From NCBI RefSeq assembly GCF_964213995.1, contig NC_135817.1:70928001-70992000 (forward strand): a stretch of DNA of 64,000 nt. The letters are read 5' to 3'. This DNA comes from Mustelus asterias. Its lineage: Eukaryota. The notes under the pieces are model-generated. The model saw only the letters and a list, made by a program, of their open reading frames with translations. It ran no database searches and was not told the origin of the DNA. This document shows, one piece after another, positions 1 to 64,000 of the stretch (its first letter is position 1; the number at the start of each line of letters is the position of its first letter). Position numbers and translations under genes: made by a program.

Positions 1-232
1 TCCACCCACTGAGGTATCTGTGGCCTTCACCTCCTTCCCATTCCTAACCATCACCAGCATCCCCAACCCCTTCCCCCCTCGACATTGCCCCCCCCCCTTC
101 ACCCCCGATCGTCACCAGCATGGCTGCCCCTTCCCCCCCTGCCCCCTACCCCACCTCAATCATGGCTGGCATTGCCGCCCTCCCTCCCCCCCGACCATTG
201 CCAGCAGCACCCCATCCCCCCCACCCCATCAC

Positions 233-520
233 CAGGGACCTGGGTTCGATTCCCGGCTTGGGTCACTGTCTGTGTGGAGTTTGCACATTCTCCTCGTGTC
301 TGCGTGGGTTTCCTCCGGGTGCTCCGGTTTCCTCCCACAGTCCAAAGATGTGCGGGTTAGGTTGATTGGCCATGCTAAAATTGCCCCTTAGTGTCCTGAG
401 ATGTGTAGGTTAGAGGAATTAGTGGGTAAATATGTAGGGGTATGGCCTGGGTGGGATTGTGGTCGGTGCAGACTCGATGGGACGAATGGCCTCTTTCTGT
501 ACTGTAGGGTTTCTATTCTA
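233..520 (+). mobile_element. HE1 SINE (CR1/HER1-type tail), 5'-truncated
   Basis: B box GGTTCGATTCC, V-SINE core, TCTAT tail. Confidence 0.9.
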
Positions 521-678
521 TAAATAAATCAAATCAAATAAGAATAAATTAATTTATCTGGCTTCCATTTTAAAGCAATCTCTCCACACTGAAGTTGACC
601 GTATTTATGGGCTGTAACCTTTGCTGTTGTTTTGTCTATTGAGCTTCTCTGAGAAATTTCCTGTTTGGCTTGTTGCAG

Positions 679-806
679 AAAAAATGGTTTCATCGACAAA
701 GGAATCAGCCGTGCCTGACAGTGGCCAAAGTGGGAGAGAGCAACCGAACACTGATGACACCGTCATCTACTCTCTGCTTGGTCCAGAGCTCTCTTATCAT
801 ATATAA
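679..806 (+). CDS. Probable terminal coding exon of an upstream, unidentified ITIM-bearing receptor gene
   Basis: Acceptor ttgttgcAG at 677-678, phase 1. Open frame (E)KMVSSTKESAVPDSGQSGREQPNTDDTVIYSLLGPELSYHI* is hydrophilic like a cytoplasmic tail and has VIYSLL matching ITIM (I/V/L/S)xYxx(L/V). Upstream exons lie outside the window. Confidence 0.5.
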
Positions 807-1577
807 ACAGTTTATTCAAAGACTGTAAAGTGCATTATTCAAAATGTTCAAACACTCCTCTACGCCATTTTGGAAATATCTATGGCTATCTTATATTGAC
901 GGCTATCTGATATTCCAACAAATAGAAACTCCTGTGAGCACAAAATTGGTTGACATAGCGGTGTCGCCACAGCACGAGGCCTGTCATTGCTTACTGAGTG
1001 TGGACCACACAACACCGCCAATGGTACCCTAAGCACCATTGGTGCTGAAAAAGAGCACACACCATGTGGCAGAATGCTGCGAATGGACGCTACCCTGAAA
1101 TGAAACAGCCTAACCACCCGTCTGACGTCATTCTTTCTCTTCCTGTTTTGCTGCCACATCTGTAACACCAGACGACATGTCATGTGGTCCCATTTCCTCT
1201 TCAAGGTGAATCTGGAGGGCTTCCTACCCCACCCGGGGAAACATTGCCTCCCTCCTGGAGTCCACCTCAGTGACCAAAGCTCCCAGTGCAGAATCAATGC
1301 CGGTGGTGGAGGGGGGGGGTGGGGGGGGGAGCTCCTGCTTGGCTGCTGCAGTGTTGAAGACTGGTTTTCTCTCTGGTATGAGAACAGGTGGACAGCCTCC
1401 TTTTACTAAGCACTGAGTAGCAGTCTGCCCGGGTCATGTTATTGGCTAAGCAGCTCCAGGCAGATTGACTATCAGGGAATCGATGCTGGAGTCACACAGA
1501 CTGATATAAAATTTCACAGCTGAGGTGATAAACAAAAATTGCATCGTCCCAATGTTGATCTGCATGGCTGCAGACAG

Positions 1578-1853
1578 GGGTGGCACGACAGCACAATGGT
1601 TAGCACTGCTGCTTCACAGTGTCAGGGACCCGGGTTCAATTCCCAGCTTGGGTCACTGTCTGTGTGGAGTTTGCACATTCTCCCCGTTTCTGTGTGGGTT
1701 TCCTCCGGGGGCTCCGGTTTCCTCCCACATTCTGAAAGACGTGCTGGTTAGGTGCATTGACCTGCACAGGCACCGGACTGTGGCGACTAGAGGAATTTCG
1801 CATTAACTTCATTGCAGTGTTAATGTACATCTTACTTATGACTAACCAACTTT
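1578..1853 (+). mobile_element. HE1-related SINE, alternative tail
   Basis: tRNA-like head plus core plus aacttcattgcagtgttaatgta tail. Confidence 0.88.
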
Positions 1854-2169
1854 AAAATATTATACTTTATTAAGCTGTGTCACTGCTTTTAGTGATTTGT
1901 ATTCCGTACCCTCCTCTATCCGATTCAGGCTTCCATTTTTTAAGTAATATGTGACTCCTCATCATTAATACCAAGATAATCCACACTCACCCTGTTGAAT
2001 TCATTTGCCAATAATATGCTAATTCTGCACGTTTGTTAACGTCTCTTGTAATTTCTTACAGTATTGACTAGAACAGGAGGATTTGTATGACATTAAAGTG
2101 AGATAACAAATGCATAAACAAGTCATTGCCTCAATGGTTTGCTTCTCTTTTGGTTTACAACTTTATCAC

Positions 2170-2685
2170 CCTCTCACCACCTTTTACAGATGCTCCATAG
2201 AAAGCATTCTTTCTGGTTGTATCACAGCTTGGTGTGGTTCCTGCTCTGCCCAAGACCACAAGAAACTACAAAAGTTCATGAATGAAGCCCAATCCATCAC
2301 GCAAACCAGCCTCCCATCCATTGACTCTGGCTACACTTCCTGCTGCCTCGGCAAAGCAGCCAGAATAATTACGGACCCCACGCACCCCGGACATTCTCCC
2401 TTCCACCTTCTTCCATCGGGAAAAAGATACAAAAGTCTGAGGTCACGTACCAACCAACTCAAGAACAGCTTCCTCCCTGCTGCTGTCAGACTTTTGAATG
2501 GACCTACTTTGCATTAAATTGATCTTCCTCTACATCCTAGCTATGACTGTAACACTACATTCTGCACTCTCTCCTTTCCTTCTCTATGAACGGTATCCTT
2601 TGACTGTTTAGAGTGCAAGAAACAATGCTTTTCACTGTATGCTAATACATGTGACAATAATAAATCAAATCAAATCAAATCAAAT
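2170..2685 (+). mobile_element. Rex1/Babar-type LINE 3' fragment
   Basis: LTTFYRCSIESILSGCITAW...HPGHSPFHLLPSGKRY...KNSFLPAAVRLLN; (ATCAA)n tail. Confidence 0.85.
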
Positions 2686-3454
2686 CTGTAAATAGAGTTG
2701 TGTCTTTTAGTTCAGTGACAAGTGATGTTTATGATATAATTACACTCACCTCTGTGACTTTGCACCCCTTAAACAATTATTTACTTACTGATTAATGATT
2801 CCCATCATTGTCAGGACTAAGAATGATTTACAATGAATATTTAACTTTCCACATAGTTAATATTTCTGAACTATGAGTCAGTGTAACTGTAACTGATTAC
2901 CTTATTCAGTTGTATCCCACATTATGCCAGTCACAGCCTTACCCATAAGGATATCTAAATATTCATTTGGTGTATGAAGAGAAAAGAGGGTAGACTTTCC
3001 AATGGACATGATTCAGGTCTCAATGCTTAACTCTCCAGTGTGGTCTTCTCTTGACAACATGATTATTTTTCAATAAGTCATGGATTTCTTTCAATTCTGA
3101 AAGGACGAAAGTGATAGGTTGGATTTTGCAGTCAGTTGTACAGCGATGGTGAACCAATGACATTGAATGAATCTACTCACCCACCTATCATAATTCCCAT
3201 GGTGAAAATGTCATTGCCTTATAGGAGGGTCCCCCGCCAGCATTGGCTTAAAGGCCTAAGATAAAGGCAAAATACTGCGGATGCTGGAATCTGAAATTAA
3301 AACAGAAAATGCTGGAAAATCTCAGCAGGTCCGACAGCATCTATGGAGAGAGAATAGAGCCTACGTTTCCAGTCAAGATATCCAGATTCGAAACATTGGA
3401 TCTATTCTCTCTCCACAGATGCTGTCAGACCTGCTGAGATTTTCCAGCATTTTC

Positions 3455-3830
3455 TAACCAACCTCCCATCCATTGACTCTGTCTACACTTCCCACTGCCT
3501 CAGCAAAGCAGCCAGCATAATTAAGAATGTCCACGCACCCCGGACATTCTCTTTTCTACCTTCTTCCATCAGGAAAATGATACAAAAGTCTGAGGTCACG
3601 TACCAACCAACTCAAGAACAGCTTCTTCCCTGCTACCGTCAGACATTTAAATGGACCTACCTTGCATTAAGTTGATCTTTCTCTACACCCTAGCTATGAC
3701 TGTAACACTACATTCTGCACTCTCTCCTTTCCTTCTCTATGAATGGTATGCTTTGTCTGTATAGCGCATAAGAAACAATACTTTTCACCGTATGCTAGTA
3801 CATGTGACAATAATAAATCAAATCAAATCA
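3455..3830 (+). mobile_element. Rex1/Babar-type LINE 3' fragment
   Basis: Near-identical to 2305-2685; (ATCAA)n tail. Confidence 0.85.
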
Positions 3831-4559
3831 TTGACTTCCTGCTTTGTTTTTCATTCTTTGGGATGTGAGCTGCACTGGCAAGGTTGGCATGTATCGGTTG
3901 CCCCTAATTGCCTTCAGAAAGTGGTGGTGGGCTTTTTTTCCTTGAACCACTGCCAACCATTTGAAGAAAGTGCACCTTCAGCATCACGCGGTAAGGAATT
4001 CCATAATATTGACCCAGAAACAATGGAGGAACAATGATTTACGTCCAAATCAGAATGATGTGGGGTTTGAAGAGGAACTTTGGTGGTGATGGCTTTTCCA
4101 TGCATCAGTAACCCTAATCCTTGCAGTTTGTAGAAGTTGCGGGTTTGGGATGAAACCTTGACAGCTTGCTGCACTGTATCTTGTACATCGCATACAGTGC
4201 AGCCAAGGCAACCCAGGGGTGGATAAAAAATCAATGTTTAATCTTGTCAACGGGGGTGGTTTTAATGGTGTAAATCTTATTTTCTGTCACAACTGCACCC
4301 ACACAGGCTGGAGGAGAGTGTTCGACCAGCCTCCTACCTTGGGCAGTGTAGGTGGTGGAAAGGCTCTGTGGGTCAGGGGGCGAGCTACTCAACTCAAAAT
4401 ACTCAGTACCTGACCTGTTCAATAGCACAACATTCATGTGACCTTTGAGAGCATTTCATGTCTCGCTTCTGATCAATGCCACTCATTGACTCAAACGTTG
4501 GGCCAGATTTTACAGTCAGCAACGATGCTGGGCTTGATCGCCAGTGACTCCCTTTTTGG

Positions 4560-4875
4560 GGGGCGGCTTCATGGCACAGTGGTTAGCACTGCTGCCTCAC
4601 AGCGCCAGGGATCCAGGTTCGATTCCCGGCTTGGGTCACTGTCTATGTGGAGTCTGCACGTTATCCCCGTGTCTGCGTGGGATTCCTCCGGGTGCTCCAG
4701 TTTCCTTCCACAGTCCAAAAGACGTGCTGGTTAGGTGCATTGGCCGTTTAAATTCTTCTTCAGTGTACTCGAATAGGCGCCAGAGTGTGGCAACTAGGGG
4801 ATTTTCACAGTAACTTCATTGCCGTGTTAATGTAAGCTGACTTGTGACACTAATAAATAAACTTAAACTTAAAAC
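4560..4875 (+). mobile_element. HE1-related SINE, alternative tail
   Basis: A/B boxes, core, (TAAACT)n end. Confidence 0.9.
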
Positions 4876-5032
4876 TTTTCAGTTCTCGCAGACACATCTT
4901 CCTGTCCCAGAATATCTCAACATGCTGCTCTGATGGCGACCCAATCCATCTCTCTGCTAGTGACTGGGAGCAGGCTAATGGGTCTGTAATTGTTTTAGTT
5001 AGATCTGTCCTGCTTATTGTGGAGAAGAGTTA

Positions 5033-5293
5033 TGTGATAACCCCCAGGACTTACAGGGGGAATCCCTGATTGATCTTCCTGTCGGACCTGTAGGATACGA
5101 GCTCCCTGGTGATTGGTAATTCGCATACTGAATGCTTTGTAAAGCAAGCCCCTGAGTGGGTCCATTATTGTATTGTCACGGTTGGGACCTGTTTGTGTTC
5201 ACCACAGGTTTGCTGTTTTGTTTTACTTAATTTTGTGCAATAAAGCACTGTTCTTTTACAGCTGACTCCTGGAGATACCTGTGCTATTTTCCA
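5033..5293 (+). mobile_element. Possible solo LTR
   Basis: TGTGATAA start, internal AATAAA, CA end; no clear TSD. Confidence 0.35.
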
Positions 5294-5380
5294 TATCCTC
5301 CTGCAGGAGTAGCGGCTCTAGAAAAGCTTAGCTGGGGGAGTGGCTACTTGAGGAGCAAAGGCCTCCAGCCGTTGGAATAT

Positions 5381-6477
5381 GGGGGGGATTCTCCCAGCCT
5401 GCTGTGCTGCTCTAGCAGCGCTGTGGGCTGGGAGACATTATGGAGGCTGTTTAGCAGGCTTCCCACTGTGTGCCACGGCCTCCGGGACCTGGATTTCCTG
5501 AGCCATCAGCTCCACGCCAGAAATCGGTGTGGAGCTGATTTCCATTTTAAAATTCTGATTTCCCTATCATTAGTGGGCTGAGGATTGAAGTCTCCGGGCC
5601 TGCTAGCCTCTCCCACCCCCCACCACCCCCCACCTGGAGTGGTTCACTCCAGCGGGCTTTACAACAGCGTCCCATTAATGGGGAGCTGGCGGCCTGAGCC
5701 TGCTGGAGTGAAGGGGGCCACGGAGGCCCCCCAGGAGGTCAGGGGTAAGGGGGATGCCCTTTGGGCACTGCTCGCCTGGCAGTGCCAGCCTGGCCCCCTG
5801 GCACTGCCCAAGGGGGAAAATGGCAATGCCTGGGGCATCTTGGCACTGTCCACTGGGCATTGGGCAGTGTCAAGGGGGGCAGAGGGGGCAGGGCCTATTG
5901 GAAGTGGGGTTTATTTGGCGGAGATTGGTGGGAGTGGGGGAGGAGGCGGTCCCGCTGCCACTCTGCAGTCGGGATCACGGTCAGAGAGAGGGAAAGGGCT
6001 GATCGGGGCTGGCCATCGAGGCTGGGAGGTCAGGACTGCCGGGGGGGGGGGGGGGGGGGGGGGGGTGGGGTTGGTTGGGGGGGATCAGGCTGTGTGGGGG
6101 TGGGGGAGAACATCGGAAGACGTCCGGGAGGCCAGAAAACTGAGGGTGGGGGGGGTTGGGGTCACACAGCCAGTGTTGAGTGGCTGCAGGGCTGGCCAGC
6201 GATTGGAGGCCAGCAGTGCGGGGCCACTGCGCATGTGCTGATCTGTCATAGCGGAGATTAGCGCACGCACAGTGGCCCCGCTCAGCGCTATGCTGCCGGC
6301 CTCTCCAGTGAGAATAGGCCCTGTCCCCTGGTTTTCAGCGTGAATCTCCCTGAGGCATTCTGCAGTGCACAGAGTGTGGGAGATTCACTTTGAAAATCCT
6401 GCTGAAAAAACCAGCTGGCATTCCTCCAACTTTTACGCAAATTCAACATTTAGAATTTTTTTGGGAGATTCCTGACC
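5381..6477. mobile_element. GC-rich non-autonomous DNA-transposon-like repeat, family unassigned; relatives at about 7530-8020, 19516-19880, 20668-21410, 22655-23565, 55516-56110 and 57010-57165
   Basis: Imperfect TIRs GGGNNGATTCTCCC...GGGAGATTCC. Shared GGCACTGCC/GGCAGTGCC palindromic cores and poly-G tracts; 5730-6470 aligns by eye with 20700-21410. Confidence 0.55.
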
Positions 6478-7145
6478 ATTGCCTTTCTAATAATGTCACA
6501 TGGAGTGAATGGAAGTAGCTGAAGACTGGCACTGGTGGTGATGGGAAGGTCAGGAGGATGCCTAGATGGATTGACACTTTGCTTTGCATTTTACTCTCAC
6601 GAGCTGGACTCCACCGTCGTAAGATGAGGATATTCATGGAGCTTCCATCCCCTGTTAGTTGCTTGATTGTTCGAAATGTTGGTGATAAATTAAACAGCTG
6701 ACGGGAGAGAGGGTGCCTTTATCCTCGACAGTGCTGCCGCCCTCATGTGAGTCATTTAATTTTGCACCACCAACTTGTTCTCTAACACTCACAGGTATTA
6801 TTCCAAACTGATAATGGCCAAAGTGACAAATGTTGCCATGGTTTCTTCACTGCCAAATAAAGATCGCAGTACAGGATCCCATTTCGACAAGGGTTATTCC
6901 TGTATGGGAGCAAATACAAAGTTACAAGTTCCTACTCTGGGGTGAGGCGGGTGCGGGGCGGGGGTGGCGGGGGGGGGGGCGGTCTTTAGTTTCACCTTTT
7001 CCTAATCATGATGTTTCTTCAAATAAAGTTGCCCCGGGTCATATTTACAATAAAGATCTTCTAACAGTGTGCAAGGTGTTACCCTGTATCGGGTAACACC
7101 TTGTCACGCAAGCAGAGAAATACTTGCATGTGCTGTAAGTTGACA

Positions 7146-7293
7146 AGATGTGGAGATGCCGGTGTTGGACTGGGGTGGGCACAGTAAGAAGTCTCACAAC
7201 GCCAGGTTAAAGTCCAACAGGTTTATTTGGTTGCACAATTTGTGCTACCAAATGAACCTGTTGGACTTTAACCTGGTGTTGTGAGACTTCTTA
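7146..7293. mobile_element. Fold-back Penelope pLTR fragment
   Basis: Roughly 55-bp inverted arms; flanking direct repeat CTGTAAGTTGACA (7133-7145, 7294-7306). Confidence 0.75.
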
Positions 7294-8258
7294 CTGTAAG
7301 TTGACAGAGAAGGTTCAGCAGCAAACCTATGTGGAATGAGCCAGAGATTATCTTGAAACCAGTTGCCTAACAACAGGTTGTGCCATGCTGATCTACACAA
7401 TGTGCCTGGTAATTTTATATTGTTGGCTAGGTTTACCTTGCTTCTTTCTGAAGGTGTGGCACCCTTGTATTGATTACTGAAATAAACCTATTATTAAAAT
7501 GAACTTTGGAAAAAGCAGGAGAGAATTCCACTGGTTAAATTAATTTTGGTATTTTTTAAATCAGCTACCCAGCCTGTCAGGTTAAAATATCACGGCTTCC
7601 CCTTATGCCTGGCGAGGATTATTTGGCAGCCGCGTTGCTGTGATGGTCCATTTGGCCCGTGGGACTCAATTTGAACTGACCCAAAACCCATCCACGCACA
7701 GTTAAAATCAAACCCTCAGCTTTTCTGCACCCACCTTGACACTCCCTAGTTTGGTGGGCACTGCCGGGAGGGCAGTGCCAGGGGGCAGTGCCAGGTTAGC
7801 GTGTGGGCTATACTAACCATTGTGCCCCTAGCAGGCTCCCATCGACAGCTTCCTGTTTTGCAGAAACTGATGTCATGTTGACGAGTGGGGGGGGGTAATT
7901 CCCCACCTGGGGGTATCATACGGTGGACAAGTCTCTCCCTCCCCCATTTAAATTTATTTTAATGTATTTAAATTAAAGGCGGGAGCCTCATTCCGTCATC
8001 CATTTCCTCACTGTTACTCCTGCTGATTCACTGAAAGTGATGTGTAAATTTATTTATCTACAGCACTTTAATATCAAACAAAATACTGCCGGAAACCTGG
8101 AATAAAAACAGAAAAATTCTGAAAAGACTCAGCAGGTCTAGCGGCATCTGTGGAAAGGAAAGCAGAGGGTGGAATCTTCTGATGATTTGCCAGAGTGTCA
8201 GGTTCAGTGAGAAAACTAGCATGTAGCTCTCCAGTTGCACAGCCGAGTTTTCTCTTCA

Positions 8259-9069
8259 GGTAATCAAGTCTTAAAGGCACAGACAATATGAGTGGAGAGA
8301 GGATTAAGCACAGGTTAAAGAGATGTGTATTGTTTCAGCCTCTGCAAGACGTGCCAGATCATCAACACGGATGCCATCATCTCACGTGAGAACACCATCC
8401 ACCAGGTACACGGTACATACTCTTGCAACTCGGCCAACGTTGTCTACCTGATACGCTGCAGGAAAGGATGTCCCGAGGCATGGTACATTGGAGAGACCAT
8501 GCAGACGCTACGACAACAGATGAATGAACAATCACCAGGCAGGAGTGTTCTCTTCCTGTTGGGGAACACTTCAGCAGTCATGGGCATTCAGCCTCTGATC
8601 TTCAGGTAAGCGTTCTCCAAGGCAACCTTCACGACACACGACAATGCAGAATCGCTGAGCAGAAACTGATAGCCAAGTTCTGCACACATGAGGACGGCCT
8701 CAACCAGGATCTTGGGTTCATGTCGAACTATCTGTAACCCCCACGACTTGCCTGGGCTTGCAAAATCTCACTAACTGCCCTGGCTGGAGACAATACACAT
8801 CTCTTTAACCTGTGCTTAATGCTCTCTCCACTCACATTGTCTGTACCTTTAAGACTTGATTACCTGTAAAGACTCACATTCCAACCATTATCTTGTAAAT
8901 TGAGTTTGTGTCTGTATATGCCCTGTTTGTGAACACAACTCTTCACTCACCTGAAGAAGGAGTGACACTCCGAAAGCTTATGCGACCAAATAAACCTGTT
9001 GGACTTTAACCTGGTGTTGTGAGACTTCTTACTGTGTTCACCCCAGTCCAACGCCAGCATCTCCACATC
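8259..9069 (+). mobile_element. Penelope-like element 3' part: GIY-YIG endonuclease remnant, pLTR with hammerhead motif, and inverted 5' segment
   Basis: NVVYLIRCRKGCPEAWYIGET. 8259-8340 is the reverse complement of about 8783-8865. CTGAAGA-GGAG/CTCC-GAAA at 8951-8975. Confidence 0.85.
8946..8985 (+). ncRNA. Minimal hammerhead ribozyme motif in the Penelope pLTR; further copies at 43041(+), 36646(+), about 36016-36042(-) and about 20640-20662(-)
   Basis: Core CUGANGA, 4-bp stem II, GAAA, then palindromic AAGCTT with a minimal stem III. Confidence 0.6.
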
Positions 9070-9902
9070 ACAACTTAATAGTACAAGAAAGGGTGTGTTG
9101 ATCTGGAATTTGATCTACGATACTCCCTCCGCCCTGAAACCTTCGCTTGACAGGGAATTTCAGTTCAGGAAGCTCGAATTTAAAAATGTTAAAGCTCTGT
9201 GGGTTGTGAAAGGTAATGAACAACTTAAAAGAAACTACAGGACAAGGAGGACAGACAGAAAACCTAGAAAATGTAAGTAAACTGGTTTTTAAGTCTTACA
9301 AAACGTGTAAGCAAATTCGAGTTTGAGCAGAGGTTTAGTCTTTAGTGCTGGACTTTGATTCAATAATACGCAGTTTCAGCAACATTCCTTTTCATAAGAC
9401 TTCGGTGAGGTTTCAGTGAGAGAGTGCTCTTCAAGCAAGCACTTGAAATGCAAAATAAAAACAGGGAAGTAGTGGAAATACTCAACAGGTCTGGCACCAG
9501 CTGTGATTTTGAGCCGAATATGACTCTTCTTCGGAACTGAAGAAAAACTGCTGGAGTTGTCAGCGGCCAGTACTGTCCTCAAGGCAGCTATTTATTTCTT
9601 AACCTGATTGGGTCCACTGATGCCCACAGATGCACAGTTTCCTAGGAGCAAAAAATGACTTTATTCCTCCCCAACCTGACAACATTGAACTATTTGGAAT
9701 TCCTACTGTCGGCCAGGCTGAGAAAAGAAAATGTAATAGAATTCAGCGTTCAATCCTGGGATCTTTTTAATATCCAGTACTCAGCCAGTAACAAACTAAA
9801 TTGTCATCAGAACACTTGCAGCACTACAGAATTAACACCAGCTTCTAGAAATTTCCTTTGGAATTTTCCCTATTGTTCAGGCTGGAAGGAGGTATGTGTT
9901 TA

Positions 9903-10243
9903 GAATCATAGAGTGGCGATAGAATATAATCACTGCAGTACAGAAAGAGGCCATTCGGCCCATCTGGCATGCACTGACAACAGTCCCACCCAGGCCCTAT
10001 CCCCGTAACCCTCATGTATATACCCTGCTAAACCCCTTTGCACTAAGGGTCAATTTAGCATGGCCAATCAACCTAACCCACGCAACTTTGGATTGTGGGA
10101 GGAAACCGGAGCACCCAGAGGAAACCCACACAGACACGGCGAGAAGGTGCTAACTCCACACAGACAGTAGCCCAAGGCCAGAATTAAACCCAGGCCCCTG
10201 GCGCTGTGAGGCGGCAGTGCTAACCACTGTGCCACCTTGCTGC
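9903..10243 (-). mobile_element. HE1 SINE (CR1/HER1-type tail)
   Basis: Reverse-complement copy of head, core and tail. Confidence 0.88.
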
Positions 10244-10887
10244 CCAGCACAGAAGGAGGTTATTCGGTCTGTGATGTGCATATCAGCGCTCTGCGAGAGC
10301 AATTCACCGAGACCACACCCCTTGGCGTTTCCCATTTCATTTCAGATCATTATCCAATTTTCACTCAAAGGATTTGATTGAATCTGCCTCCACTACACTT
10401 GATTATGCTGGCTGCTTTGCCGAGGCAGCGGGAAGTGTAGACAGAGTCAATGGATAGGAGGCTGGTTTGCGCAATTTATTGTAAATAAATTCAGCCTTTG
10501 GATGAGTTTAAAAGCTATCCTTAACCCACTGCTAGAGCTGAAGGGAGAGAGAAATATGACAAAAAGAAAGGGGAATGAATTTCAACATTCAGGTATAATA
10601 AGCTTATAGGTAATTAATGAAATATTATAGCCCTCAGCCCTGCTTAACAGCCTTAAATGGATGGTACAAGAGAATAGCCTGCTGTATCATTTGTAAGGAT
10701 TTAACCTTTTACTAGTACAGTATCAGATGTGACAGGGATAGTTCTGAAATGGAGCAAGTTTATTGTAAAAGAGACAGGACAAATTGAAGTCCAGGCAGGG
10801 ATTTACTGATCAATGAGAGCTATATACTGCCTGCATCAAGAGTGGACAGAGGAACTCACCACTTCCTTTGCTTTGGTCGCCAGGTCT

Positions 10888-13800
10888 TATAGAACATAGA
10901 ACAGTACAGCACAGTACAGGCCCTTCGGCCCTCGATGTTGTGCTGAGTTTTGTCCGAAACCAAGATCAAGCTATCCCACTCCCTATCATTCTGGTGTGCT
11001 CCATGTGCCTATCCAATAACCGCTTGAAAGTTCCTAAAGTGTCCGACTCCTCTATCACAGCAGGCAGTCCATTCCACACCCCAACCACTCTCTGAGTAAA
11101 GAACCTACCTCGGACATCCCTCCTATATCTCCCACCATGAACCTTATAGTTATGCCCCCTAGTAACAGCTACATCCACCCGAGGAAATGGTCTCTGAATG
11201 TCCACTCTATCTATCCCCCTCATCATCTTATAAACCTCTGTTAAGTTGCCTCTCATCCTCCTCTGCTCTAAAGAGAAAAGCCCTAGCTCCCTCAACCTTT
11301 CCTCATAAGACCTACCCTCCAAACCAGGTAGCATCCTGGTAAATCTCCTCTGCACTCTCTCCAATGCTTCCACATCCTTCTTATAGTGAGGTGACCAGAA
11401 CTGCACACAGTATTCCAAATATGGTCTCACCAAGGTCCTGTACAGTTGCAGCATAACTCCATGGCTCTTAAACTCAAACCCCCTGTTAATAAACTCTAAC
11501 ACACTATAGGCCTTCTTCACGGCTCTATCCACTTGAGTGGCAACCTTCAGAGATCTGTCGATATGAACCCCAAGATCTCTCTGTTCCTCCACATTCCTCA
11601 GAACCCTGCTGTTGACCCTGTAATCCACATTCAAATTTGTCCTACCAAAATGAATCACCTCGCACTTATCAGGGTTAAACTCCATTTGCCATTTTTCAGC
11701 CCAGCTTTGCATCCTATCTATGTCTCTTTGCAGCCTACAACAGTGCTCCACCTCATCCACTACTCCACCAATCTTGGTGTCATCAGCAAATTTACTGACC
11801 CACCCTTCAGCCCCCTCCTCCAAGTCATTGATAAAAATCACAAATAGCAGAGGACCCAGCACTGATCCTTGTGGTAACTGGTCTCCAGTCTGAAAATTTT
11901 CCATCCACCACCACCCTCTGTCTTCTATGAGATAGCCAGTTACTTATCCAATTGGCCAAATTTCCCTCTATCCCACACCTCCTTACTTTCTTCATGAGCC
12001 AACCATGGAGAACCTTATCAAACGCCTTACTAAAATCCATGTATACGACATCAACTGCTCTACCTTCATCTACACACTTAGTTACCTCCTCAAAGAATTC
12101 AATCAAATTTGTGAGGCAAGACTTACCCTTCACGAATCCGTGTTGACTATCCCGGATTAAGCTGCAACTTTCCAAATGATCATAAATTTTATCCCTCAGG
12201 ACCTTTTCCATTTACTTACCGACCACCGAAGTAAGACTAACCGGCCTATAATTACCAGGGTCATTCCTATTTCCTTTCTTGAACAGAGGAACAACATTCG
12301 CCACTCTCCAGTCCTCTGGCACTATCCCCGTGGACAGTGAGGACCCAAAGATCAAAGCCTAAGGCTCTGCAATCTCATCCCTTGCCTCCCAAAGAATCCT
12401 AGGATATATCCCATCAGGCCCAGGGGACTTATCGACCCTCAGGTTTTTCAAAATTGCTAATACATCTTCCCTCAGAACATCTACCTCCTCCAGCCTATCA
12501 GTCTGTATCACACTCTCATCCTCAAAAACATGACCCCTCTCCTTGATGAACACTGAAGAAAAGTATTCATTCATCGCCTCTCCTATCTCTTCTGACTCCA
12601 TGCACAAGTTCCCACTACTATCCTTGACTGGCCCTAACCTCACCCTGGTCATTCTTTTATTTCTCACATAAGAGTGAAAAGCCTTGGGGTTTTCCTTGAT
12701 CCGACCCACCAAGGACTTCTCATGCCCCCTCCTAGCTCTCCTAAGCCCTTTTTTTAGCTCATTGCTTGCTACCTTGTAACCCTCAAGTGACCCAACTGAA
12801 CCTTGTTTTCTCATCCTTACATACGCTTCCTTTTTCCCCTTGACAAGACATTCAACCTCTTTTGTGAACCATGGTTCCCTCACTCGGCCATTTCCTCCCT
12901 GCCTACGGACATACCTATCAAGGACACGCAGTATTTGTTCCTTGAACAAGCTCCACTTTTCATTTGTGCCTTTCCCTGACAGTTTCTGTTCCCATCTTAT
13001 GCTCCCTAATTCTTGCCTAACCGCATCATAATTACCCCTCCCCCAATTGTAAACCTTGCCCTGCCGCACGGCCCTATCCCTCTCCATTGCAATAATGAAA
13101 GACACCGAATTGTGGTCACTATCTCCAAAGTGCTCTCCCACAAACAAATCTAATACTTGGCCCGGTTCATTACCCAGCACCAAGTCCAATGTGGCCCCAT
13201 CTCTTGTTGGCCTATCCACATATTGTGTCAGGAAACCCTCCTGCACACACTGTACAAAAACTGTCCCATCTGAACTATTCAAACTATAAAGGTTCCAATC
13301 AATATTTGGAAAGTTAAAGTCACCCATGACAACTACCTGTGACCTCCACACCTATCCATAATCTGCTTTGCAATTTCTTTCTCCACATCTCTATTACTAT
13401 TTGGGGGCCCATAGAAAACTCCTAACAACCTGATCGCTCCTTTCCTATTTCTAACTTCAGCCCATATTACCTCAGTAGGCAGATCACCCTCAAACTGCCT
13501 TTCTGCAGCTGTTAAACTATCCTTGATTAACAATGCTACTCCCCCACCTCTTTTACCACCTTCCCTACTCTTACTGAAACATCTATACCCCGGAACTTCC
13601 AACAACCATTCCTGTCCCTGTTCTAACAATGTCTCCGTAATGGCCACAACATTGTAGTCCCAAGTACCAATCCACGCTCCAAGTTCACCTACCTTATTCC
13701 GGATGCTCCTTGCATTGAAGTAGACACACTTCAACCCACCTTCCTGTCTGCCGGTACACTTCTGCGACCTTGATACCCTCCTCAGTACCTCACTACACTC

Positions 13801-14410
13801 AACACTGGCTTCTGGACTACAGCTCGTTTTTCCATCCCCCTTACAAATTAGTTTAAACCCCCCCGAAGAGCCGTAGCAAATTTCCCTCCCAGGATATTGG
13901 TGCCCCTTTGGTTCAGGTGCAAACCGTCCTGTTTGTACAGGTCCCACCTTCCCCAGAATGTGCTCCAATTATCCATGAAACTGAAACCCTCCCTCCTACA
14001 CCATCCCTGCAGCCACGTGTTTATCTGCACTCTCTCCCTGTTCCTCAACTCGCTAGCACGTTGCTCCGGCAACAAACCAGAGATTACAACATGGTTTGTC
14101 CTGGCTCTCAGCTTCCACCCTAACTCCCTAAATTCCTGTTTTAAATCCCCGTCCCTTCTCTTACCTATGTCGTTGGTACCGATATGTATCACGACTTGTG
14201 ACTGTTCCCCCTCCCCCTTAGGAATCCTGAAAACACGGTCCGAGACGTCATGGACCCTGGCACCCGGGAGGCAACATACCATCCGTGAGTCTCTTTCACT
14301 GTCACAGAACCTCCTATCTGTCCCTCTAACTATTGAATCTCCAATAACTATTGCTCTCCTGCTCTCCCCCCTTCCCTTCTGAGCCACAGGGACAGACTCA
14401 GTGCTCAGAA
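10888..14410 (-). mobile_element. CR1/HER1-type LINE, 5'-truncated and decayed (end of ORF1 plus frameshifted ORF2)
   Basis: ORF1 SGNH esterase (IGDSIVRG, HIGTND, DGLHL). ORF2 APE endonuclease (YFNARS, ITET, GDFN, SDH) and RT (DFSKAFD, PQGSVLGP, FADD) in four broken frames. TGTTCTA-type tail near 10888-10905. Confidence 0.95.
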
Positions 14411-15565
14411 GCTCAGTGCTTCTTCTCCGTTTGTCTTCTTTCTTCTGTTTCTTCTCCACCGTATCGGACCCCGGATAGGGGTCTTTTCTCCTGCTGGACC
14501 ATATCCAGCAGACTCCCCTGAGACTGCTAATTAGATAGTTACTGCACAGTCCACTCCACAAGCCTGCAGTTCTTGTCCAATTCTAGGTAAACAAGACTCC
14601 CCTGTGCATGACCGCACTTAATATTCCTCAGTGATAAGATGCAATTTCACCATTTCACATTTCAGACCGGTTTAAAGCACAACAGTTTTTCATGAATCTT
14701 TCGCTTTGCAGATCAACACACAGACAAAATGCATAATTCCTACACATTCCATGGTACTAACACCATAAACCAGCAGTGTAGCATGTCCGGCAGTGAGCCA
14801 TATCTGCCTCTGACTGTTACCATCCTATATGCTGCATCTTCTATGCCTTTGGCCTTGCAGGAGATGGCACAGTGCCACATAGCACTGAATAAAGTGAGCA
14901 AAACCCCTCCACTGTCTATGCCAGGTAGATGTGACAGTGTCTACAGATATGGTTGTGGGCATCTTTCTGGGTTCAGCGAACAAGGCTTTTGCATCAACCT
15001 GATATGACTTCTTTATCCAGAACCAATGAGATGTACAACATATTGTGATTGGAGTGCTTATGAAGAAATTATTGTTTAACATCTAATCTTGGATGAACAA
15101 TAATTTTGTTTGGAAAGACCAAAGACATTTTCAGTTGATTCCTGCCACAGCAAACTCCATACACTAATCCCAATATCCTCCTTCTACCCAGCCACTGTCC
15201 CAAATTAAACTGGTCTGTTCACAACCCTGCCATCTTATTACACTCTGAGATACGTTTCCTACATCTTCCCCAGCGCTAAAATTGTTGACGTCATCTCAAT
15301 AACATTTTCCAACTCCAAATCGATTTCAATTCTCTGACTGATAAAGCGTCATTCTTGCCTTTAACATTTCCAGACATGATTAGTCCAGTAGTTACCTGAC
15401 CAGCTCGTTATATTCCAAATTCCTCAAGCAGCAGCTCCACCAAAACTCAGATTCCTCCGACTGCTCCCCCACTCCTTCCCCCCACACCACCCCCCGCCGA
15501 TCCAAATTAGGCTCACACTGTTCACTGTTGTAAAGTTAAATTTCTAATTTCCCTATCTAAATTCT

Positions 15566-16525
15566 TCCTTGCTGTACGCTATCTCTATAATTCACCTTGC
15601 TGTACCCTATCTCTATAACTAAACTTGCTGTACCCTATCTCTATAACTCACCTTGCTTTACCCTATCTCTGTAACTCACCTTGCTGTACCCTATCTCTAT
15701 AACTCACCTTGCTGTACTCTATCTCTGTAACTCACCTTGCTGTACCCTATCTCTGTAACTCACCTTGCTGTACCCTATCTCTGTAACTCACCTTGCTGTA
15801 CCCTATCTCTATAACTCACCTTGCTGTACTCTATCTCTATAACTGACCTTGCTGTACCCTACCTCTGTAACTCACCTTGCTGTACCCTATCTCTATAACT
15901 CAACTTGCTGTACCCTATCTCTATAACTGACCTTGCTGTACCCTATCTCTATAACTCACCTTGCTTTACCCTATCTTTGTAACTCACCTTGCTGTACCCT
16001 ATCTCTTTAACTCACCTTGCTGCACCCTATCTCTGTAACTCACCTTGCTGTACCCTATCTCGATAACTGACCTTGCTGTACCCTATCTCTCTAACTCACC
16101 TTGCTGTACCCTATCTCTATAACTGACCTTGCTGTACCCTATCTCTATAACTCACCTTGCTTTACCCTATCTCTATAACCCACCTTGCTGAACCCTATCT
16201 CTATAACTGACCTTGCTGTACCCTATCTCTATAACTCACCTTGCTGTACCCTATCTTTGTAACTCACCTTGCTGTACCTTATCTCTATAACTCACCTTGC
16301 TGTACCTTATCTCTATAACTCACCTTGCTGAACCCTATCTCTATAACTCACCTTGCTGTACCCTATCTCTGTAACTCACCTTGCTGTACCCTATCTCTGT
16401 AACTCACCTTGCTGTACCCTATCTCTGTAATGTACCTTGCTGTACCCTATCACTGTAATGTACCTTGCTGTACCTTATCTCTATAACTCACCTTGCTGAA
16501 CCCTATCTCTATTACTCACCTTGCG
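15566..16525 (+). repeat. Minisatellite, 28-bp unit CACCTTGCTGTACCCTATCTCTATAACT, about 34 copies
   Basis: Directly visible tandem array with variant units (TATAA/TGTAA, CTCAC/CTGAC). Confidence 0.97.
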
Positions 16526-17395
16526 GAATCCTATCGCTAGAACTTCCTCCTACTCTACAAGCTCCGACTGATACCTCTGCCCTTTGATGGTTGTGCATCC
16601 ACAGCTATTTCCTTCATCTCACCATTCGAAGCTGAGTTTCAGCCATTCAGGCTCAACGCTCTGGAATTTCCTACCTGAATTCCATCATCTCTTCTTGTGG
16701 TCCAGCTTCTGATTAGGGTCCCTAACCTTTCCTTCTTTGTCTCAGTTGTTAATTAGATGCTGAATGCTTATTGAATGTTGTACAACTTACTTTTTTATGG
16801 ACGCACTTGTTTAGTCAATGATTTTTTTTTCAGAATTCTATTTGGTTTCATTGTTGTTTTCATTTATATTTGAAATGATAGAACATGTAAAAAAATCAAT
16901 TTACAACTTACTTTAATACTCTGAATTGGAAACAATAAGCATTATGCTTATTGCTAACTTTGGTAAATTTGCACTAAAGCCTCGGTCCTATTCTGCTCCA
17001 TTTTATTTCTGAACACACTAGTTTCATTGCTTGGAGTTCTAAAGGTCTAAGGTTGTTTCAAACTTTTGACTTTGGTGTGATTTAGTTAATCTTTAATCCA
17101 ACAACAGGAGAAGTTTATGAGTTTTTATCGGGCTGCTTTTTTCCAGGCCCCATGATGACGGTTGCCTTTCCACCAGCAGAGAAGGTTCTGGTGGGTGGGG
17201 ACCCTAATCAGCTGACAAGGCATGGGGAAAAGCAACCACTTAGGTTTATTACAGACCCAATTAATTCTGTTTTTTGCAAATGAGCTGCTATGTTACTGAT
17301 GGCGGAGCAGCGCCTCTGCCTTACACAGAGGTCCCATCTCCATGGAGACCACTTCCCTATGCCAGGCCAGAGGCTGTTGGAGCCTATGGCCGCAA

Positions 17396-17940
17396 AACAT
17401 AGAAACATGGAAAATAGGCACAGAGGTAGGCCATTCGGCCCTTTGAGCCTGCACCACCATTTAATATGATCGTGGCCGATCATGCACTTTCAGTATCCCA
17501 CTCCCGCTTTCTCTCCATACCCCTTGATCCCTTTAGCCGCAAAGGCCATGTCCAGCACCCTCTTGAACATATCTAATGAACTGGCCCCAACAGCTTCCTG
17601 TGGTAGAGAATTCCACAGGTTCACAACTTTGAGTGAAGAAGTTCTTCCTCGTCTCAGTCCTGAATGGCTTACCCTTTATTCTTAGTCTGCAACCCCTAGT
17701 TCTGGACTTCCCAAACATCAGGAACATTCTTCCCGCATCTAGCCTAACCAGTCCCATCAGGATTTTATATGTTTCTATGAGATCCCCTCTCATTTTTCTA
17801 AATTCCAGTGAGTACAAGCCCAGTCAATCCAGTCTCTCTTCATATGTCAGTCCTGCCATTCGGGAATCAATTCAGTGAATCTTTGCTGGACTCCCTCAAT
17901 AGTAAGAATGTCCTTCCTCAGACGAGGAGACCAAAACACA
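17396..17940 (-). mobile_element. CR1 3' fragment
   Basis: RMRGDLIETYKI-like motif and (TTTCTATG)-type tail. Confidence 0.85.
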
Positions 17941-18239
17941 ATACTGAGGTACCACCAGTAGGAAAGGCTGCATCCATGGTCCAAACAATCCATCCAGAGT
18001 GCAATGCCCTCTGCTATAGGGGGTTTAACTGCTTCACTGCTAATTAATTTATCATTAAATGCATTCCTCAATGAGCACCTTCAGGTGGAGGAACCCTCGT
18101 GACTCCCAACCTACTGAGTACAGAAAAGTTGCCAGCCTTTGATTGGGCTTTCCCATACAGAGACAACGCAGGGGTTTCATTGGGTCTCCAGCTAGCAGCT
18201 GAGACCCCCATCGTTGCCACAAGATTCCACCCCTAGCAT

Positions 18240-18670
18240 ACAGCATACTGCTTTGGCCTCCAAATTTAAGAAGAGTGATACTTGCATTGGAGGCAGTTCA
18301 GAGAAGAATCACTGGGCTGATTCCTGGGGTGAAAGGGTTGTCTTATGAAGTAAGGTTAAGCAGGTTGGACCCATACTCATTAGAATTTAGAAAAATGAGG
18401 GGTGATCTTAATGAAAGATAAAAGATTCTGAGGGGGCTTATCGAGTAGATGCTGAGATAACTTTCCCTTGTGGGGGAATCTAGAACAATAGGAGGTGGAT
18501 TCAAAATAAGGGGCCTTCCACTTAAGAAGGAAGTAAGGAGGGATTTCTTCCCTCAGAGAGTTGTGAGTCTTTGGAATACTCCATCCTTGGAGAGCAATGG
18601 AAGCTGGGTAATTTATTCAAGACTGAGTTAGGCAGATTTTTTTACCCAGAAGGGAGTCGCAAGTTATGAA
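18240..18670 (+). mobile_element. Degraded CR1 ORF2 fragment
   Basis: LEAVQRR...SYE...MRGDL-like decayed coding sequence. Confidence 0.7.
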
Positions 18671-18849
18671 CAGCCAGGTTGACCTACTGTCCTGTATTTT
18701 ACAGGATTGTCACGTACCTGAGCCCCTGTCCCATATCCTGGGCTGCACACATCCAGATGTTCATCGTTCATTAATTTGGATATTTAAATCTTCCTTATAC
18801 ACAGTAGTACTCACACTGCCTCTGTGCCCTCTGACAAACCTTCCAGAGA

Positions 18850-18946
18850 ACCCCCCCTCACTTCCTGCTCTCACAGCCCCCCCTCCCCCCCCACTTCCTG
18901 CTCTCACAGCACCCCCCCCCCCCCCCACTTCCTGCTCTCACAGCCC
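18850..18946 (+). repeat. Short tandem repeat (CACTTCCTGCTCTCACAGC + poly-C) x3
   Basis: Three visible units. Confidence 0.85.
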
Positions 18947-19027
18947 TGAACAGGACACTCCTCACCACACCCATCCCAACAATGTTCTCACAGATCTAGA
19001 AGCACCATATCCCACACCACTGCAAGT

Positions 19028-19335
19028 TTAAAGTTTATTTATTAGTGTCACAAGTAGGCTTACATTCACACTGCAATGAAGTTACTGTGAAAATCCCCTC
19101 ATCGCCACATTCCGGCGCCTGTTCAGGTACACTGAGGGAGAACTTAGCATGGCCAATGCACCCAACCAGCACGTCTGTCAGACTGTGGGAGGAAACAGAA
19201 GCACCCGGAGCAAACCCACGCAGACACGGGGAGAACGTGCAGATTCCGCACAGACAGTGACCTAAGCCGGGAATCAAATCTGGTTTCCTGGCACTGTGGG
19301 GCAGCAGTGCTAACCACTGTGCCACCATGCTGCCC
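19028..19335 (-). mobile_element. HE1-related SINE, alternative tail
   Basis: As 4560-4875, reversed. Confidence 0.88.
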
Positions 19336-19942
19336 CTTTGGGAATCCATTGCCCATGCCAGCATGCTCCTTAAAACTTCTCCGCAAGAGTTGATCACCCT
19401 GGAGCAGGCAAGAAAGTGGAGTTAAGGCTACAGTAAGATTAACCATAAGCTTATTGATTGGTGGAGCAGGCCAAGAGGCCCATTCACGCTCCTATTTCTT
19501 ATCTTCTTATTTTGGGTGGGATCTTGAGGCCGCACTCTTCTTCCACAAGATCGCTGGTAGGCGCTCAAGATTGGGCAAAAGCCAAGAATCCCCAATTTTG
19601 TTGGTGAGATCGCGATCACCAATTTGGGCTGTCCCTCACTGGCGATGTCATCATGTTCATGCTCATAATGGGTAAGAACCTAATTTGCATTCAGTTAAAT
19701 AAATTTAAATCTAATTGAAGACCCCCCTTGCCAGATTCCCCCCCCCCCCCCCAAGAGATTTTCACGTCATGTCGGTGAGGTTTAAAACAGGTTGACCCAG
19801 GCATGAACCTGCTGTGAAGATTCCACGGGGGTGCAAAGGTCAGTAGAGCACCCAGGGGAGAGGGACATAGCCAGGTAGTGCCAACTTCTGATAACATTCT
19901 GCCCATAATGTTAATATTGTTTTTTTCATTGATTTTTAAGGA

Positions 19943-20005
19943 ATGTGTTCGACTGTTCCGCTGAGAAATGAAATGAAGAATCTGCCTGAAGATATTTTTC
20001 GATGA
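19943..20005 (+). promoter_or_regulatory. Upstream ORF (20 codons) whose TGA overlaps the HHLA2 ATG (ATGA)
   Basis: ATG TGT TCG...TTT CGA TGA (MCSTVPLRNEMKNLPEDIFR*). There is also a mini-uORF ATG AAA TGA at 19968. Confidence 0.5.
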
Positions 20006-20086
20006 AATTGATTGAAGGAAGAACAAGAATGTTATGCCAAATTGTCGTGTTTTGTGCTTTTGGAATTTCCCATCTACTGAGCACAG
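20002..20086 (+). CDS. HHLA2: HHLA2 (B7-H7) signal-peptide exon; exon probably starts at 19941 with 5'UTR
   Basis: ATG 20002 (second ATG 20029): MKLIEGRTRMLCQIVVFCAFGISHLLST-G, with a hydrophobic core. Donor ACAG|gtaaca is phase 1 and matches the IgV exon. Acceptor ttttcattgatttttaAG at 19939-19940. Confidence 0.75.
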
Positions 20087-20214
20087 GTAACATTCCACTT
20101 TACTGATGTTTTATATTTGTATGTTGGCTTTAACTATAAAATAATTGAAGGTTAAATTAGCTATAAATCCTCCAAAACAAAGAGGAAGATAGCAAAATAA
20201 AGGATAAGTTAGCA

Positions 20215-20578
20215 AGATGAGGGAGTATTTAATGAATGGCAAGACTCTGGGAAGCTCAGAGGAATGGATGGTTCTTGGGCTACTTATTCACAGATCCCTG
20301 AAGGCTGCAGGGCATGTGAATAAGCTAGTTAAGAAGGCATATGGGACACTTGCTTTTATCAGTCTTGGCACAGAGTATAAGAGCAACGAGGTTATGTTGG
20401 AGTTGTACAGAGCATTGGTTAAGCCACAGCTGGAGTATTGTGTGTAGTTCTGGTCACCTCACCAAAAGGAAGGATGTGATTGCACTAGAGGGCATACAGA
20501 GGAAGTTCACCAGGTTGTTGCCTGAGATGGAACATTTGAGCTATAAGGAGAGACTAAATAGGCTTGGATTGTTTCTTT
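20215..20578 (+). mobile_element. Degraded CR1 ORF2 fragment
   Basis: VKKAYGTLAFI...LYRALVKPQLEYCV. Confidence 0.8.
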
Positions 20579-21865
20579 TAATAAGAAGTCTCACAACACC
20601 AGGTTAAAGTCCAAAAGGTTTATTTGGTATCGTGAGCTTTTGGAGTGCTGCACCTTCATCAGGTGAGTGGGTACTTTGCACTGGGGGGATGCCCCCAGCG
20701 CTGGGGGGATGCCCCCAGCGCTGGGGGGCTGCCACCTGGGCATTGCCAGCCTGGCAGTGTCAGTCTGGGCTCCCTAGCACCGCCCAAGGGACAAAGTGCC
20801 AAAGTCCAGGGGGCACCTTGGTACTGCCCATCGAGCATGGGGCAGTGCAAGGGGGTGGGGCCTATGCGGGTAGGGCCTATGGGGTGAGGATTGGTGGGGC
20901 GGGGCCTGGGAGGTCACGCTGCCACTCTGCAGACAGGATTGGTGGGGAAAGGAGGGAGGCCAGCGATCGGGGCAGGCTGGGGGGGAGGAGGAGGGGCGGT
21001 CAGGCTGCTGGGGGTTCGGGACTGCCGAATCGGGAGGGGGTGGGGGGGGAGAGGTGCTGGAGATCGGAGCAGGCTGAGTGGGGGGGTTCGAACTGGCCCA
21101 GGAATGGTTGGGGGGGGCCAATGATTGGGCTGTGGGGGGGGGGGGGGTTGAAGGGCCGGCATTGCGGCGGTCTTGCGGCTGGCACTGACAGGGTCAGTGC
21201 ACGCGCAGAGGCGTGTTCAGCGGTATGCTGCCGGCCTCTCAGGCTGGAATAGGCCCCACCCACTGATTATTCGCACAATTCACGCTAGTGCACTCTGCAG
21301 TGCACAGAGTGTGGGAGATTCGTCTCTGAACTCCCACTGAAAGAAACAACATGAATTACTCCAGTTTTCACCGAATTCAACACTTGAATTTATTTGGGGG
21401 AATCCCAGCCGCTGTTGAGGGACACTTTGGTGGAAGTGATGAAAGTTCACTAAGTTTTAGGATAGTTATGGAATATAAGTCCCAAACTGGGGAAAAGCTT
21501 AATTTATAAAGCTGAGACATGACTAGAAACAGTTATCTGAAGATAAGTCAATGCCAGGTCAGTGGGAAGCATTCTCCGTCTGCCCCCTTAAAGAAACAGG
21601 GTAAGACTATCAAATCCAGAGCCCATTAACCATTTTCTCAATTCTAAAAAATAATGTCCTACTTATATATGATTCTACCTAATACTTATATTCTATCTAA
21701 TTATTTGCATATATCCGTCATGGGTCTACACAGATCTGTGGAGAGAGAAGCAGTGTTGATATTTCTATTAACACATTAATGTTGCATAGCAACCTGTTCC
21801 ATCAGCCACTCACCCACAAAATAATGATCCATTCTGTGCTTAGTTGTTGCTGATGATCCTTCAGT

Positions 21866-22145
21866 AGGGCGGCACGGTGGCACAGTGGTCAGCACTGCTG
21901 CCTCACAGCTCCAGGGACCTGGGTTCGATTCCCAGCTGGGGTCACTGTCTGTGTGGAGTTTGCACACTCTCCCCGTGTCTGCATGGGTTTCCTCCGGGTG
22001 CTCCGGTTTCCTCCCACAGTCTGAAAGACGTGCTGGTTAGGGTGCATTGACCTGAACAGGTGCCAGAGTATGGCAACTGGGGGATTTTCACAGTAACTTC
22101 ATTGCAGTGTTAATGTAAGCATACTTGTGACTAATAAATAAACTT
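21866..22145 (+). mobile_element. HE1-related SINE, alternative tail
   Basis: GGGCGGCACGGTGGCACAGTGG head. Confidence 0.9.
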
Positions 22146-22243
22146 ATAGTTTACGATGAAGTAATATTGACTGCTATTTGGAAATTGGATCATAAATTTC
22201 ATGTACTTTTATTTTAACCTAATTCTGCTCTAATTCCTTTTAG

Positions 22244-22570
22244 GTGAGAGCATTATAGGCATCATTTCCAAGGACGTTGTTTTGCCGTGCAAATTTCAAC
22301 CAGCACCTTTGTCTGAGATAGTGCTTCACTGGATGCGCGATTTGCCTACAGGGACCATTGTGGTTCACAGCTTTTATCGAGGGACAAATCAGCTATCCAA
22401 GCAATATCAAAGCTACATTGGAAGGACAAAGATTTTTATCGATAAGATAATGAATGGCAATGCATCCCTTCAGCTTGCAGGAGTTAATATGGCTGATGAA
22501 GGACTGTACCAATGTTACATCAGTACGTCAGAAGGAAAACGTGAAATGGTTACCTTCCTACAAGTGGCTG
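22244..22570 (+). CDS. HHLA2: HHLA2 first IgV domain exon
   Basis: ttccttttAG|GT GAG...GCT G|gtcaga. GESIIGIISKDVVLPCKF...LHW...VVHSFY...GRT...GNASLQL...DEGLYQCY...FLQVA has B7-type V-set motifs. Confidence 0.9.
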
Positions 22571-24238
22571 GTCAGATATATGCCATTTTCCATTGAAATG
22601 TATTTTCTGTGAACTGGGTTTTGATTAGAAAGTAATAGAATGTGAAAACTCTCAAGGCGTGATTTTACAAAAGAAATTCTAACTGCCGAACGAACGTGAA
22701 AATGGGAGAGAATCGCACTGGTTTTTTGGGCGAGCTATGAGTCGCAAACCTATGGCACTTAGCGTAAAAAAGTGCCAGGGTGTGATTCTCGCCAGCAAGG
22801 GGGGAGTGGAGCCTTAGCTCACCGGGAAAGCCAGATGCTGAGCTCTTGGGGCGCCATTGTCCAGATCTTCCAGAGATCTCTCGCCGCCTTCCCCCACCTG
22901 CCCCATGGACATCGGGTACCGCCCCACGCCAATCGCCTCATGCCAGTCTATCTCCCAATAGATATCGGACGCTCCCCACCCACGCCTCCAATCATCCCCT
23001 ATGCCGGTCAAACCCCCTCACCCACCACACAGACATCGCCACCCATCCACGCCGATCGCCCCCATCTGCAAAGTTATCTCCCTCCCACTCTGATCGCCAC
23101 CCCGACACAGTTATGGTACCCGGTGGGCAGTGCCAGGCTGTCCAGTTGGCACTGCCAAGGTGCCAGGGTGCCAGGCAGGCACTTCCAGGCTGGCACTGTC
23201 CCATGGGCACTGCCCAGCCCTTCCCCTGACCACCCGGAGGGCTTCAATGGCCTCCAATTCTCCTGGTGTGGCCATCATGACTGGTCTCTGCTGGTGAAGT
23301 TCATCTGTGATTCTCGCTGGGGGGGGAGCCTCGAGCGGTGAGGTGGTTAAGCTGACTGAGTCCAGATGATAGCTAAGCTTGTCATTAACATTTAAATCGG
23401 CTTTGCACCATTTCTGGACGTGAGGCCAATTTCTCCAGCTAAACAGGGCCTGTGTGATGAGTGGAGAGAGAAACCAGATGCATTTCTCATTTTTTGCCTC
23501 TCTCCCGATCTTACCACCTCACCTCGCCAAAAGTCAGGCGGGACGAGATTGTAAGACCACGTCCTAAATCTTATTGAGGAGTCAAGGAACTACATTTATA
23601 ATATAATCTCAAAATAAAATAAGTTTTAAAAAATGTACATAGAAAGATAGGAACAGGAGAAGGTTGGTTAGTGCCTTTCATATCTGCTCTGTACCTCAAC
23701 TCCATCAATCTGCCTTTGACCCATATCCCAAAGATACCCTCACATACAGGAGGACAAACACTGAGATATAAAATTTCAAAGGATGCTGTTTCAATTCAGC
23801 ACCGACTGGGGTGAAACATCTCAAAGCAATTCATATCATTAATGGATGTGAAATTCAGGACATGGTCAAGGCTGTACTGACACACGGAGCTGACAACACA
23901 ATGCAAAACCTTAAAAGAATAAACCTGGGAACGAGTGAGAGGAAATCTAAAGTTTAAAGTTAAAGTTTATTTATTAGTCACAAGTAGGCTTACATTAACA
24001 CTGCAATGAAGTTGATAAATATAATATTATGATAAATATAATATTAAATCGTACATTAATACTTATTCAGAAGTGGGGGAATTTTAGCTTTGTGGAATAG
24101 TTTAAAATGTCTGATAGCGAATCAGCAGACAGTTTTACATTTCTTCTGCTTTTGATTGCCATTATTACATGTGCAGCTGAATAGTAATATCTCTGAGAAG
24201 CTAAGTTGTCTTAATAATGGATTCTTATTTCTTCTCAG

Positions 24239-24532
24239 CTGAATGGAAGAATGTAAAACTCGATCCCCCAAACATGTTGAGTCCTGCAGACAGCGCAGGA
24301 AATATTACCTGCTCTGCCTCTGGGGCCTATCCAAAACCATCATTACTATGGCAAGATGAGAATGGGAATAACTTAACTAATCAAGCAAGTTCAAAAGACT
24401 CTATTGATGCAGAAGGATTACACAATGTTAAAAGAATTTTGAAGATTGATCGACTATCAAACAAAACCTACAAATGCAATATTAAGAATGAACGATTGCA
24501 GAAGTCATGGACTGCAACCTGGAAAATGCAAG
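24239..24532 (+). CDS. HHLA2: HHLA2 IgC domain exon
   Basis: cttctcAG|CT GAA...CAA G|gtaaca. ITCSASGAYPKPSLLW...YKCNIKNERLQKSWTATWKMQ resembles the remembered human HHLA2 segment YECTIENSLLKQTWTGRWTMK. Confidence 0.9.
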
Positions 24533-24583
24533 GTAACAATTGATGAATAATCCTTAAAGAAACCTCCCAAATATTACAGTTAG

Positions 24584-24865
24584 TTAAAGTTAAAGTTTAT
24601 TTATTAGTTGTAAGACAGCTTACATTAAGACTGCAATGAAGTTACTGTGAAAATCCCCTAGTCGCCACACTCCAACACCAATTCAGGTACACTGAGGGGC
24701 AATTTAGCATGGCCAATGCACCTAACCTTTCGGACTGTGGGAGGAAACAGGAGCACCCGGAGGAAACCCACGCAGACACGGGGAGAACATGCAGACTCCA
24801 CACAGACAGTGACCCAAGCCAGGAATTGAACCTGGGTCCCTGGCGCTGTGAGGCAACCATGCCAT
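24584..24865 (-). mobile_element. HE1-related SINE, alternative tail
   Basis: Core plus tail, reversed. Confidence 0.85.
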
Positions 24866-25114
24866 CCATTAGGGTTTACTAATATGTAAAATATTACAGG
24901 ATTGCTTCAATACTCGAATTCGATATAAATTGATTATTGAACAATACTTGTAGTTGCAGCATTTTCTGTGGCTCATATCTTCCTCTTTGTCAAATTAAGT
25001 GAACTGCTAGGAAGCTCTATGCTCCTGGGATCAAATTTGAAGCACATCGCTTTGTTGTATTTTTGCATTATGTTACCCACAAATGGCTATGTGGGTAAGT
25101 GTATAGAGTGTAAC

Positions 25115-25409
25115 TGATGCGCGTCAATGAGCACATGGAATCAAGGCTTTAGTATTGAAGGCTTTAATACAGTAACAATGAAACTACTAACACGAATACA
25201 CCAGTTCAGACTGAAGGGGTCCTGCCGGAGCAGGGGGTCTTATACCCTGCCACCGGAGGCGGGACCCCACTGGAATGTGCCATGGTAACACTTATAACAG
25301 GTAAACACCCTAACCCAACAACATAGTACAACCCCCACAGTAATAACACCCTAGCCCAACAGTAACATGGTAACAAACCCCAGTGGTGAACCAACGATGG
25401 TTCACCACA
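25115..25409 (-). repeat. 3' LTR
   Basis: Direct repeat of 29540-29834, preceded on - by a polypurine tract at 25423-25410. Confidence 0.96.
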
Positions 25410-25483
25410 TTCACCCCTCCTTTAGGAACAAAAGGTGGCGGGGTGGACGAAAACAGACAATAACAAAAAAAAAATCACAGGAT

Positions 25484-28400
25484 TCACAAATCCAGACGGT
25501 CTGGAGGACCGCACCGACGCTGCGATCTCCTCAACACCGGTTGCGAAACCGGAGCAGGTGCCGATCTCTTCAACACCGGTTGCGAAAAGGGAGCAGGTGC
25601 TTGTAGTGGCTCTCTCCAAGTAACGTGTGGCTGTCCCCTCAAGGACTCCCGGGCCGGCCAGCCCTGGTGAGGCGATGGTGCAGGGGATCCTGGAACGTTT
25701 GGTGGTGGTGGTGGTGGTGATGATGGTGGCGCCGATCTCCGAGTCTCAGGCAAGCTGTACATGGGAGTAAAAGTGTTATGCACTGGTCCCGGTGCTGACC
25801 GCGCCACGTCTGGGGAAGTAATGAGGAGTAGTGGATTTGTGACTGGGGGAATAGGAGCGACAGGGGTTGCTACGTCCCCTGCGGGCGCCAGGTCTCTAAT
25901 GGAGACAGTGTCCTCTCGCCCGTCAGGATATGCCACATAGGCATACTGAGGGTTGGCGTGGAGGAGTTGGACCGGTTCGACCAAGGGGTCGGACTTGCGA
26001 GACCTCACATGGCGCCGCAGAAGGACGGGTCCTGGGTACGTCAACCAGGCTGGCAATGAGGTCCCCGAGGACGACTTCCGAGGGAATGAGAACATCCTCT
26101 CGTGGGGAGTAGCATTGGTTGCCGTACACAGGAGGGAGCGGATAGCATGGAGCGCATTTGGAAGGACCTCCTGCCAACGGGAGACTGGAAGGCCCCTGGA
26201 TTTCAGTGCCAGTAGGACAGCCTTCCAGACTGTAGCATTCTCCCTTTCCACCTGTCCGTTACCCCTAGGGTTGTAGCTCGTGGTTCTACTAGAGGCAATC
26301 CCGAATGAGAGCAGGAATTGCCTCAAGTCGTTGCTCATGAACGACGAGCCCCTGTCGCTATGAATGTAGCAGGGGTACCCGAACAGGGTAAAAAGTTCAC
26401 TGAAAACCTTGATGACGGTGGCAGTTGACGTGTCCGCACAGGGGAAAACAAACGGAAACCGGGAATATTCGTCTATTATATTGAGAAAATAGACATTCCG
26501 GTCCGTTGAGGGAAGGGGGCCCTTAAAATCCACACTCAGCCTCTCAAAAGGGCGAGTGGCCTTGACCAAATGTGCCCGGTCTGGTCGATAAAAGTGTGGT
26601 TTGCATTCTGCGCAAATCCGACAGCTTCTAGTTACTGACCTGACATCCTCCACCGAGTAGGGCAGGTTGCGGGCTTTGATGAAGTGGTAGAGTCTGGTGA
26701 CTCCAGGATGACACAGATCATTGTGGAGAGCCTTCAAGCGGTCCTCCTGCATGATGGTGCATGTTCCGCGCGAGAGGGCATCCGAGGGCTCATTGAGCTT
26801 CCCTGGACGATACATAATATCGTAATTATAGGTGGAGAGCTCAATTCTCCACCGCAAGATCTTATCGTTCTTGATCTTGCCCCTCTGCGTGTTACTGAAC
26901 ATAAACGCCACGGATCGTTGATCCGTGATCAGGGTGAACCGCTTACCTGCCAGGTAATGGCGCCAGTGTCTGACTGCCTCCACAATGGCCTGAGCCTCCT
27001 TTTCCACCGCTGAGTGCCGAATCTCTGGGCCTTGAAGGGTGCGGGAAAAAAAACGCGACGGGCCTGCCTGCCTGGTTTAGTGTGGCGGCTAGGGCGAAGT
27101 CAGATGCATCACTCTCCACCTGGAAAGGGATGGATTCATCCACCGCGTGCATCGTGGCTTTCGAGATGTCGCTTTTCAAAACCTTGAAGGCCAATTGGGC
27201 CTCCGGCGTAAGTGGGAAGGTCGTGGACTTAATGAGCGGACGAGCTTTGTCCGCGTAGTTGGGGACCCACTGTGCATAATACGAAAAGAACCCGAGGCAT
27301 CTCCTCAGTGCTTTCGTGCTAGCGGGCAAGGGAAGTTCAGTGAGTGGGCGCATACGGTCTGGATCAGGGCCAATGACCCCGTTTTCCACCACGTATCCGA
27401 GGATGGCTAACTTACGCGTACGGAATACGCACTTCTCCCTGTTATAGGTCAGATTCAGGCGAGATGCAGTGCGCAGAAAGTGTTGGAGATTCGTGTCGTG
27501 GTCCTGCTGGTCATGGCCGCAGATGGTGACGTTATCCAGGTACGGGAAGGTAGCCCGCAACCCATTCTGGTCCACCATTCGGTCCATAGCACGCTGGAAG
27601 ACCGAGACCCCATTGGTGACACCAAATGGAACCCTGAGGAATTGGTATAGACGACCATCCGCCTCAAAGGCCGTATATTGTCGGTCCTCTGGGCGGATGG
27701 GGAGTTGATGGTAGGCGGACTTAAGGTCTATGGTAGAAAACACTCGGTACTGCGCAATCTGATTGACCATATCAGAAATGCGCGGGAGAGGATACGCATC
27801 CAGCTGCGTGTATCTATTAATGGTCTGACTATAGTCGATGACCATCCGAGGTTTGTTCCCGCTTTTGACTACCACGACCTGCGCTCTCCACGGACTAGCA
27901 CTGGCCTGTATGATCCCTTCCTTGAGGAGCCGCTGAACCTCAGATCTAATAAAGATCCGGTCCTCAGCGCTGTAACGCCTACTTTTAGTAGCGATGGGCT
28001 TGCAGCCAGGTACCAGATTTTTAAAAAGGGATGGTGTCGTGATCTTCAGGATGGATAGATTGCACGCGGGGCGCTTTGGGCAATTTGGAGGCTGCGGCTG
28101 GTTCCCTACTGCCAGTGAAGGGAGTGGCCCACCGTACTGTAGGATCACACTCTTCATGTGGACCATAAAGTTTAGTCCGAGGAGAATTGGCGCGCAAAGG
28201 TGAGGTAGCACAAGGAGCCTGTATTGCTCGTAAACTGTGCCCTGTACCTCAAGAGTTACCATACATCGTCCTTGGATCGGTACAGACCGGGACTGTGATG
28301 CCATGGAAATTGTCTGTTTGGCAGGGAGAACCCGGAGTCCACACCTTTTAGCAGTTTCAGGGTGTATGAAACTTTCGGTGCTCCCACTGTCAAACAGACA

Positions 28401-29516
28401 ATTCACAGTTCTGCCACTAACCTTTACCTCCATCATAGAATGTTCCAGTCTGTAATGCCTGGTCTGATCCAGAGAGATCGACGCCACCGTTGGCCCCTGG
28501 GCGTCACTGCATGCTGCCGATGTGGATGCTGAGGACCCCTGCTGGTCGCTCCTAGTCGTCGTGGACCATGATGGCCGCCCCCATGAATCGCACGTGGGCG
28601 AGGGCGCCAAGCGCAGCGACTCCTGGTGGTCTTCCTCCTCCTCTGTTTGCCACGATGGCGCCGTCCTGAGATCGCACGTGGTCGGACCTCGTGGGTACTG
28701 CGACGCCGAAAGAGATGGTCTCCGTTCTGGAGGGTTACAAGCTGCACTGCCGTTTTTAGGTTTGGACCTGCAGACTTTGCCGTAGTGGCCTTTTTTACCG
28801 CACTGGCTGCAGATTGCCGTTCTTGCCGGACACTGTTGCCGTGGATGCTTGGCCCCACCGCAAAAATAGCATCGCTGGCCACCTGGAGCTGCCGCCGTCG
28901 TCGAATCGATCTGAGAGCGCGGGTTCGCGGGGCGAGGAGGGAGCAGAGCTTGCTCCAACCACGTTGACTGCACGTGGTCCTCGGGGTACAGCGCCAAGCT
29001 CTTCGACGCCGCCTCCAACCTCACGGCCATCCCCATTGCCTGGGTCAAGTTGAGTTTCCCCTTTTCTAGTAATTTAAGCCTGATGTACGAGGACCCTACC
29101 CCTGCTACGAACGCGTCTCGGGCGAGGTCGTACATATACTGCTCGGCGGAGACGTCCTTACAGTCGCAACCCCTGGCAAGCTGCAGGAGCTCATTGGCAT
29201 AATCCTCTATGGTTTCGCCCGACTGCCGACGTCGTGTAGCGAGGAGGTAACGAGCATGTATCTCGTTGGGTGGCGTAATGTACCTATTCTTTAGGAGCTC
29301 GACGGCACCCTGGTAAGTGGGAGCTGCACGAATGGCTAGGTAAATCGTGTCGCTTACCCTCGCGTGGAGGACCTGGAGTCTATCACTGTCCGTAGTGATA
29401 GCTACCGAGGCTGCCAGGTAGTCCTCAAAGCACTTCCACCAATGGTCGAATGTGTTAGCTGCACCGACCGCACGCGGGTCCAGTGTCAGACGATCCGGTT
29501 TTAGGATCTGTTCCAT
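25484..29516 (-). CDS. Gag-Pol polyprotein, split by one +1 frameshift in the T8 run at 27046-27053
   Basis: Two Zn knuckles (CYFCGGAKHPRQQC, CSQCGKKGHYGKVC), protease LFDSGS, RT (DLKSAYHQ, PFG, YLDN), RNase H (SDASD, EKEA, ITDQ), integrase HHCC plus DDE (VDF, HSDRG, GQVER). Removing one T restores VAFFSRTLQGPEIRHSAVEKE. Confidence 0.93.
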
Positions 29517-29539
29517 ACTCTCTGTTTACTGTATTAAAT

Positions 29540-29834
29540 TGATGCGCGTCAATGAGCACATGGAATCAAGGCTTTAGTATTGAAGGCTTTAATACAGTAA
29601 CAATGAAACTACTAACACGAATACACCAGTTCAGACTGAAGGGGTCCTGCCGGAGCAGGGGGTCTTATACCTCGCCACCGGAGGCGGGACCCCACTGGAA
29701 TGTGCCATGGTAACACTTATAACAGGTAAACACCCTAACCCAACAACATAGTACAACCCCCACAGTAATAACACCCTAGCCCAACAGTAACATGGTAACA
29801 AACCCCAGTGGTGAACCAACGATGGTTCACCACA
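29540..29834 (-). repeat. 5' LTR
   Basis: Identical to 25115-25409 except a CT/TC dinucleotide. TATAAG 29669-29664, Inr-like TCAGT 29639-29635, ATTAAA 29593-29588. Confidence 0.96.
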
Positions 29835-30076
29835 GTAACCAAGTCAATTCCACCGCCGCCTCCCCACCCCGCAAGTCAAGACACAAATCATTTTTGTTCA
29901 AGTCAAGTCACTAGTTTTCCAATTCCTGTAATGCTTTCTTCACCACCCAGATAGGGAAATAAATGACACGTCCTTCCTAAGATTCACTTCCTGCAGCAAT
30001 AATGTCACAATGAATGCAGGGGGCCCTCATTGTTCCTACAGTGCTATCAAGTATCTTGCTGAATTTTTAAAGGAAC

Positions 30077-30380
30077 CATAGAATCTCTACAGTGCACAAG
30101 GAGACCATTCGGCCCATCGGATTTGCGCCAACTCTCCAAAAGAGCATCTTAACTAGGCCCATCTCCCCCACCTCACCCCTTCCCCATCCTTGTAACCTCA
30201 CACATATACCAAGGCTCATCCGCCTAACCAGCACGTCTTTGGACTGTGGGAGGAAACTGGAGCATCTGGAGGAAACTCACGCAGACACAGGGAGAACCTG
30301 CAAACTCCACACAGACAGTGACCCAAGGCCGGAATTGAAGGCAGGTGAGGCAGCAGTGTTAACCACTGTGTCACCATGCC
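30077..30380 (-). mobile_element. HE1 SINE
   Basis: Core plus CR1-type tail, reversed. Confidence 0.8.
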
Positions 30381-30863
30381 GACCTGCCGAACCTTCACCC
30401 ACATAGAGAATGGATCCTTTTCTCCTTGTTTCCTGTACATTTTACAACATTATAACTCCTGCTGCTGACTTCAAAGGCACAAGGAACAGTTTTGCTTGCG
30501 CACTCAGCCAACAAACCATTGGAAGACATCTGCATTTAGCATCCAGCTGGAGAACTAGTTATTGCTGCTGGCATTGATGCTACTTTCTTATTACTATCTT
30601 CATCTCTTACCGTGACGGTTTGCTATCCTGATCTTCAATTTCAGGCATACCTTTAGGGTGCAATATGCAATAGCTGCAAGACCAACTTCTGTATCACTGT
30701 AACTACACCTATGCCATGTGCAGGAAGTGCTCCCCCTAGTGTTACAGCACAAATAAATACAACCATTTTACAATGGGCTCTCTAAAGTTAAAGTTAAAGT
30801 TTATTTATTATTGTCACAAGTAGGCTTATATTCACAATGCAATGAAGTTACTGTGAAAATCCC

Positions 30864-31308
30864 TGTAATGACTCCACAGAGGTGAAAGTCCCATCACCAA
30901 ATTACTTTATTTACACCATACATCTGTACACAGCCAGCTCTCCAGTCACTCCCTGCTGACTGCAGGCTGGGAGTCTGACACACCTGCTTTAAATAGGGAG
31001 CATGAGGCTCCCTGATTTAACCATCAATTAGGACTATTCAGGTATCTCTTTTGTACACCAAACAAATAAGCTAACTCAAATGAACTGAGGGACAAATTAA
31101 AAGGGGCAGCTCCCCAAAAGGAGGGGGAACAGCCCGAACAAAAAACAAAGTACAAAGGAAACTTAAAACATTAAATCATAATGTGGTTTTCGGGGTTTAC
31201 AATACACCCCCGAGCCATTGCGGTGCCCAGCGGGCGCGGAAGGCAAGACTCATCAGGTACTTCATACTCTAGCAAGCTAACCTTATTAGCCTGGCTGAAG
31301 TCATCACA
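30864..31308 (-). mobile_element. Solo LTR inside an HE1 SINE, itself interrupted by a LINE 3' fragment
   Basis: Ends TGTAATGACT...AGTCATCACA; 5-bp TSD ATCCC (30859-30863, 31309-31313); AATAAA on -. Confidence 0.75.
31045..31252 (-). mobile_element. 3' end of an L1/Tx1-like non-LTR element
   Basis: FRARWAPQWL-like C-terminus and T-rich 3'UTR on -; flanking repeat TCAGGTA (31038-31044, 31253-31259). Confidence 0.5.
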
Positions 31309-31623
31309 ATCCCCTAGTCACCACACTCTGGCGCCTGTTCAGATACACTGAGGGAGAATTTATCATGGCCAATCCACCTAACCTGCACATCTTTGGACTG
31401 TGGGAGGAAACCGGAGCACCCGGAGGAAACCCAGGCAGACACGGGGAGAACATGCAAACTCCACACAGGACAGTGACCCAAGCCGGGAATCGAATCCGGG
31501 CCCCTGGTGCTGTGAGGCAGCATTGCTAACCACTGTGCCACCCATTGCCACTTGAGTACACAAAATGGGAAAAGTAAAATAATGTTTTATGTTACACGTT
31601 AAATATTTTGGGTTTTTTTTCAG

Positions 31624-31932
31624 ACTGGTTGAATGAAACGGAGGATAAATACATTGCCATGATCTGCGGCAAGTTCGCCTACAATGGTCAGGAGTTGAAA
31701 ATTAGATGGAAGTTTAGGGAAACAGAAAGCTCTCAATTGGTGATGATATGTGAATCAATCTACCAAAATGGAGATATAAACTCAAGTTGTAAGAAGAACC
31801 AATCAGTCGTGTTGAGCAACCGGACACATTCATCCCTTATACTGCGAAATATAACTTTGGAAGATGCAGGGGAATATATCTGTGAAATCACAACCAGTGA
31901 TATGACGCAAATGTACACCTACACTCTAACAG
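31624..31932 (+). CDS. HHLA2: HHLA2 second IgV domain exon
   Basis: ttttttttcAG|AC TGG...ACA G|gtaagc. MICG...IRW...SLILRNITLEDAGEYICEITTSD. The V-C-V architecture is characteristic of HHLA2 among B7 proteins. Confidence 0.88.
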
Positions 31933-32085
31933 GTAAGCTGTCAATAATTTTTGGCTACAGGTTAAAATTTGATTAACTTGTTCTTTAACCTTGGATATAA
32001 ATAAGGCATTAGTGTTTTGTAAAATGAGTGTTCAATGTAAAATAAATGTACTTTCTTAAATCCTCATAACTCTAGACTAGAGTGT

Positions 32086-32765
32086 CATAGAATCATAGAA
32101 ACCCTACAGTGCAGAAGGAGGCCATTCGGCCCATCGAGTCTGCACCGACCACAATCCCACCCAGGCCCTACCCCCACATATTTTACCTGCTAATCCCCCT
32201 AACCTACGCATTTTAGGATTCTAAGGGGCAATTTTTAACCTGGCCAATCAACCTAACCCACACATCTTTGGACTGTGGGAGGAAACCGGAGCACCCGGAG
32301 GAAACCCACGCAGACACGAGGAGAATGTGCAAACTCCACACAGACAGTGACCCGAGCCGGGAATCGAACCCGGGACCCTGGAGCTGTGAAGCTGCAGTGC
32401 TAACCACTGTGCTACCGTGCCGCCCCGAGTGTGGGCAGTTTTGAGTGAGGCCATCCAGAAACTGTTAAAGTTTATTAATTAGTGCCACAAGTAGGCTTAC
32501 ATTAATGCTGCAATGAAGTTACTGTGAAAATCCCCTAGTCGCCACAATCCGGTGCCTGTTCAGGTACACTGAGGGAGCATTTAGCATGGCCAATTCACCT
32601 AACCAGCACGTCTTTCAGGCTGCAGGATGAAACCGGAGCACCCGGAGGAAACCCACGCAGAAACGGGGAGAAAGTGCAGACTCCACACAGACAGTGACCC
32701 AAGCCAGGAATTGAACCCGGGTCCCTGGAACTGTGAGGCAGCAGTGCTAACCGCTGTACCACTGT
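32086..32765 (-). mobile_element. Two adjacent SINEs: HE1 (32086-32425) and alternative-tail form (32465-32765)
   Basis: Same head and core, different 3' tails. Confidence 0.9.
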
Positions 32766-33576
32766 GGTAAACTATCTAAATTTGTTTTGGCTATGAGCAT
32801 TGCAACAGACGGATTGAGGAAAGACCTTCATTCTAGCAGTCAACTACATTAGAACCCAGCTCCTTGAAAGAATGGACAGTGTGAAAGGGTAGTATGGAAG
32901 GCCTGAGTAAGAGCCTTTCAGGTCATTTGCCACCACTGCACCTAGTGTTGTTGAGTGCCCTGAAGAGGAGGACATATGTGAGAAAATCAATTGCATAATT
33001 TCTTGGATTAGTTCAAAAAAAAATATTAGACTGAGCTGACCTATATTGTGCTTTTACCAATTATAGGATACCATAGCTGAAATTTGTTCTGATATTGTTT
33101 CAGTTTTCATGAATTCATTGGTATTTCCTTCCATTGTATGTGATATTTACCTACTTCAACATTAGTTTGGAATTATATAGCAACCAACATAACAGAACCT
33201 CTGTCGATAGAGATGTCTCGGATTCCCCATTCCCTGTCTAAATCTGTTTCCAATGTCACATTCCAAGTAAGTTAGCAAAGAGTACTGGAGGGACTCGAGC
33301 TACTTCACTCTCCTTTCTGCAAGTGAAAGTACCAGAACCAAACTAAGTAGATCACACAACAGATTCACAGGAAGGAGAACAATGAAGTAACATTTATCAG
33401 TGGAAAGGGAGACTGTGGCCAGGCTTGGAGAGGGAGGAGAGATTGGAGACTCCCGCAATTTCTTCCCATGTTCTGTTGGTGGACAGTATTTTGGCAGATT
33501 CTGTGACTGGTGGTCTTTTCACAATTTGATTGCACTCAACTTGAGATCTGAATACCAAACCAGACCAGGAGATTCT

Positions 33577-33915
33577 GGCACGGTAGCACAGTGGTTAGCA
33601 CTGCTGCTTCACAGCTCCAGGGACCTGGGTTCGATTCCCGGCTTGGGTCACTGTCTGTGTGGAGTTTGCACATTCTCCTTGTGTCTGCGTGGGTTTCCTC
33701 CAGGTGCTCCGGTTTCCTCCCACAGTCCAAAGATGTGCGGGTTAGGTTGATTGGCCATGCTAAAATTGTCCTTAGTGTCCTGAGATGCGTAGGTTAGAGG
33801 GATTAGTGGATAAATATGTAGGGATATGGGGGTAGGGCCTGGGTGAGATTGTGGTCGGTGCAGACTCGATGGGCCGAATGGCCTCTTTCTGTACTGTAGG
33901 GATTCTATGGTTCTA
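33577..33915 (+). mobile_element. HE1 SINE
   Basis: Near-identical to 233-520. Confidence 0.92.
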
Positions 33916-34417
33916 GGTTTTCACAATATCGACTGCCAGATTATGCTATTAGGTAAAATGGAAATTAGTAGGTAAGGAAGTGAAAACAAAAAAAAACACT
34001 CTGGAAAACAGGAAATCCATATTGCTTTAGTCTAGTAAGGGCAATTTTATTCAGTTTTTGATGATACATCCAAACAAAATACAAACAGGTTTGCAGGATA
34101 GGTGGAGTGATATCTTCTTATGAGCGTCTTCAATTTAATTTGTTTCTAACTTTGTAAAGCACAATACCTGCCAACAAGACATCTCATTTTTATCACCTCC
34201 ATTATGCACATTGCTTTAAGCCTTTGAAGAGCAAACGACAATGAAGCCAATTTTCAGAAGCTCTATTGAGTTTGCAGGTCCATTAGCAACAATTAGCAAG
34301 CATGTACCCTCCACAAACTGCTTCTAGTAATCTCTCCTGTGGCCATTATAGCCTTTAACAAAGAAAAACATATTGCAAGGCACAATCTAAGCAAAAACAA
34401 ATGCGAGGTTAAAAATG

Positions 34418-34722
34418 AAGTTAAAGTTTATTTATTAGTCACAAGTAGGCTTACATTAACACTGCAGTGAAGTTACTGTGAAAATCCCCTCATCGCCACA
34501 CTCGGGCGCCTGTTCAAGTACACTGAGGGAGAATTTAGCATGGCCAATGCACCTAACCTGCACATCTTTGGACTGTGGGAGGAAACTGGAGCACCCGGAG
34601 GAGATCCACACAGACACGGGGAGAATGTGCAAACTCCAAATAGACAGTGACCCAAGCCAGGAATTGAACCCGGGTCCCTGGCACTGTGAGGCAGCAGTGC
34701 TACTGTGCCACCGTGCCACCCC
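34418..34722 (-). mobile_element. HE1-related SINE, alternative tail
   Basis: Core plus tail, reversed. Confidence 0.88.
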
Positions 34723-35374
34723 ACAAGGCAAGTGACACATGGCTTGACCAAAAGGATAGATTTTAAGGAAGGCCTTAAAGAACACGTGGGAGATCACTAA
34801 GCAGAAGGGTCCAGGAAGGCAATTCCAGAATCTGGGGGCTGATGAAATGATGTGGAATGAAGGCATGCATGAGAGCTCAGTGTGAAAGGAAGGAGAGAAT
34901 TTCAAAGGGTTATTGTAGGGTTGGAAGATTTTACCGAGATAGGTGGTGCAAGGCCATGGAGAGATTTCAAGGTGAGAATTTTAAATTGAAGGGTCTGTCT
35001 GGGAAACATATAACTCAGTAAGGACAGACTGCTAGCTGAGTTTACCTTGGTATGTAATAGGACAGGGGTTGCCAAACCTTTTGAGCCGCAGAAACCCTAG
35101 TGACCTCCCAAGAGCTTCGGGCAACCCCAAGCATTCTCATCATGTCAAATTTGGATAATCTTTTAGACAACTGCTATATTATGCCACCTTCGTGATTTCC
35201 AAACAGTTTCAAACATGGACTACCTGTTCATTTAATTGCGAAGTGAGAATAAGGCCTGAAACAAAAAGTTGGGAGCTAGAGGTATTTCCATCATCCTCCC
35301 CTTCTTCCAGCTAATAAATAATATTTTGGATACAAGTTGCCTGATCCCTTTTTGTGAGCAGTCACTTCCACTGA

Positions 35375-35637
35375 GCATTCGGCCCATTGAGCCTGCGCCA
35401 ACAACAATCCCCCTCAGGTCCTATCCCCATAACCCCACACATTTACCCTGCTAATCCCGCTCACACTAAGGGGCAAATTAACATGGCCAATCCACCTAAC
35501 CCGCTCATCATTGGAGTGAGAGAGGAAACCCGAGCACCCGGAGGAAATGTGCAAACTCCATACAGTCACCCAAGGCCAGAATTGAACCCGGGTCCCTGGC
35601 ACTAATGAGGCAGCAGTGCTAACCACTGTGCCAACCA
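35375..35637 (-). mobile_element. HE1 SINE, degraded
   Basis: Core with deletions. Confidence 0.8.
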
Positions 35638-35952
35638 CTTGTTACTTTGGAGCTAATGATGTTTACATTAGATTAGAAATCTTATCTGTCAGGAGCATTG
35701 TTATTTGTGTTCTTTGATTCTAGGCATTCAGAATGTCTATGATTTGATTGGAATTTACAGGGTTTATGTCCAACTATTAATTTGATTTGGTATGATGCTG
35801 TTTTACTCTCATTTAGCTTTGTATGTTTGTGCACTGAATAATTTATTTCATTGCAAAACTGATTTTATTTAGTCTTAAAGGTTGTGTCATGCCAGGATTG
35901 TCCATGTTTAGGATTGCTGGTATTTATTAACTGTTCTGTGCTCTGCAGATAG

Positions 35953-36777
35953 TAAGAAGTTTAACAACACCAGGTTAAAGTCCAACAGGTTTATTTGGTA
36001 GCAAAAGCCACAAACTTTCGGAGCCTTAAGCCCCTTCCTCAGGAATTCTGTTCACAAACAGGGCGGCACGGTAGCACAGTGGTAGCACAGGCGGCACAGT
36101 AGCACAGTGGTTAGCACTGCTGCTTCACAGCTCCAGGGACCTGGGTTTGATTCCCGGCTTGGGTCACTATCTGTGTGGAGTTTGCACATTCTCCTCGTGC
36201 CTGCGTGGGTTTCCTCCGGGTGCTCCGGTTTCCTCCCACTGTGCGGGTTAGGTTGATTGGCCATGCTAAAATTGCCCCTTAGTGTCCTGGGATGTGTAGA
36301 TTAGAGGGATTAGCGGGTAAAATATATGGGGGTAGGGCCTGGGTGGGATTGTGGTCGGTGCAGACTCGATGGGCCGAATGACCTCTTCTGTACTGTAGGG
36401 TTTCTATGATTTCTTTCTATGATGATGATATAAAGACACAAACTCAATTTACAGAATAATGGTTGGAATGCGAATACTTACAGCTAATCACGTCTTTAAG
36501 ATACAAACTTTAGCCTGTCTTGATGCTCTCTCCAGTCACATTGTTTGTATCTTAAAGACTTGATTAGCTGTAAGTATTCGCATTCCAACCATTATTCTGT
36601 AAATTGAGTTTGTGTCTTTATATGCCCTGTTTGTGAACAGAATTCCTGAGGAAGGGGCTTAAGGCTCCGAAAGCTTGTGGCTTTTGCTACCAAATAAACC
36701 TGTTGGAGTTTATCCTGGTGTTGTTAAACTTCTTACTGTGTTTACCCCAGTCCAACGCCGGCATCTCCACATCATGA
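35953..36777. mobile_element. Fold-back Penelope pLTR insertion with a nested HE1 SINE
   Basis: TSD CTCTGCAGATAG (35941-35952, 36778-36789). Inverted arms; SINE at 36061-36420 in the left arm. Confidence 0.8.
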
Positions 36778-36986
36778 CTCTGCAGATAGGTCATACATTT
36801 AAACCAATGACTATATAGGGGTAAAATTGCATGTTGCAATACAAGTTACAAAAGGTTACAATGGCTTAAATGAAGATATGCCTTTTTTGGGGAAGTATTT
36901 TAAATATGGTAAAACATCCCAAGATGATTCACAGGGGTGTTACATAAAACAAAAAAGTTGATTCTGAACAACAGTTGAGCTACAAT

Positions 36987-37287
36987 GGGTGGTACAGTAG
37001 CGCAGTGGTTAGCACTGCTGCCTCACAGCACCAGGGACCTGGATTCGATTCTCGGCTTGGGTCACTGTGTGTGTGGAGTTTGCACATTTTCCCCGTGTCT
37101 GTGTGGGTTTCTTCCGGGTGCACCGGTTTCCTCCCACACTCCGAAAGACGTGCTGGTTAGGTGCATTGGCTATGCTAAATTCGTCCTCAATGTACTCAAA
37201 CAGGCACCGGAGTGTGGCAACTAGGGGATTTTCACAGTAGCTTCATTGCAGTGTTAATGTAAGACTACCTGTGACTAATTAATAAAT
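36987..37287 (+). mobile_element. HE1-related SINE, alternative tail
   Basis: Head, core and tail. Confidence 0.88.
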
Positions 37288-37561
37288 TTATACAAGATAT
37301 TAAGACAGAAGACTACAAGCTCAGTCAAAGATATCTCAACCTAGTAAAAATTGTTAGTACTTTTGTTAAAGTAGATGTTCATGAATTTATTAATATTGGC
37401 AAGTTCATATGCAAGTATTGCATGTTGCAAGTTCAGTCGATCTCCTTTTAATCTTAATTTTCTTGGCTCACATATAACATTTACCAAGAGTGTACAAAAT
37501 CAAGGAAAGCATTACATTTCGACTGGCTCCCTCTGATGGACACATAATGCAGTTTTAAATA

Positions 37562-37857
37562 CAGGTTGAGTGCCCTCTATTCAAAACCCTCCGGGCCAAC
37601 TGAATCAGATCATTTTGATTTTTGGATATAATTACAATAACATTAGAGGCTAGCTAATGTCTAAAGGAAATAAAATGGCCAGAAATTCACTGAATAATAA
37701 ATGCAAGGTACCTGTGAGAAGTTTCTTTTTGGACATGTTCAGCACAAAAATGGCACGGTAACCAATTCAAACAACTACTTTTCCTGCGCTAAAGCTCGAT
37801 GAAGTTCAAAGAAAGTGGGGTCTTGGATATGTTCAGAATTATAGATAAAGGATACTC
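37562..37857 (+). mobile_element. Degraded Tigger/pogo-like MITE, right end cut by a Rex insertion
   Basis: TA-CAGGTTGAGTGCCCTCTATTC left end and GATAAAGGATACTC right end resemble Tigger4/MER46-type TIRs. Confidence 0.45.
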
Positions 37858-37867
37858 TCTACTTGGT

Positions 37868-38590
37868 CTATGTCAACAAAACGAAGGAGATTGTCATCGA
37901 CATCAGGAAGCGTAGTGGAGAACATGCCCCTGTCTACATCAACGGGGACGAAATAGAAAGGGTCGAGAGCTTCAAATTTTCAGATGTCCAGATCACCAAC
38001 AACATGTCCTGGTTCCGCCCCCCCCCCATGTTAAAAAAGGCCACCAACGCCTCTACGTTTTCAGAAGACTAAGTAAATTTGGCATGTCAGCTACGACTCT
38101 CACCAACCTTTACAGATGCGCCATAGGAAGCATTCTTTCTAGTGATATCACAGCTTGGTATGGCTCCTGCTCTGCCCAAGATCGCAAGAAACTACAAAAG
38201 GTCGTGAATGTAGCCCAATCCATCACGCAAACCAGCCTCCCATCCATGGACTCTGTCTACACTTCCCGTTGCCTCGGCAAAGCAGCCAGCATAATTAAGG
38301 ATACCACACACCCCAGACATTCACTCTTCCACCTTCTTCCATCAGGAAAAAGGTACAAAAGTCTGAGGTCACGTACCAACCGACTCAAGAACAGCTTCTT
38401 CCCTGCTGCCATCAGATTTTTGAATGAACCTACCTTGCATTAAGTTGATCTTTCTCTTCACCTTAGCTATAACTGTAACACTACATTCTGCACTCTCTCC
38501 TTTCCTTCTCTGGTTTGTCTGTGTAGCGTGCAAGAAACAATACTTTTCACTGTATTCTAATACATGTGACAATAATAAATCAAATCAAAC
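37868..38590 (+). mobile_element. Rex1/Babar-type LINE 3' fragment
   Basis: NKTKEIVID...ERVESFKF...LTNLYRCAIGSIL...; (ATCAA)n tail. Confidence 0.87.
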
Positions 38591-38797
38591 ATCACTGAGG
38601 TAGAAATTAAAATAGTGTGCTCAACAGACCATGAGATGCATACACGAGACCAGCCACCCCAATGGGAATATATTTTGTCAAATGAAATTCCTGCCTTATA
38701 TTTTAATAAAGTACTTTATCATCTCTTTTGTTATGAACCACCATGATAACTCTGCTTAGAAACACCATGTTGTTGATTTGTTGCACTATACATTGTA

Positions 38798-39110
38798 TAG
38801 AATCATAGAATCCCTACAGTACCGAAGGAGGCCATCCGGCCCATCGAGTCTGTACCGATCACAATCCCACCTAGGCCCTATTCCCGTAACCCCACACATT
38901 TATCCCGCTAATCCCCCTGACACTAGGGTCAATTTAGCATGGCCTATCAACCTGCACGTCTTTGGACTGTGGGAGGAAACCGGAACACCTGGAGGAAACC
39001 CACGCAGACACGAGGAGAAAGTGCAAATTCCACACAGACAACGACCCGAGGCCAGAATTGAACCCATGTCCCTGGCGCTGTGAGGCAGCAGTGCTAACCA
39101 CTGTGCAACC
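38798..39110 (-). mobile_element. HE1 SINE
   Basis: Core plus (TCTATGAT) tail, reversed. Confidence 0.88.
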
Positions 39111-40532
39111 CAAATAATCATTATATTTTTGCCTTGCCTCTTATATTCCATGTGTTGATTGCCCTATGTATGAAGAAGATTCTGCTAACAGTCCTAGATT
39201 TGCCTTTTCCTCATTGGATCAGTTGTCACCCTAGTTTTACTCTCATAACTTAGTTTGAAATAAATTTCCAGATTTACCTTTTATGCCATTTAGTGTCGTA
39301 TACCTCAATAAAATCACCTCTTGGACAACTTCTTTCCAGGCAATGGTTCTAAGCTCAAGGTGAGTGTCAGGCATCTTAGAATCAGTGTCATGACTCTTCG
39401 CAGCACTAGCTCCAGTATTTCAGTTTCTCTTGCATAACAGAACTGTTCACAGTACTCAAAAGGGGAGTTGCTTATGTACAACCAGCGCACAATACCATAG
39501 GATGACATGATTTCTATTCGACTGTTTTGGTCATCTAGTCTAGCATTTACCAATTTTATTGATTACTGTAAGGAGAGAAAAGAGCTAATGTTTTGAGTTC
39601 AGATGACAGCTTTGACAAAGGGTCATCTAGCCTCAAAACGTCAGCTCATTTCTCTCTTTACAGATGCTGCCAGACCTGCTGAGATTTTCCAGCATTTTCT
39701 CTTTTGGTTTCAGATTCCAGCATCCACAGTCATTTGCTTTTATTGATTACTGTTCTGCTTTTATTGGGATATGTGATATGTTATCTCCACTTTTTTTAGT
39801 TAAGTAAATGCAAAATCTTGCTTAATAAGTTCTATTGATTCAGAAATGCTAATTATTCATACCTTGTTAGATCAGGCACAATTGAGGGTCTGAGTGTTAG
39901 AAACTTAGAGATTTTAATTAGAAGGGTTTCATACCTCAACCTTAATATCCTACAACTATAATCATGCTTAAGAAAAACAATTTGAATGAGGTATGCCCTC
40001 CATTAATAATGTAGAAATAACTAAGGATGGCGCCATAAGGATGATAACATAGAAACCCCTTGTCCTCAAGTTCCTAGGATTCCTTGACCATTGCCTGCAC
40101 AGCGATGTCTTTCTCTTCTTCTGTCTCTGAAGTGATGTTGCACTGTGTCTCAATCATACTACAGAAGCTGTGCATTAAAAAAGACTTCAATTTTCCAACT
40201 TTTACCCCCACTTCCCATTTTTCCAGAATTCCACGTTTGAAAATAGTCCAAATTCACCTCTTCCATTGGCTTAGGTTGCAGGTCATCTTTTGTCACCCCA
40301 CTGTGTGACTAGAGTCATGTAGACTGAAGACAAATTTTTTATTACCTACAGTACCCAGAGTTTACACTATTAAGAACATTAATTCCCATTAAGAACAAAT
40401 GTCAATAATACTTCCTACTACAATACCTAAACTGAAAGAAAAGTTTCCGTCTAATACAGATGTTCTACGCTACAAATATGGTTAATCAATTATATCAATG
40501 CATAGTTCAAAGATAGTGTCATCCTAAGTAAA

Positions 40533-40830
40533 CTCTACAAAGTTATGAGAGGCATGGATAGTCAGAGGGTTTTCCCAGGGTGGAAAGGTCAACTATAAGA
40601 GGGCACAGGTTTATGGTGAGAGATGGTAAGTTTAGGGGAGATGGGAAAGTTTTTCACAGAGGGTGGTGGGTGCCTGGAACACACTGCCAGTGGAGGTGGC
40701 GGAAGCTGGGATGTTAGCAATGTTCAAGATGTATCTTGATAGACACATGAACAGGAGGCAAACAGAGGGATATTGGCACAGGCTTGATGGGCCAAAGGGC
40801 CTGTTCCTTGTGCAGTATTGTTCTTTATTG
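40533..40830 (+). mobile_element. CR1 3' fragment
   Basis: VVGAWNTLP...FKMYLDRHM and CR1 3'UTR (gggccaaagggcctgtt). Confidence 0.75.
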
Positions 40831-41280
40831 TCTTTGTTCTTTCAACCATTTCTTCAAAGCTGATAAAAATACTCTTAATTGCCAAAAATACAATTACGAC
40901 AACATTCAATTGCTCGAACGCAGACTCGGGCAACATGGTCATAAAATACATTGTGTACTTTTTCACAAGCAACAGCTGCCGTCCTGTATAGTGTCCCAGT
41001 CCCAACTAGCAGAAATTCAAAAGGAATGATTGAAAAAGTGGTTAAAAATAAAATCCATTGATAATACGTCAGACCAACAATGAACCCTAAAAATGAATCA
41101 CATTATCAGAATCTTAAAATGTCCTCAGGAACCCTAGTCATTTCCAGCATTTTCTATTTTTATTCCAGACTTACAGCTGCTTATTTAACTTTCCTATTTA
41201 TTGTTATAGTTTTCAACTTAGATGTATGTTTTCTGTGAATTCTATAAGGTTTGCTAAAGTGTACTTTGTTCAACTTACAG

Positions 41281-41406
41281 TCTCAGCCCCAAGAATGCAA
41301 GAGGAAACGTCAAAATGGGAACATATTTGGGCACTTTTGGCTGCTGCATTGAGTGTTGTTCTGCTTATTGTGGTACTGCTGTATCAAGCGATTTCTGTTC
41401 AATGCG
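41281..41406 (+). CDS. HHLA2: HHLA2 stalk/transmembrane exon (may read through to TAG at 41429)
   Basis: caacttacAG|TC TCA, phase 1. VSAPRMQEETSKWEHIWALLAAALSVVLLIVVLLYQAISVQC contains a TM helix. Possible donor G|gtaata at 41407. Confidence 0.8.
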
Positions 41407-41435
41407 GTAATAATTTGACTGATTTGTAGCAGTGT

Positions 41436-41441
41436 AATAAA
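41436..41441 (+). terminator. Candidate HHLA2 poly(A) signal immediately after the read-through stop
   Basis: AATAAA 7 nt after TAG 41427-41429. Confidence 0.3.
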
Positions 41442-43007
41442 GATAGATTTTTTAAAACAAAGCCATAACTGTGGTATAAATACAATTAAAGCCATAATGC
41501 CAGGTCATTAGCACACTTAACCTGCTAAATACGCTTGTTAAACGCACCTTTTGTTAAGTCTTGAAAGTTTACATTAAAGACATGGCTGAAACATGCTATG
41601 CACATGGGTCCTGTGGCACATTCAATAGATGTGAAATTTTGTGGACCAGATGACTGGTCAGCTGCCTAAGTCACTATAAGGTGCTAATTTCACATTATGG
41701 TAGATTGCTCCAGTGACATACCACTAATTACGTGAAACTGTACCCAAGGCAGCTCTGTGGAAGTGTGCTTCATACACAATTCTCCTGAACAGCTGTCATC
41801 ACTTTAGATGATGCTGAGATTGTGCAACAAGTGGGCATTAAAATATTAGGAATCTACATTGAAAGTGACCTCAAATACGATTGCCAAGTGTGTGAAATGC
41901 TTAAGAGAGCAAATGGAAGACTTTACATGCTACAGCTTCGCAAACATCACAACATATTTCAAATTGACTTAATCAGTATTCAATAGCTCCAAAGATTCAC
42001 TGTTGAATATGCAGTGCCGGTTTGGATGCTGGACATATCAAAGGGCATGTGAACAAATTTAATGGTTCAGAAACTAGGCACTGAAACGGATCCCAGGGAA
42101 TGCCTACCAAAGCTGTCACACTAACAACAAAATAAGTGTTCCTTTGCTGAAAGGCAGAAGAAGTTCTCATTAGACTTCACAAGCAAATTTGAATCTCACT
42201 GCTCATTGTCACCATCTCTTGCCAAAAACACACAAAAAGTAGATGTGCTATAGAACAGAGAAAATATACCATTCCACAAATAAGATAAAGAATGAATAAA
42301 GTATAAGGCAGCCCAATCATAAAATTTATAAATAGTATATAAATAATTGATTATCTAATGAACTCAACCTGACAATATGATCTGTGGACTTTAATAGAAA
42401 ATGCAGTGCAATAGATCTTGCATTTCTGTGTGTAAATTGAGATATATATTTTGTAATGCACCATGATTAATTGTATGCTGAAAAATTGATATGTCAATCC
42501 TTTTATTTATATCATTTTTATTTTAATGATTGTCTATAAATTGGTTAGAAGTTAGGATTGCTTGTTTTATTTGTATATCATCACACTTTTTGTTCATGTC
42601 ATGATTATTTTTTCATAAACCACTGGATAGAGAAAAATCATTTAATGTACTGGCTCCTGATCATTTTCCAGTGACCTCAACTAAACATACCTAGACACAA
42701 GATAGTCAAGCTCAGACTGAGCTGCGGCAAATTAATTCATCAACACTGACCATCAATGCTCTCACATGAATAAATCACTTGGTTAAGGTGCTAAAACGTA
42801 ATTTACACCAGTAGTATATCCCATCAAAGAATTCCAAGGGCAAGGTGAATTTTACCTGGACTTTGAAAGCAAACAGTTACTGAATTTAGACTGGCCCCAT
42901 CACATTGATATCAGTCAGCATATCATCCACACCATATTTATATGAAAAAACTTCAAGATATGCCCACAAACCTACCAATTACCCAACCTCTGCTGTTGAA
43001 CATAAAG

Positions 43008-43131
43008 TTTGCACTGTTTGAGAACAGATATCCACTCCATCTGACGAAGGAGCTGTGCTCCGAAAGCTTATGGTATTTGCTACCAAATAAACCTGTTGGA
43101 CTTTAACCTGGTGTTGTGAGACTTCTTACTG
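43008..43131 (+). mobile_element. Penelope pLTR fragment with hammerhead motif
   Basis: TSD TGTTGAACATAAAG (42994-43007, 43132-43145); CTGACGA...GAAA. Confidence 0.75.
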
Positions 43132-43674
43132 TGTTGAACATAAAGACAGCTATGGTGCTTGAAGCGCTGTCACCATTTATGAAACTACTTAGCTCAATTG
43201 TTGCAGCTCTGCGTGTAAACTTTACCAAGAGATTCTGAATGGTTCAGAATGCTGAACCGTTTATTTTGTCAATGATGAGTTATTCATCGAATTCCTCGTT
43301 AGTCTCGGCACAAATGGACATGTGGCTCCTTCTGTAAATTGCAGAAAATGTATAGGATATGTTGTGCATTACTGTGCATATTTAGCTTTCTCCACTAGAG
43401 CAGGAGACAGTCAAAAACATTACTGCCTGTTGAGTTTAGAGCATTAAAGTCATTCTGTTCAGCAATATTCCCACTCTCTGGTCATTTTAACTCTTGAAGT
43501 CACAGATTGATCAAATTTATTGGATTCAGATTTGTGCATCTTTCAGAGGGGGATCAAACCACTCGATTAAAATATCCTACATAATTGACAAACCAAGCTT
43601 TTTCCAAGCAACAGACTTGATTAAAAATTATATCCGAGGTGAAAATGCTTCAAGTCTGTAAGAGTTGTCGATAG

Positions 43675-44520
43675 GAAGAAGGTCTTAGGCTACAGATTGA
43701 TATTGATCAGGTGGGAAATTTGGCAGAGCAATGGCAGTGGTATTTAATCCTGATAAGTGTGAGATGATGCATTTTGGGAAGTCTTATAAGGGTAGTATGT
43801 ACACAATGAACAGTAGGTCCCTACCGCAGTATTGAGGAGCAAATGGACCTTGGTATACAAGCCCATAGATCCTTGACGTGGCAGCACAGGTCGAGAGAGT
43901 GAAGGAGGCCTACAGAATGTTTGCCTTCGTTAACCAGGCACAGAATGTAGGAGCTGGGAGTTCTTGGTACAATCTTATTGGTTAGGCAACAAATGGAATA
44001 TTGTATACGTTTCTGGTCACCACACTATCAGAATGACATGATTACATTCGAGGGGATGCAGGGGGGATTCACCAGGATGTTGCCTGGGATGGAAAGTTTC
44101 AGCTATGAGGAGACTGGATAGGCTGGGTTTGTTTTCCCTGGAGCAGGGGAGGTTGAGGGGGATCTGATAAAGGTATACAAAGTTATGAGGGGCGTAGATA
44201 GAGTAGATTGTAAGAATCTTTTCCCTATGCCAGAGGTGTCCAAGGACAGAGAGCATAGGTTTAAGGTGAGGCGCAAGTGGTTTAGAGGAAAAGAACTTTC
44301 ATCCAGCGGATGGTGAAATTACAGAATGCGCCACATGAGGGGTTGGTGGAGGCAGTTACTCCTGCAACATTTAAAGAGCATCTGGATGAGTACTCAAATT
44401 GTCAAGGCCATAATAGGCTATGGACCAAATGCTGGTAAATGGGATGAACATAGATTGGCATTTAATAGTCGGCATAGACTTGGTGGGCCGAAGGGCCCGT
44501 TTCTGTGCTGTATGAGTCTA
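43675..44520 (+). mobile_element. Degraded CR1 3' fragment
   Basis: FNPDKCEMMHFG, FTRMLPG and GDLIKVYK remnants plus 3'UTR. Confidence 0.8.
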
Positions 44521-45856
44521 GGAATAGTACCATGAAATGATTCTGTGTACAGCTTCGTAGACAAAGCCTCCAATAACAAGCTTTTTAAAATTCATTTATG
44601 GGATGTGGGGCCAGCACCTTTTTCCCCCATCCCTAATTACCCTCGAGAAAATGGTGGTGAGCTGTCTTCTTGAACCACTGCAGTCCCTGTAGAAATAGTA
44701 AAGTAGTAAAATAGCAACGTAAGATGCAAAGGGTAGTGGTGCTGGGAATGTTAAAACCAGGTAAACAGCAGCAAGTCAGGAATCCAGTTCCTTCACTTTT
44801 GACTCGAGCATTAGGCTGTGCGCACCCAACTCCCTCAGGAGAGGCAGCTTGGCAAGTAAACATATTAATTGCTAAATTACTGATATTTACAGACTTTTCA
44901 ATTTATCCATGGGCTTCCTGAAACTAGCTGGTTAAAGCAAGATTAGAACATGGTAGCAAGTGAGTTAGAAATATAGCACATGGAAATATAGGTTCAGGTG
45001 CCAGAGTGTGGCGACTAGGGTATTTTCACAGTAACTTCATTGTGGTGTTAATGTAAGCCTACTTGTGACACTAATAAATAAAACTTTAAACAATAAATAT
45101 TCCATACTCACAGCTGTTTTCTTACCTGCAAGTGGGAAAGCATGTTTAAAGTAATTTTGCTGAATGTACTTATTATACTTGAAGCTTTGTTCTATCAGAA
45201 TGAGTGATATTTTGATAAAAGCAAATTACTGTGGATGCTGAACCAAATAAAAACAGAAAATGTTGGAAAAATCTCAGCAGGTCTGGCAGCATCTGTGGAG
45301 AGAGAATAGAGGCAACATTTCCAGTCAGGATGATTCAGACTTGAAATGTAGGCAGTTCTCTCTCCACAGATGCTGTCAGACCATCTGAGATTTTCCAGCA
45401 TTTTCTGTTTTTGAGTGATATTTTGTTTGCCTTATATTTACCTGTCACTGGCAAAGTCACGTACACACTTAGCATTTTTGCCTTGGATCATTCTGCTGAT
45501 AACATATTCATGCTCTCCAAATTTGCAGCCCACAAACACACTATTAGTTTCCAGGGACATCAATTATATTAACATTGCCTGCAGCGATGCTAACTACAGT
45601 AAGCAAGTGTTTGGGTTTGCAGCTCTGGATAGATTCACACACATACAATGCATCAAATGTAAACAGCAAATCAGAACACCCCAGATCAGAAGTATTCATT
45701 AGCTGGCAACAGATTCCATAATGTGTAACCCACAAAAGGATAACTCTGCAGTTGTGCACAAGGTTTCTGAGGAGCTACCAAAACGGTTTCATTTTGCACT
45801 AGCCCTGGTCCCCTGACTTCATCAGACTTAAGCACACTAAAAGGGTAACTTCTAGA

Positions 45857-46485
45857 AGTTTTCCGGTGTCCAGATCACCAACAACCTGTCCTGGTCCCTT
45901 CATGCGGACAGTCTAGTTAAGGAAGCCCACCAACGCCTCTACTTTCTCAGGAGACTAAGGAAATTTGACATGTCCACTACAACTCTCACCAACTTCTACA
46001 GATGCACCATAGAAAGCATTCTTTCCGGTTGTATCACAGCTTGGCATGGCTCCTGCTCTGTCCAAAACTGCAAGAAACTACAAAAGGGTCATGAACGAAG
46101 CCCAGTCCATCACTCAAACCAGCCTTCCATCCATTGACACTGCCAACACTTCCCGCTGCCTCGACAAAGCAGCCACCATAATCAAGGACCTCATGCACTC
46201 CAGACATACTCTTCCAGCTTCTTGTGTCGGGAAAAAGATACAAAAGTCTGAGGACACGTACCAAACAGCTCAAAAGCATCTTCTCCCTGCTGCCATCAGA
46301 CTTTTGAACGGACCTACCTTGCATTAAGTTGATCTTTATCTACACCCTAGCTATGACTGTAACACTACATTCTGCACTGTCTCCTTTCCTTCTCTATGTA
46401 CGGTATGCTTTGTCTGTATAGCGTGCAAGAAACCATACTTTCCACTGTATGCTAATACATATGACAATAATAAAATAAAATCAAA
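45857..46485 (+). mobile_element. Rex1/Babar-type LINE 3' fragment
   Basis: Same family as 37868-38590. Confidence 0.85.
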
Positions 46486-47819
46486 ATGAGGCAAAACCAT
46501 TTAAACCTTGGCTGATAACATTTAGCAGAAACTCAACCATTGAAGCACAACAGTGCTACAGTATATATGACTGACCAACAGATCAGTGATCATACATGCC
46601 ACGAGCAAGTTAAAGATGCACTTCATGTGTTTATGATGTGGAGACAGATTTGGAGAAACCCTTTGATATGCACCATCCAGGATCTCCAGAATAGTCATGG
46701 TTTACTGAACTCTGCACAATGTTGTGCAGAAGCAAGCTTTGGATCTCAAGGGGAACCTTGGTGAGCTCAGATCCTCTATTGCCAATTTTGAAGAGGCATG
46801 GGTGAGGTGATGAGATGCATCACCAGCTGCTCACGTCACTGCCTATGATGCCCTTATTAATACAACATTCATTTGGATTGTACTAACAGACCCCCGTCAC
46901 AAGTATTCAATGGAACTCTCCACAATGTAACCGACACAAATCATTCTTAGTTGACATCCTCAGGGTTTAGAGCCAGTGAGGGTTCCACTGAAGCTTGTGC
47001 AGGGGCAAACCAAACTAACAAAAGGGAAGGCATGTTAGCTAATGGCTGAAGTGGTAGCACCAAGCGAAGTTCCAACATCAGTGTATGCATTTGCCATTGT
47101 CCCTCTTGCAGTAATCCTATCAATATTGGAGAGCACTTTTGGATGCTGCAAGAAACAAGACAAAGTTGTCATCTTATTTGTGTTGTCAGACATATTGATA
47201 TCCAGAGTCTGCACAATTATATTTAAGGTGCGCATGTTTTTTAAAAATTAAATACATAAATTCCATGGTGCTGGCCACTCTATCCACAGAAGAGCACATC
47301 TTAATGTATCTGAAACATTAACCCTGCCTGCTCTTCACACATTATTTGCTGTTCATGCTCTCAATAATTCTTTTCTATAACAATCTATGGGATACGGCAA
47401 CTACGGTCTGCTGAGCAAGCTTGGAGAGGCTGTACTCTCACGTAAAATTCCCACTGCTGTCTGTGCCACCACTACCTATTGTTGTTCACTTGTGAACTCT
47501 GTCTACAAGGTCTCACCAAAGTGAGTATTTGATCTGGTGCATGGCATGGTCAATGAAATGAGTTTCAGGGAAAGGCATAAAATTGTACAGGGGTGAGAGA
47601 GTGGGAGTGAGGTGAAGAAGTGCAAAGCCAGAGGACGGATGGGCATGAAAGACAAGAAGAACTTCAACAATACATTTGCAGCTTTACTGAGATTAAGAAA
47701 ATTTTCCTTGAAAGTATAAACACTAGCCTTCTGAGAAGAAAACAAAGTTTGAGCATATACAAATGTGGCATAAACCATAGTCTGCATTCAATTTTAAGCA
47801 TATTTTAATTTGAAAAAAG

Positions 47820-47825
47820 TTTATT
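47820..47825 (-). terminator. Candidate CIP2A polyadenylation signal AATAAA
   Basis: tttatt on +, about 0.9 kb past the stop codon, at the end of an AT-rich repeat-free 3'UTR-like stretch. Confidence 0.35.
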
Positions 47826-48733
47826 TCGTATGAGGAAAAGAAAGAAATTAAAATGTGTAATAGAATTGCATGGCTGTATATAACCAACTGAAAATTAGAC
47901 AGTACATATAGAGATGACAGCATAATTAAAACATTATCAAAATTCATTACAAAGGTGAACAGGAAGCAAAAAAGTGACTGGAATGTGCAAGTGCAGTGAT
48001 TTTTTAGTAGATTAATGTTGGTTATTTTGAACCCAAAATCTGCAAATCGATTTCTTTTTAAATTTGGAGCAGTGTTTTCCCAATTTGGTCAGGGACATTC
48101 ATAAAAACATTGAAAAAAAAAACATTTCCATACATTTACATTGTGCTATTCATTAGCTTATGCACAGTTTTTTTATGATCAAGATAAAATGAACTGCTGC
48201 TTTATAGCTGATGCATTTCAGAATCCAGGACAGCAACAAGACAACTGAATTGCACCTACTATTAACATAATTTGAAAGTTCTAGTTTTGCATTCTTCTCA
48301 CTAGGACACACAGTTGCTCAAGTATGAGACAGCTATCTTCCAATGTCAAAGTTATATTGACTCAAAAGATACAGTACTAACCAAAAAGAGTACATGTCTT
48401 GACCTGAACTATCTATGCAGTTAGTCAGTTTATGGCTAAAGGATGTAACACGCTACATGTTGAGCTGGATAATGCAGTCAGAAATAGTTTTGAACTATTA
48501 CACTAAATTTAACTACAAATACTACCAAGTTCTTGCCAGTAAATGTGCTCAAAACAGTTCAATTCAGATCTTAGCAATATCAAACATTCACTTTCAAAGG
48601 AAAATGTAAAAAAATTTAATGGTGACAAATTTTTGATTAAAAGTATAGGTGGGATATATAATGCATCAGATGCAAGGACTACAAACAAATATTGGAGTCA
48701 ATCCCCATTTCTCTCAACAATAAAATCACAAAG

Positions 48734-48904
48734 CTACAGACTGAGGTTTACTGTATTTGACTGTAGTTTGCTACTACTCAGACTGTGAATCATTGCTATC
48801 ATCTGAGAGTGCTTGTTGAGTTCATCCTGTTGGGCTTGGACAAGGGCTTCTTTTTGTTGCAATCGTGCTTCTACCTGGGATTTTTGCACTTCTAGAGATG
48901 ACAA
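48734..48904 (-). CDS. CIP2A: CIP2A last coding exon
   Basis: ctgcAG|[56 protein letters not shown] matches the human C-terminus ...[29 protein letters not shown]. Confidence 0.96.
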
Positions 48905-49851
48905 CTGCAGAATGGGACAAAATGAACATCTATATTAGGCAAGAGTGTAGAACAACAAATTTATTAATGTAAAACAAAACTAATTTCTAAATATCTGTTC
49001 CTGAATCTAAATAATTTTCTTATTCAGGAAATAAACAAAAATAATACATAATGCCAAAAAAATGGCAGCACGGAGCTCTGAAATGCAGAGAGATCTGGAT
49101 ATGTTAGTGCATGAATCCTAAAAGGTTAGTATGCAGGTACAGCAAGTCATGAGGAAAGTTAACAGAATGTTACTATTTATCACGAGGGGAATTGAATACA
49201 AAAGTAGAGAGCGAGTCATTGGTAATACAAAACTGGAGTACTGTTGAAAGAAAACATTTTGTCAAAGCTTTTTATCTTGCACTGGTCAGGACCAACAGAA
49301 GAATATTAATATCAAGGGAAACATTATATTGTATGGAACAGGCTCGAGGGCTCTGTAGTCTACACCTGCTCCTAATCTGTATACTTGTTTCCGCATTAGA
49401 CACAGCAACATCAAGTGCAAATTGCATTAGTCTTCTGAAGCAATTTTCTTTTACACAATTTTCAGTTCAAATTAATTTGTCATCAAACATAGGATCTGTC
49501 ATGAACCATCACAACCAGATGGAATGTCTGAACCTTTGTTTGTATTAAATACATCAAGGAATATTTTAAGTGGTAACCTGATGCAAGTTTACAAATGCAA
49601 CTGAAAATGGGTTACCCACAAAAATAATTTTTAATCAGTGTCTAGACCAACAGCTGAGAGTATTCTACTGAACCCCATTCATTTGTTTCATTGGTAGACA
49701 ATGGATTGTTTCCTTCTTTAATATTTGAAAATTATTAGTGGCTTTGGTCCTAAAAATGGAACTTCAATTTTTAGAGCCAATTTGAATAACTAGCTGAAAT
49801 GTACAACGATGATCAATTTTATCTACTTGCATCCTGGTCAGGCGACCTTTG

Positions 49852-50180
49852 GTGCAGCACGGTGGCACAGTGGTTAGCACTGCTGCCTCACAGCACCAGG
49901 GACCCGGGTTCAATTCCCAGCTTGGGTCACTGTCTGTGCTGAGTTTGCACGTTCTCCCCATGCCTGCGTGGGTTTCCTCTGGATGTTCGGATTTCCTCCC
50001 ATAGTCCAAAGATGTGCAGGTTAGGTGGATTGGCCATGCTAAGTTGTCCCTTGGTGTCAGGGGGACTAGCTAAGGTAAATGCATGGGGTTATGGGGATAA
50101 GGCCTGGGTGGGTTTGCATTCGGTGCAGACTCAATGGGCTGAATGGCCTCCTGTTGCACTGTAGGATTCTATGATTCTAT
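49852..50180 (+). mobile_element. HE1 SINE in the last CIP2A intron
   Basis: Head, core and ATTCTATG repeats. Confidence 0.9.
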
Positions 50181-51064
50181 GGCCAGTATTGCGAGCAAAA
50201 GATCTTGGAATCGCAATCCACACTGAAAGTGCATTTGAAATGTTATTTTATTTGCACTGGTTTGATCAATTTTGTGCAAATTGGACTGGGGAAAAAAAAC
50301 AATACAACTTCGCAGAACCTCAAGGCCAATATATTTATTCAAATTACAGCCCAAACTAGTAACGAGTTCCAGAACATAACAACAAATTGAAATACACAAA
50401 AGTTCCACAAGAAATTGGATAACGTACATGCAATGGAGAACTCAGGCATGGTATGCAAAATGTGAAGACGTTTAACAGTAATGAAGTGAAGTTACCATTT
50501 CATCCAAGCCAATTAATACAAAAGTAAATTATGGGAGTGATTAGTTCATTTTCGCTATTCAAAAAGAGACAGAATATTGTGGAGAAAAAAATTACTAGAA
50601 ATTATTCTTCATATTCAATAAAAAATTAGCAATGTGTCAACACTAGTGCAATTATTTCTCAGGATGATTTCAGCAAACACCTACTACCCACTGTTGGTTA
50701 GGTTTATTTATTTTGATCCACTTGTGTACTCGTAAAGAAAAAGATGGAATAAATTTTATCTGGCACCTTGGACAGTTAACGTAAATAGCTGTTGTTCCTT
50801 ATACTTTGGATTATCAAACTCAGAACAGCACATCCTAAGTATGCAAGAAGGAATTTCTCAAATTATTAGTTGTTAAGCATGAGTGCCAATTTATGTAGAC
50901 TTATGACATGTGCTCCAACTTGAAAAGGGATGCCTTTGAAAACAAACAATCAAATTATCCTGTGCTGGGTTCAAAACAGTAGTTAGGAAACTTTCTGTTC
51001 CCTTTAGGTATATCCGAATCTTGAGGTAAAAGGCAGCTTTGGAACCCACTGTTCTAATTAGCGA

Positions 51065-51314
51065 TCAACAGAGAAAATGCTGGAAAATCTCAGCAGATCT
51101 GGCAGCATCTGTAAGGAGAGAAAAGAGCTGATGTTGAGTCCAGATGACCCTTTGTCAAAGCTGTCATCTTGTGTCAGATTTGACAAAGGGTCATCTGGAC
51201 TCGAAGCGTCAGCTCTTTTCTCTCCTTACAGATGCTGCCCGACCTGAGGTTTTCCAGCATTTTCTCTTTTGGTTTCAGATTCCAGCATCCGCAGTAATTT
51301 GCTTTTATTTATTT
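51065..51314. mobile_element. Fold-back element of a second Penelope-like pLTR family; also at about 3262-3455, 8080-8170, 9445-9545, 39570-39737 and 45215-45412
   Basis: Inverted arms (gctggaaaatctcagcagatctggcagcatctg). TSD TGTTCTAATTAGCGA (51050-51064, 51315-51329). The copy at 39570 has flanking repeat TTTTATTGATTACTGT. Confidence 0.65.
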
Positions 51315-51599
51315 TGTTCTAATTAGCGACTTTAGATTCCCAATTAAATTTGTGTTACAAAATATTCAGAACATCCTGGATAGTCTCAGATTATAGTCAG
51401 AGACACTGGTTTCTAATGCAATTGTACCTGCAACCCTTGTAATGAGAAATTTACTTTCACTCCTGAAAATTTAGTTATTTCTAGTATAATGCAGGGAAGA
51501 GGACACAGCAACTCAATCTGGATATTGTAATCTTCACATGTGCTTCAACAATCTTCTGAAAGGCAGAAAGATTAACAAGTCTAAATACATAAAAGTTAC

Positions 51600-51739
51600 C
51601 TTAATACTGAGGTCTTTCCTGGCTAACTCTGTCTTGCTAAGCTCCTTTCGGAGAACGTCAATAGCTTCTTCCATATCCTCTTTCTCCTTCTCTGTTGTTT
51701 TTATTTTTTCTTGCTGTGCTCGGAAATTTTGTTCCAAAC
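51600..51739 (-). CDS. CIP2A: CIP2A penultimate exon (140 bp)
   Basis: LEQNFRAQQEKIKTTEKEKEDMEEAIDVLRKELSKTELARKDLSIK; phase 1/0. Confidence 0.93.
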
Positions 51740-54179
51740 CTGTCAAATTGTTACAAAAAAAATAAGTTAGTGGGTTAAGACTAACATGCAGAGTGCAGAT
51801 TTATCAGCACTATTACAATCACATATGCTCTGTCGTATTGATGCCTTTCCGCCACTTTCCTGCTATCTACTGACAACATAACTTTTTAAACTTTCACAAG
51901 GTATATATAACCTATTGCTTGAGATTTTTCAGCCCATCAGTATATCAAACTGATGAAATGACTAAAACATGTTACAATCCCAGTTAATGTTGATACTGGA
52001 TGGGAAGGTCTCAGAATGGAACCCTGGCTCAAAAGGCCACTTACAGGACTGCCAATTAGCTTTTAACAAAAAAATCAAAACATTCATTAAACATGAAAAG
52101 TTCGACCAGTACAATACTCCTTTACTTATTTTCAGAAATGTATTCAGGTTTTTATGGATAATACAAGTTACAAAACATATCTTATGCTATATAATCTCAG
52201 TAAGTACATAGCCCCTGTAAAGTAATAGGCCAAATGCGGTTAGATACACTGTACTCTGAAACCAAGTGGCAGATGCTACACAATAGAACTTCTGTGGATT
52301 CCTCCTCAAATCCCCTCGGATGATTACTACACCATGAGCCAAGTGGCCTCACTGGATTCCACACAAAGTGTTTCCCAAACTCCACTCTCTAAAAGACATA
52401 ACTGAGAATCTTCTTTTAAACAATGCTTTCCTCAGCTGTTTTCAGCAAGGATCCACTTCCAACATTTCCTACTCTCCTTTCAGTATTCTTCTGCCTTGAA
52501 CTGCCATTGTATTCAAGCTTCTACACAATCTCTCAGGTATCCAGCCACCGATAGAACACTACTGCTTCATAGGCTGTCGCCAAACTTTTGATTTACCTCT
52601 GATATCTGGTTCCTCACTTTAATCTAGTTCTTGCAGCTGTCTCTAACTCAGAACATTTTCTTTGCCTTTTACTTGAATTACTTGAATTCCAACAAACAGT
52701 ACTTGTTCAAATTCCAGTTCCTTTTGCTCCTTTGCTGTCCACCTTCCTGGTACCTCTCTTTTCATTGCCTGGTTTCTAGAACGATCTGTTCTTTAATTTC
52801 TGGGACTTGCTTTCTTGCCCATATACTCAATTGTCTGACACAGCTGTGTGAGAACTGTTCCCTCTCTAGCTGCTAAACCCCAATTGCCTTGGGTCCAGTT
52901 AAAACTGAACACAAAAGGTCTTTCTAACTTAAAGATGATCCCTGGTTGCTGTTTAGTCATTCTCTACCTTTGTTCGCTTTTTACATTATAATCTAAGCAA
53001 AATGCAGATTGTTTGAAATGAAACCGAACCTCCATACATGCAAACACCTTTGTTTAACTTGAATCTAACTAGAGTTTCAACCCTTTCTTACACAAACATT
53101 AAACTCACTGAAATCTATACTTTTTTCTAATATCCAAAAATATAAACATTGATCACTTAAAACTATCCCTGCTTTCTAACAAATTGCAATTTTTCATTTA
53201 AACTGTAGAATTCACATCAGAAGTGCTGTAGTTCTCTTTTTTTTTGAAGCTGTGTCCTCTTGTAGGACTGCTCCCTAATTCAGTCCCCAATATTAATCAA
53301 GCCCCAGCCCAGTCTATTCCCTAGGCGATTTTGCATCTGAAAGCAGCTTGAGTAACCAGAATAACTTAGCTAGCATTAAATTACGCAACTTCAGTATACG
53401 TATAGCTGATCAAATTTACACAACATGCCAGTCTGCTACATTGGGTAGACTGGCAGGAGCTCATGAATCTCAAAGATGGGAGAACAGTTGCAAAGATAGA
53501 ACCTGAAAGGAATCTTCCTGCATTCAGGTCCTCAAAAGCATTTTGATAAAAAGAAAATACTATTGAGATGTTAGAAGATGGAGGAACATGTGCACTGTGA
53601 TTCATGTACAAACCGCATGCCTGATACCTGTAAGTGACTACAATTCATACAGTAACCGTAATTTTAATTCAAATGATGAATTGAATTATTTCCCTGACGT
53701 GTGCCTCCAATTACAGAAATGCATGAAATGCAATGAACTTCTAAGATTGTGTTAGCGCTCGACATGAACAAAGGACCAATGTAGAACAGCGTAAGGGGCC
53801 TCTGACTTTGGGTAGATTGTCCTACATCTGCTTGTGGCACAGCTGTGAGAACTGTTTCCTGTTGGGCCATCTACCTAAAGTTTTGAAGCAAGGTAAAAAG
53901 CACAATCCTAACATAAATTAAATGCTCTTAAGATAGGGGAAGATTTATTATAAAGTTTTCCTATTGCTCCATCTTCTTTTAAGTTCCCAATAGGATCACA
54001 CACAAATTTCCAATGACGGTTTTTCCCGATGACTTGAACCATTTGGAACACATAAGACCATACAAATGTAATATAATACATCCCATCACTCCGTGGCACA
54101 TTTCACTTTTCTGTTCAAATAATAAATACATTTTGAAGCAGACAAATGGACGTAGGTGAGTGAAAAACCAAAGACGCAC

Positions 54180-54262
54180 CCATTAATTTATTGTCCTTTT
54201 CCTCTAACTGAATGCATAGATCCTTTTTCTGTGCTTCCATCTCTGCTAACTGAGCAAGGCAT
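54180..54262 (-). CDS. CIP2A: CIP2A exon (83 bp)
   Basis: CLAQLAEMEAQKKDLCIQLEEKDNKLM; cttAG / G|gtgcgt; phase 2/1 fits both neighbours. Confidence 0.87.
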
Positions 54263-54400
54263 CTAAGATTCAAAAAGAAAAACAAAATTTTACCGATTCC
54301 TTAAAAGAATTTACACTTGACAAACATGACTTCAAGTCATTCTGATAGACTTAGGAACTATAAATACTACATCCGATCACAGGTTGGAAAATGGACTTAC

Positions 54401-54514
54401 CTGTCATTCTGTTGTTTAAGGGATTCAATTTGCTTTTTGAACAATTCACTTTGTTCACTTAAGGAATTGTGTTTAATCTGTAGTTCTTTAAGTTGCCTTT
54501 CAACTGTCTCAAGG
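54401..54514 (-). CDS. CIP2A: CIP2A exon (114 bp), coiled coil
   Basis: LETVERQLKELQIKHNSLSEQSELFKKQIESLKQQND; AG/GTAAGT; phase 2/2. Confidence 0.9.
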
Positions 54515-55004
54515 CTAAAAAGAAAGTTTGTGTAAATGAACAAATCTGAAATTGAATTTATGGATTATATTTTCAAGAAAGTTATTCTGTCAAAAATACA
54601 ATTCATTTAACCTTTTAAAAAGTTACACAAATATAAATATACTCCTGTAGGTTGCTACATCAAGGTTCATTCAGCCCACTCCCATGATGGTACATTCTCT
54701 CCTCTGCTACAATGCCCTCAGTGCCACAAGTTATTTTTCCTAATGTCCTCCCCCATGTATCCATTGTCACTTTGAAATAGGGTGCTGAACGAAGGATGCC
54801 AGTGGTTTATTGGAAGATCCTCCCCCATTCTTGTAGACAAGCGTTGGGCCTCCAAACGATAGCACAAAACTGGTAAGATTATTGCTCCATGCCATACACA
54901 CAGTCATTTCTTTACAATGAACCATGATGGCACTGTAATTCATTTTTTGAAATGACAGGATGGAAAATTGCACCAAAATCGGAGCGGATATCACTCAAAC
55001 TTAC

Positions 55005-55201
55005 TTTTGAGCAAGACTCTTTGAAGTAACTTTTAAGGATTCATGTTCTTCAGAAACGGCCTGTAGTTTACAATTGTGCTGATAAAGCTCTTCAATATCA
55101 GCCTTGGCACGGTCAGATTCCAACAGTTGTGTCTTTAGCGCTCCATCAAGTTCCTCATTTTTTCTCTCTGCTTCCATTAAAAGTGAAGCTAACTGTCGTG
55201 C
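55005..55201 (-). CDS. CIP2A: CIP2A exon (197 bp), coiled coil
   Basis: [65 protein letters not shown]; AG/GTAAGT; phase 0/2. Confidence 0.93.
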
Positions 55202-56114
55202 CTACAACTCAAAAAATATCCAAATTTATAAAATGGAACAATTCAGAATGAATGTACAAAGTAGAGATTGAAGCTGCCTTAACATACAAATTAGAAAAAA
55301 AAGTGAAAATTCAATGTTCAAGACATTAAATATTACCCAGGGAATACACACCTGATCTGTATAAATCATCAGACATCACTAGTGCATAAGGGCAGTGACA
55401 AGTGATATCAGACAAGCAATCATACTGCTGTAGCAGGCTTGGTGTCTATGATGGTAGTGAAAAAGTAGAGTTCACCATCAATACATGTGAAAGTTGGTGC
55501 CATGTTTGGAGATCATGGGGGCGATTCTCCCATTCCAACCCGCTAATTTTTTGGTGCGTTGGGTTGGGAGACGCGCGTGCGCGCCAATTCGCATATGCGT
55601 TCCTGATTGCATGCACGTCCCCCACCGCCAGAAAGTAGGCGCAGTCAGGACCACGCAGGAAACCAGCAGGAAGACCAGGTAAGTGATTTTAATCCTTTTG
55701 TAATGTAATTGATATGTCATTATCGGGCCCAGGACTGAATTCTCCAGGCCTGATAGCATCTCCCACTCTGCCAGTACAATTTCACTCCGGTGGGGTTTAG
55801 AGTAGCTCCCCACTTTCAGGGAACTAGCAGGAGACCCCCCCTGGGATAAAGAGGGGGGGGGGCGGTTGGGGAGAGAGAGAAAGAAAGATCAGGGCCCCCC
55901 AGGAGTTGGGCTGCGGGCGTGGTCCCTCCTGGGCATGGGCATCTTGGCAGTGCTAGCCTGTGCCCCCTGGCACTGCCCAAGGGGCAAAGTGCCCATGCCT
56001 GGATGGCACCTTGGCACTGCTCACCAGGCATCGGGCAGTGCCAAGGGGGTGGGGCCTATTGTAGGCAGGATTTAGGGGTGATCGGTGGGGGAGGGTCACA
56101 CTGCCACACGGCAT

Positions 56115-56366
56115 TCTATGCTTTCAAAAAAAAATTGTTCCATCCCAAAAAATCAAATTCACATAGAATCCAATTTATGGTTCCCACCAGAGACACAAAC
56201 AAAATCCAAGCTGACAAGATGAGGCATTGCACCCCACCTTGGGCTTGATCTGATGTTTCATCTTAGCCAAAAGACCGAAATGTCTTCGAAAAATTGCATT
56301 AGCAATGTCTCGGTTAAACCTATCGATTACCCTGATCAGTGGCGCTATCCACTGCCAGGTAAGCAT
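56115..56366 (-). mobile_element. snRNA-chimeric element (U1-like + U4-like + U2-like head, then stem-loop), SINEU-like
   Basis: ATGCTTACCTGGCAGTGG...TGATCA resembles the U1 5' end. AGGTTTAACCGAG..ATTGCTAAT..GCAATTTTT resembles U4. TCGGTCTTTTGGCTAAGAT resembles the U2 5' end. Hairpin at 56241-56215. Confidence 0.65.
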
Positions 56367-57211
56367 TTTCCTTCACATAAAAGTTACAAACCCTAATATC
56401 ATCAATGATTCCAATTGAAATTGGCTCAACCCAAAACTCTATACCAATTGATCAATTAAAATCCCAGTAAAGCGGTAAGGTTAATTAAAAGGAAGAACAG
56501 TAAATAACAGTTAATGCCTGAAATCCTTCTCCTGATGCAAATTTCAAAATGAGCAAAATGAAAAGGATTTACTGTGGTTTCTAACGTGCTTCCCAGACAA
56601 ACGGAATGGATAACTCAGAAGCTGTGCAATTTTCAACGTTTTTTATAAACCCCATTAAATTTTGTTCAATTACAAAAATATTAACCATAATTGATTACTG
56701 CCCTTCATTTCCAAAGATTAAAAGAACTGCAGCTTCTGCAAAATAGATTTGCATTCTACTGGCACTTCACTTTTGATAACTTTTTAATGTTACTTATAAT
56801 CGACATTAGTGTGGTAAATCCAACAGTGCCTTACTCTGCTAGATTTTGAAGATCCTCACAATTAGAAACTTAGAACCTAGGGAGTTAGTCTATACCAGGC
56901 AATGTTGGGTCAATTTCTGTGCTGAAAAAATTCTAATTTGAATTCAATTATATAATGTACCCAATCAAAAGATTAATTGAATTGAAAGACTGAATCAAAG
57001 AGAGACAATGGGTGAGATTCTCTGGCTCCTGCTCTGTTTTTCTCAGCCATGCCCCATTCGCTGGCGGTGGGATCTTCTGGTCTAGCTGTCAATGGGAATT
57101 CCCACTGAAGCCACACGGTGGAACCAGAGAATCTCGCTGGTGTGAACAGCCAGAGAATTCCAGCCAGTATCTTTAAAATTACTTATCTGTCTTGCAATAT
57201 ATTCAAAATAC

Positions 57212-57322
57212 CTCTGCTTCTGCATGGGCTCTCTGACAGCGGTACTGGGCAATCAAACGATCAGCCTGTGCCAGGGCTAGTGCCTTTGCTTCCAATAGGT
57301 CCTGCAAACGGTTTTCTTTGGA
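57212..57322 (-). CDS. CIP2A: CIP2A exon (111 bp)
   Basis: [37 protein letters not shown]; AG/GT; phase 0/0. Confidence 0.95.
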
Positions 57323-57539
57323 CTAAACAAAAGAAAGAGTTAAACTTCAATTATATTCATGCTAAAGATTGTTAATATCAAAACACGTTTCAAAACGTCA
57401 ATCTGTGATATTGTAAAATATGGAAATCAAATGAAGTAAGGATGTTTAAGGCCCTGCTCAGTTCACATGCTATTGTATCAGAAGGGAGGCATGCAAAGGT
57501 ATAAATGAAGGACAGCCATCTCTAGATGAATCAGTCTGG

Positions 57540-58080
57540 TGAAACTATCCTGCATACCTTCTCTTGGCAAATGCATCCATTCTTAGGTAAGACCACCAAA
57601 CTGCGCACACCACTCCAGGTGTGGTCTCACCAAAGACCTGTACAGCTGAGGTAAGATTGAAATCCTCTTGCAAGCAAAACCAACATTTGTTCATACTTGC
57701 TTTCAATGATCGGTGTACAAGGACAACCAGGTGCTTCTATGCATCAACATTTCCCAAACTATCACAATTTAAATAATATTCTGTTTTCCATTTTTCTGAC
57801 AGAAGTGGATGACTTCACACTTATCCACATTATACAACACTTGCCATGTATTTGGCCACTCACTCAAAGTGTAAATCACCTTGAAGCTTCTTTACTTCTT
57901 CCTCATCACTCAAAACACCCCCTAGTTTTTTAGTCATCAGCTTGAAAATATTACTATGATTCCCTCAACCAAACTGTTGATGTATATTGTGAATAGCTAG
58001 GGCCTAAGCACTGATCCCTGTGGTGCCCCACTAATCACCGCCTTCCACTCCAAAAAACAGTCATTTATTCTGACCCTTTG
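57540..58080 (-). mobile_element. Degraded CR1 RT fragment
   Basis: PQGSVLGP-like ccacagggatcagtgcttaggcc on the - strand. Confidence 0.6.
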
Positions 58081-58334
58081 AAAAGAAAAATATTACAGGA
58101 AAAATGGAGAACAATCTTATTTAAAGTTTGCTGCACCATGTAAAACAGCAGTCAAAAAAGGAAAGATGTTTCCTCACACTATTTCATATCTCTTAGCTGT
58201 CATAGTCTCGACCAAAGTTTAAAAGAAAATCGAATAAATTTTATATTGTTGCACCCGCAATACCATAAACTAAAATGTATATGTAATAAAATGACAAAAC
58301 CCCCAAAATATTAGGTTCTTGTGAATAAATGAGG

Positions 58335-58710
58335 GGGTTCTCATAGAAAGCTATAAAATTCTAACAGGACTAGATTAGATAGGCTAGATGCAAGAAAGAT
58401 GCTCCCTATGGTGTGGTGTCCAGAACCAAAACCAGTCTAAAGATACAGAGTAGGCTGCTTGGGACAGAGTAGAAATTTCTTCACCCAGAGAATGGTCAGC
58501 CTGTGGAATTCACTACCACCGAAGGTAGTTGAGGCCAAAACATTGTATGTTTTCAAGAAGCAGTTAGATATAACACTAGAGGCGAAGGGGATCAAAGGAT
58601 AGGAGGGAAAGGCGGGATCATGCTTTTGAGTTGGATGATCAGCCATGTCATAATGAATGGCGGAGCAGGCCCGAAGGGTCTCCTCCTGCTCCTATTTTCG
58701 GTTTCTATAA
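58335..58710 (+). mobile_element. CR1 3' fragment
   Basis: FFTQRMVSLWNSLP motif and a 3' tail similar to 17396-17940. Confidence 0.75.
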
Positions 58711-60989
58711 ATCCGTTCTCTGCACAAGGCGTTGAGACGCAGATGTCAACCTCCAGAATATCAAATCGAAGATGCCCCAAAGATGCGCGAGGGAATCCCT
58801 TTTGGAGGTTTCCAGTTTAAGGTTTGCACAGCAGTTGCTCAGAAGTGCAAACTTTCCCCGGGCAATTGCCCTGCACTGGGAACCATCCAAAGAAACACAA
58901 ACTTTGGATGGTTCCGACTGAATTACATCAATAGTTACCCAGAGAAGGTTAGAAGAATTACAGCCTCTTATTTTTCGCAGCTATTGAACAGACCCATTGA
59001 ACACCCCGCCCCCCGCATACTGCTGACAACGTCCCCCACACCAACCCCATCCTCCCACCGACAGAAACTCCAACCCATGTGATTCCTCCACCTACTGTAT
59101 CAAACCAGACTTTTCACACCCCCCCCCACCCCCCGCCATACCCAACATCATTCCCCCCCCCTCCCCCCAGTGCATAGCAGACATCGATCAACGCCTCCCC
59201 CCCCCAGGCCTGTCGCGACCCCTACTCCTCCCCAAGGCCCACCATACACACAACCCCTCCCCCCCACTAGAACCGATGACCCTATCACCCCTGCCCAGGC
59301 CCAACTCCAACCCCTTCCTTTTTGAGGCCCACCACACACACTATCTCACTTCCAAGGCCACTGTTCTCAAAACTTGCATATACAGAGTAACCCTTCACCA
59401 AGAATGACGAATGTCACATTATTGTATTAATTATATACCACAAAATGCACCATTGCTACAACGGTAAGAGTAGAACATTAGGAGGCAAATGGCCGGCTAA
59501 AATTGTTGCTGAAACTTGTGTTAAAGAGAAACAAAAAGCGTTTACAAAATGTCTCTCTGAACATACCAATAGGAAGGAACAAACTTGATCAGAAACAGTG
59601 CCAGCAAATAGCAGTCCCACACTATGCTGCCTGCCACCTTCAGGACTTCAGGTAACACTAGCTGCTGTATTCATGGTCAGCTCAGAGTCATATAAACAGG
59701 CCTGCTCTACGCAATGAGAGTTGTATTTTAAATGATTAATGGATTACATAGAATGGCTGGAGAAACTAGTTCATCTGGTGGAGAGATCCACAACATGACA
59801 GCATAATCTTTAATTTAGAACTGGACAATTTAGGACTGAAATCTGAATGCATCACTTCACACAAATGTTTGTGGAAACATTTATTCCTTTCTTCCTCTTC
59901 AAAAGCCGATGGCTACCAGGCAACTGAAATTTTAAATTGAGGTTGATAAATCAGCCAGTGCCTAATTGAATGGTAAAACAGTTTGAAGAGAAGAAGAACC
60001 TACTCTTGCTCCTATGTCTTTTCTCATTTTTTCATGTCAATTTGAAGCAGTTTTGTATTTCAATGCACCTTGCATTGATTGTATATGTGAGCCATCCCTT
60101 CGAACCTCTGCAGAAAGACCTGATAGTCTGATCTCTATTCTGCTGTTAGCCAATATCACAGTTAAACTATTTACAGGAATTTAGAAATTGCAGCAGTTTT
60201 AAATCCAGATAATAAAAAAACCTTTTTCCTCACTTTCTCAAAATAGTGCAACTATAAAATATAATAGCATTACAGTCAACGGTTTCCTTGTCTAGACGCT
60301 ATGTTCTGGAATCCCCCCTCTGAATTTCTTTGCCTTTTTCTTTACTTTTAAGACATTCCTTAAAACCTACATCTTTGCCCTAATATTTTCTGATGTAGCC
60401 CCGTGTCAAATTTTGTCTGCTAATGCATCTGTGAAGCACATTGGAATATTTCACTGTGCTCAAGGTACTATATAAATGCAAGCAGGATGTGTAAAAATCT
60501 ATTCAGCTACACAAATAATACAAATTTACAAGACACCGAGGAGCAAAGAATTACAATTTCATACATTTTTTCCATGCAGTTAATAAGCTCTTTACAACTT
60601 TATACATAGTGCTTTTCACATCAGTAAAAGAACACCAAATCATCAGACGTGACATTTATAGATGCGCAGCGGAGGTAGATTATTAGGATGATTTCAAAAG
60701 CATTACATCACAATGAAGAATTTCACTTTGAACTTGGAGAGTAAATAAGTGCAGCTTATGTTATTCAACACATCATGTTGTTCACATTCAGTTGCAAAAG
60801 AAACCATATTGAAACCAATCAAGAGAGAATTTTAAAATGTTTCAGTATTTTCTTATTTTTGTCAACTTTAGAAGAACATTTCATTGATGTAACATCATGT
60901 GGTTTCTGTTCCGATAACATATGGCACATTTTGGTTTATCAATTTTCAATGCTGCCTGTTTAAAAATATCAAATTCAACAGGTACTTAC

Positions 60990-61064
60990 AGCAAGAGATG
61001 AAAGTTTCTGCTCATATACATCCATCATATCTGACAGCCTCACATCCTTGACTTGTTCCTTCAG
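60990..61064 (-). CDS. CIP2A: CIP2A exon (75 bp)
   Basis: LKEQVKDVRLSDMMDVYEQKLSSLA; canonical AG/GTAAGT; phase 0/0. Confidence 0.92.
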
Positions 61065-61649
61065 CTGTAAAAATATATTAAATGTATTGTTAAGCAGCTA
61101 AATAAAAAGAAAGTCAATACAGAATGCTCGGCAGAGAACTAAATATAAATATTTTTACAGGTGTTTATTTCTTGCACAAAACTGACAACAAAATAGTTTG
61201 TGAAACTCAAGCATATAATATGGCAAATAAAAATTCAACATTTGTGCTTCGAGGTCAGCTTCAATACACAATTTCAGGAAACTGTTACAATCAAAAAATT
61301 AACCTTCATTTTTTTCAAACAATTCTTACAGCTAAATTTCTTAATGAGACTCAATCATCAATGTAGTCTATGTTATATTGCTCCACTTTCCTCAATTAGA
61401 CTATTAACATTGATTAAATATGGGCGTTTGGTAGCATGGCGACTCGTAATCTACAGGTATGGACGAATGCTCCGGAGACACAAGTTCAACGTGGTTGACT
61501 CTGAGCTACCTTTTGAAATGTCTTGGGAAGCTAGTTTTATTCAAAAAGATGGCTCACAACCACCACCTTATCAAGGGCAATTAAGATTGGGCAATACATG
61601 ACAGCCTTGCCAGCAATATCCACATTCCAAAACAAGTTAATTTGAAATC

Positions 61650-63545
61650 CCCGTCGACAACAACTGGGGACTTGTGCCAAAACTGGAAGAGGAGTCCCAC
61701 AGACTAATCAATCAGCATCTGGACTTAAATATACTCAGATTCATACATTTCACCAACTCCAGCAACATCCAAGGCTCCTCATTACCACCTCTAGTGGCAG
61801 AATGGTATATAGTCAGGAGGGATAGGCTGTGATTGACTTCAACATTAATTCCATAAGTTTATAAAATGATGAAGGGGATAGATAGAGTGAACGTTCAAAG
61901 ACTATTCCCTCAGGTGGATGGAGCTATTACAAGGGGGCATAACTATAGGGTTCATGGTGGGAGATATAGGAAGGATATCAGAGGTAGGTTCTTTACGCAG
62001 AGAGTGGTTGGGGTGTGGAATGGACTGCCTGCAGTGATAGTGGAGTCAGACACTTTAGGAACATTTAAGCGGTTATTGGATAGGCACATGGAGCACACCA
62101 GGATGATAGGGAGTGGGATAGCTTGATCCTCGTTTCAGATAAAGCTTGGCACAACATCGTGGGCCGAAGGACCTGTTCTGTGCTGTACTGTTCTATGTTC
62201 TATAAGTAAAGTCTCATAGCACCAGATCAAACAAGGAAACTTTCTGCTGATTATCAGCTATCACCTTCCCTCGACCAGCAGTCGAAAAAACGTACCGAGA
62301 TAGTAAGGGCACAAAATATATTTTAGCTGGGTGGTACATTAGAATCACAACTATGTCGCTGCCAGATTGGGCCGGTCATAGGTGGTGAGAAAACCAACAT
62401 GAAGGAAAACCATGTCTGAACATGTCCTCACAAAGGTGTCACATGTGTGTTTACCCTTGACAGTACTGATTGGAGTAATTACTGCAAAGTCCTTCTGGAA
62501 CCAAGTCCCACCTTCACATTGAAGATTCGGCAGCACTACCCAATAGGATAGATTCAGAAGAAATCTAACACCTCAAATTTGGGGATCTCATGTGCCTTGA
62601 GCCATTAGCAGCATCAGAATTGTGTTAAACTGCGATCTGAAGCCTCATGGCCAGATATATTCCTCACACCAGCATTTCTATCAAGCTAGGGAACCAACTT
62701 CCATTCAATGAAGAATGCCAATGAGCATGCCAGGTGCAGCACCAGACATACTAAAAATGAGATGCTAAACAGATTAAGATACAAGATTACAAGTATGTTG
62801 GACAACAGAATCATCATAGTACACATATAACCAAGCGATTCCACATTCAACAGATTAGATCAAATCTCTGGAAACTTGTCATATCCAGTTGTGGACGGCG
62901 ATGGACTGTTACAACAACTAATGGAAGGAGGTGAGTCCATGAACACCCACATCCTCAATGGTGCTGGAGCTCAGTGCTAAAATGCAAAGAAAACAAGCTT
63001 GAAATATACACAACCATTTTCAAACAGAAGATGTGAATGGATAATCTCTCTCTGTCTCCACCCGAGATCCTCACTATCATAATGCAATGGAATATTCTCC
63101 ACTTGTCTGGTTGTGCAAAGTTCCAATAACACTCAAGATATTCCATCTACGACTGGCATTCCCATCCACTAACTTGAATCGTTTCTCCCTTCACTTTTGG
63201 TGCAATATGGTTGCAGTGTGTATCATTTACAAGATGCACTGCTGCACCTCACCAAGAGTTCTTGAACAGCACCTCCCAAACCAGCAAGCTCTATCAGAGA
63301 GAAGGACAAAGACAACAGGCGCATGGGAACACCCACACCAAGGCGAACATCTTCCTGAATTGGAAATACACCAGTATTTCTGCATTAAAATCCTGAAACT
63401 CCTTCCCAAACAACACTTGGGAGTACCTTCACCAGCACTTTTAGGCTGCACTTACCAAAACTTTTCAAGGGCACTTAGAGGTGGATAATAAATGCTGGCC
63501 TCGCCAGTAATATCTACATCCCATGATGGAATATAAAGATTAATA
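61650..63545 (+). mobile_element. Old degraded LINE remnant, clade unassigned; related 3' tails at about 3850-4230(-), 44590-44690(-) and 61555-61640(+)
   Basis: Shared 3' motif aagggca-ttag-gg-tgg-aataaatgctggcc-gccag; MEYSPLVW-like RT C-terminal remnant. Confidence 0.55.
61855..62203 (+). mobile_element. 3' fragment of the same CR1 family, inserted in an older LINE remnant
   Basis: Peptide nearly identical to the C-terminus of 10966..11904 (…DTLGTFKRLLDRHMEHTRMIGSGIA); TGTTCTA tail. Confidence 0.9.
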
Positions 63546-63684
63546 AGATGAATCACTGGTCCAATAGCATTTTTAGTATCTTCTGAAAAAGTGTCAATAT
63601 CTGCCAGAAGACAGTGCGATATTATAAGCAAACAATAATATATAAACATATAACCCATAATGCCTATTAACATGCAGTACAAAC

Positions 63685-63865
63685 CTCCGTTCCTAATTGT
63701 AATTTATCAATCAACTCATGAATATTGGATCTGGCAGCACTGGTTGTACTTGAACATTTTGATGTTACAAAACTTGCTGATTGCTGGTGGACAGGATTTT
63801 TTTTCATTACATGGTCAGTGCTCTGTTGTTTATATGCATTATTGGCAGCAATGTTTTCCCCAAGC
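63685..63865 (-). CDS. CIP2A: CIP2A (KIAA1524) internal exon, the most 5' one in the window
   Basis: ttcAG|G CTT...GAG|gtttgt. LGENIAANNAYKQQ...NIHELIDKLQLGTE matches human LGESIAANNAYRQQ...NIEELIEKLQSGMV. Confidence 0.9.
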
Positions 63866-64000
63866 CTGAAAGGAACAAAACAGCACAAGTGTAAAATTTG
63901 TCCTCGACCATTTCTATATTCAGGGCAACATATCACAGAATCACAGATTTGTTATGACACAGAAGGAGCCTATTTGATCCATCTTATCTGCACCAGCTCT

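Follow-up and report, generated by a model that had tools for sequence, protein, structure and literature searches.

The window, the whole 64,000-nt stretch of Mustelus asterias DNA that was analysed, carries on its minus strand a 4,720-nt Ty3/gypsy element (29834-25115), the features of which are collected in Table 1. LTRs, target-site duplication, purine tract and the order PR-RT-RH-IN were all found, as in the Ty3/gypsy class, and the closest solved structure to the element's RT is Ty3 RT (E 1.5e-39). The two LTRs differ at two positions, 29672-29673. The gag-protease-RT frame ends early because the frame of this copy is interrupted in RNase H; in sister copies open frames reach up to 1,336 aa, indicating that gag-pol is one frame in the family. 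The earlier note had described a non-chromodomain element with two zinc knuckles, and this description held: there is no Pfam chromo match in the window element or listed among its 120 best homologues, both CCHC knuckles are present, and two knuckles were found in the Gag of 68 of 78 long homologues. At the integrase tail, where a chromodomain would sit, we observed a duplicated stretch and a proline-rich CCA repeat (25560-25620 and 25700-25730, minus strand).

Table 1. Features of the element, in coordinates of the window
Feature	Position	Strand	Remarks
Target-site duplication GTTAC, 5' side	29835..29839	-	
5' LTR	29540..29834	-	295 nt, TG...CA
TATA-like box TATAAG	29664..29669	-	predicted promoter
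Initiator-like TCAGT	29635..29639	-	predicted +1 = A at 29637
Arm, 5' copy TTACTGTATTAAA	29588..29600	-	candidate primer segment; predicted +38 to +50; ends in ATTAAA
ATTAAA at arm end	29593-29588	-	predicted poly(A) signal
Predicted cut site	between 29588 and 29587	-	
Predicted inner helix	29544..29587	-	starts at first base after arm (GCC), closes on U5 end, ATCAA unpaired
Single A spacer, LTR end to primer site	29539	-	kept across lineage
Primer-binding position TTTAATACAGTAA	29526..29538	-	exact complement of arm, no TGG
gag-protease-RT reading frame	26943..29516	-	gag ATG at 29516
Two CCHC zinc knuckles	28770..28871	-	aa 216-229, 236-249
RT active-site motif YLDN	27531..27542	-	YxDN, not YxDD
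Remaining RNase H and integrase, second frame	25484..27076	-	no chromodomain match
Polypurine tract	25410..25423	-	
3' LTR	25115..25409	-	295 nt
Arm, 3' copy	25163..25175	-	rival primer; predicted working poly(A) signal
Target-site duplication GTTAC, 3' side	25110..25114	-	

The window subfamily is young, with 90 copies matching its leader pattern and the best 40 of these at 99-100% identity, and the sister group has 790 5' junctions in the genome. Named homologues occur in sharks and rays, at 74-81% over RT-RH for most of the best, and outside these in cnidarians, a tunicate and an ant (59-63%); no relative was found in viral contigs. The YxDN motif was present in 99 of 123 homologous RTs (proteins P0002-P0128) of this recently active lineage. 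According to the accessible text of PMC2148107, the same D-to-N change in Ty1 kept polymerase activity, about 200-fold slower, and abolished transposition, a defect partly rescued by RNase H changes. We found no report of a natural YLDN in any RT in the literature searched. The window copy is in antisense orientation within a B7-type host gene, between its Ig-domain exons; Ig V-set and butyrophilin/CD80-like C2-set exons are at 22234-22596, 24205-24543 and 31578-31976 on the plus strand. The window also holds a tandem array with a 28-nt period (about 15400-16700) and abundant short interspersed repeats of many copies (19027-19325, 30070-30400, 32087-32762 and others), which we take to be shark HE1-type SINEs and CR1-type LINE ends. 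In a public protein model named "PRKR-interacting protein 1 homolog" (P0001), a Gag of this lineage, 80% identical to the window Gag, is fused behind host exons, reflecting either misannotation or genuine splicing into a copy located in an intron.

The leader that follows the LTR-terminal CA consists of an A, a 13-nt complement of an LTR segment and nine more bases, for 23 nt before the gag ATG. We refer to the LTR segment as the arm and to its complement as the primer site. The earlier note had reported a leader of this length with no TGG, in which the primer site is the exact complement of an arm containing ATTAAA, and the coordinates bore out each of these points. This ATTAAA is the sole AATAAA or ATTAAA in the window LTR. 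A complement of at least 13 nt at any of six offsets arose in 1 of 20,000 dinucleotide shuffles of the LTR (analytic expectation 3e-5), and a chance match was rejected on this basis; the same measure at the 3' LTR flank of the element gave 5 nt. The leader as a whole was not unusually stable (z -0.31) and its stability was dropped as evidence; the evidential signal is register and covariation, not folding energy. Within the window subfamily both 13-mers are intact in 85 of the 90 copies, while each of the other five, read by eye, carries one one-sided change.

Covariation between arm and primer site was extensive among close relatives. The close set comprised the 90 sister junctions listed first of the 790 (91 matches, with one tandem duplicate), retrieved with a pattern that fixed the first seven bases of the primer site; with three more copies added, 91 of 93 were anchored and two were left out for a changed hexamer. 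Over 13 positions in these 91 copies, 1179 of 1183 cells were Watson-Crick pairs and none was G-U, and at the four positions that were both free and variable 361 of 364 cells paired. Pairing ends at position 15-16. The arm types form a single-step series (ACAC, AGAC, TGAC, TGAT, TGCT), each step of which is mirrored in the primer site, and two copies (L201 and L250) combine one arm type in the LTR with another in the primer site. Across 88 copies the four variable positions differ by 48% on both sides; the corresponding figure is 0.5% in the 13 LTR bases that follow and 4-8% over the remainder of the LTR. Where the 5' and 3' LTR arms differ, the changes mostly followed insertion and do not discriminate between the two copies as primer. 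The four bases 5' of the hexamer change at roughly ten times the rate seen in the rest of the LTR (L200-L289), as either a mutational hotspot or a subfamily-specific priming code.

The same relationship was observed in distant relatives. A distant Gag protein located 89 genomic copies, 86 with a callable LTR end; 51 of the 86 had at least 12 perfect pairs at offset 1, and the 35 with fewer than 12 are older, decayed copies. In the control, 47 3'-LTR flanks, the complement never exceeded 8 nt. In this wider set AATAAA-to-ATTAAA switches and the length of A runs were mirrored in the primer site, and 13 of 1105 cells were G-U pairs. Among the best 80 of 276 metagenome loci, whose Gag is 31-43% identical, upstream sequence was available in 69, and a stem of 10-21 nt was present in 49. 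The stem begins directly after CAA in 44 of the 49 and comprises 19 distinct sequences, and at nine loci a 3' LTR confirms the LTR end to the base; among the 20 stemless loci are copies that have decayed or been rearranged. Sister subfamilies and marine relatives share the register LTR-CA, A, complement, and the compensatory changes between the two 13-mers that the earlier note had proposed to look for were found in close and distant relatives alike.

In tRNA-primed Ty3/gypsy elements a TGG site receives the tRNA 3' end. This feature was absent at the shark and marine junctions: no TGG occurred within 8 nt of the LTR end at 178 shark junctions (91 of them preselected by pattern) or at 44 marine ones. 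The longest complement to a host tRNA was 7 nt for the window and at most 8 nt for the 18 shark types, in a comparison of 78 genes of only 10 anticodon types, mostly Lys and Thr. The 37 different primer-site sequences (18 shark, 19 marine) cannot all fit one fixed primer, and this diversity is a stronger argument against a tRNA than the gene search. Genes for tRNA-Lys(UUU) and tRNA-Thr were also seen in a large tandem array that repeats about every 1.8 kb (L312-L341, G000 C16).

It could be argued that the helix only masks the poly(A) signal of the 5' LTR or gates the start codon, and that a tRNA fragment, a small RNA or a protein serves as the primer. Consistent with this, the arm ends in AATAAA or ATTAAA in 18 of 18 shark types, switching only between these two, and the hexamer of the window copy is predicted to be paired in the 5' context (probability unpaired 0.00-0.19) and partly open in the 3' context (0.09-0.81). 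Retroviruses with a poly(A) signal in R require its occlusion, achieved in HIV-1 by a stem-loop and U1 according to the available portion of PMC12789967, where reference titles also point to promoter proximity as a known alternative to helix masking. The limited range of the tRNA comparison also leaves room for a tRNA fragment. Masking alone, however, does not need a register fixed to one base of the LTR end, and the site varies too fast for a fixed primer. G-U pairs, moreover, are nearly absent (13 of 1105 cells in the wider set and none among the close copies), the helix is kept in 7 of 19 marine types that have another hexamer at the arm end (5 of these with no canonical hexamer nearby), and the by-products described below require a DNA end in the primer site. 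We therefore regard masking or start-codon gating as the sole function of the helix as improbable. As for masking in addition to priming, occlusion of the signal at the 5' LTR is plausible in sharks, at about even odds; it would be a side effect, likely in sharks and not general. Two patterns for poly(A)-tailed retrocopies marking the cleavage site returned 0 matches in a search that skips simple repeats.

With regard to the position of the arm in the transcript, the TATAAG and TCAGT motifs were located where the earlier note had placed them, 32 nt apart. In 17 of 18 shark types the TATA-Inr spacing is 31-34 nt, and the distance from the Inr down to the arm end is 50-64 nt. This motif spacing would place the arm of the window element at +38 to +50, making the predicted primer an internal one. 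The 19 marine types yielded no TATA-Inr pair, and the internal position is therefore argued for sharks only. LTR junctions were not enriched at the predicted +1 (1 match versus 2 in the control). In one 5' LTR (L389:1496-1520), a single case, the predicted +1 directly follows the first 11 nt of U3, with 2-3 nt of microhomology at the joint. If transcription instead started at the arm, the element would be of the ordinary Tf1 type, with the first 13-15 nt of its RNA as the primer. The marine types, which have no upstream TATA-Inr pair, would accommodate such a start, as would the fact that +1 is predicted only. The spacing conserved in shark types argues against it, as does the lack of a TATA about 30 nt before the arm in these types; a hexamer within the first 13 nt would also leave little R, and one run-on copy (L374, below) stops at the upstream Inr. 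We consider a start at the arm quite unlikely.

The sequence behind the arm suggests where the primer might be released. The arm is followed by GCC or ACC in nearly all types, and in 15 of 18 marine types, compared with 4.0 expected, a helix starts from the first base after the arm, its first pair being G-C, G-U or A-U. In 11 of 18 shark types, including the window, an inner helix is predicted to close on the U5 end with a 5-nt bulge, ATCAA, whereas many marine types have a local hairpin as their second helix, so that the topology may differ. The cut would fall just behind the hexamer, at the junction of the two helices, and may be made by the RNase H of the element as in Tf1, with which the lineage shares a helix adjacent to the predicted cut. 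Tf1 requires a three-duplex structure, the pretzel, with the primer at the mRNA 5' end (PMC10085805, accessible text). Two of the three duplexes have counterparts in the shark/marine lineage and the third, which involves sequence downstream of the primer site, does not: z was below -1.65 in 2 of 36 cases (mean z +0.19), and this duplex was set aside as unsupported, although U5 of the window copy can pair with the AUG region (z -0.6).

Further evidence came from copies that appear to be fossils of reverse transcription. One close-set copy has an 18-nt tail beyond the normal leader, and two pattern searches for a complement extending past the leader returned 22 matches (control 1) and 21 matches (control 0). 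Run-on structures accounted for 17 of the 22 and 21 of the 21, giving 38, the remainder being four normal elements of other subfamilies and one unrelated match. Run-on copies continue from the primer site into inverted LTR sequence, and all turn at the last A of the arm. Eight are palindromes of the form LTR-A-inverted(arm, R, U3) with 5-bp target duplications (L293, L295, L297, L306, L309, L372, L377 and L382), which indicates that they formed before integration; clean palindromes end at the U3 start. Eight copies extend for 18-51 nt. Of these, L298 is an otherwise normal element with the primer site extended to 21 complementary nt, L300 runs on for 28 nt and then jumps into pol, and L290 is a lone LTR that bears an 18-nt tail but is flanked by no duplication, resembling the integrase-independent Tf1 inserts that use a primer-site tail (PMC11042837, accessible text). 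In L374 the run-on is 51 nt long and reaches the predicted +1, with an ambiguity of 2-4 nt; the opposite end joins U5 to pol at the arm junction over a 9-nt microhomology. This is the shape that a 5' primer carrying strong-stop DNA would give.

Most run-on copies reach further. While 1 of 38 stops at the predicted +1, 30 of 38 pass it into U3, and in L291, L304 and L381 the run-on reaches the purine tract and pol. Read on the other strand, L381 consists of pol-PPT-U3-R-arm joined to minus-sense U5 and R to about +6. L291:1214-2360 is an LTR followed by an inverted, internally deleted whole element flanked by an ACCAG duplication; it ends in U5, the end of which has been restored through a very small fold-back at the palindrome TGATGCGCATCA. 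In addition, six lone LTRs (L367, L370, L371, L373, L378 and L303), of at least three subfamilies, carry a 24-31 nt minus-sense piece of the U5 end at the arm/GCC junction, with full U3 upstream of the arm and, in four, exact duplications. Together these fossils show that DNA ends lay in the primer site and were extended in the register that priming requires. Run-on into U3 would be compatible with snap-back, mispriming on a second RNA and 3'-end priming alike.

The covariation, the register, the fossils, the helix, the +1 stop of L374 and the Tf1 precedent all argue for priming from the arm, and we consider it likely that the element primes from this segment of its own RNA, in one or other of its two copies. 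The arm would pair with the primer site and be extended as the minus-strand DNA primer. The core of the proposal in the earlier note, that an internal LTR segment primes in place of a tRNA, is supported by covariation, register, the stacked helix and the fold-back products. The start, cut and poly(A) sites of the element are all predicted ones. Of the two copies we lean, modestly, towards the 5' one. The primer would then be capped and about 50 nt long, with only its last 13-15 nt paired, and first-strand transfer would depend on the short segment that separates the cut from the poly(A) site. Plus-strand synthesis would copy the primer back into the primer site, which could produce the fast two-sided change, and a plus strand ending in a primer-site copy could snap back on the arm to give the palindromes. 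Because a 5' primer alone cannot template the run-on that passes +1 in 30 of 38 copies and reaches pol in three, either snap-back or a second RNA would be needed in addition.

The 3' copy of the arm, at the 3' end of the same or of a co-packaged genomic RNA, could pair with the primer site as well. The earlier note had also held that the helix can form only at the 5' LTR, and since the arm is present in the 3' LTR too, this is true of the local hairpin alone. If the 3' copy primed, the cut behind the hexamer would remove the poly(A) tail, the RNA would be closed into a loop, and the whole of R upstream of the arm would serve first-strand transfer. The run-on past the predicted start into U3 and, in three copies, into the purine tract and pol is what such a primer could template, the joint in L381 and the full U3 upstream of the arm in the six insertion LTRs fit it also, and the local hairpin of marine types could form at that end too. 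However, snap-back of plus-strand DNA accounts for the clean palindromes that end at the U3 start, L374 ends at +1, the predicted inner helix of sharks needs a U5 end that would be absent from the RNA 3' end, local folding prefers the 5' copy, and the literature searched holds no precedent. We regard priming from the 3' copy as rather unlikely. Equally tentative is a broader picture in which the genomic RNA of a metazoan-wide Gypsy lineage with a YxDN RT supplies the primer at its 3' end, the helix turns that RNA from a message into a template, and a self-copied code of four bases keeps the priming of each subfamily its own.

Self-priming is best known from Tf1, Tf2 and Tj1 of fission yeasts and from Tf1/sushi chromoviruses (PMC10085805, PMC4600332, PMC6317226 and PMC11042837, each in its available text). 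The Tf1 primer is the first 11 nt of the RNA (PMC10085805), whereas motif spacing in sharks would put the arm 38-50 nt inside the transcript. About half of Tf1 cDNA retains a copy of the primer site (PMC11042837). With these elements the window lineage shares a primer site just after the 5' LTR that is complementary to an LTR segment and has no TGG, as well as a primer-site copy on the cDNA 3' end, seen here as genomic tails and fold-backs. The window lineage differs from Tf1/sushi in having no chromodomain, two CCHC knuckles, no support for the third duplex and an RT that is mostly YxDN; since the tests for a chromodomain and a third duplex failed, we did not file it under Tf1/sushi. Two CCHC knuckles are a trait of the Mag lineage. 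Compared by features only, Mag, SURL and Jule share with the window lineage these knuckles, the absence of a chromodomain and a wide metazoan spread. In HIV-1, which primes with a tRNA, a helix buries the AAUAAA of the 5' R copy, as the helix here would. The HIV-1 hairpin is local (PMC12789967, available portion), whereas here the partner is the primer site.

For the plant TAR copia elements (Houba, Osr-1) and Tcn1, self-priming has been predicted from an LTR complement 0-5 nt after the LTR (PMC6317226). The same kind of complement is inferred in those elements and here, and they show that self-priming arose outside Tf1/sushi, but they are copia or chromovirus elements of plants, and the accessible text of that paper describes no overlap with a poly(A) signal. 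Dictyostelium Skipper, fungal GalEa and bivalve TRIMs are likewise without a tRNA primer site and have had unconventional priming proposed; Skipper has a polypyrimidine tract and no LTR complement (PMC5006619, in its available part), and the GalEa and TRIM hairpins lie in the internal region (PMC6934838, likewise). We found no description of the present arrangement in the literature searched, which was mainly open access, so that an earlier mention elsewhere, for example in Repbase or GyDB, is possible. It is not mentioned in the accessible parts of PMC3601003, PMC6238403, PMC13524379 and PMC8220671, and a motif search of five of the six supplementary files of PMC6238403 gave no match.

Experimental proof of priming without a tRNA has come from Tf1, and predictions have centred on its chromovirus relatives and a small number of plant copia groups; in every case the primer was the RNA 5' end. 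The present lineage is not one of chromoviruses, ranges from cnidarians and tunicates to sharks, and appears to prime from an internal segment ending in a poly(A) signal. If this is true, one helix and one cut tie priming, the choice of 3' end and the end of translation together. Since the genome keeps its own record of the intermediates, in the form of tails, insertions and palindromes that all turn at a single base, sequence data allow the mechanism to be mapped. Such elements would escape silencing by tRNA fragments and would be missed by annotation pipelines that demand a tRNA primer site, and their palindromic by-products add long inverted repeats to the host genome.

What the first reader, a model, noticed from the sequence alone, without database searches (positions are those of the whole stretch)
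56115..56366. Tri-snRNA chimera (U1-U4-U2) inside a CIP2A intron: a possible shark SINEU family or spliceosome-mimic RNA
Seen on -: 56366-56333 ATGCTTACCTGGCAGTGGATAGCGCCACTGATCA versus U1 ATACTTACCTGGCAGGGGAGATACCATGATCA. 56321-56309 AGGTTTAACCGAG versus U4 AGGTTTATCCGAG (12/13). Then ATTGCTAAT (U4 stem-I segment) and GCAATTTTT (resembling the U4 Sm site). 56278-56260 TCGGTCTTTTGGCTAAGAT versus U2 TCGGCCTTTTGGCTAAGAT (18/19). A 12-bp G.U-rich hairpin follows (56241-56215), closed by CAAGC/GCTTG. Established: SINEs with U1- or U2-derived heads (SINEU) were described in crocodilians; I know of no U4-containing or shark example, but cannot search. Inference: the retained pieces include the base-pairing arms of each snRNA (U1 5'-splice-site arm, U4 and U2 U6-binding arms). 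This suggests a retroposed family built by serial snRNA capture that might interact with splicing factors.
Basis: partly seen in the sequence, partly recalled or inferred. Interest (0 to 1): 0.85.

Follow-up and report, generated by a model that had tools for sequence, protein, structure and literature searches.

The report
Shark U2-headed retroposon with U1/U4 extension
This is a decayed copy of an abundant shark mobile element whose head was copied from U2 spliceosomal RNA, and this copy also picked up scraps of U4 and U1 RNA at its front end; it looks like a molecular fossil, not a working RNA.

Summary
On the minus strand, 56366-56254 carries collinear pieces of U1 (nt 1-32), U4 (four blocks) and U2 (nt 1-27). 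Each motif is unique in the window, with chance expectations of 0.00-0.07. They agree with published snRNA sequences. Rfam calls none of them: the best scores are U1 9.7-10.7 bits, U2 6.6 bits and no U4 row.

Contigs of four organisms split the element in two. From U2 nt 1 (about 56286) downstream, summed depth is hundreds- to thousands-fold above the single-copy flanks. In run X16, 204 contigs leave the window at 56273 and continue with a U2 5'-end-like consensus. The U1/U4 part is low copy, with one to a few extra contigs.

My reading is a SINEU-like, U2-headed retroposon copy with a 5' extension added by reverse-transcriptase template switching. It is old, being present at the same place in all four organisms. 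It decays neutrally and shows no sign of function.

This scan's first-stage notes on the same genome mention U2-headed "SINEU-like" elements 22 times and one U1-U2 chimera. All are unchecked, and none mentions U4. I found no shark SINEU in print.

The parts
56333..56366 (-). U1 snRNA nt 1-32-like piece. It is the 5' end of the whole element and is low copy.
   Evidence: 12/13 to the Rfam U1 5' consensus, unique in the window. Rfam 3'-cut U1 hit of 9.7 bits, E 0.45, model 1-39. By eye 27/32 to the published U1. In X1, depth is 25.4 at 56344 and 56360 against 12.5 for single copy.
56287..56332 (-). U4 snRNA-like piece with internal deletions. The blocks resemble U4 nt 18-26, 33-45 and 54-62, plus the Sm-site block 116-126. 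It is low copy.
   Evidence: Searches give unique motif hits, with 0.02 expected and 0 of 100 shuffles. The by-eye comparison uses the U4 printed in PMC13253345. There is no Rfam U4 row. A second X1 contig has an extra letter behind 56321 that restores the U4 reading.
56254..56286 (-). U2 snRNA nt 1-33-like head. The highly repeated family begins here.
   Evidence: Rfam 3'-cut U2 alignment to model positions 1-33, 6.6 bits, E 9.2. 18/19 motif match. In X16, 204 contigs leave the window at 56273 and continue with a consensus that fits U2 consensus positions 1-13 at 10/13 by my count.
56196..56249 (-). 54-nt hairpin module of the repeated body. It is tandemly doubled in some other copies.
   Evidence: Fold at -22.6 kcal/mol, z -3.8. 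The joint '56249 goes back to 56196' is seen in contigs of all 4 runs. The bin 56154-56264 has summed depth 99,843 in X1 against 12.5 for single copy.
56114..56195 (-). 3' body: a second hairpin, a stretch that resembles the U2 Sm-site region by eye only, and a run of nine T. No poly(A). The 3' limit is uncertain.
   Evidence: Sequence and fold (z -0.9). The Rfam scan of 56112-56186 gave no U2 row. The neighbouring repeat's homology stops at about 56113.
55506..56113 (+). Unrelated G+C-rich palindrome-rich repeat that abuts the element's 3' end. It is not part of the element.
   Evidence: Copies lie at 5372-5938 and 20720-20904. Both of those copies continue past the point where this one stops.

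Best explanation
The stretch is a dead, old copy of a short non-autonomous retroposon. Its head is the first ~30 nt of U2 snRNA, which makes it SINEU-like. The family is abundant in this shark and in three related organisms.

In this copy, or in a very small subfamily, the reverse transcriptase did not stop at the 5' end of the retroposon RNA (U2 nt 1). It switched templates to a U4 snRNA near its Sm site and copied it patchily towards its 5' end. It then switched again into U1 snRNA at about nt 32 and ran to U1 nt 1. The result reads U1-U4-U2-body from 5' to 3'.

Shown: the snRNA pieces and their order; the high copy number of the U2-headed part and its shared 5' boundary; the low copy number of the U1/U4 part; presence at the same place in four organisms.

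Inferred: the template-switch mechanism, the LINE partner, and the lack of function.
For: - The motif hits are unique in the window and clustered on one strand. They agree with published U1/U2/U4 sequences.
- In X1, summed depth is 12.5 in the flanks 56376-56930, 99,843 in bin 56154-56264 and 5,196 in bin 56265-56375. Point depths are 91.6, 46.6 and 25.4 at 56303, 56321 and 56344. The other three runs show the same shape.
- In X16, 204 contigs end their fit at 56273 and continue with a U2 5'-end-like consensus, then with unlike letters (agreement 0.4).
- The downstream module starts at its own nt 1 at the U4/U2 junction, and the whole element starts at U1 nt 1. This is what a run-off followed by a template jump predicts.
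- Precedents: recurrent 5' addition of U1/U2 pieces, and 26 SINEU-2 copies with U1 5' extensions (PMC4494074); double template switches giving tripartite chimeras such as B2-U6-L1 (PMC2104539, section 8); U4 retropseudogenes in human (PMC4476161, table passage).
- Neutral decay: contigs of X3, X9 and X16 carry the same flank with 4-6% differences. At 56344 three organisms keep the U1 letter while the window has lost it. At 56360 two organisms have lost the U1 letter.
Against: - I found no convincing target-site duplication. The only candidate is an 8/8 match, TATGTGAA, upstream of 56366 and inside the element at 56165-56172, which is within chance.
- There is no poly(A) tail at the apparent 3' end, whereas all crocodilian SINEU have one.
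- No other full copy could be fetched, so family structure, tail and partner LINE are unknown.
- A few other contigs do cover the U4-like part: in X1 about 34 depth units beyond the locus contig at 56321, in X16 about 34. The extension is therefore not strictly unique, and a one-off event is not proven.
- Depth from contigs is not a copy number, as the tool itself warns.
- Rfam gives no significant score for any piece.
Confidence: 0.68

Rival explanations
1. The U1-U4-U2 composite is itself a small amplifying subfamily. A master copy arose by serial capture and then retroposed a few times, as with the SINEU-1 subfamilies.
For: Extra contigs cover the U4-like part in X1 (46.6 against 12.5 at 56321, one contig of depth 23.3 with its own indels) and in X16 (44.5 against 10.6). 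One extra X1 contig covers the U1-like part, and its fit ends before 56380. An unchecked first-stage note reports a U1-U2 chimeric retroposon elsewhere in this genome.
Against: The numbers are tiny beside the U2-headed family. In X3 and X9 almost no extra depth is seen at 56321-56344. The extra contigs could be segmental duplicates or genuine snRNA genes or pseudogenes. The junctions could not be compared.
Confidence: 0.2
2. A U2-headed retroposon landed inside or next to an older U1-U4 chimeric or U4 retropseudogene. This could be by chance, or because its Tx1/Keno-type partner prefers snRNA-like targets. On this reading the U1/U4 part is flank, not element.
For: Tx1-clade LINEs include lineages that target U2 and U5 snRNA genes, and SINEU share their partners' target preference (PMC4494074). 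A few other copies share the U4-like 5' flank.
Against: No remainder of U4 (its 3' stem-loop) follows the element's 3' end at about 56113. An unrelated G+C-rich repeat lies there instead. The U4 piece ends near its own 3' region exactly where U2 nt 1 begins, which fits a template jump better.
Confidence: 0.08
3. A transcribed, functional snRNA-like or 'spliceosome-mimic' RNA that uses the retained U1, U4 and U2 pairing arms.
For: The 252 nt fold well (z -4.1).
Against: Rfam scores are 6-11 bits against gathering scores of 46-69.5. The U1 arm is partly paired in a local 11-bp stem. The letter at 56360 within the arm differs in two of four organisms. Among the differences that one search lists (373 more are not shown), the U1-like part is not clearly better conserved than the flanks: 1-2 of 62 letters against 4-6%. 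By recall, there is no snRNA-type upstream promoter. No listed holder is on record as RNA, though that does not show silence.
Confidence: 0.02
4. Chance resemblance. This would include the fact that the reverse complement of the U1 5' end is simply a consensus 5' splice site on the plus strand.
For: No Rfam hit is significant. The plus strand reads CAG|GTAAGC at 56356-56364, and a 47-codon frame is open at 56253-56396(+).
Against: Four independent motifs from three snRNAs lie within 107 nt on one strand, with expectations of 0.07, 0.02, 0.00 (0 of 100 shuffles) and 0.03 per window. The U2 head is shared by a large repeat family. The plus-strand GT is GG in two of four organisms. By recall, the host gene runs on the minus strand.
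Confidence: 0.01

Closest known systems
SINEU (SINEU-1, -2, -3) of crocodilians (Kojima 2015, PMC4494074; introduction, results and discussion read)
   Same: A short retroposon whose head is a U2 (or U1) snRNA 5' fragment. Further snRNA pieces are added recurrently at the 5' end, and individual copies carry U1 5' extensions. It is a multi-copy interspersed family. By eye, the body shows a possible second U2-derived piece, reminiscent of SINEU-3, which is an internally deleted U2.
   Different: The host is a shark, whereas the paper found none outside crocodilians. A U4-derived piece is present, whereas only U1 and U2 were reported. This copy shows no poly(A) tail and no clear TSD. The body carries a 54-nt hairpin module that is doubled in some copies. 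The partner LINE and any target preference are unknown.
LINE-mediated chimeric retropseudogenes formed by template switching, including tripartite ones (Gogvadze et al. 2007, PMC2104539, abstract and section 8 read; Doucet et al. 2015, PMC4476161, passages)
   Same: Several RNAs are fused head to tail. Small nuclear RNA sits at the 5' side, and the most 5' module is complete at its own 5' end. Two successive switches are implied.
   Different: Those chimeras end in a LINE, SINE or mRNA 3' part with poly(A) and perfect 14-16 bp direct repeats, neither of which is seen here. Here two of the three captured RNAs are Sm-class snRNAs other than U6.
Genuine U1, U2 and U4 snRNA genes (Rfam RF00003, RF00004, RF00015)
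   Same: Short identical stretches: the U1 5' arm, part of the U4 5' stem-loop, the stem-I segment and the Sm site, and U2 stem-loop I.
   Different: Only 27-45 nt of each are present. Scores are 6-11 bits or none, against gathering scores of 46-69.5. Most structural domains are missing.

Membership tests
SINEU (snRNA-headed SINE, Kojima 2015) | 5' head derived from U1 or U2 snRNA | tested here: met
   U2 nt 1-33 aligned by Rfam at 56286-56254. 18/19 motif match. U1 5' end at 12/13. Published sequences compared by eye.
SINEU (snRNA-headed SINE, Kojima 2015) | Interspersed multi-copy family with a common 5' boundary | tested here: met
   This holds for the U2-headed part only. Summed contig depth is about 3,000-11,000 times the single-copy depth in four runs. 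In X16, 204 contigs leave the window at 56273. It does not hold for the U1/U4 part, which has 1 to a few extra contigs.
SINEU (snRNA-headed SINE, Kojima 2015) | 3' poly(A) tail | tested here: not met
   There is no A-run at the minus-strand 3' side. A run of nine T lies at 56126-56134, followed by 12 nt and then the neighbouring repeat. The 3' end of this copy may be truncated. An unchecked note describes a poly(A)-tailed U2-headed copy elsewhere in the genome.
SINEU (snRNA-headed SINE, Kojima 2015) | Target-site duplications, and mobilisation by a Tx1-clade LINE with shared target preference | not testable with these tools
   There is only one copy in the window and no access to the rest of the genome. 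The only TSD candidate is an 8-nt match, which is within chance.
Template-switch chimeric retropseudogene | The downstream module is complete at its 5' end at each junction, and the most 5' module starts at nt 1 | tested here: met
   U2 model position 1 sits directly after the U4-like Sm block. The element begins with U1 position 1. The U4 piece is not complete at its 5' end. That is allowed in the double-switch model.
Template-switch chimeric retropseudogene | Flanking direct repeats and a poly(A) at the 3' end | tested here: not met
   Neither was found around 56366 or 56114.
Functional spliceosomal snRNA gene (U1, U2 or U4) | Reaches the Rfam gathering score with full secondary structure | tested here: not met
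   There are 0 matches at gathering threshold in the whole window. U1 scores 9.7-10.7 bits against 69.5, and U2 6.6 against 46. U4 has no row.

The most novel reading that the evidence does not exclude
Sharks carry a large, undescribed SINEU-type family. Within it sits a small lineage that captured three different spliceosomal snRNAs in series (U2, then U4, then U1). That would be the first snRNA-headed SINE outside crocodilians and the first with a U4-derived module. It would imply that the partner LINE's reverse transcriptase habitually works amid snRNPs.
Probability: 0.25. Interest if true: 0.55.

Novelty: new variant of a known kind. Interest (0 to 1): 0.4.

Why it matters
snRNA-headed SINEs have been described only in crocodilians (PMC4494074), and the reviews I checked still cite them as crocodilian only. 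A high-copy U2-headed family in a cartilaginous fish would show that this route to making SINEs arose, or persisted, far more widely. How such elements are transcribed is an open question, because U1 and U2 have no internal promoter, and a shark family would offer a second system for studying it. The U4 and U1 additions record which RNAs the reverse transcriptase meets. For genome annotation, such copies should be masked as repeats and not called as snRNA genes or pseudogenes.

Tried and rejected
1. I tried to fetch other copies through spurious ORFs. The 63-aa minus-strand ORF across the element gave no candidate in the search for homologous proteins, so I dropped that route.

2. A metagenome scan with a 19-letter stretch of the head gave 5 loci. 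Three (two of them identical) read like microbial coding sequence by eye, one is a contig-end fragment, and one, L002, is a plant-like contig. About that many hits are expected by chance by my own rough estimate. None is a shark copy.

3. A self-BLAST found no second copy of 56100-56400 in the window.

4. Rfam scans cut so that pieces sit at stretch ends gave only sub-threshold U1 and U2 rows. U4 got none, and the 3' body got no U2 row.

5. I considered that 56253-56358 is a plus-strand exon ending in a perfect 5' splice site. I rejected this because the GT is GG in two of four organisms and the likely host gene runs on the other strand.

6. The CIP2A identity could not be confirmed. PDB, Pfam and Atlas named nothing. 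The label is from recall of the human protein against the frames listed.

7. I did not run a scripted alignment or a shuffle test against full-length U1/U2/U4, because those sequences come from papers and not from the window or a stored locus. The block coordinates are by eye.

8. Supplements are closed. The supplementary figures S1-S6 of PMC4494074 (subfamily alignments, target sites) were not seen and might show further parallels. Repbase and Dfam could not be searched, so a catalogued shark SINEU cannot be excluded.

Full report
THE OBSERVATION

I tested each claimed snRNA piece in two ways.

First I tested motif uniqueness in the 64-kb window against dinucleotide shuffles.
- The U1 5'-end 13-mer (from the Rfam consensus) matches 12/13 at 56354-56366(-). 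It is the only hit at <=1 mismatch, with 0.07 expected.
- The U4 13-mer matches 12/13 at 56309-56321(-). It is the only hit, with 0.02 expected.
- Two U4 9-mers lie back to back at 56289-56306(-). This is the only hit, and 0 of 100 shuffles had one.
- The U2 19-mer matches 18/19 at 56260-56278(-). It is the only hit at <=3 mismatches, with 0.03 expected.

All four hits lie within 107 nt on one strand, so chance is not a serious explanation.

Second I compared by eye with snRNA sequences printed in two papers. U1, U2 and U4 are in bioRxiv 10.1101/2021.08.01.454689, section 60. U4 is also in PMC13253345, section 19.
- 56366-56333 corresponds to U1 nt 1-32, at 27/32 with two 1-nt insertions.
- 56330-56320 corresponds to U4 nt 18-26, at 9/9 with two 1-nt insertions.
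- 56321-56309 corresponds to U4 nt 33-45, at 12/13.
- 56306-56298 corresponds to U4 nt 54-62, at 9/9.
- 56297-56286 corresponds to U4 nt 116-126, at 11/11 with one insertion.
- 56286-56260 corresponds to U2 nt 1-27, at 20/27, with nt 9-27 at 18/19.

These block coordinates are by eye. I did not script an alignment because the reference sequences come from papers.

Rfam does not call any piece.
- There are 0 matches at gathering score in the window.
- In E-value mode U1 scores 10.7 bits, E 3.9 or 1.
- Cut at its 3' side, U1 scores 9.7 bits, E 0.45, model 1-39.
- U2 scores 6.6 bits, E 9.2, model 1-33.
- No U4 row appears in 56195-56375 or 56280-56345.

That is what one expects of 27-45-nt fragments scored against full-length structured models. 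It also shows that none of them is an snRNA gene.

It has an 11-bp G.U-rich stem with an outer closing helix; 56196-56252 folds at -22.6 kcal/mol, z -3.8. The whole 252 nt fold with z -4.1.

WHAT THE READS SAY

No listed run that holds the stretch is on record as RNA. Twenty of the 21 listed runs hold at least part of it. I laid Logan contigs of four runs (X1, X3, X9, X16; coded organisms A, B, C, F) on 54600-57900 at >=80% likeness.

In X1 the flanks 54711-55154 and 56376-56930 have summed depth of about 12.5-12.7, from one contig with 0-1 differences. X1 may be the source sample.

Between 55488 and 56375 the depth rises sharply. The X1 figures are 99,843 in bin 56154-56264 and 5,196 in bin 56265-56375. 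The other three runs show the same shape: 49,859 and 2,312 in X3, 16,186 and 904 in X9, and 34,403 and 1,384 in X16. The tool warns that this is not a copy number. I take it only as hundreds- to thousands-fold repetition.

Point depths from the difference tables show where the repetition ends. In X1 they are 91.6 at 56303, 46.6 at 56321, and 25.4 at 56344 and 56360, falling to 12.5 at 56380. In X16 they are 54.1, 44.5 and 10.6 at the first three places.

In X16, 204 contigs stop fitting at 56273. Their continuing consensus, read on the minus strand, fits positions 1-13 of the Rfam U2 consensus at 10/13 by my count. It then becomes heterogeneous, with overall agreement 0.4.

So the highly repeated element starts at U2 nt 1, at about 56286. 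The window copy is simply more diverged there. The U4- and U1-like stretch upstream is a low-copy addition.

Other copies also carry a tandem doubling of 56196-56249. A 'goes back 54' joint is seen in 1-3 contigs in each of the four runs.

AGE AND CONSTRAINT

Contigs of X3, X9 and X16 cover 56305-57100 with 32/797, 12/308 and 54/856 differing letters. The same insertion therefore sits at the same place in all four organisms.

Two differences are listed within the U1-like part. At 56344 the other three organisms, and a second X1 contig, carry the letter that U1 has, so the window has the derived state. At 56360, inside the 5' splice-site-pairing arm, organisms C and F carry a non-U1 letter.

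A second X1 contig of depth 23.3 has one extra letter behind 56321. That letter restores the U4 reading 'ATGAGG'.

These details fit neutral decay from genuine U1 and U4 sequence. They speak against selection on the pairing arms, although the printed difference list is truncated (373 rows are not shown).

SURROUNDINGS

No second copy of 56100-56400 exists in the window.

The element's 3' side abuts a G+C-rich, palindrome-rich repeat at 55506 to about 56113. Its two other copies in the window (5372-5938 and 20720-20904) continue past the point where this one stops. That fixes the element's 3' limit near 56114, or shows a truncation there.

The 3' body holds a second hairpin and a run of nine T (56126-56134). 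By eye only, it also holds stretches resembling the U2 Sm-site region, but Rfam gave no U2 row there. There is no poly(A) and no convincing TSD.

Minus-strand open frames at 63670-63951, 55004-55201, 54118-54300, 51537-51800 and 48737-48934 look like C-terminal CIP2A exons to my recollection of the human protein. On that reading the element lies in an intron, in the sense orientation. PDB, Pfam and Atlas searches named nothing, so the gene label is recalled and not tested.

MECHANISM

The best-supported reading is a U2-headed, SINEU-like retroposon copy with a 5' extension made by two template switches of the mobilising reverse transcriptase. After copying the retroposon RNA to its 5' end (U2 nt 1), the enzyme jumped to U4 near its Sm site and copied it with internal skips. 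It then jumped into U1 at about nt 32 and ran off at U1 nt 1.

Two features fit this. The downstream module is complete at its own nt 1 at the U4/U2 junction. The element begins with U1 nt 1.

There are three precedents.
- Kojima 2015 (PMC4494074; introduction, results and discussion read) describes recurrent 5' addition of U1 or U2 pieces in SINEU-1. It reports 26 SINEU-2 copies with U1 5' extensions attributed to template jump, and SINEU-3 as an internally deleted U2.
- Gogvadze et al. 2007 (PMC2104539; abstract and section 8) document tripartite chimeras, including B2-U6-L1, formed by double template switches.
- Doucet et al. 2015 (PMC4476161; passages) list U4 among the human snRNAs that form processed pseudogenes.

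The rivals are a true small tri-snRNA subfamily, insertion into an older U1-U4 pseudogene, a functional snRNA-like RNA, and chance. They are weighed in their own sections.

KNOWN OR NEW

Kojima 2015 states that no SINEU was detected outside crocodilians. Two later papers I checked by passage still cite them as crocodilian, or only in general terms (PMC5381603; PMC7245038).

My literature searches found no shark SINEU and no U4-containing SINE.
- 'SINEU' gave 411 papers, and 29 of the 30 listed concern other words beginning with those letters, nearly all SINEUP.
- 'SINEU' plus 'shark' as whole words gave 1 irrelevant paper.
- 'SINEU', 'snRNA' and 'SINE' gave 6 papers, none on sharks.
- 'shark', 'SINE', 'snRNA' and 'transposable elements' gave 34 papers. 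I viewed the listing of 20 and read passages in two.

Repbase, Dfam and Repbase Reports are outside the library, so a catalogued entry cannot be excluded.

First-stage notes of this scan on the same genome mention SINEU-like U2-headed elements 22 times, including doubled-head and hairpin-rich forms, and one U1-U2 chimera. None mentions U4. All are unchecked. My independently supports the existence of the U2-headed family and of the doubled hairpin module.

VERDICT

This is a member, with an unusual U4+U1 5' extension, of a shark U2-headed retroposon family that resembles crocodilian SINEU. The tri-snRNA unit is rare or unique and shows no sign of function.

I class it as a new variant of a known kind, with interest 0.4.

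Noticed in passing
window 55506-56113 (+); copies at 5372-5938 and 20720-20904: A G+C-rich repeat built of GGCACTGCC-type palindromes. It has the highest summed contig depth of the stretch laid (272,646 in X1, bin 55932-56042, against 12.5 for single copy). This copy stops exactly where the snRNA-headed element ends, while the other two copies run on.
   Followed up: partly
L002:1965-2016 (JGI metagenome contig Ga0123342_1007279): A 31% G+C contig that encodes a 643-aa lectin-domain receptor kinase, which is plant-like by recall. It shares 25/26 plus 12/12 letters with the U2-like head region of the element. I took this as coincidence or an unrelated plant U2 derivative.
   Followed up: partly
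window 56331-56359 (-): The U1-like piece folds on itself in an 11-bp stem (56359-56349 with 56342-56331). Several of its differences from U1 strengthen this stem, which buries part of the 5' splice-site-pairing arm.
   Followed up: partly
window 56356-56364 (+): The reverse complement of the U1-like 5' end is a perfect 5' splice-site consensus (CAG|GTAAGC), preceded by an open 47-codon frame. The GT is GG in two of the four organisms laid, so it is unlikely to be a conserved exon.
   Followed up: partly
window 48737-48934, 51537-51800, 54118-54300, 55004-55201, 63670-63951 (-): Open frames that look like C-terminal coiled-coil exons of CIP2A, by recall of the human protein. No tool confirmed the name.
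   Followed up: partly
window 15427-16538: A tandem array with a 28-nt period and more than 30 units at about 90% identity.
   Followed up: no
window 10040-10245, 19129-19335, 32220-32425, 34520-34725 and others: Many copies, on both strands, of a ~200-300-nt interspersed repeat that ends in a tRNA-like stretch (GGTTAGCACTGC... on one strand). By recall, this is the ordinary tRNA-headed SINE background of this genome.
   Followed up: no
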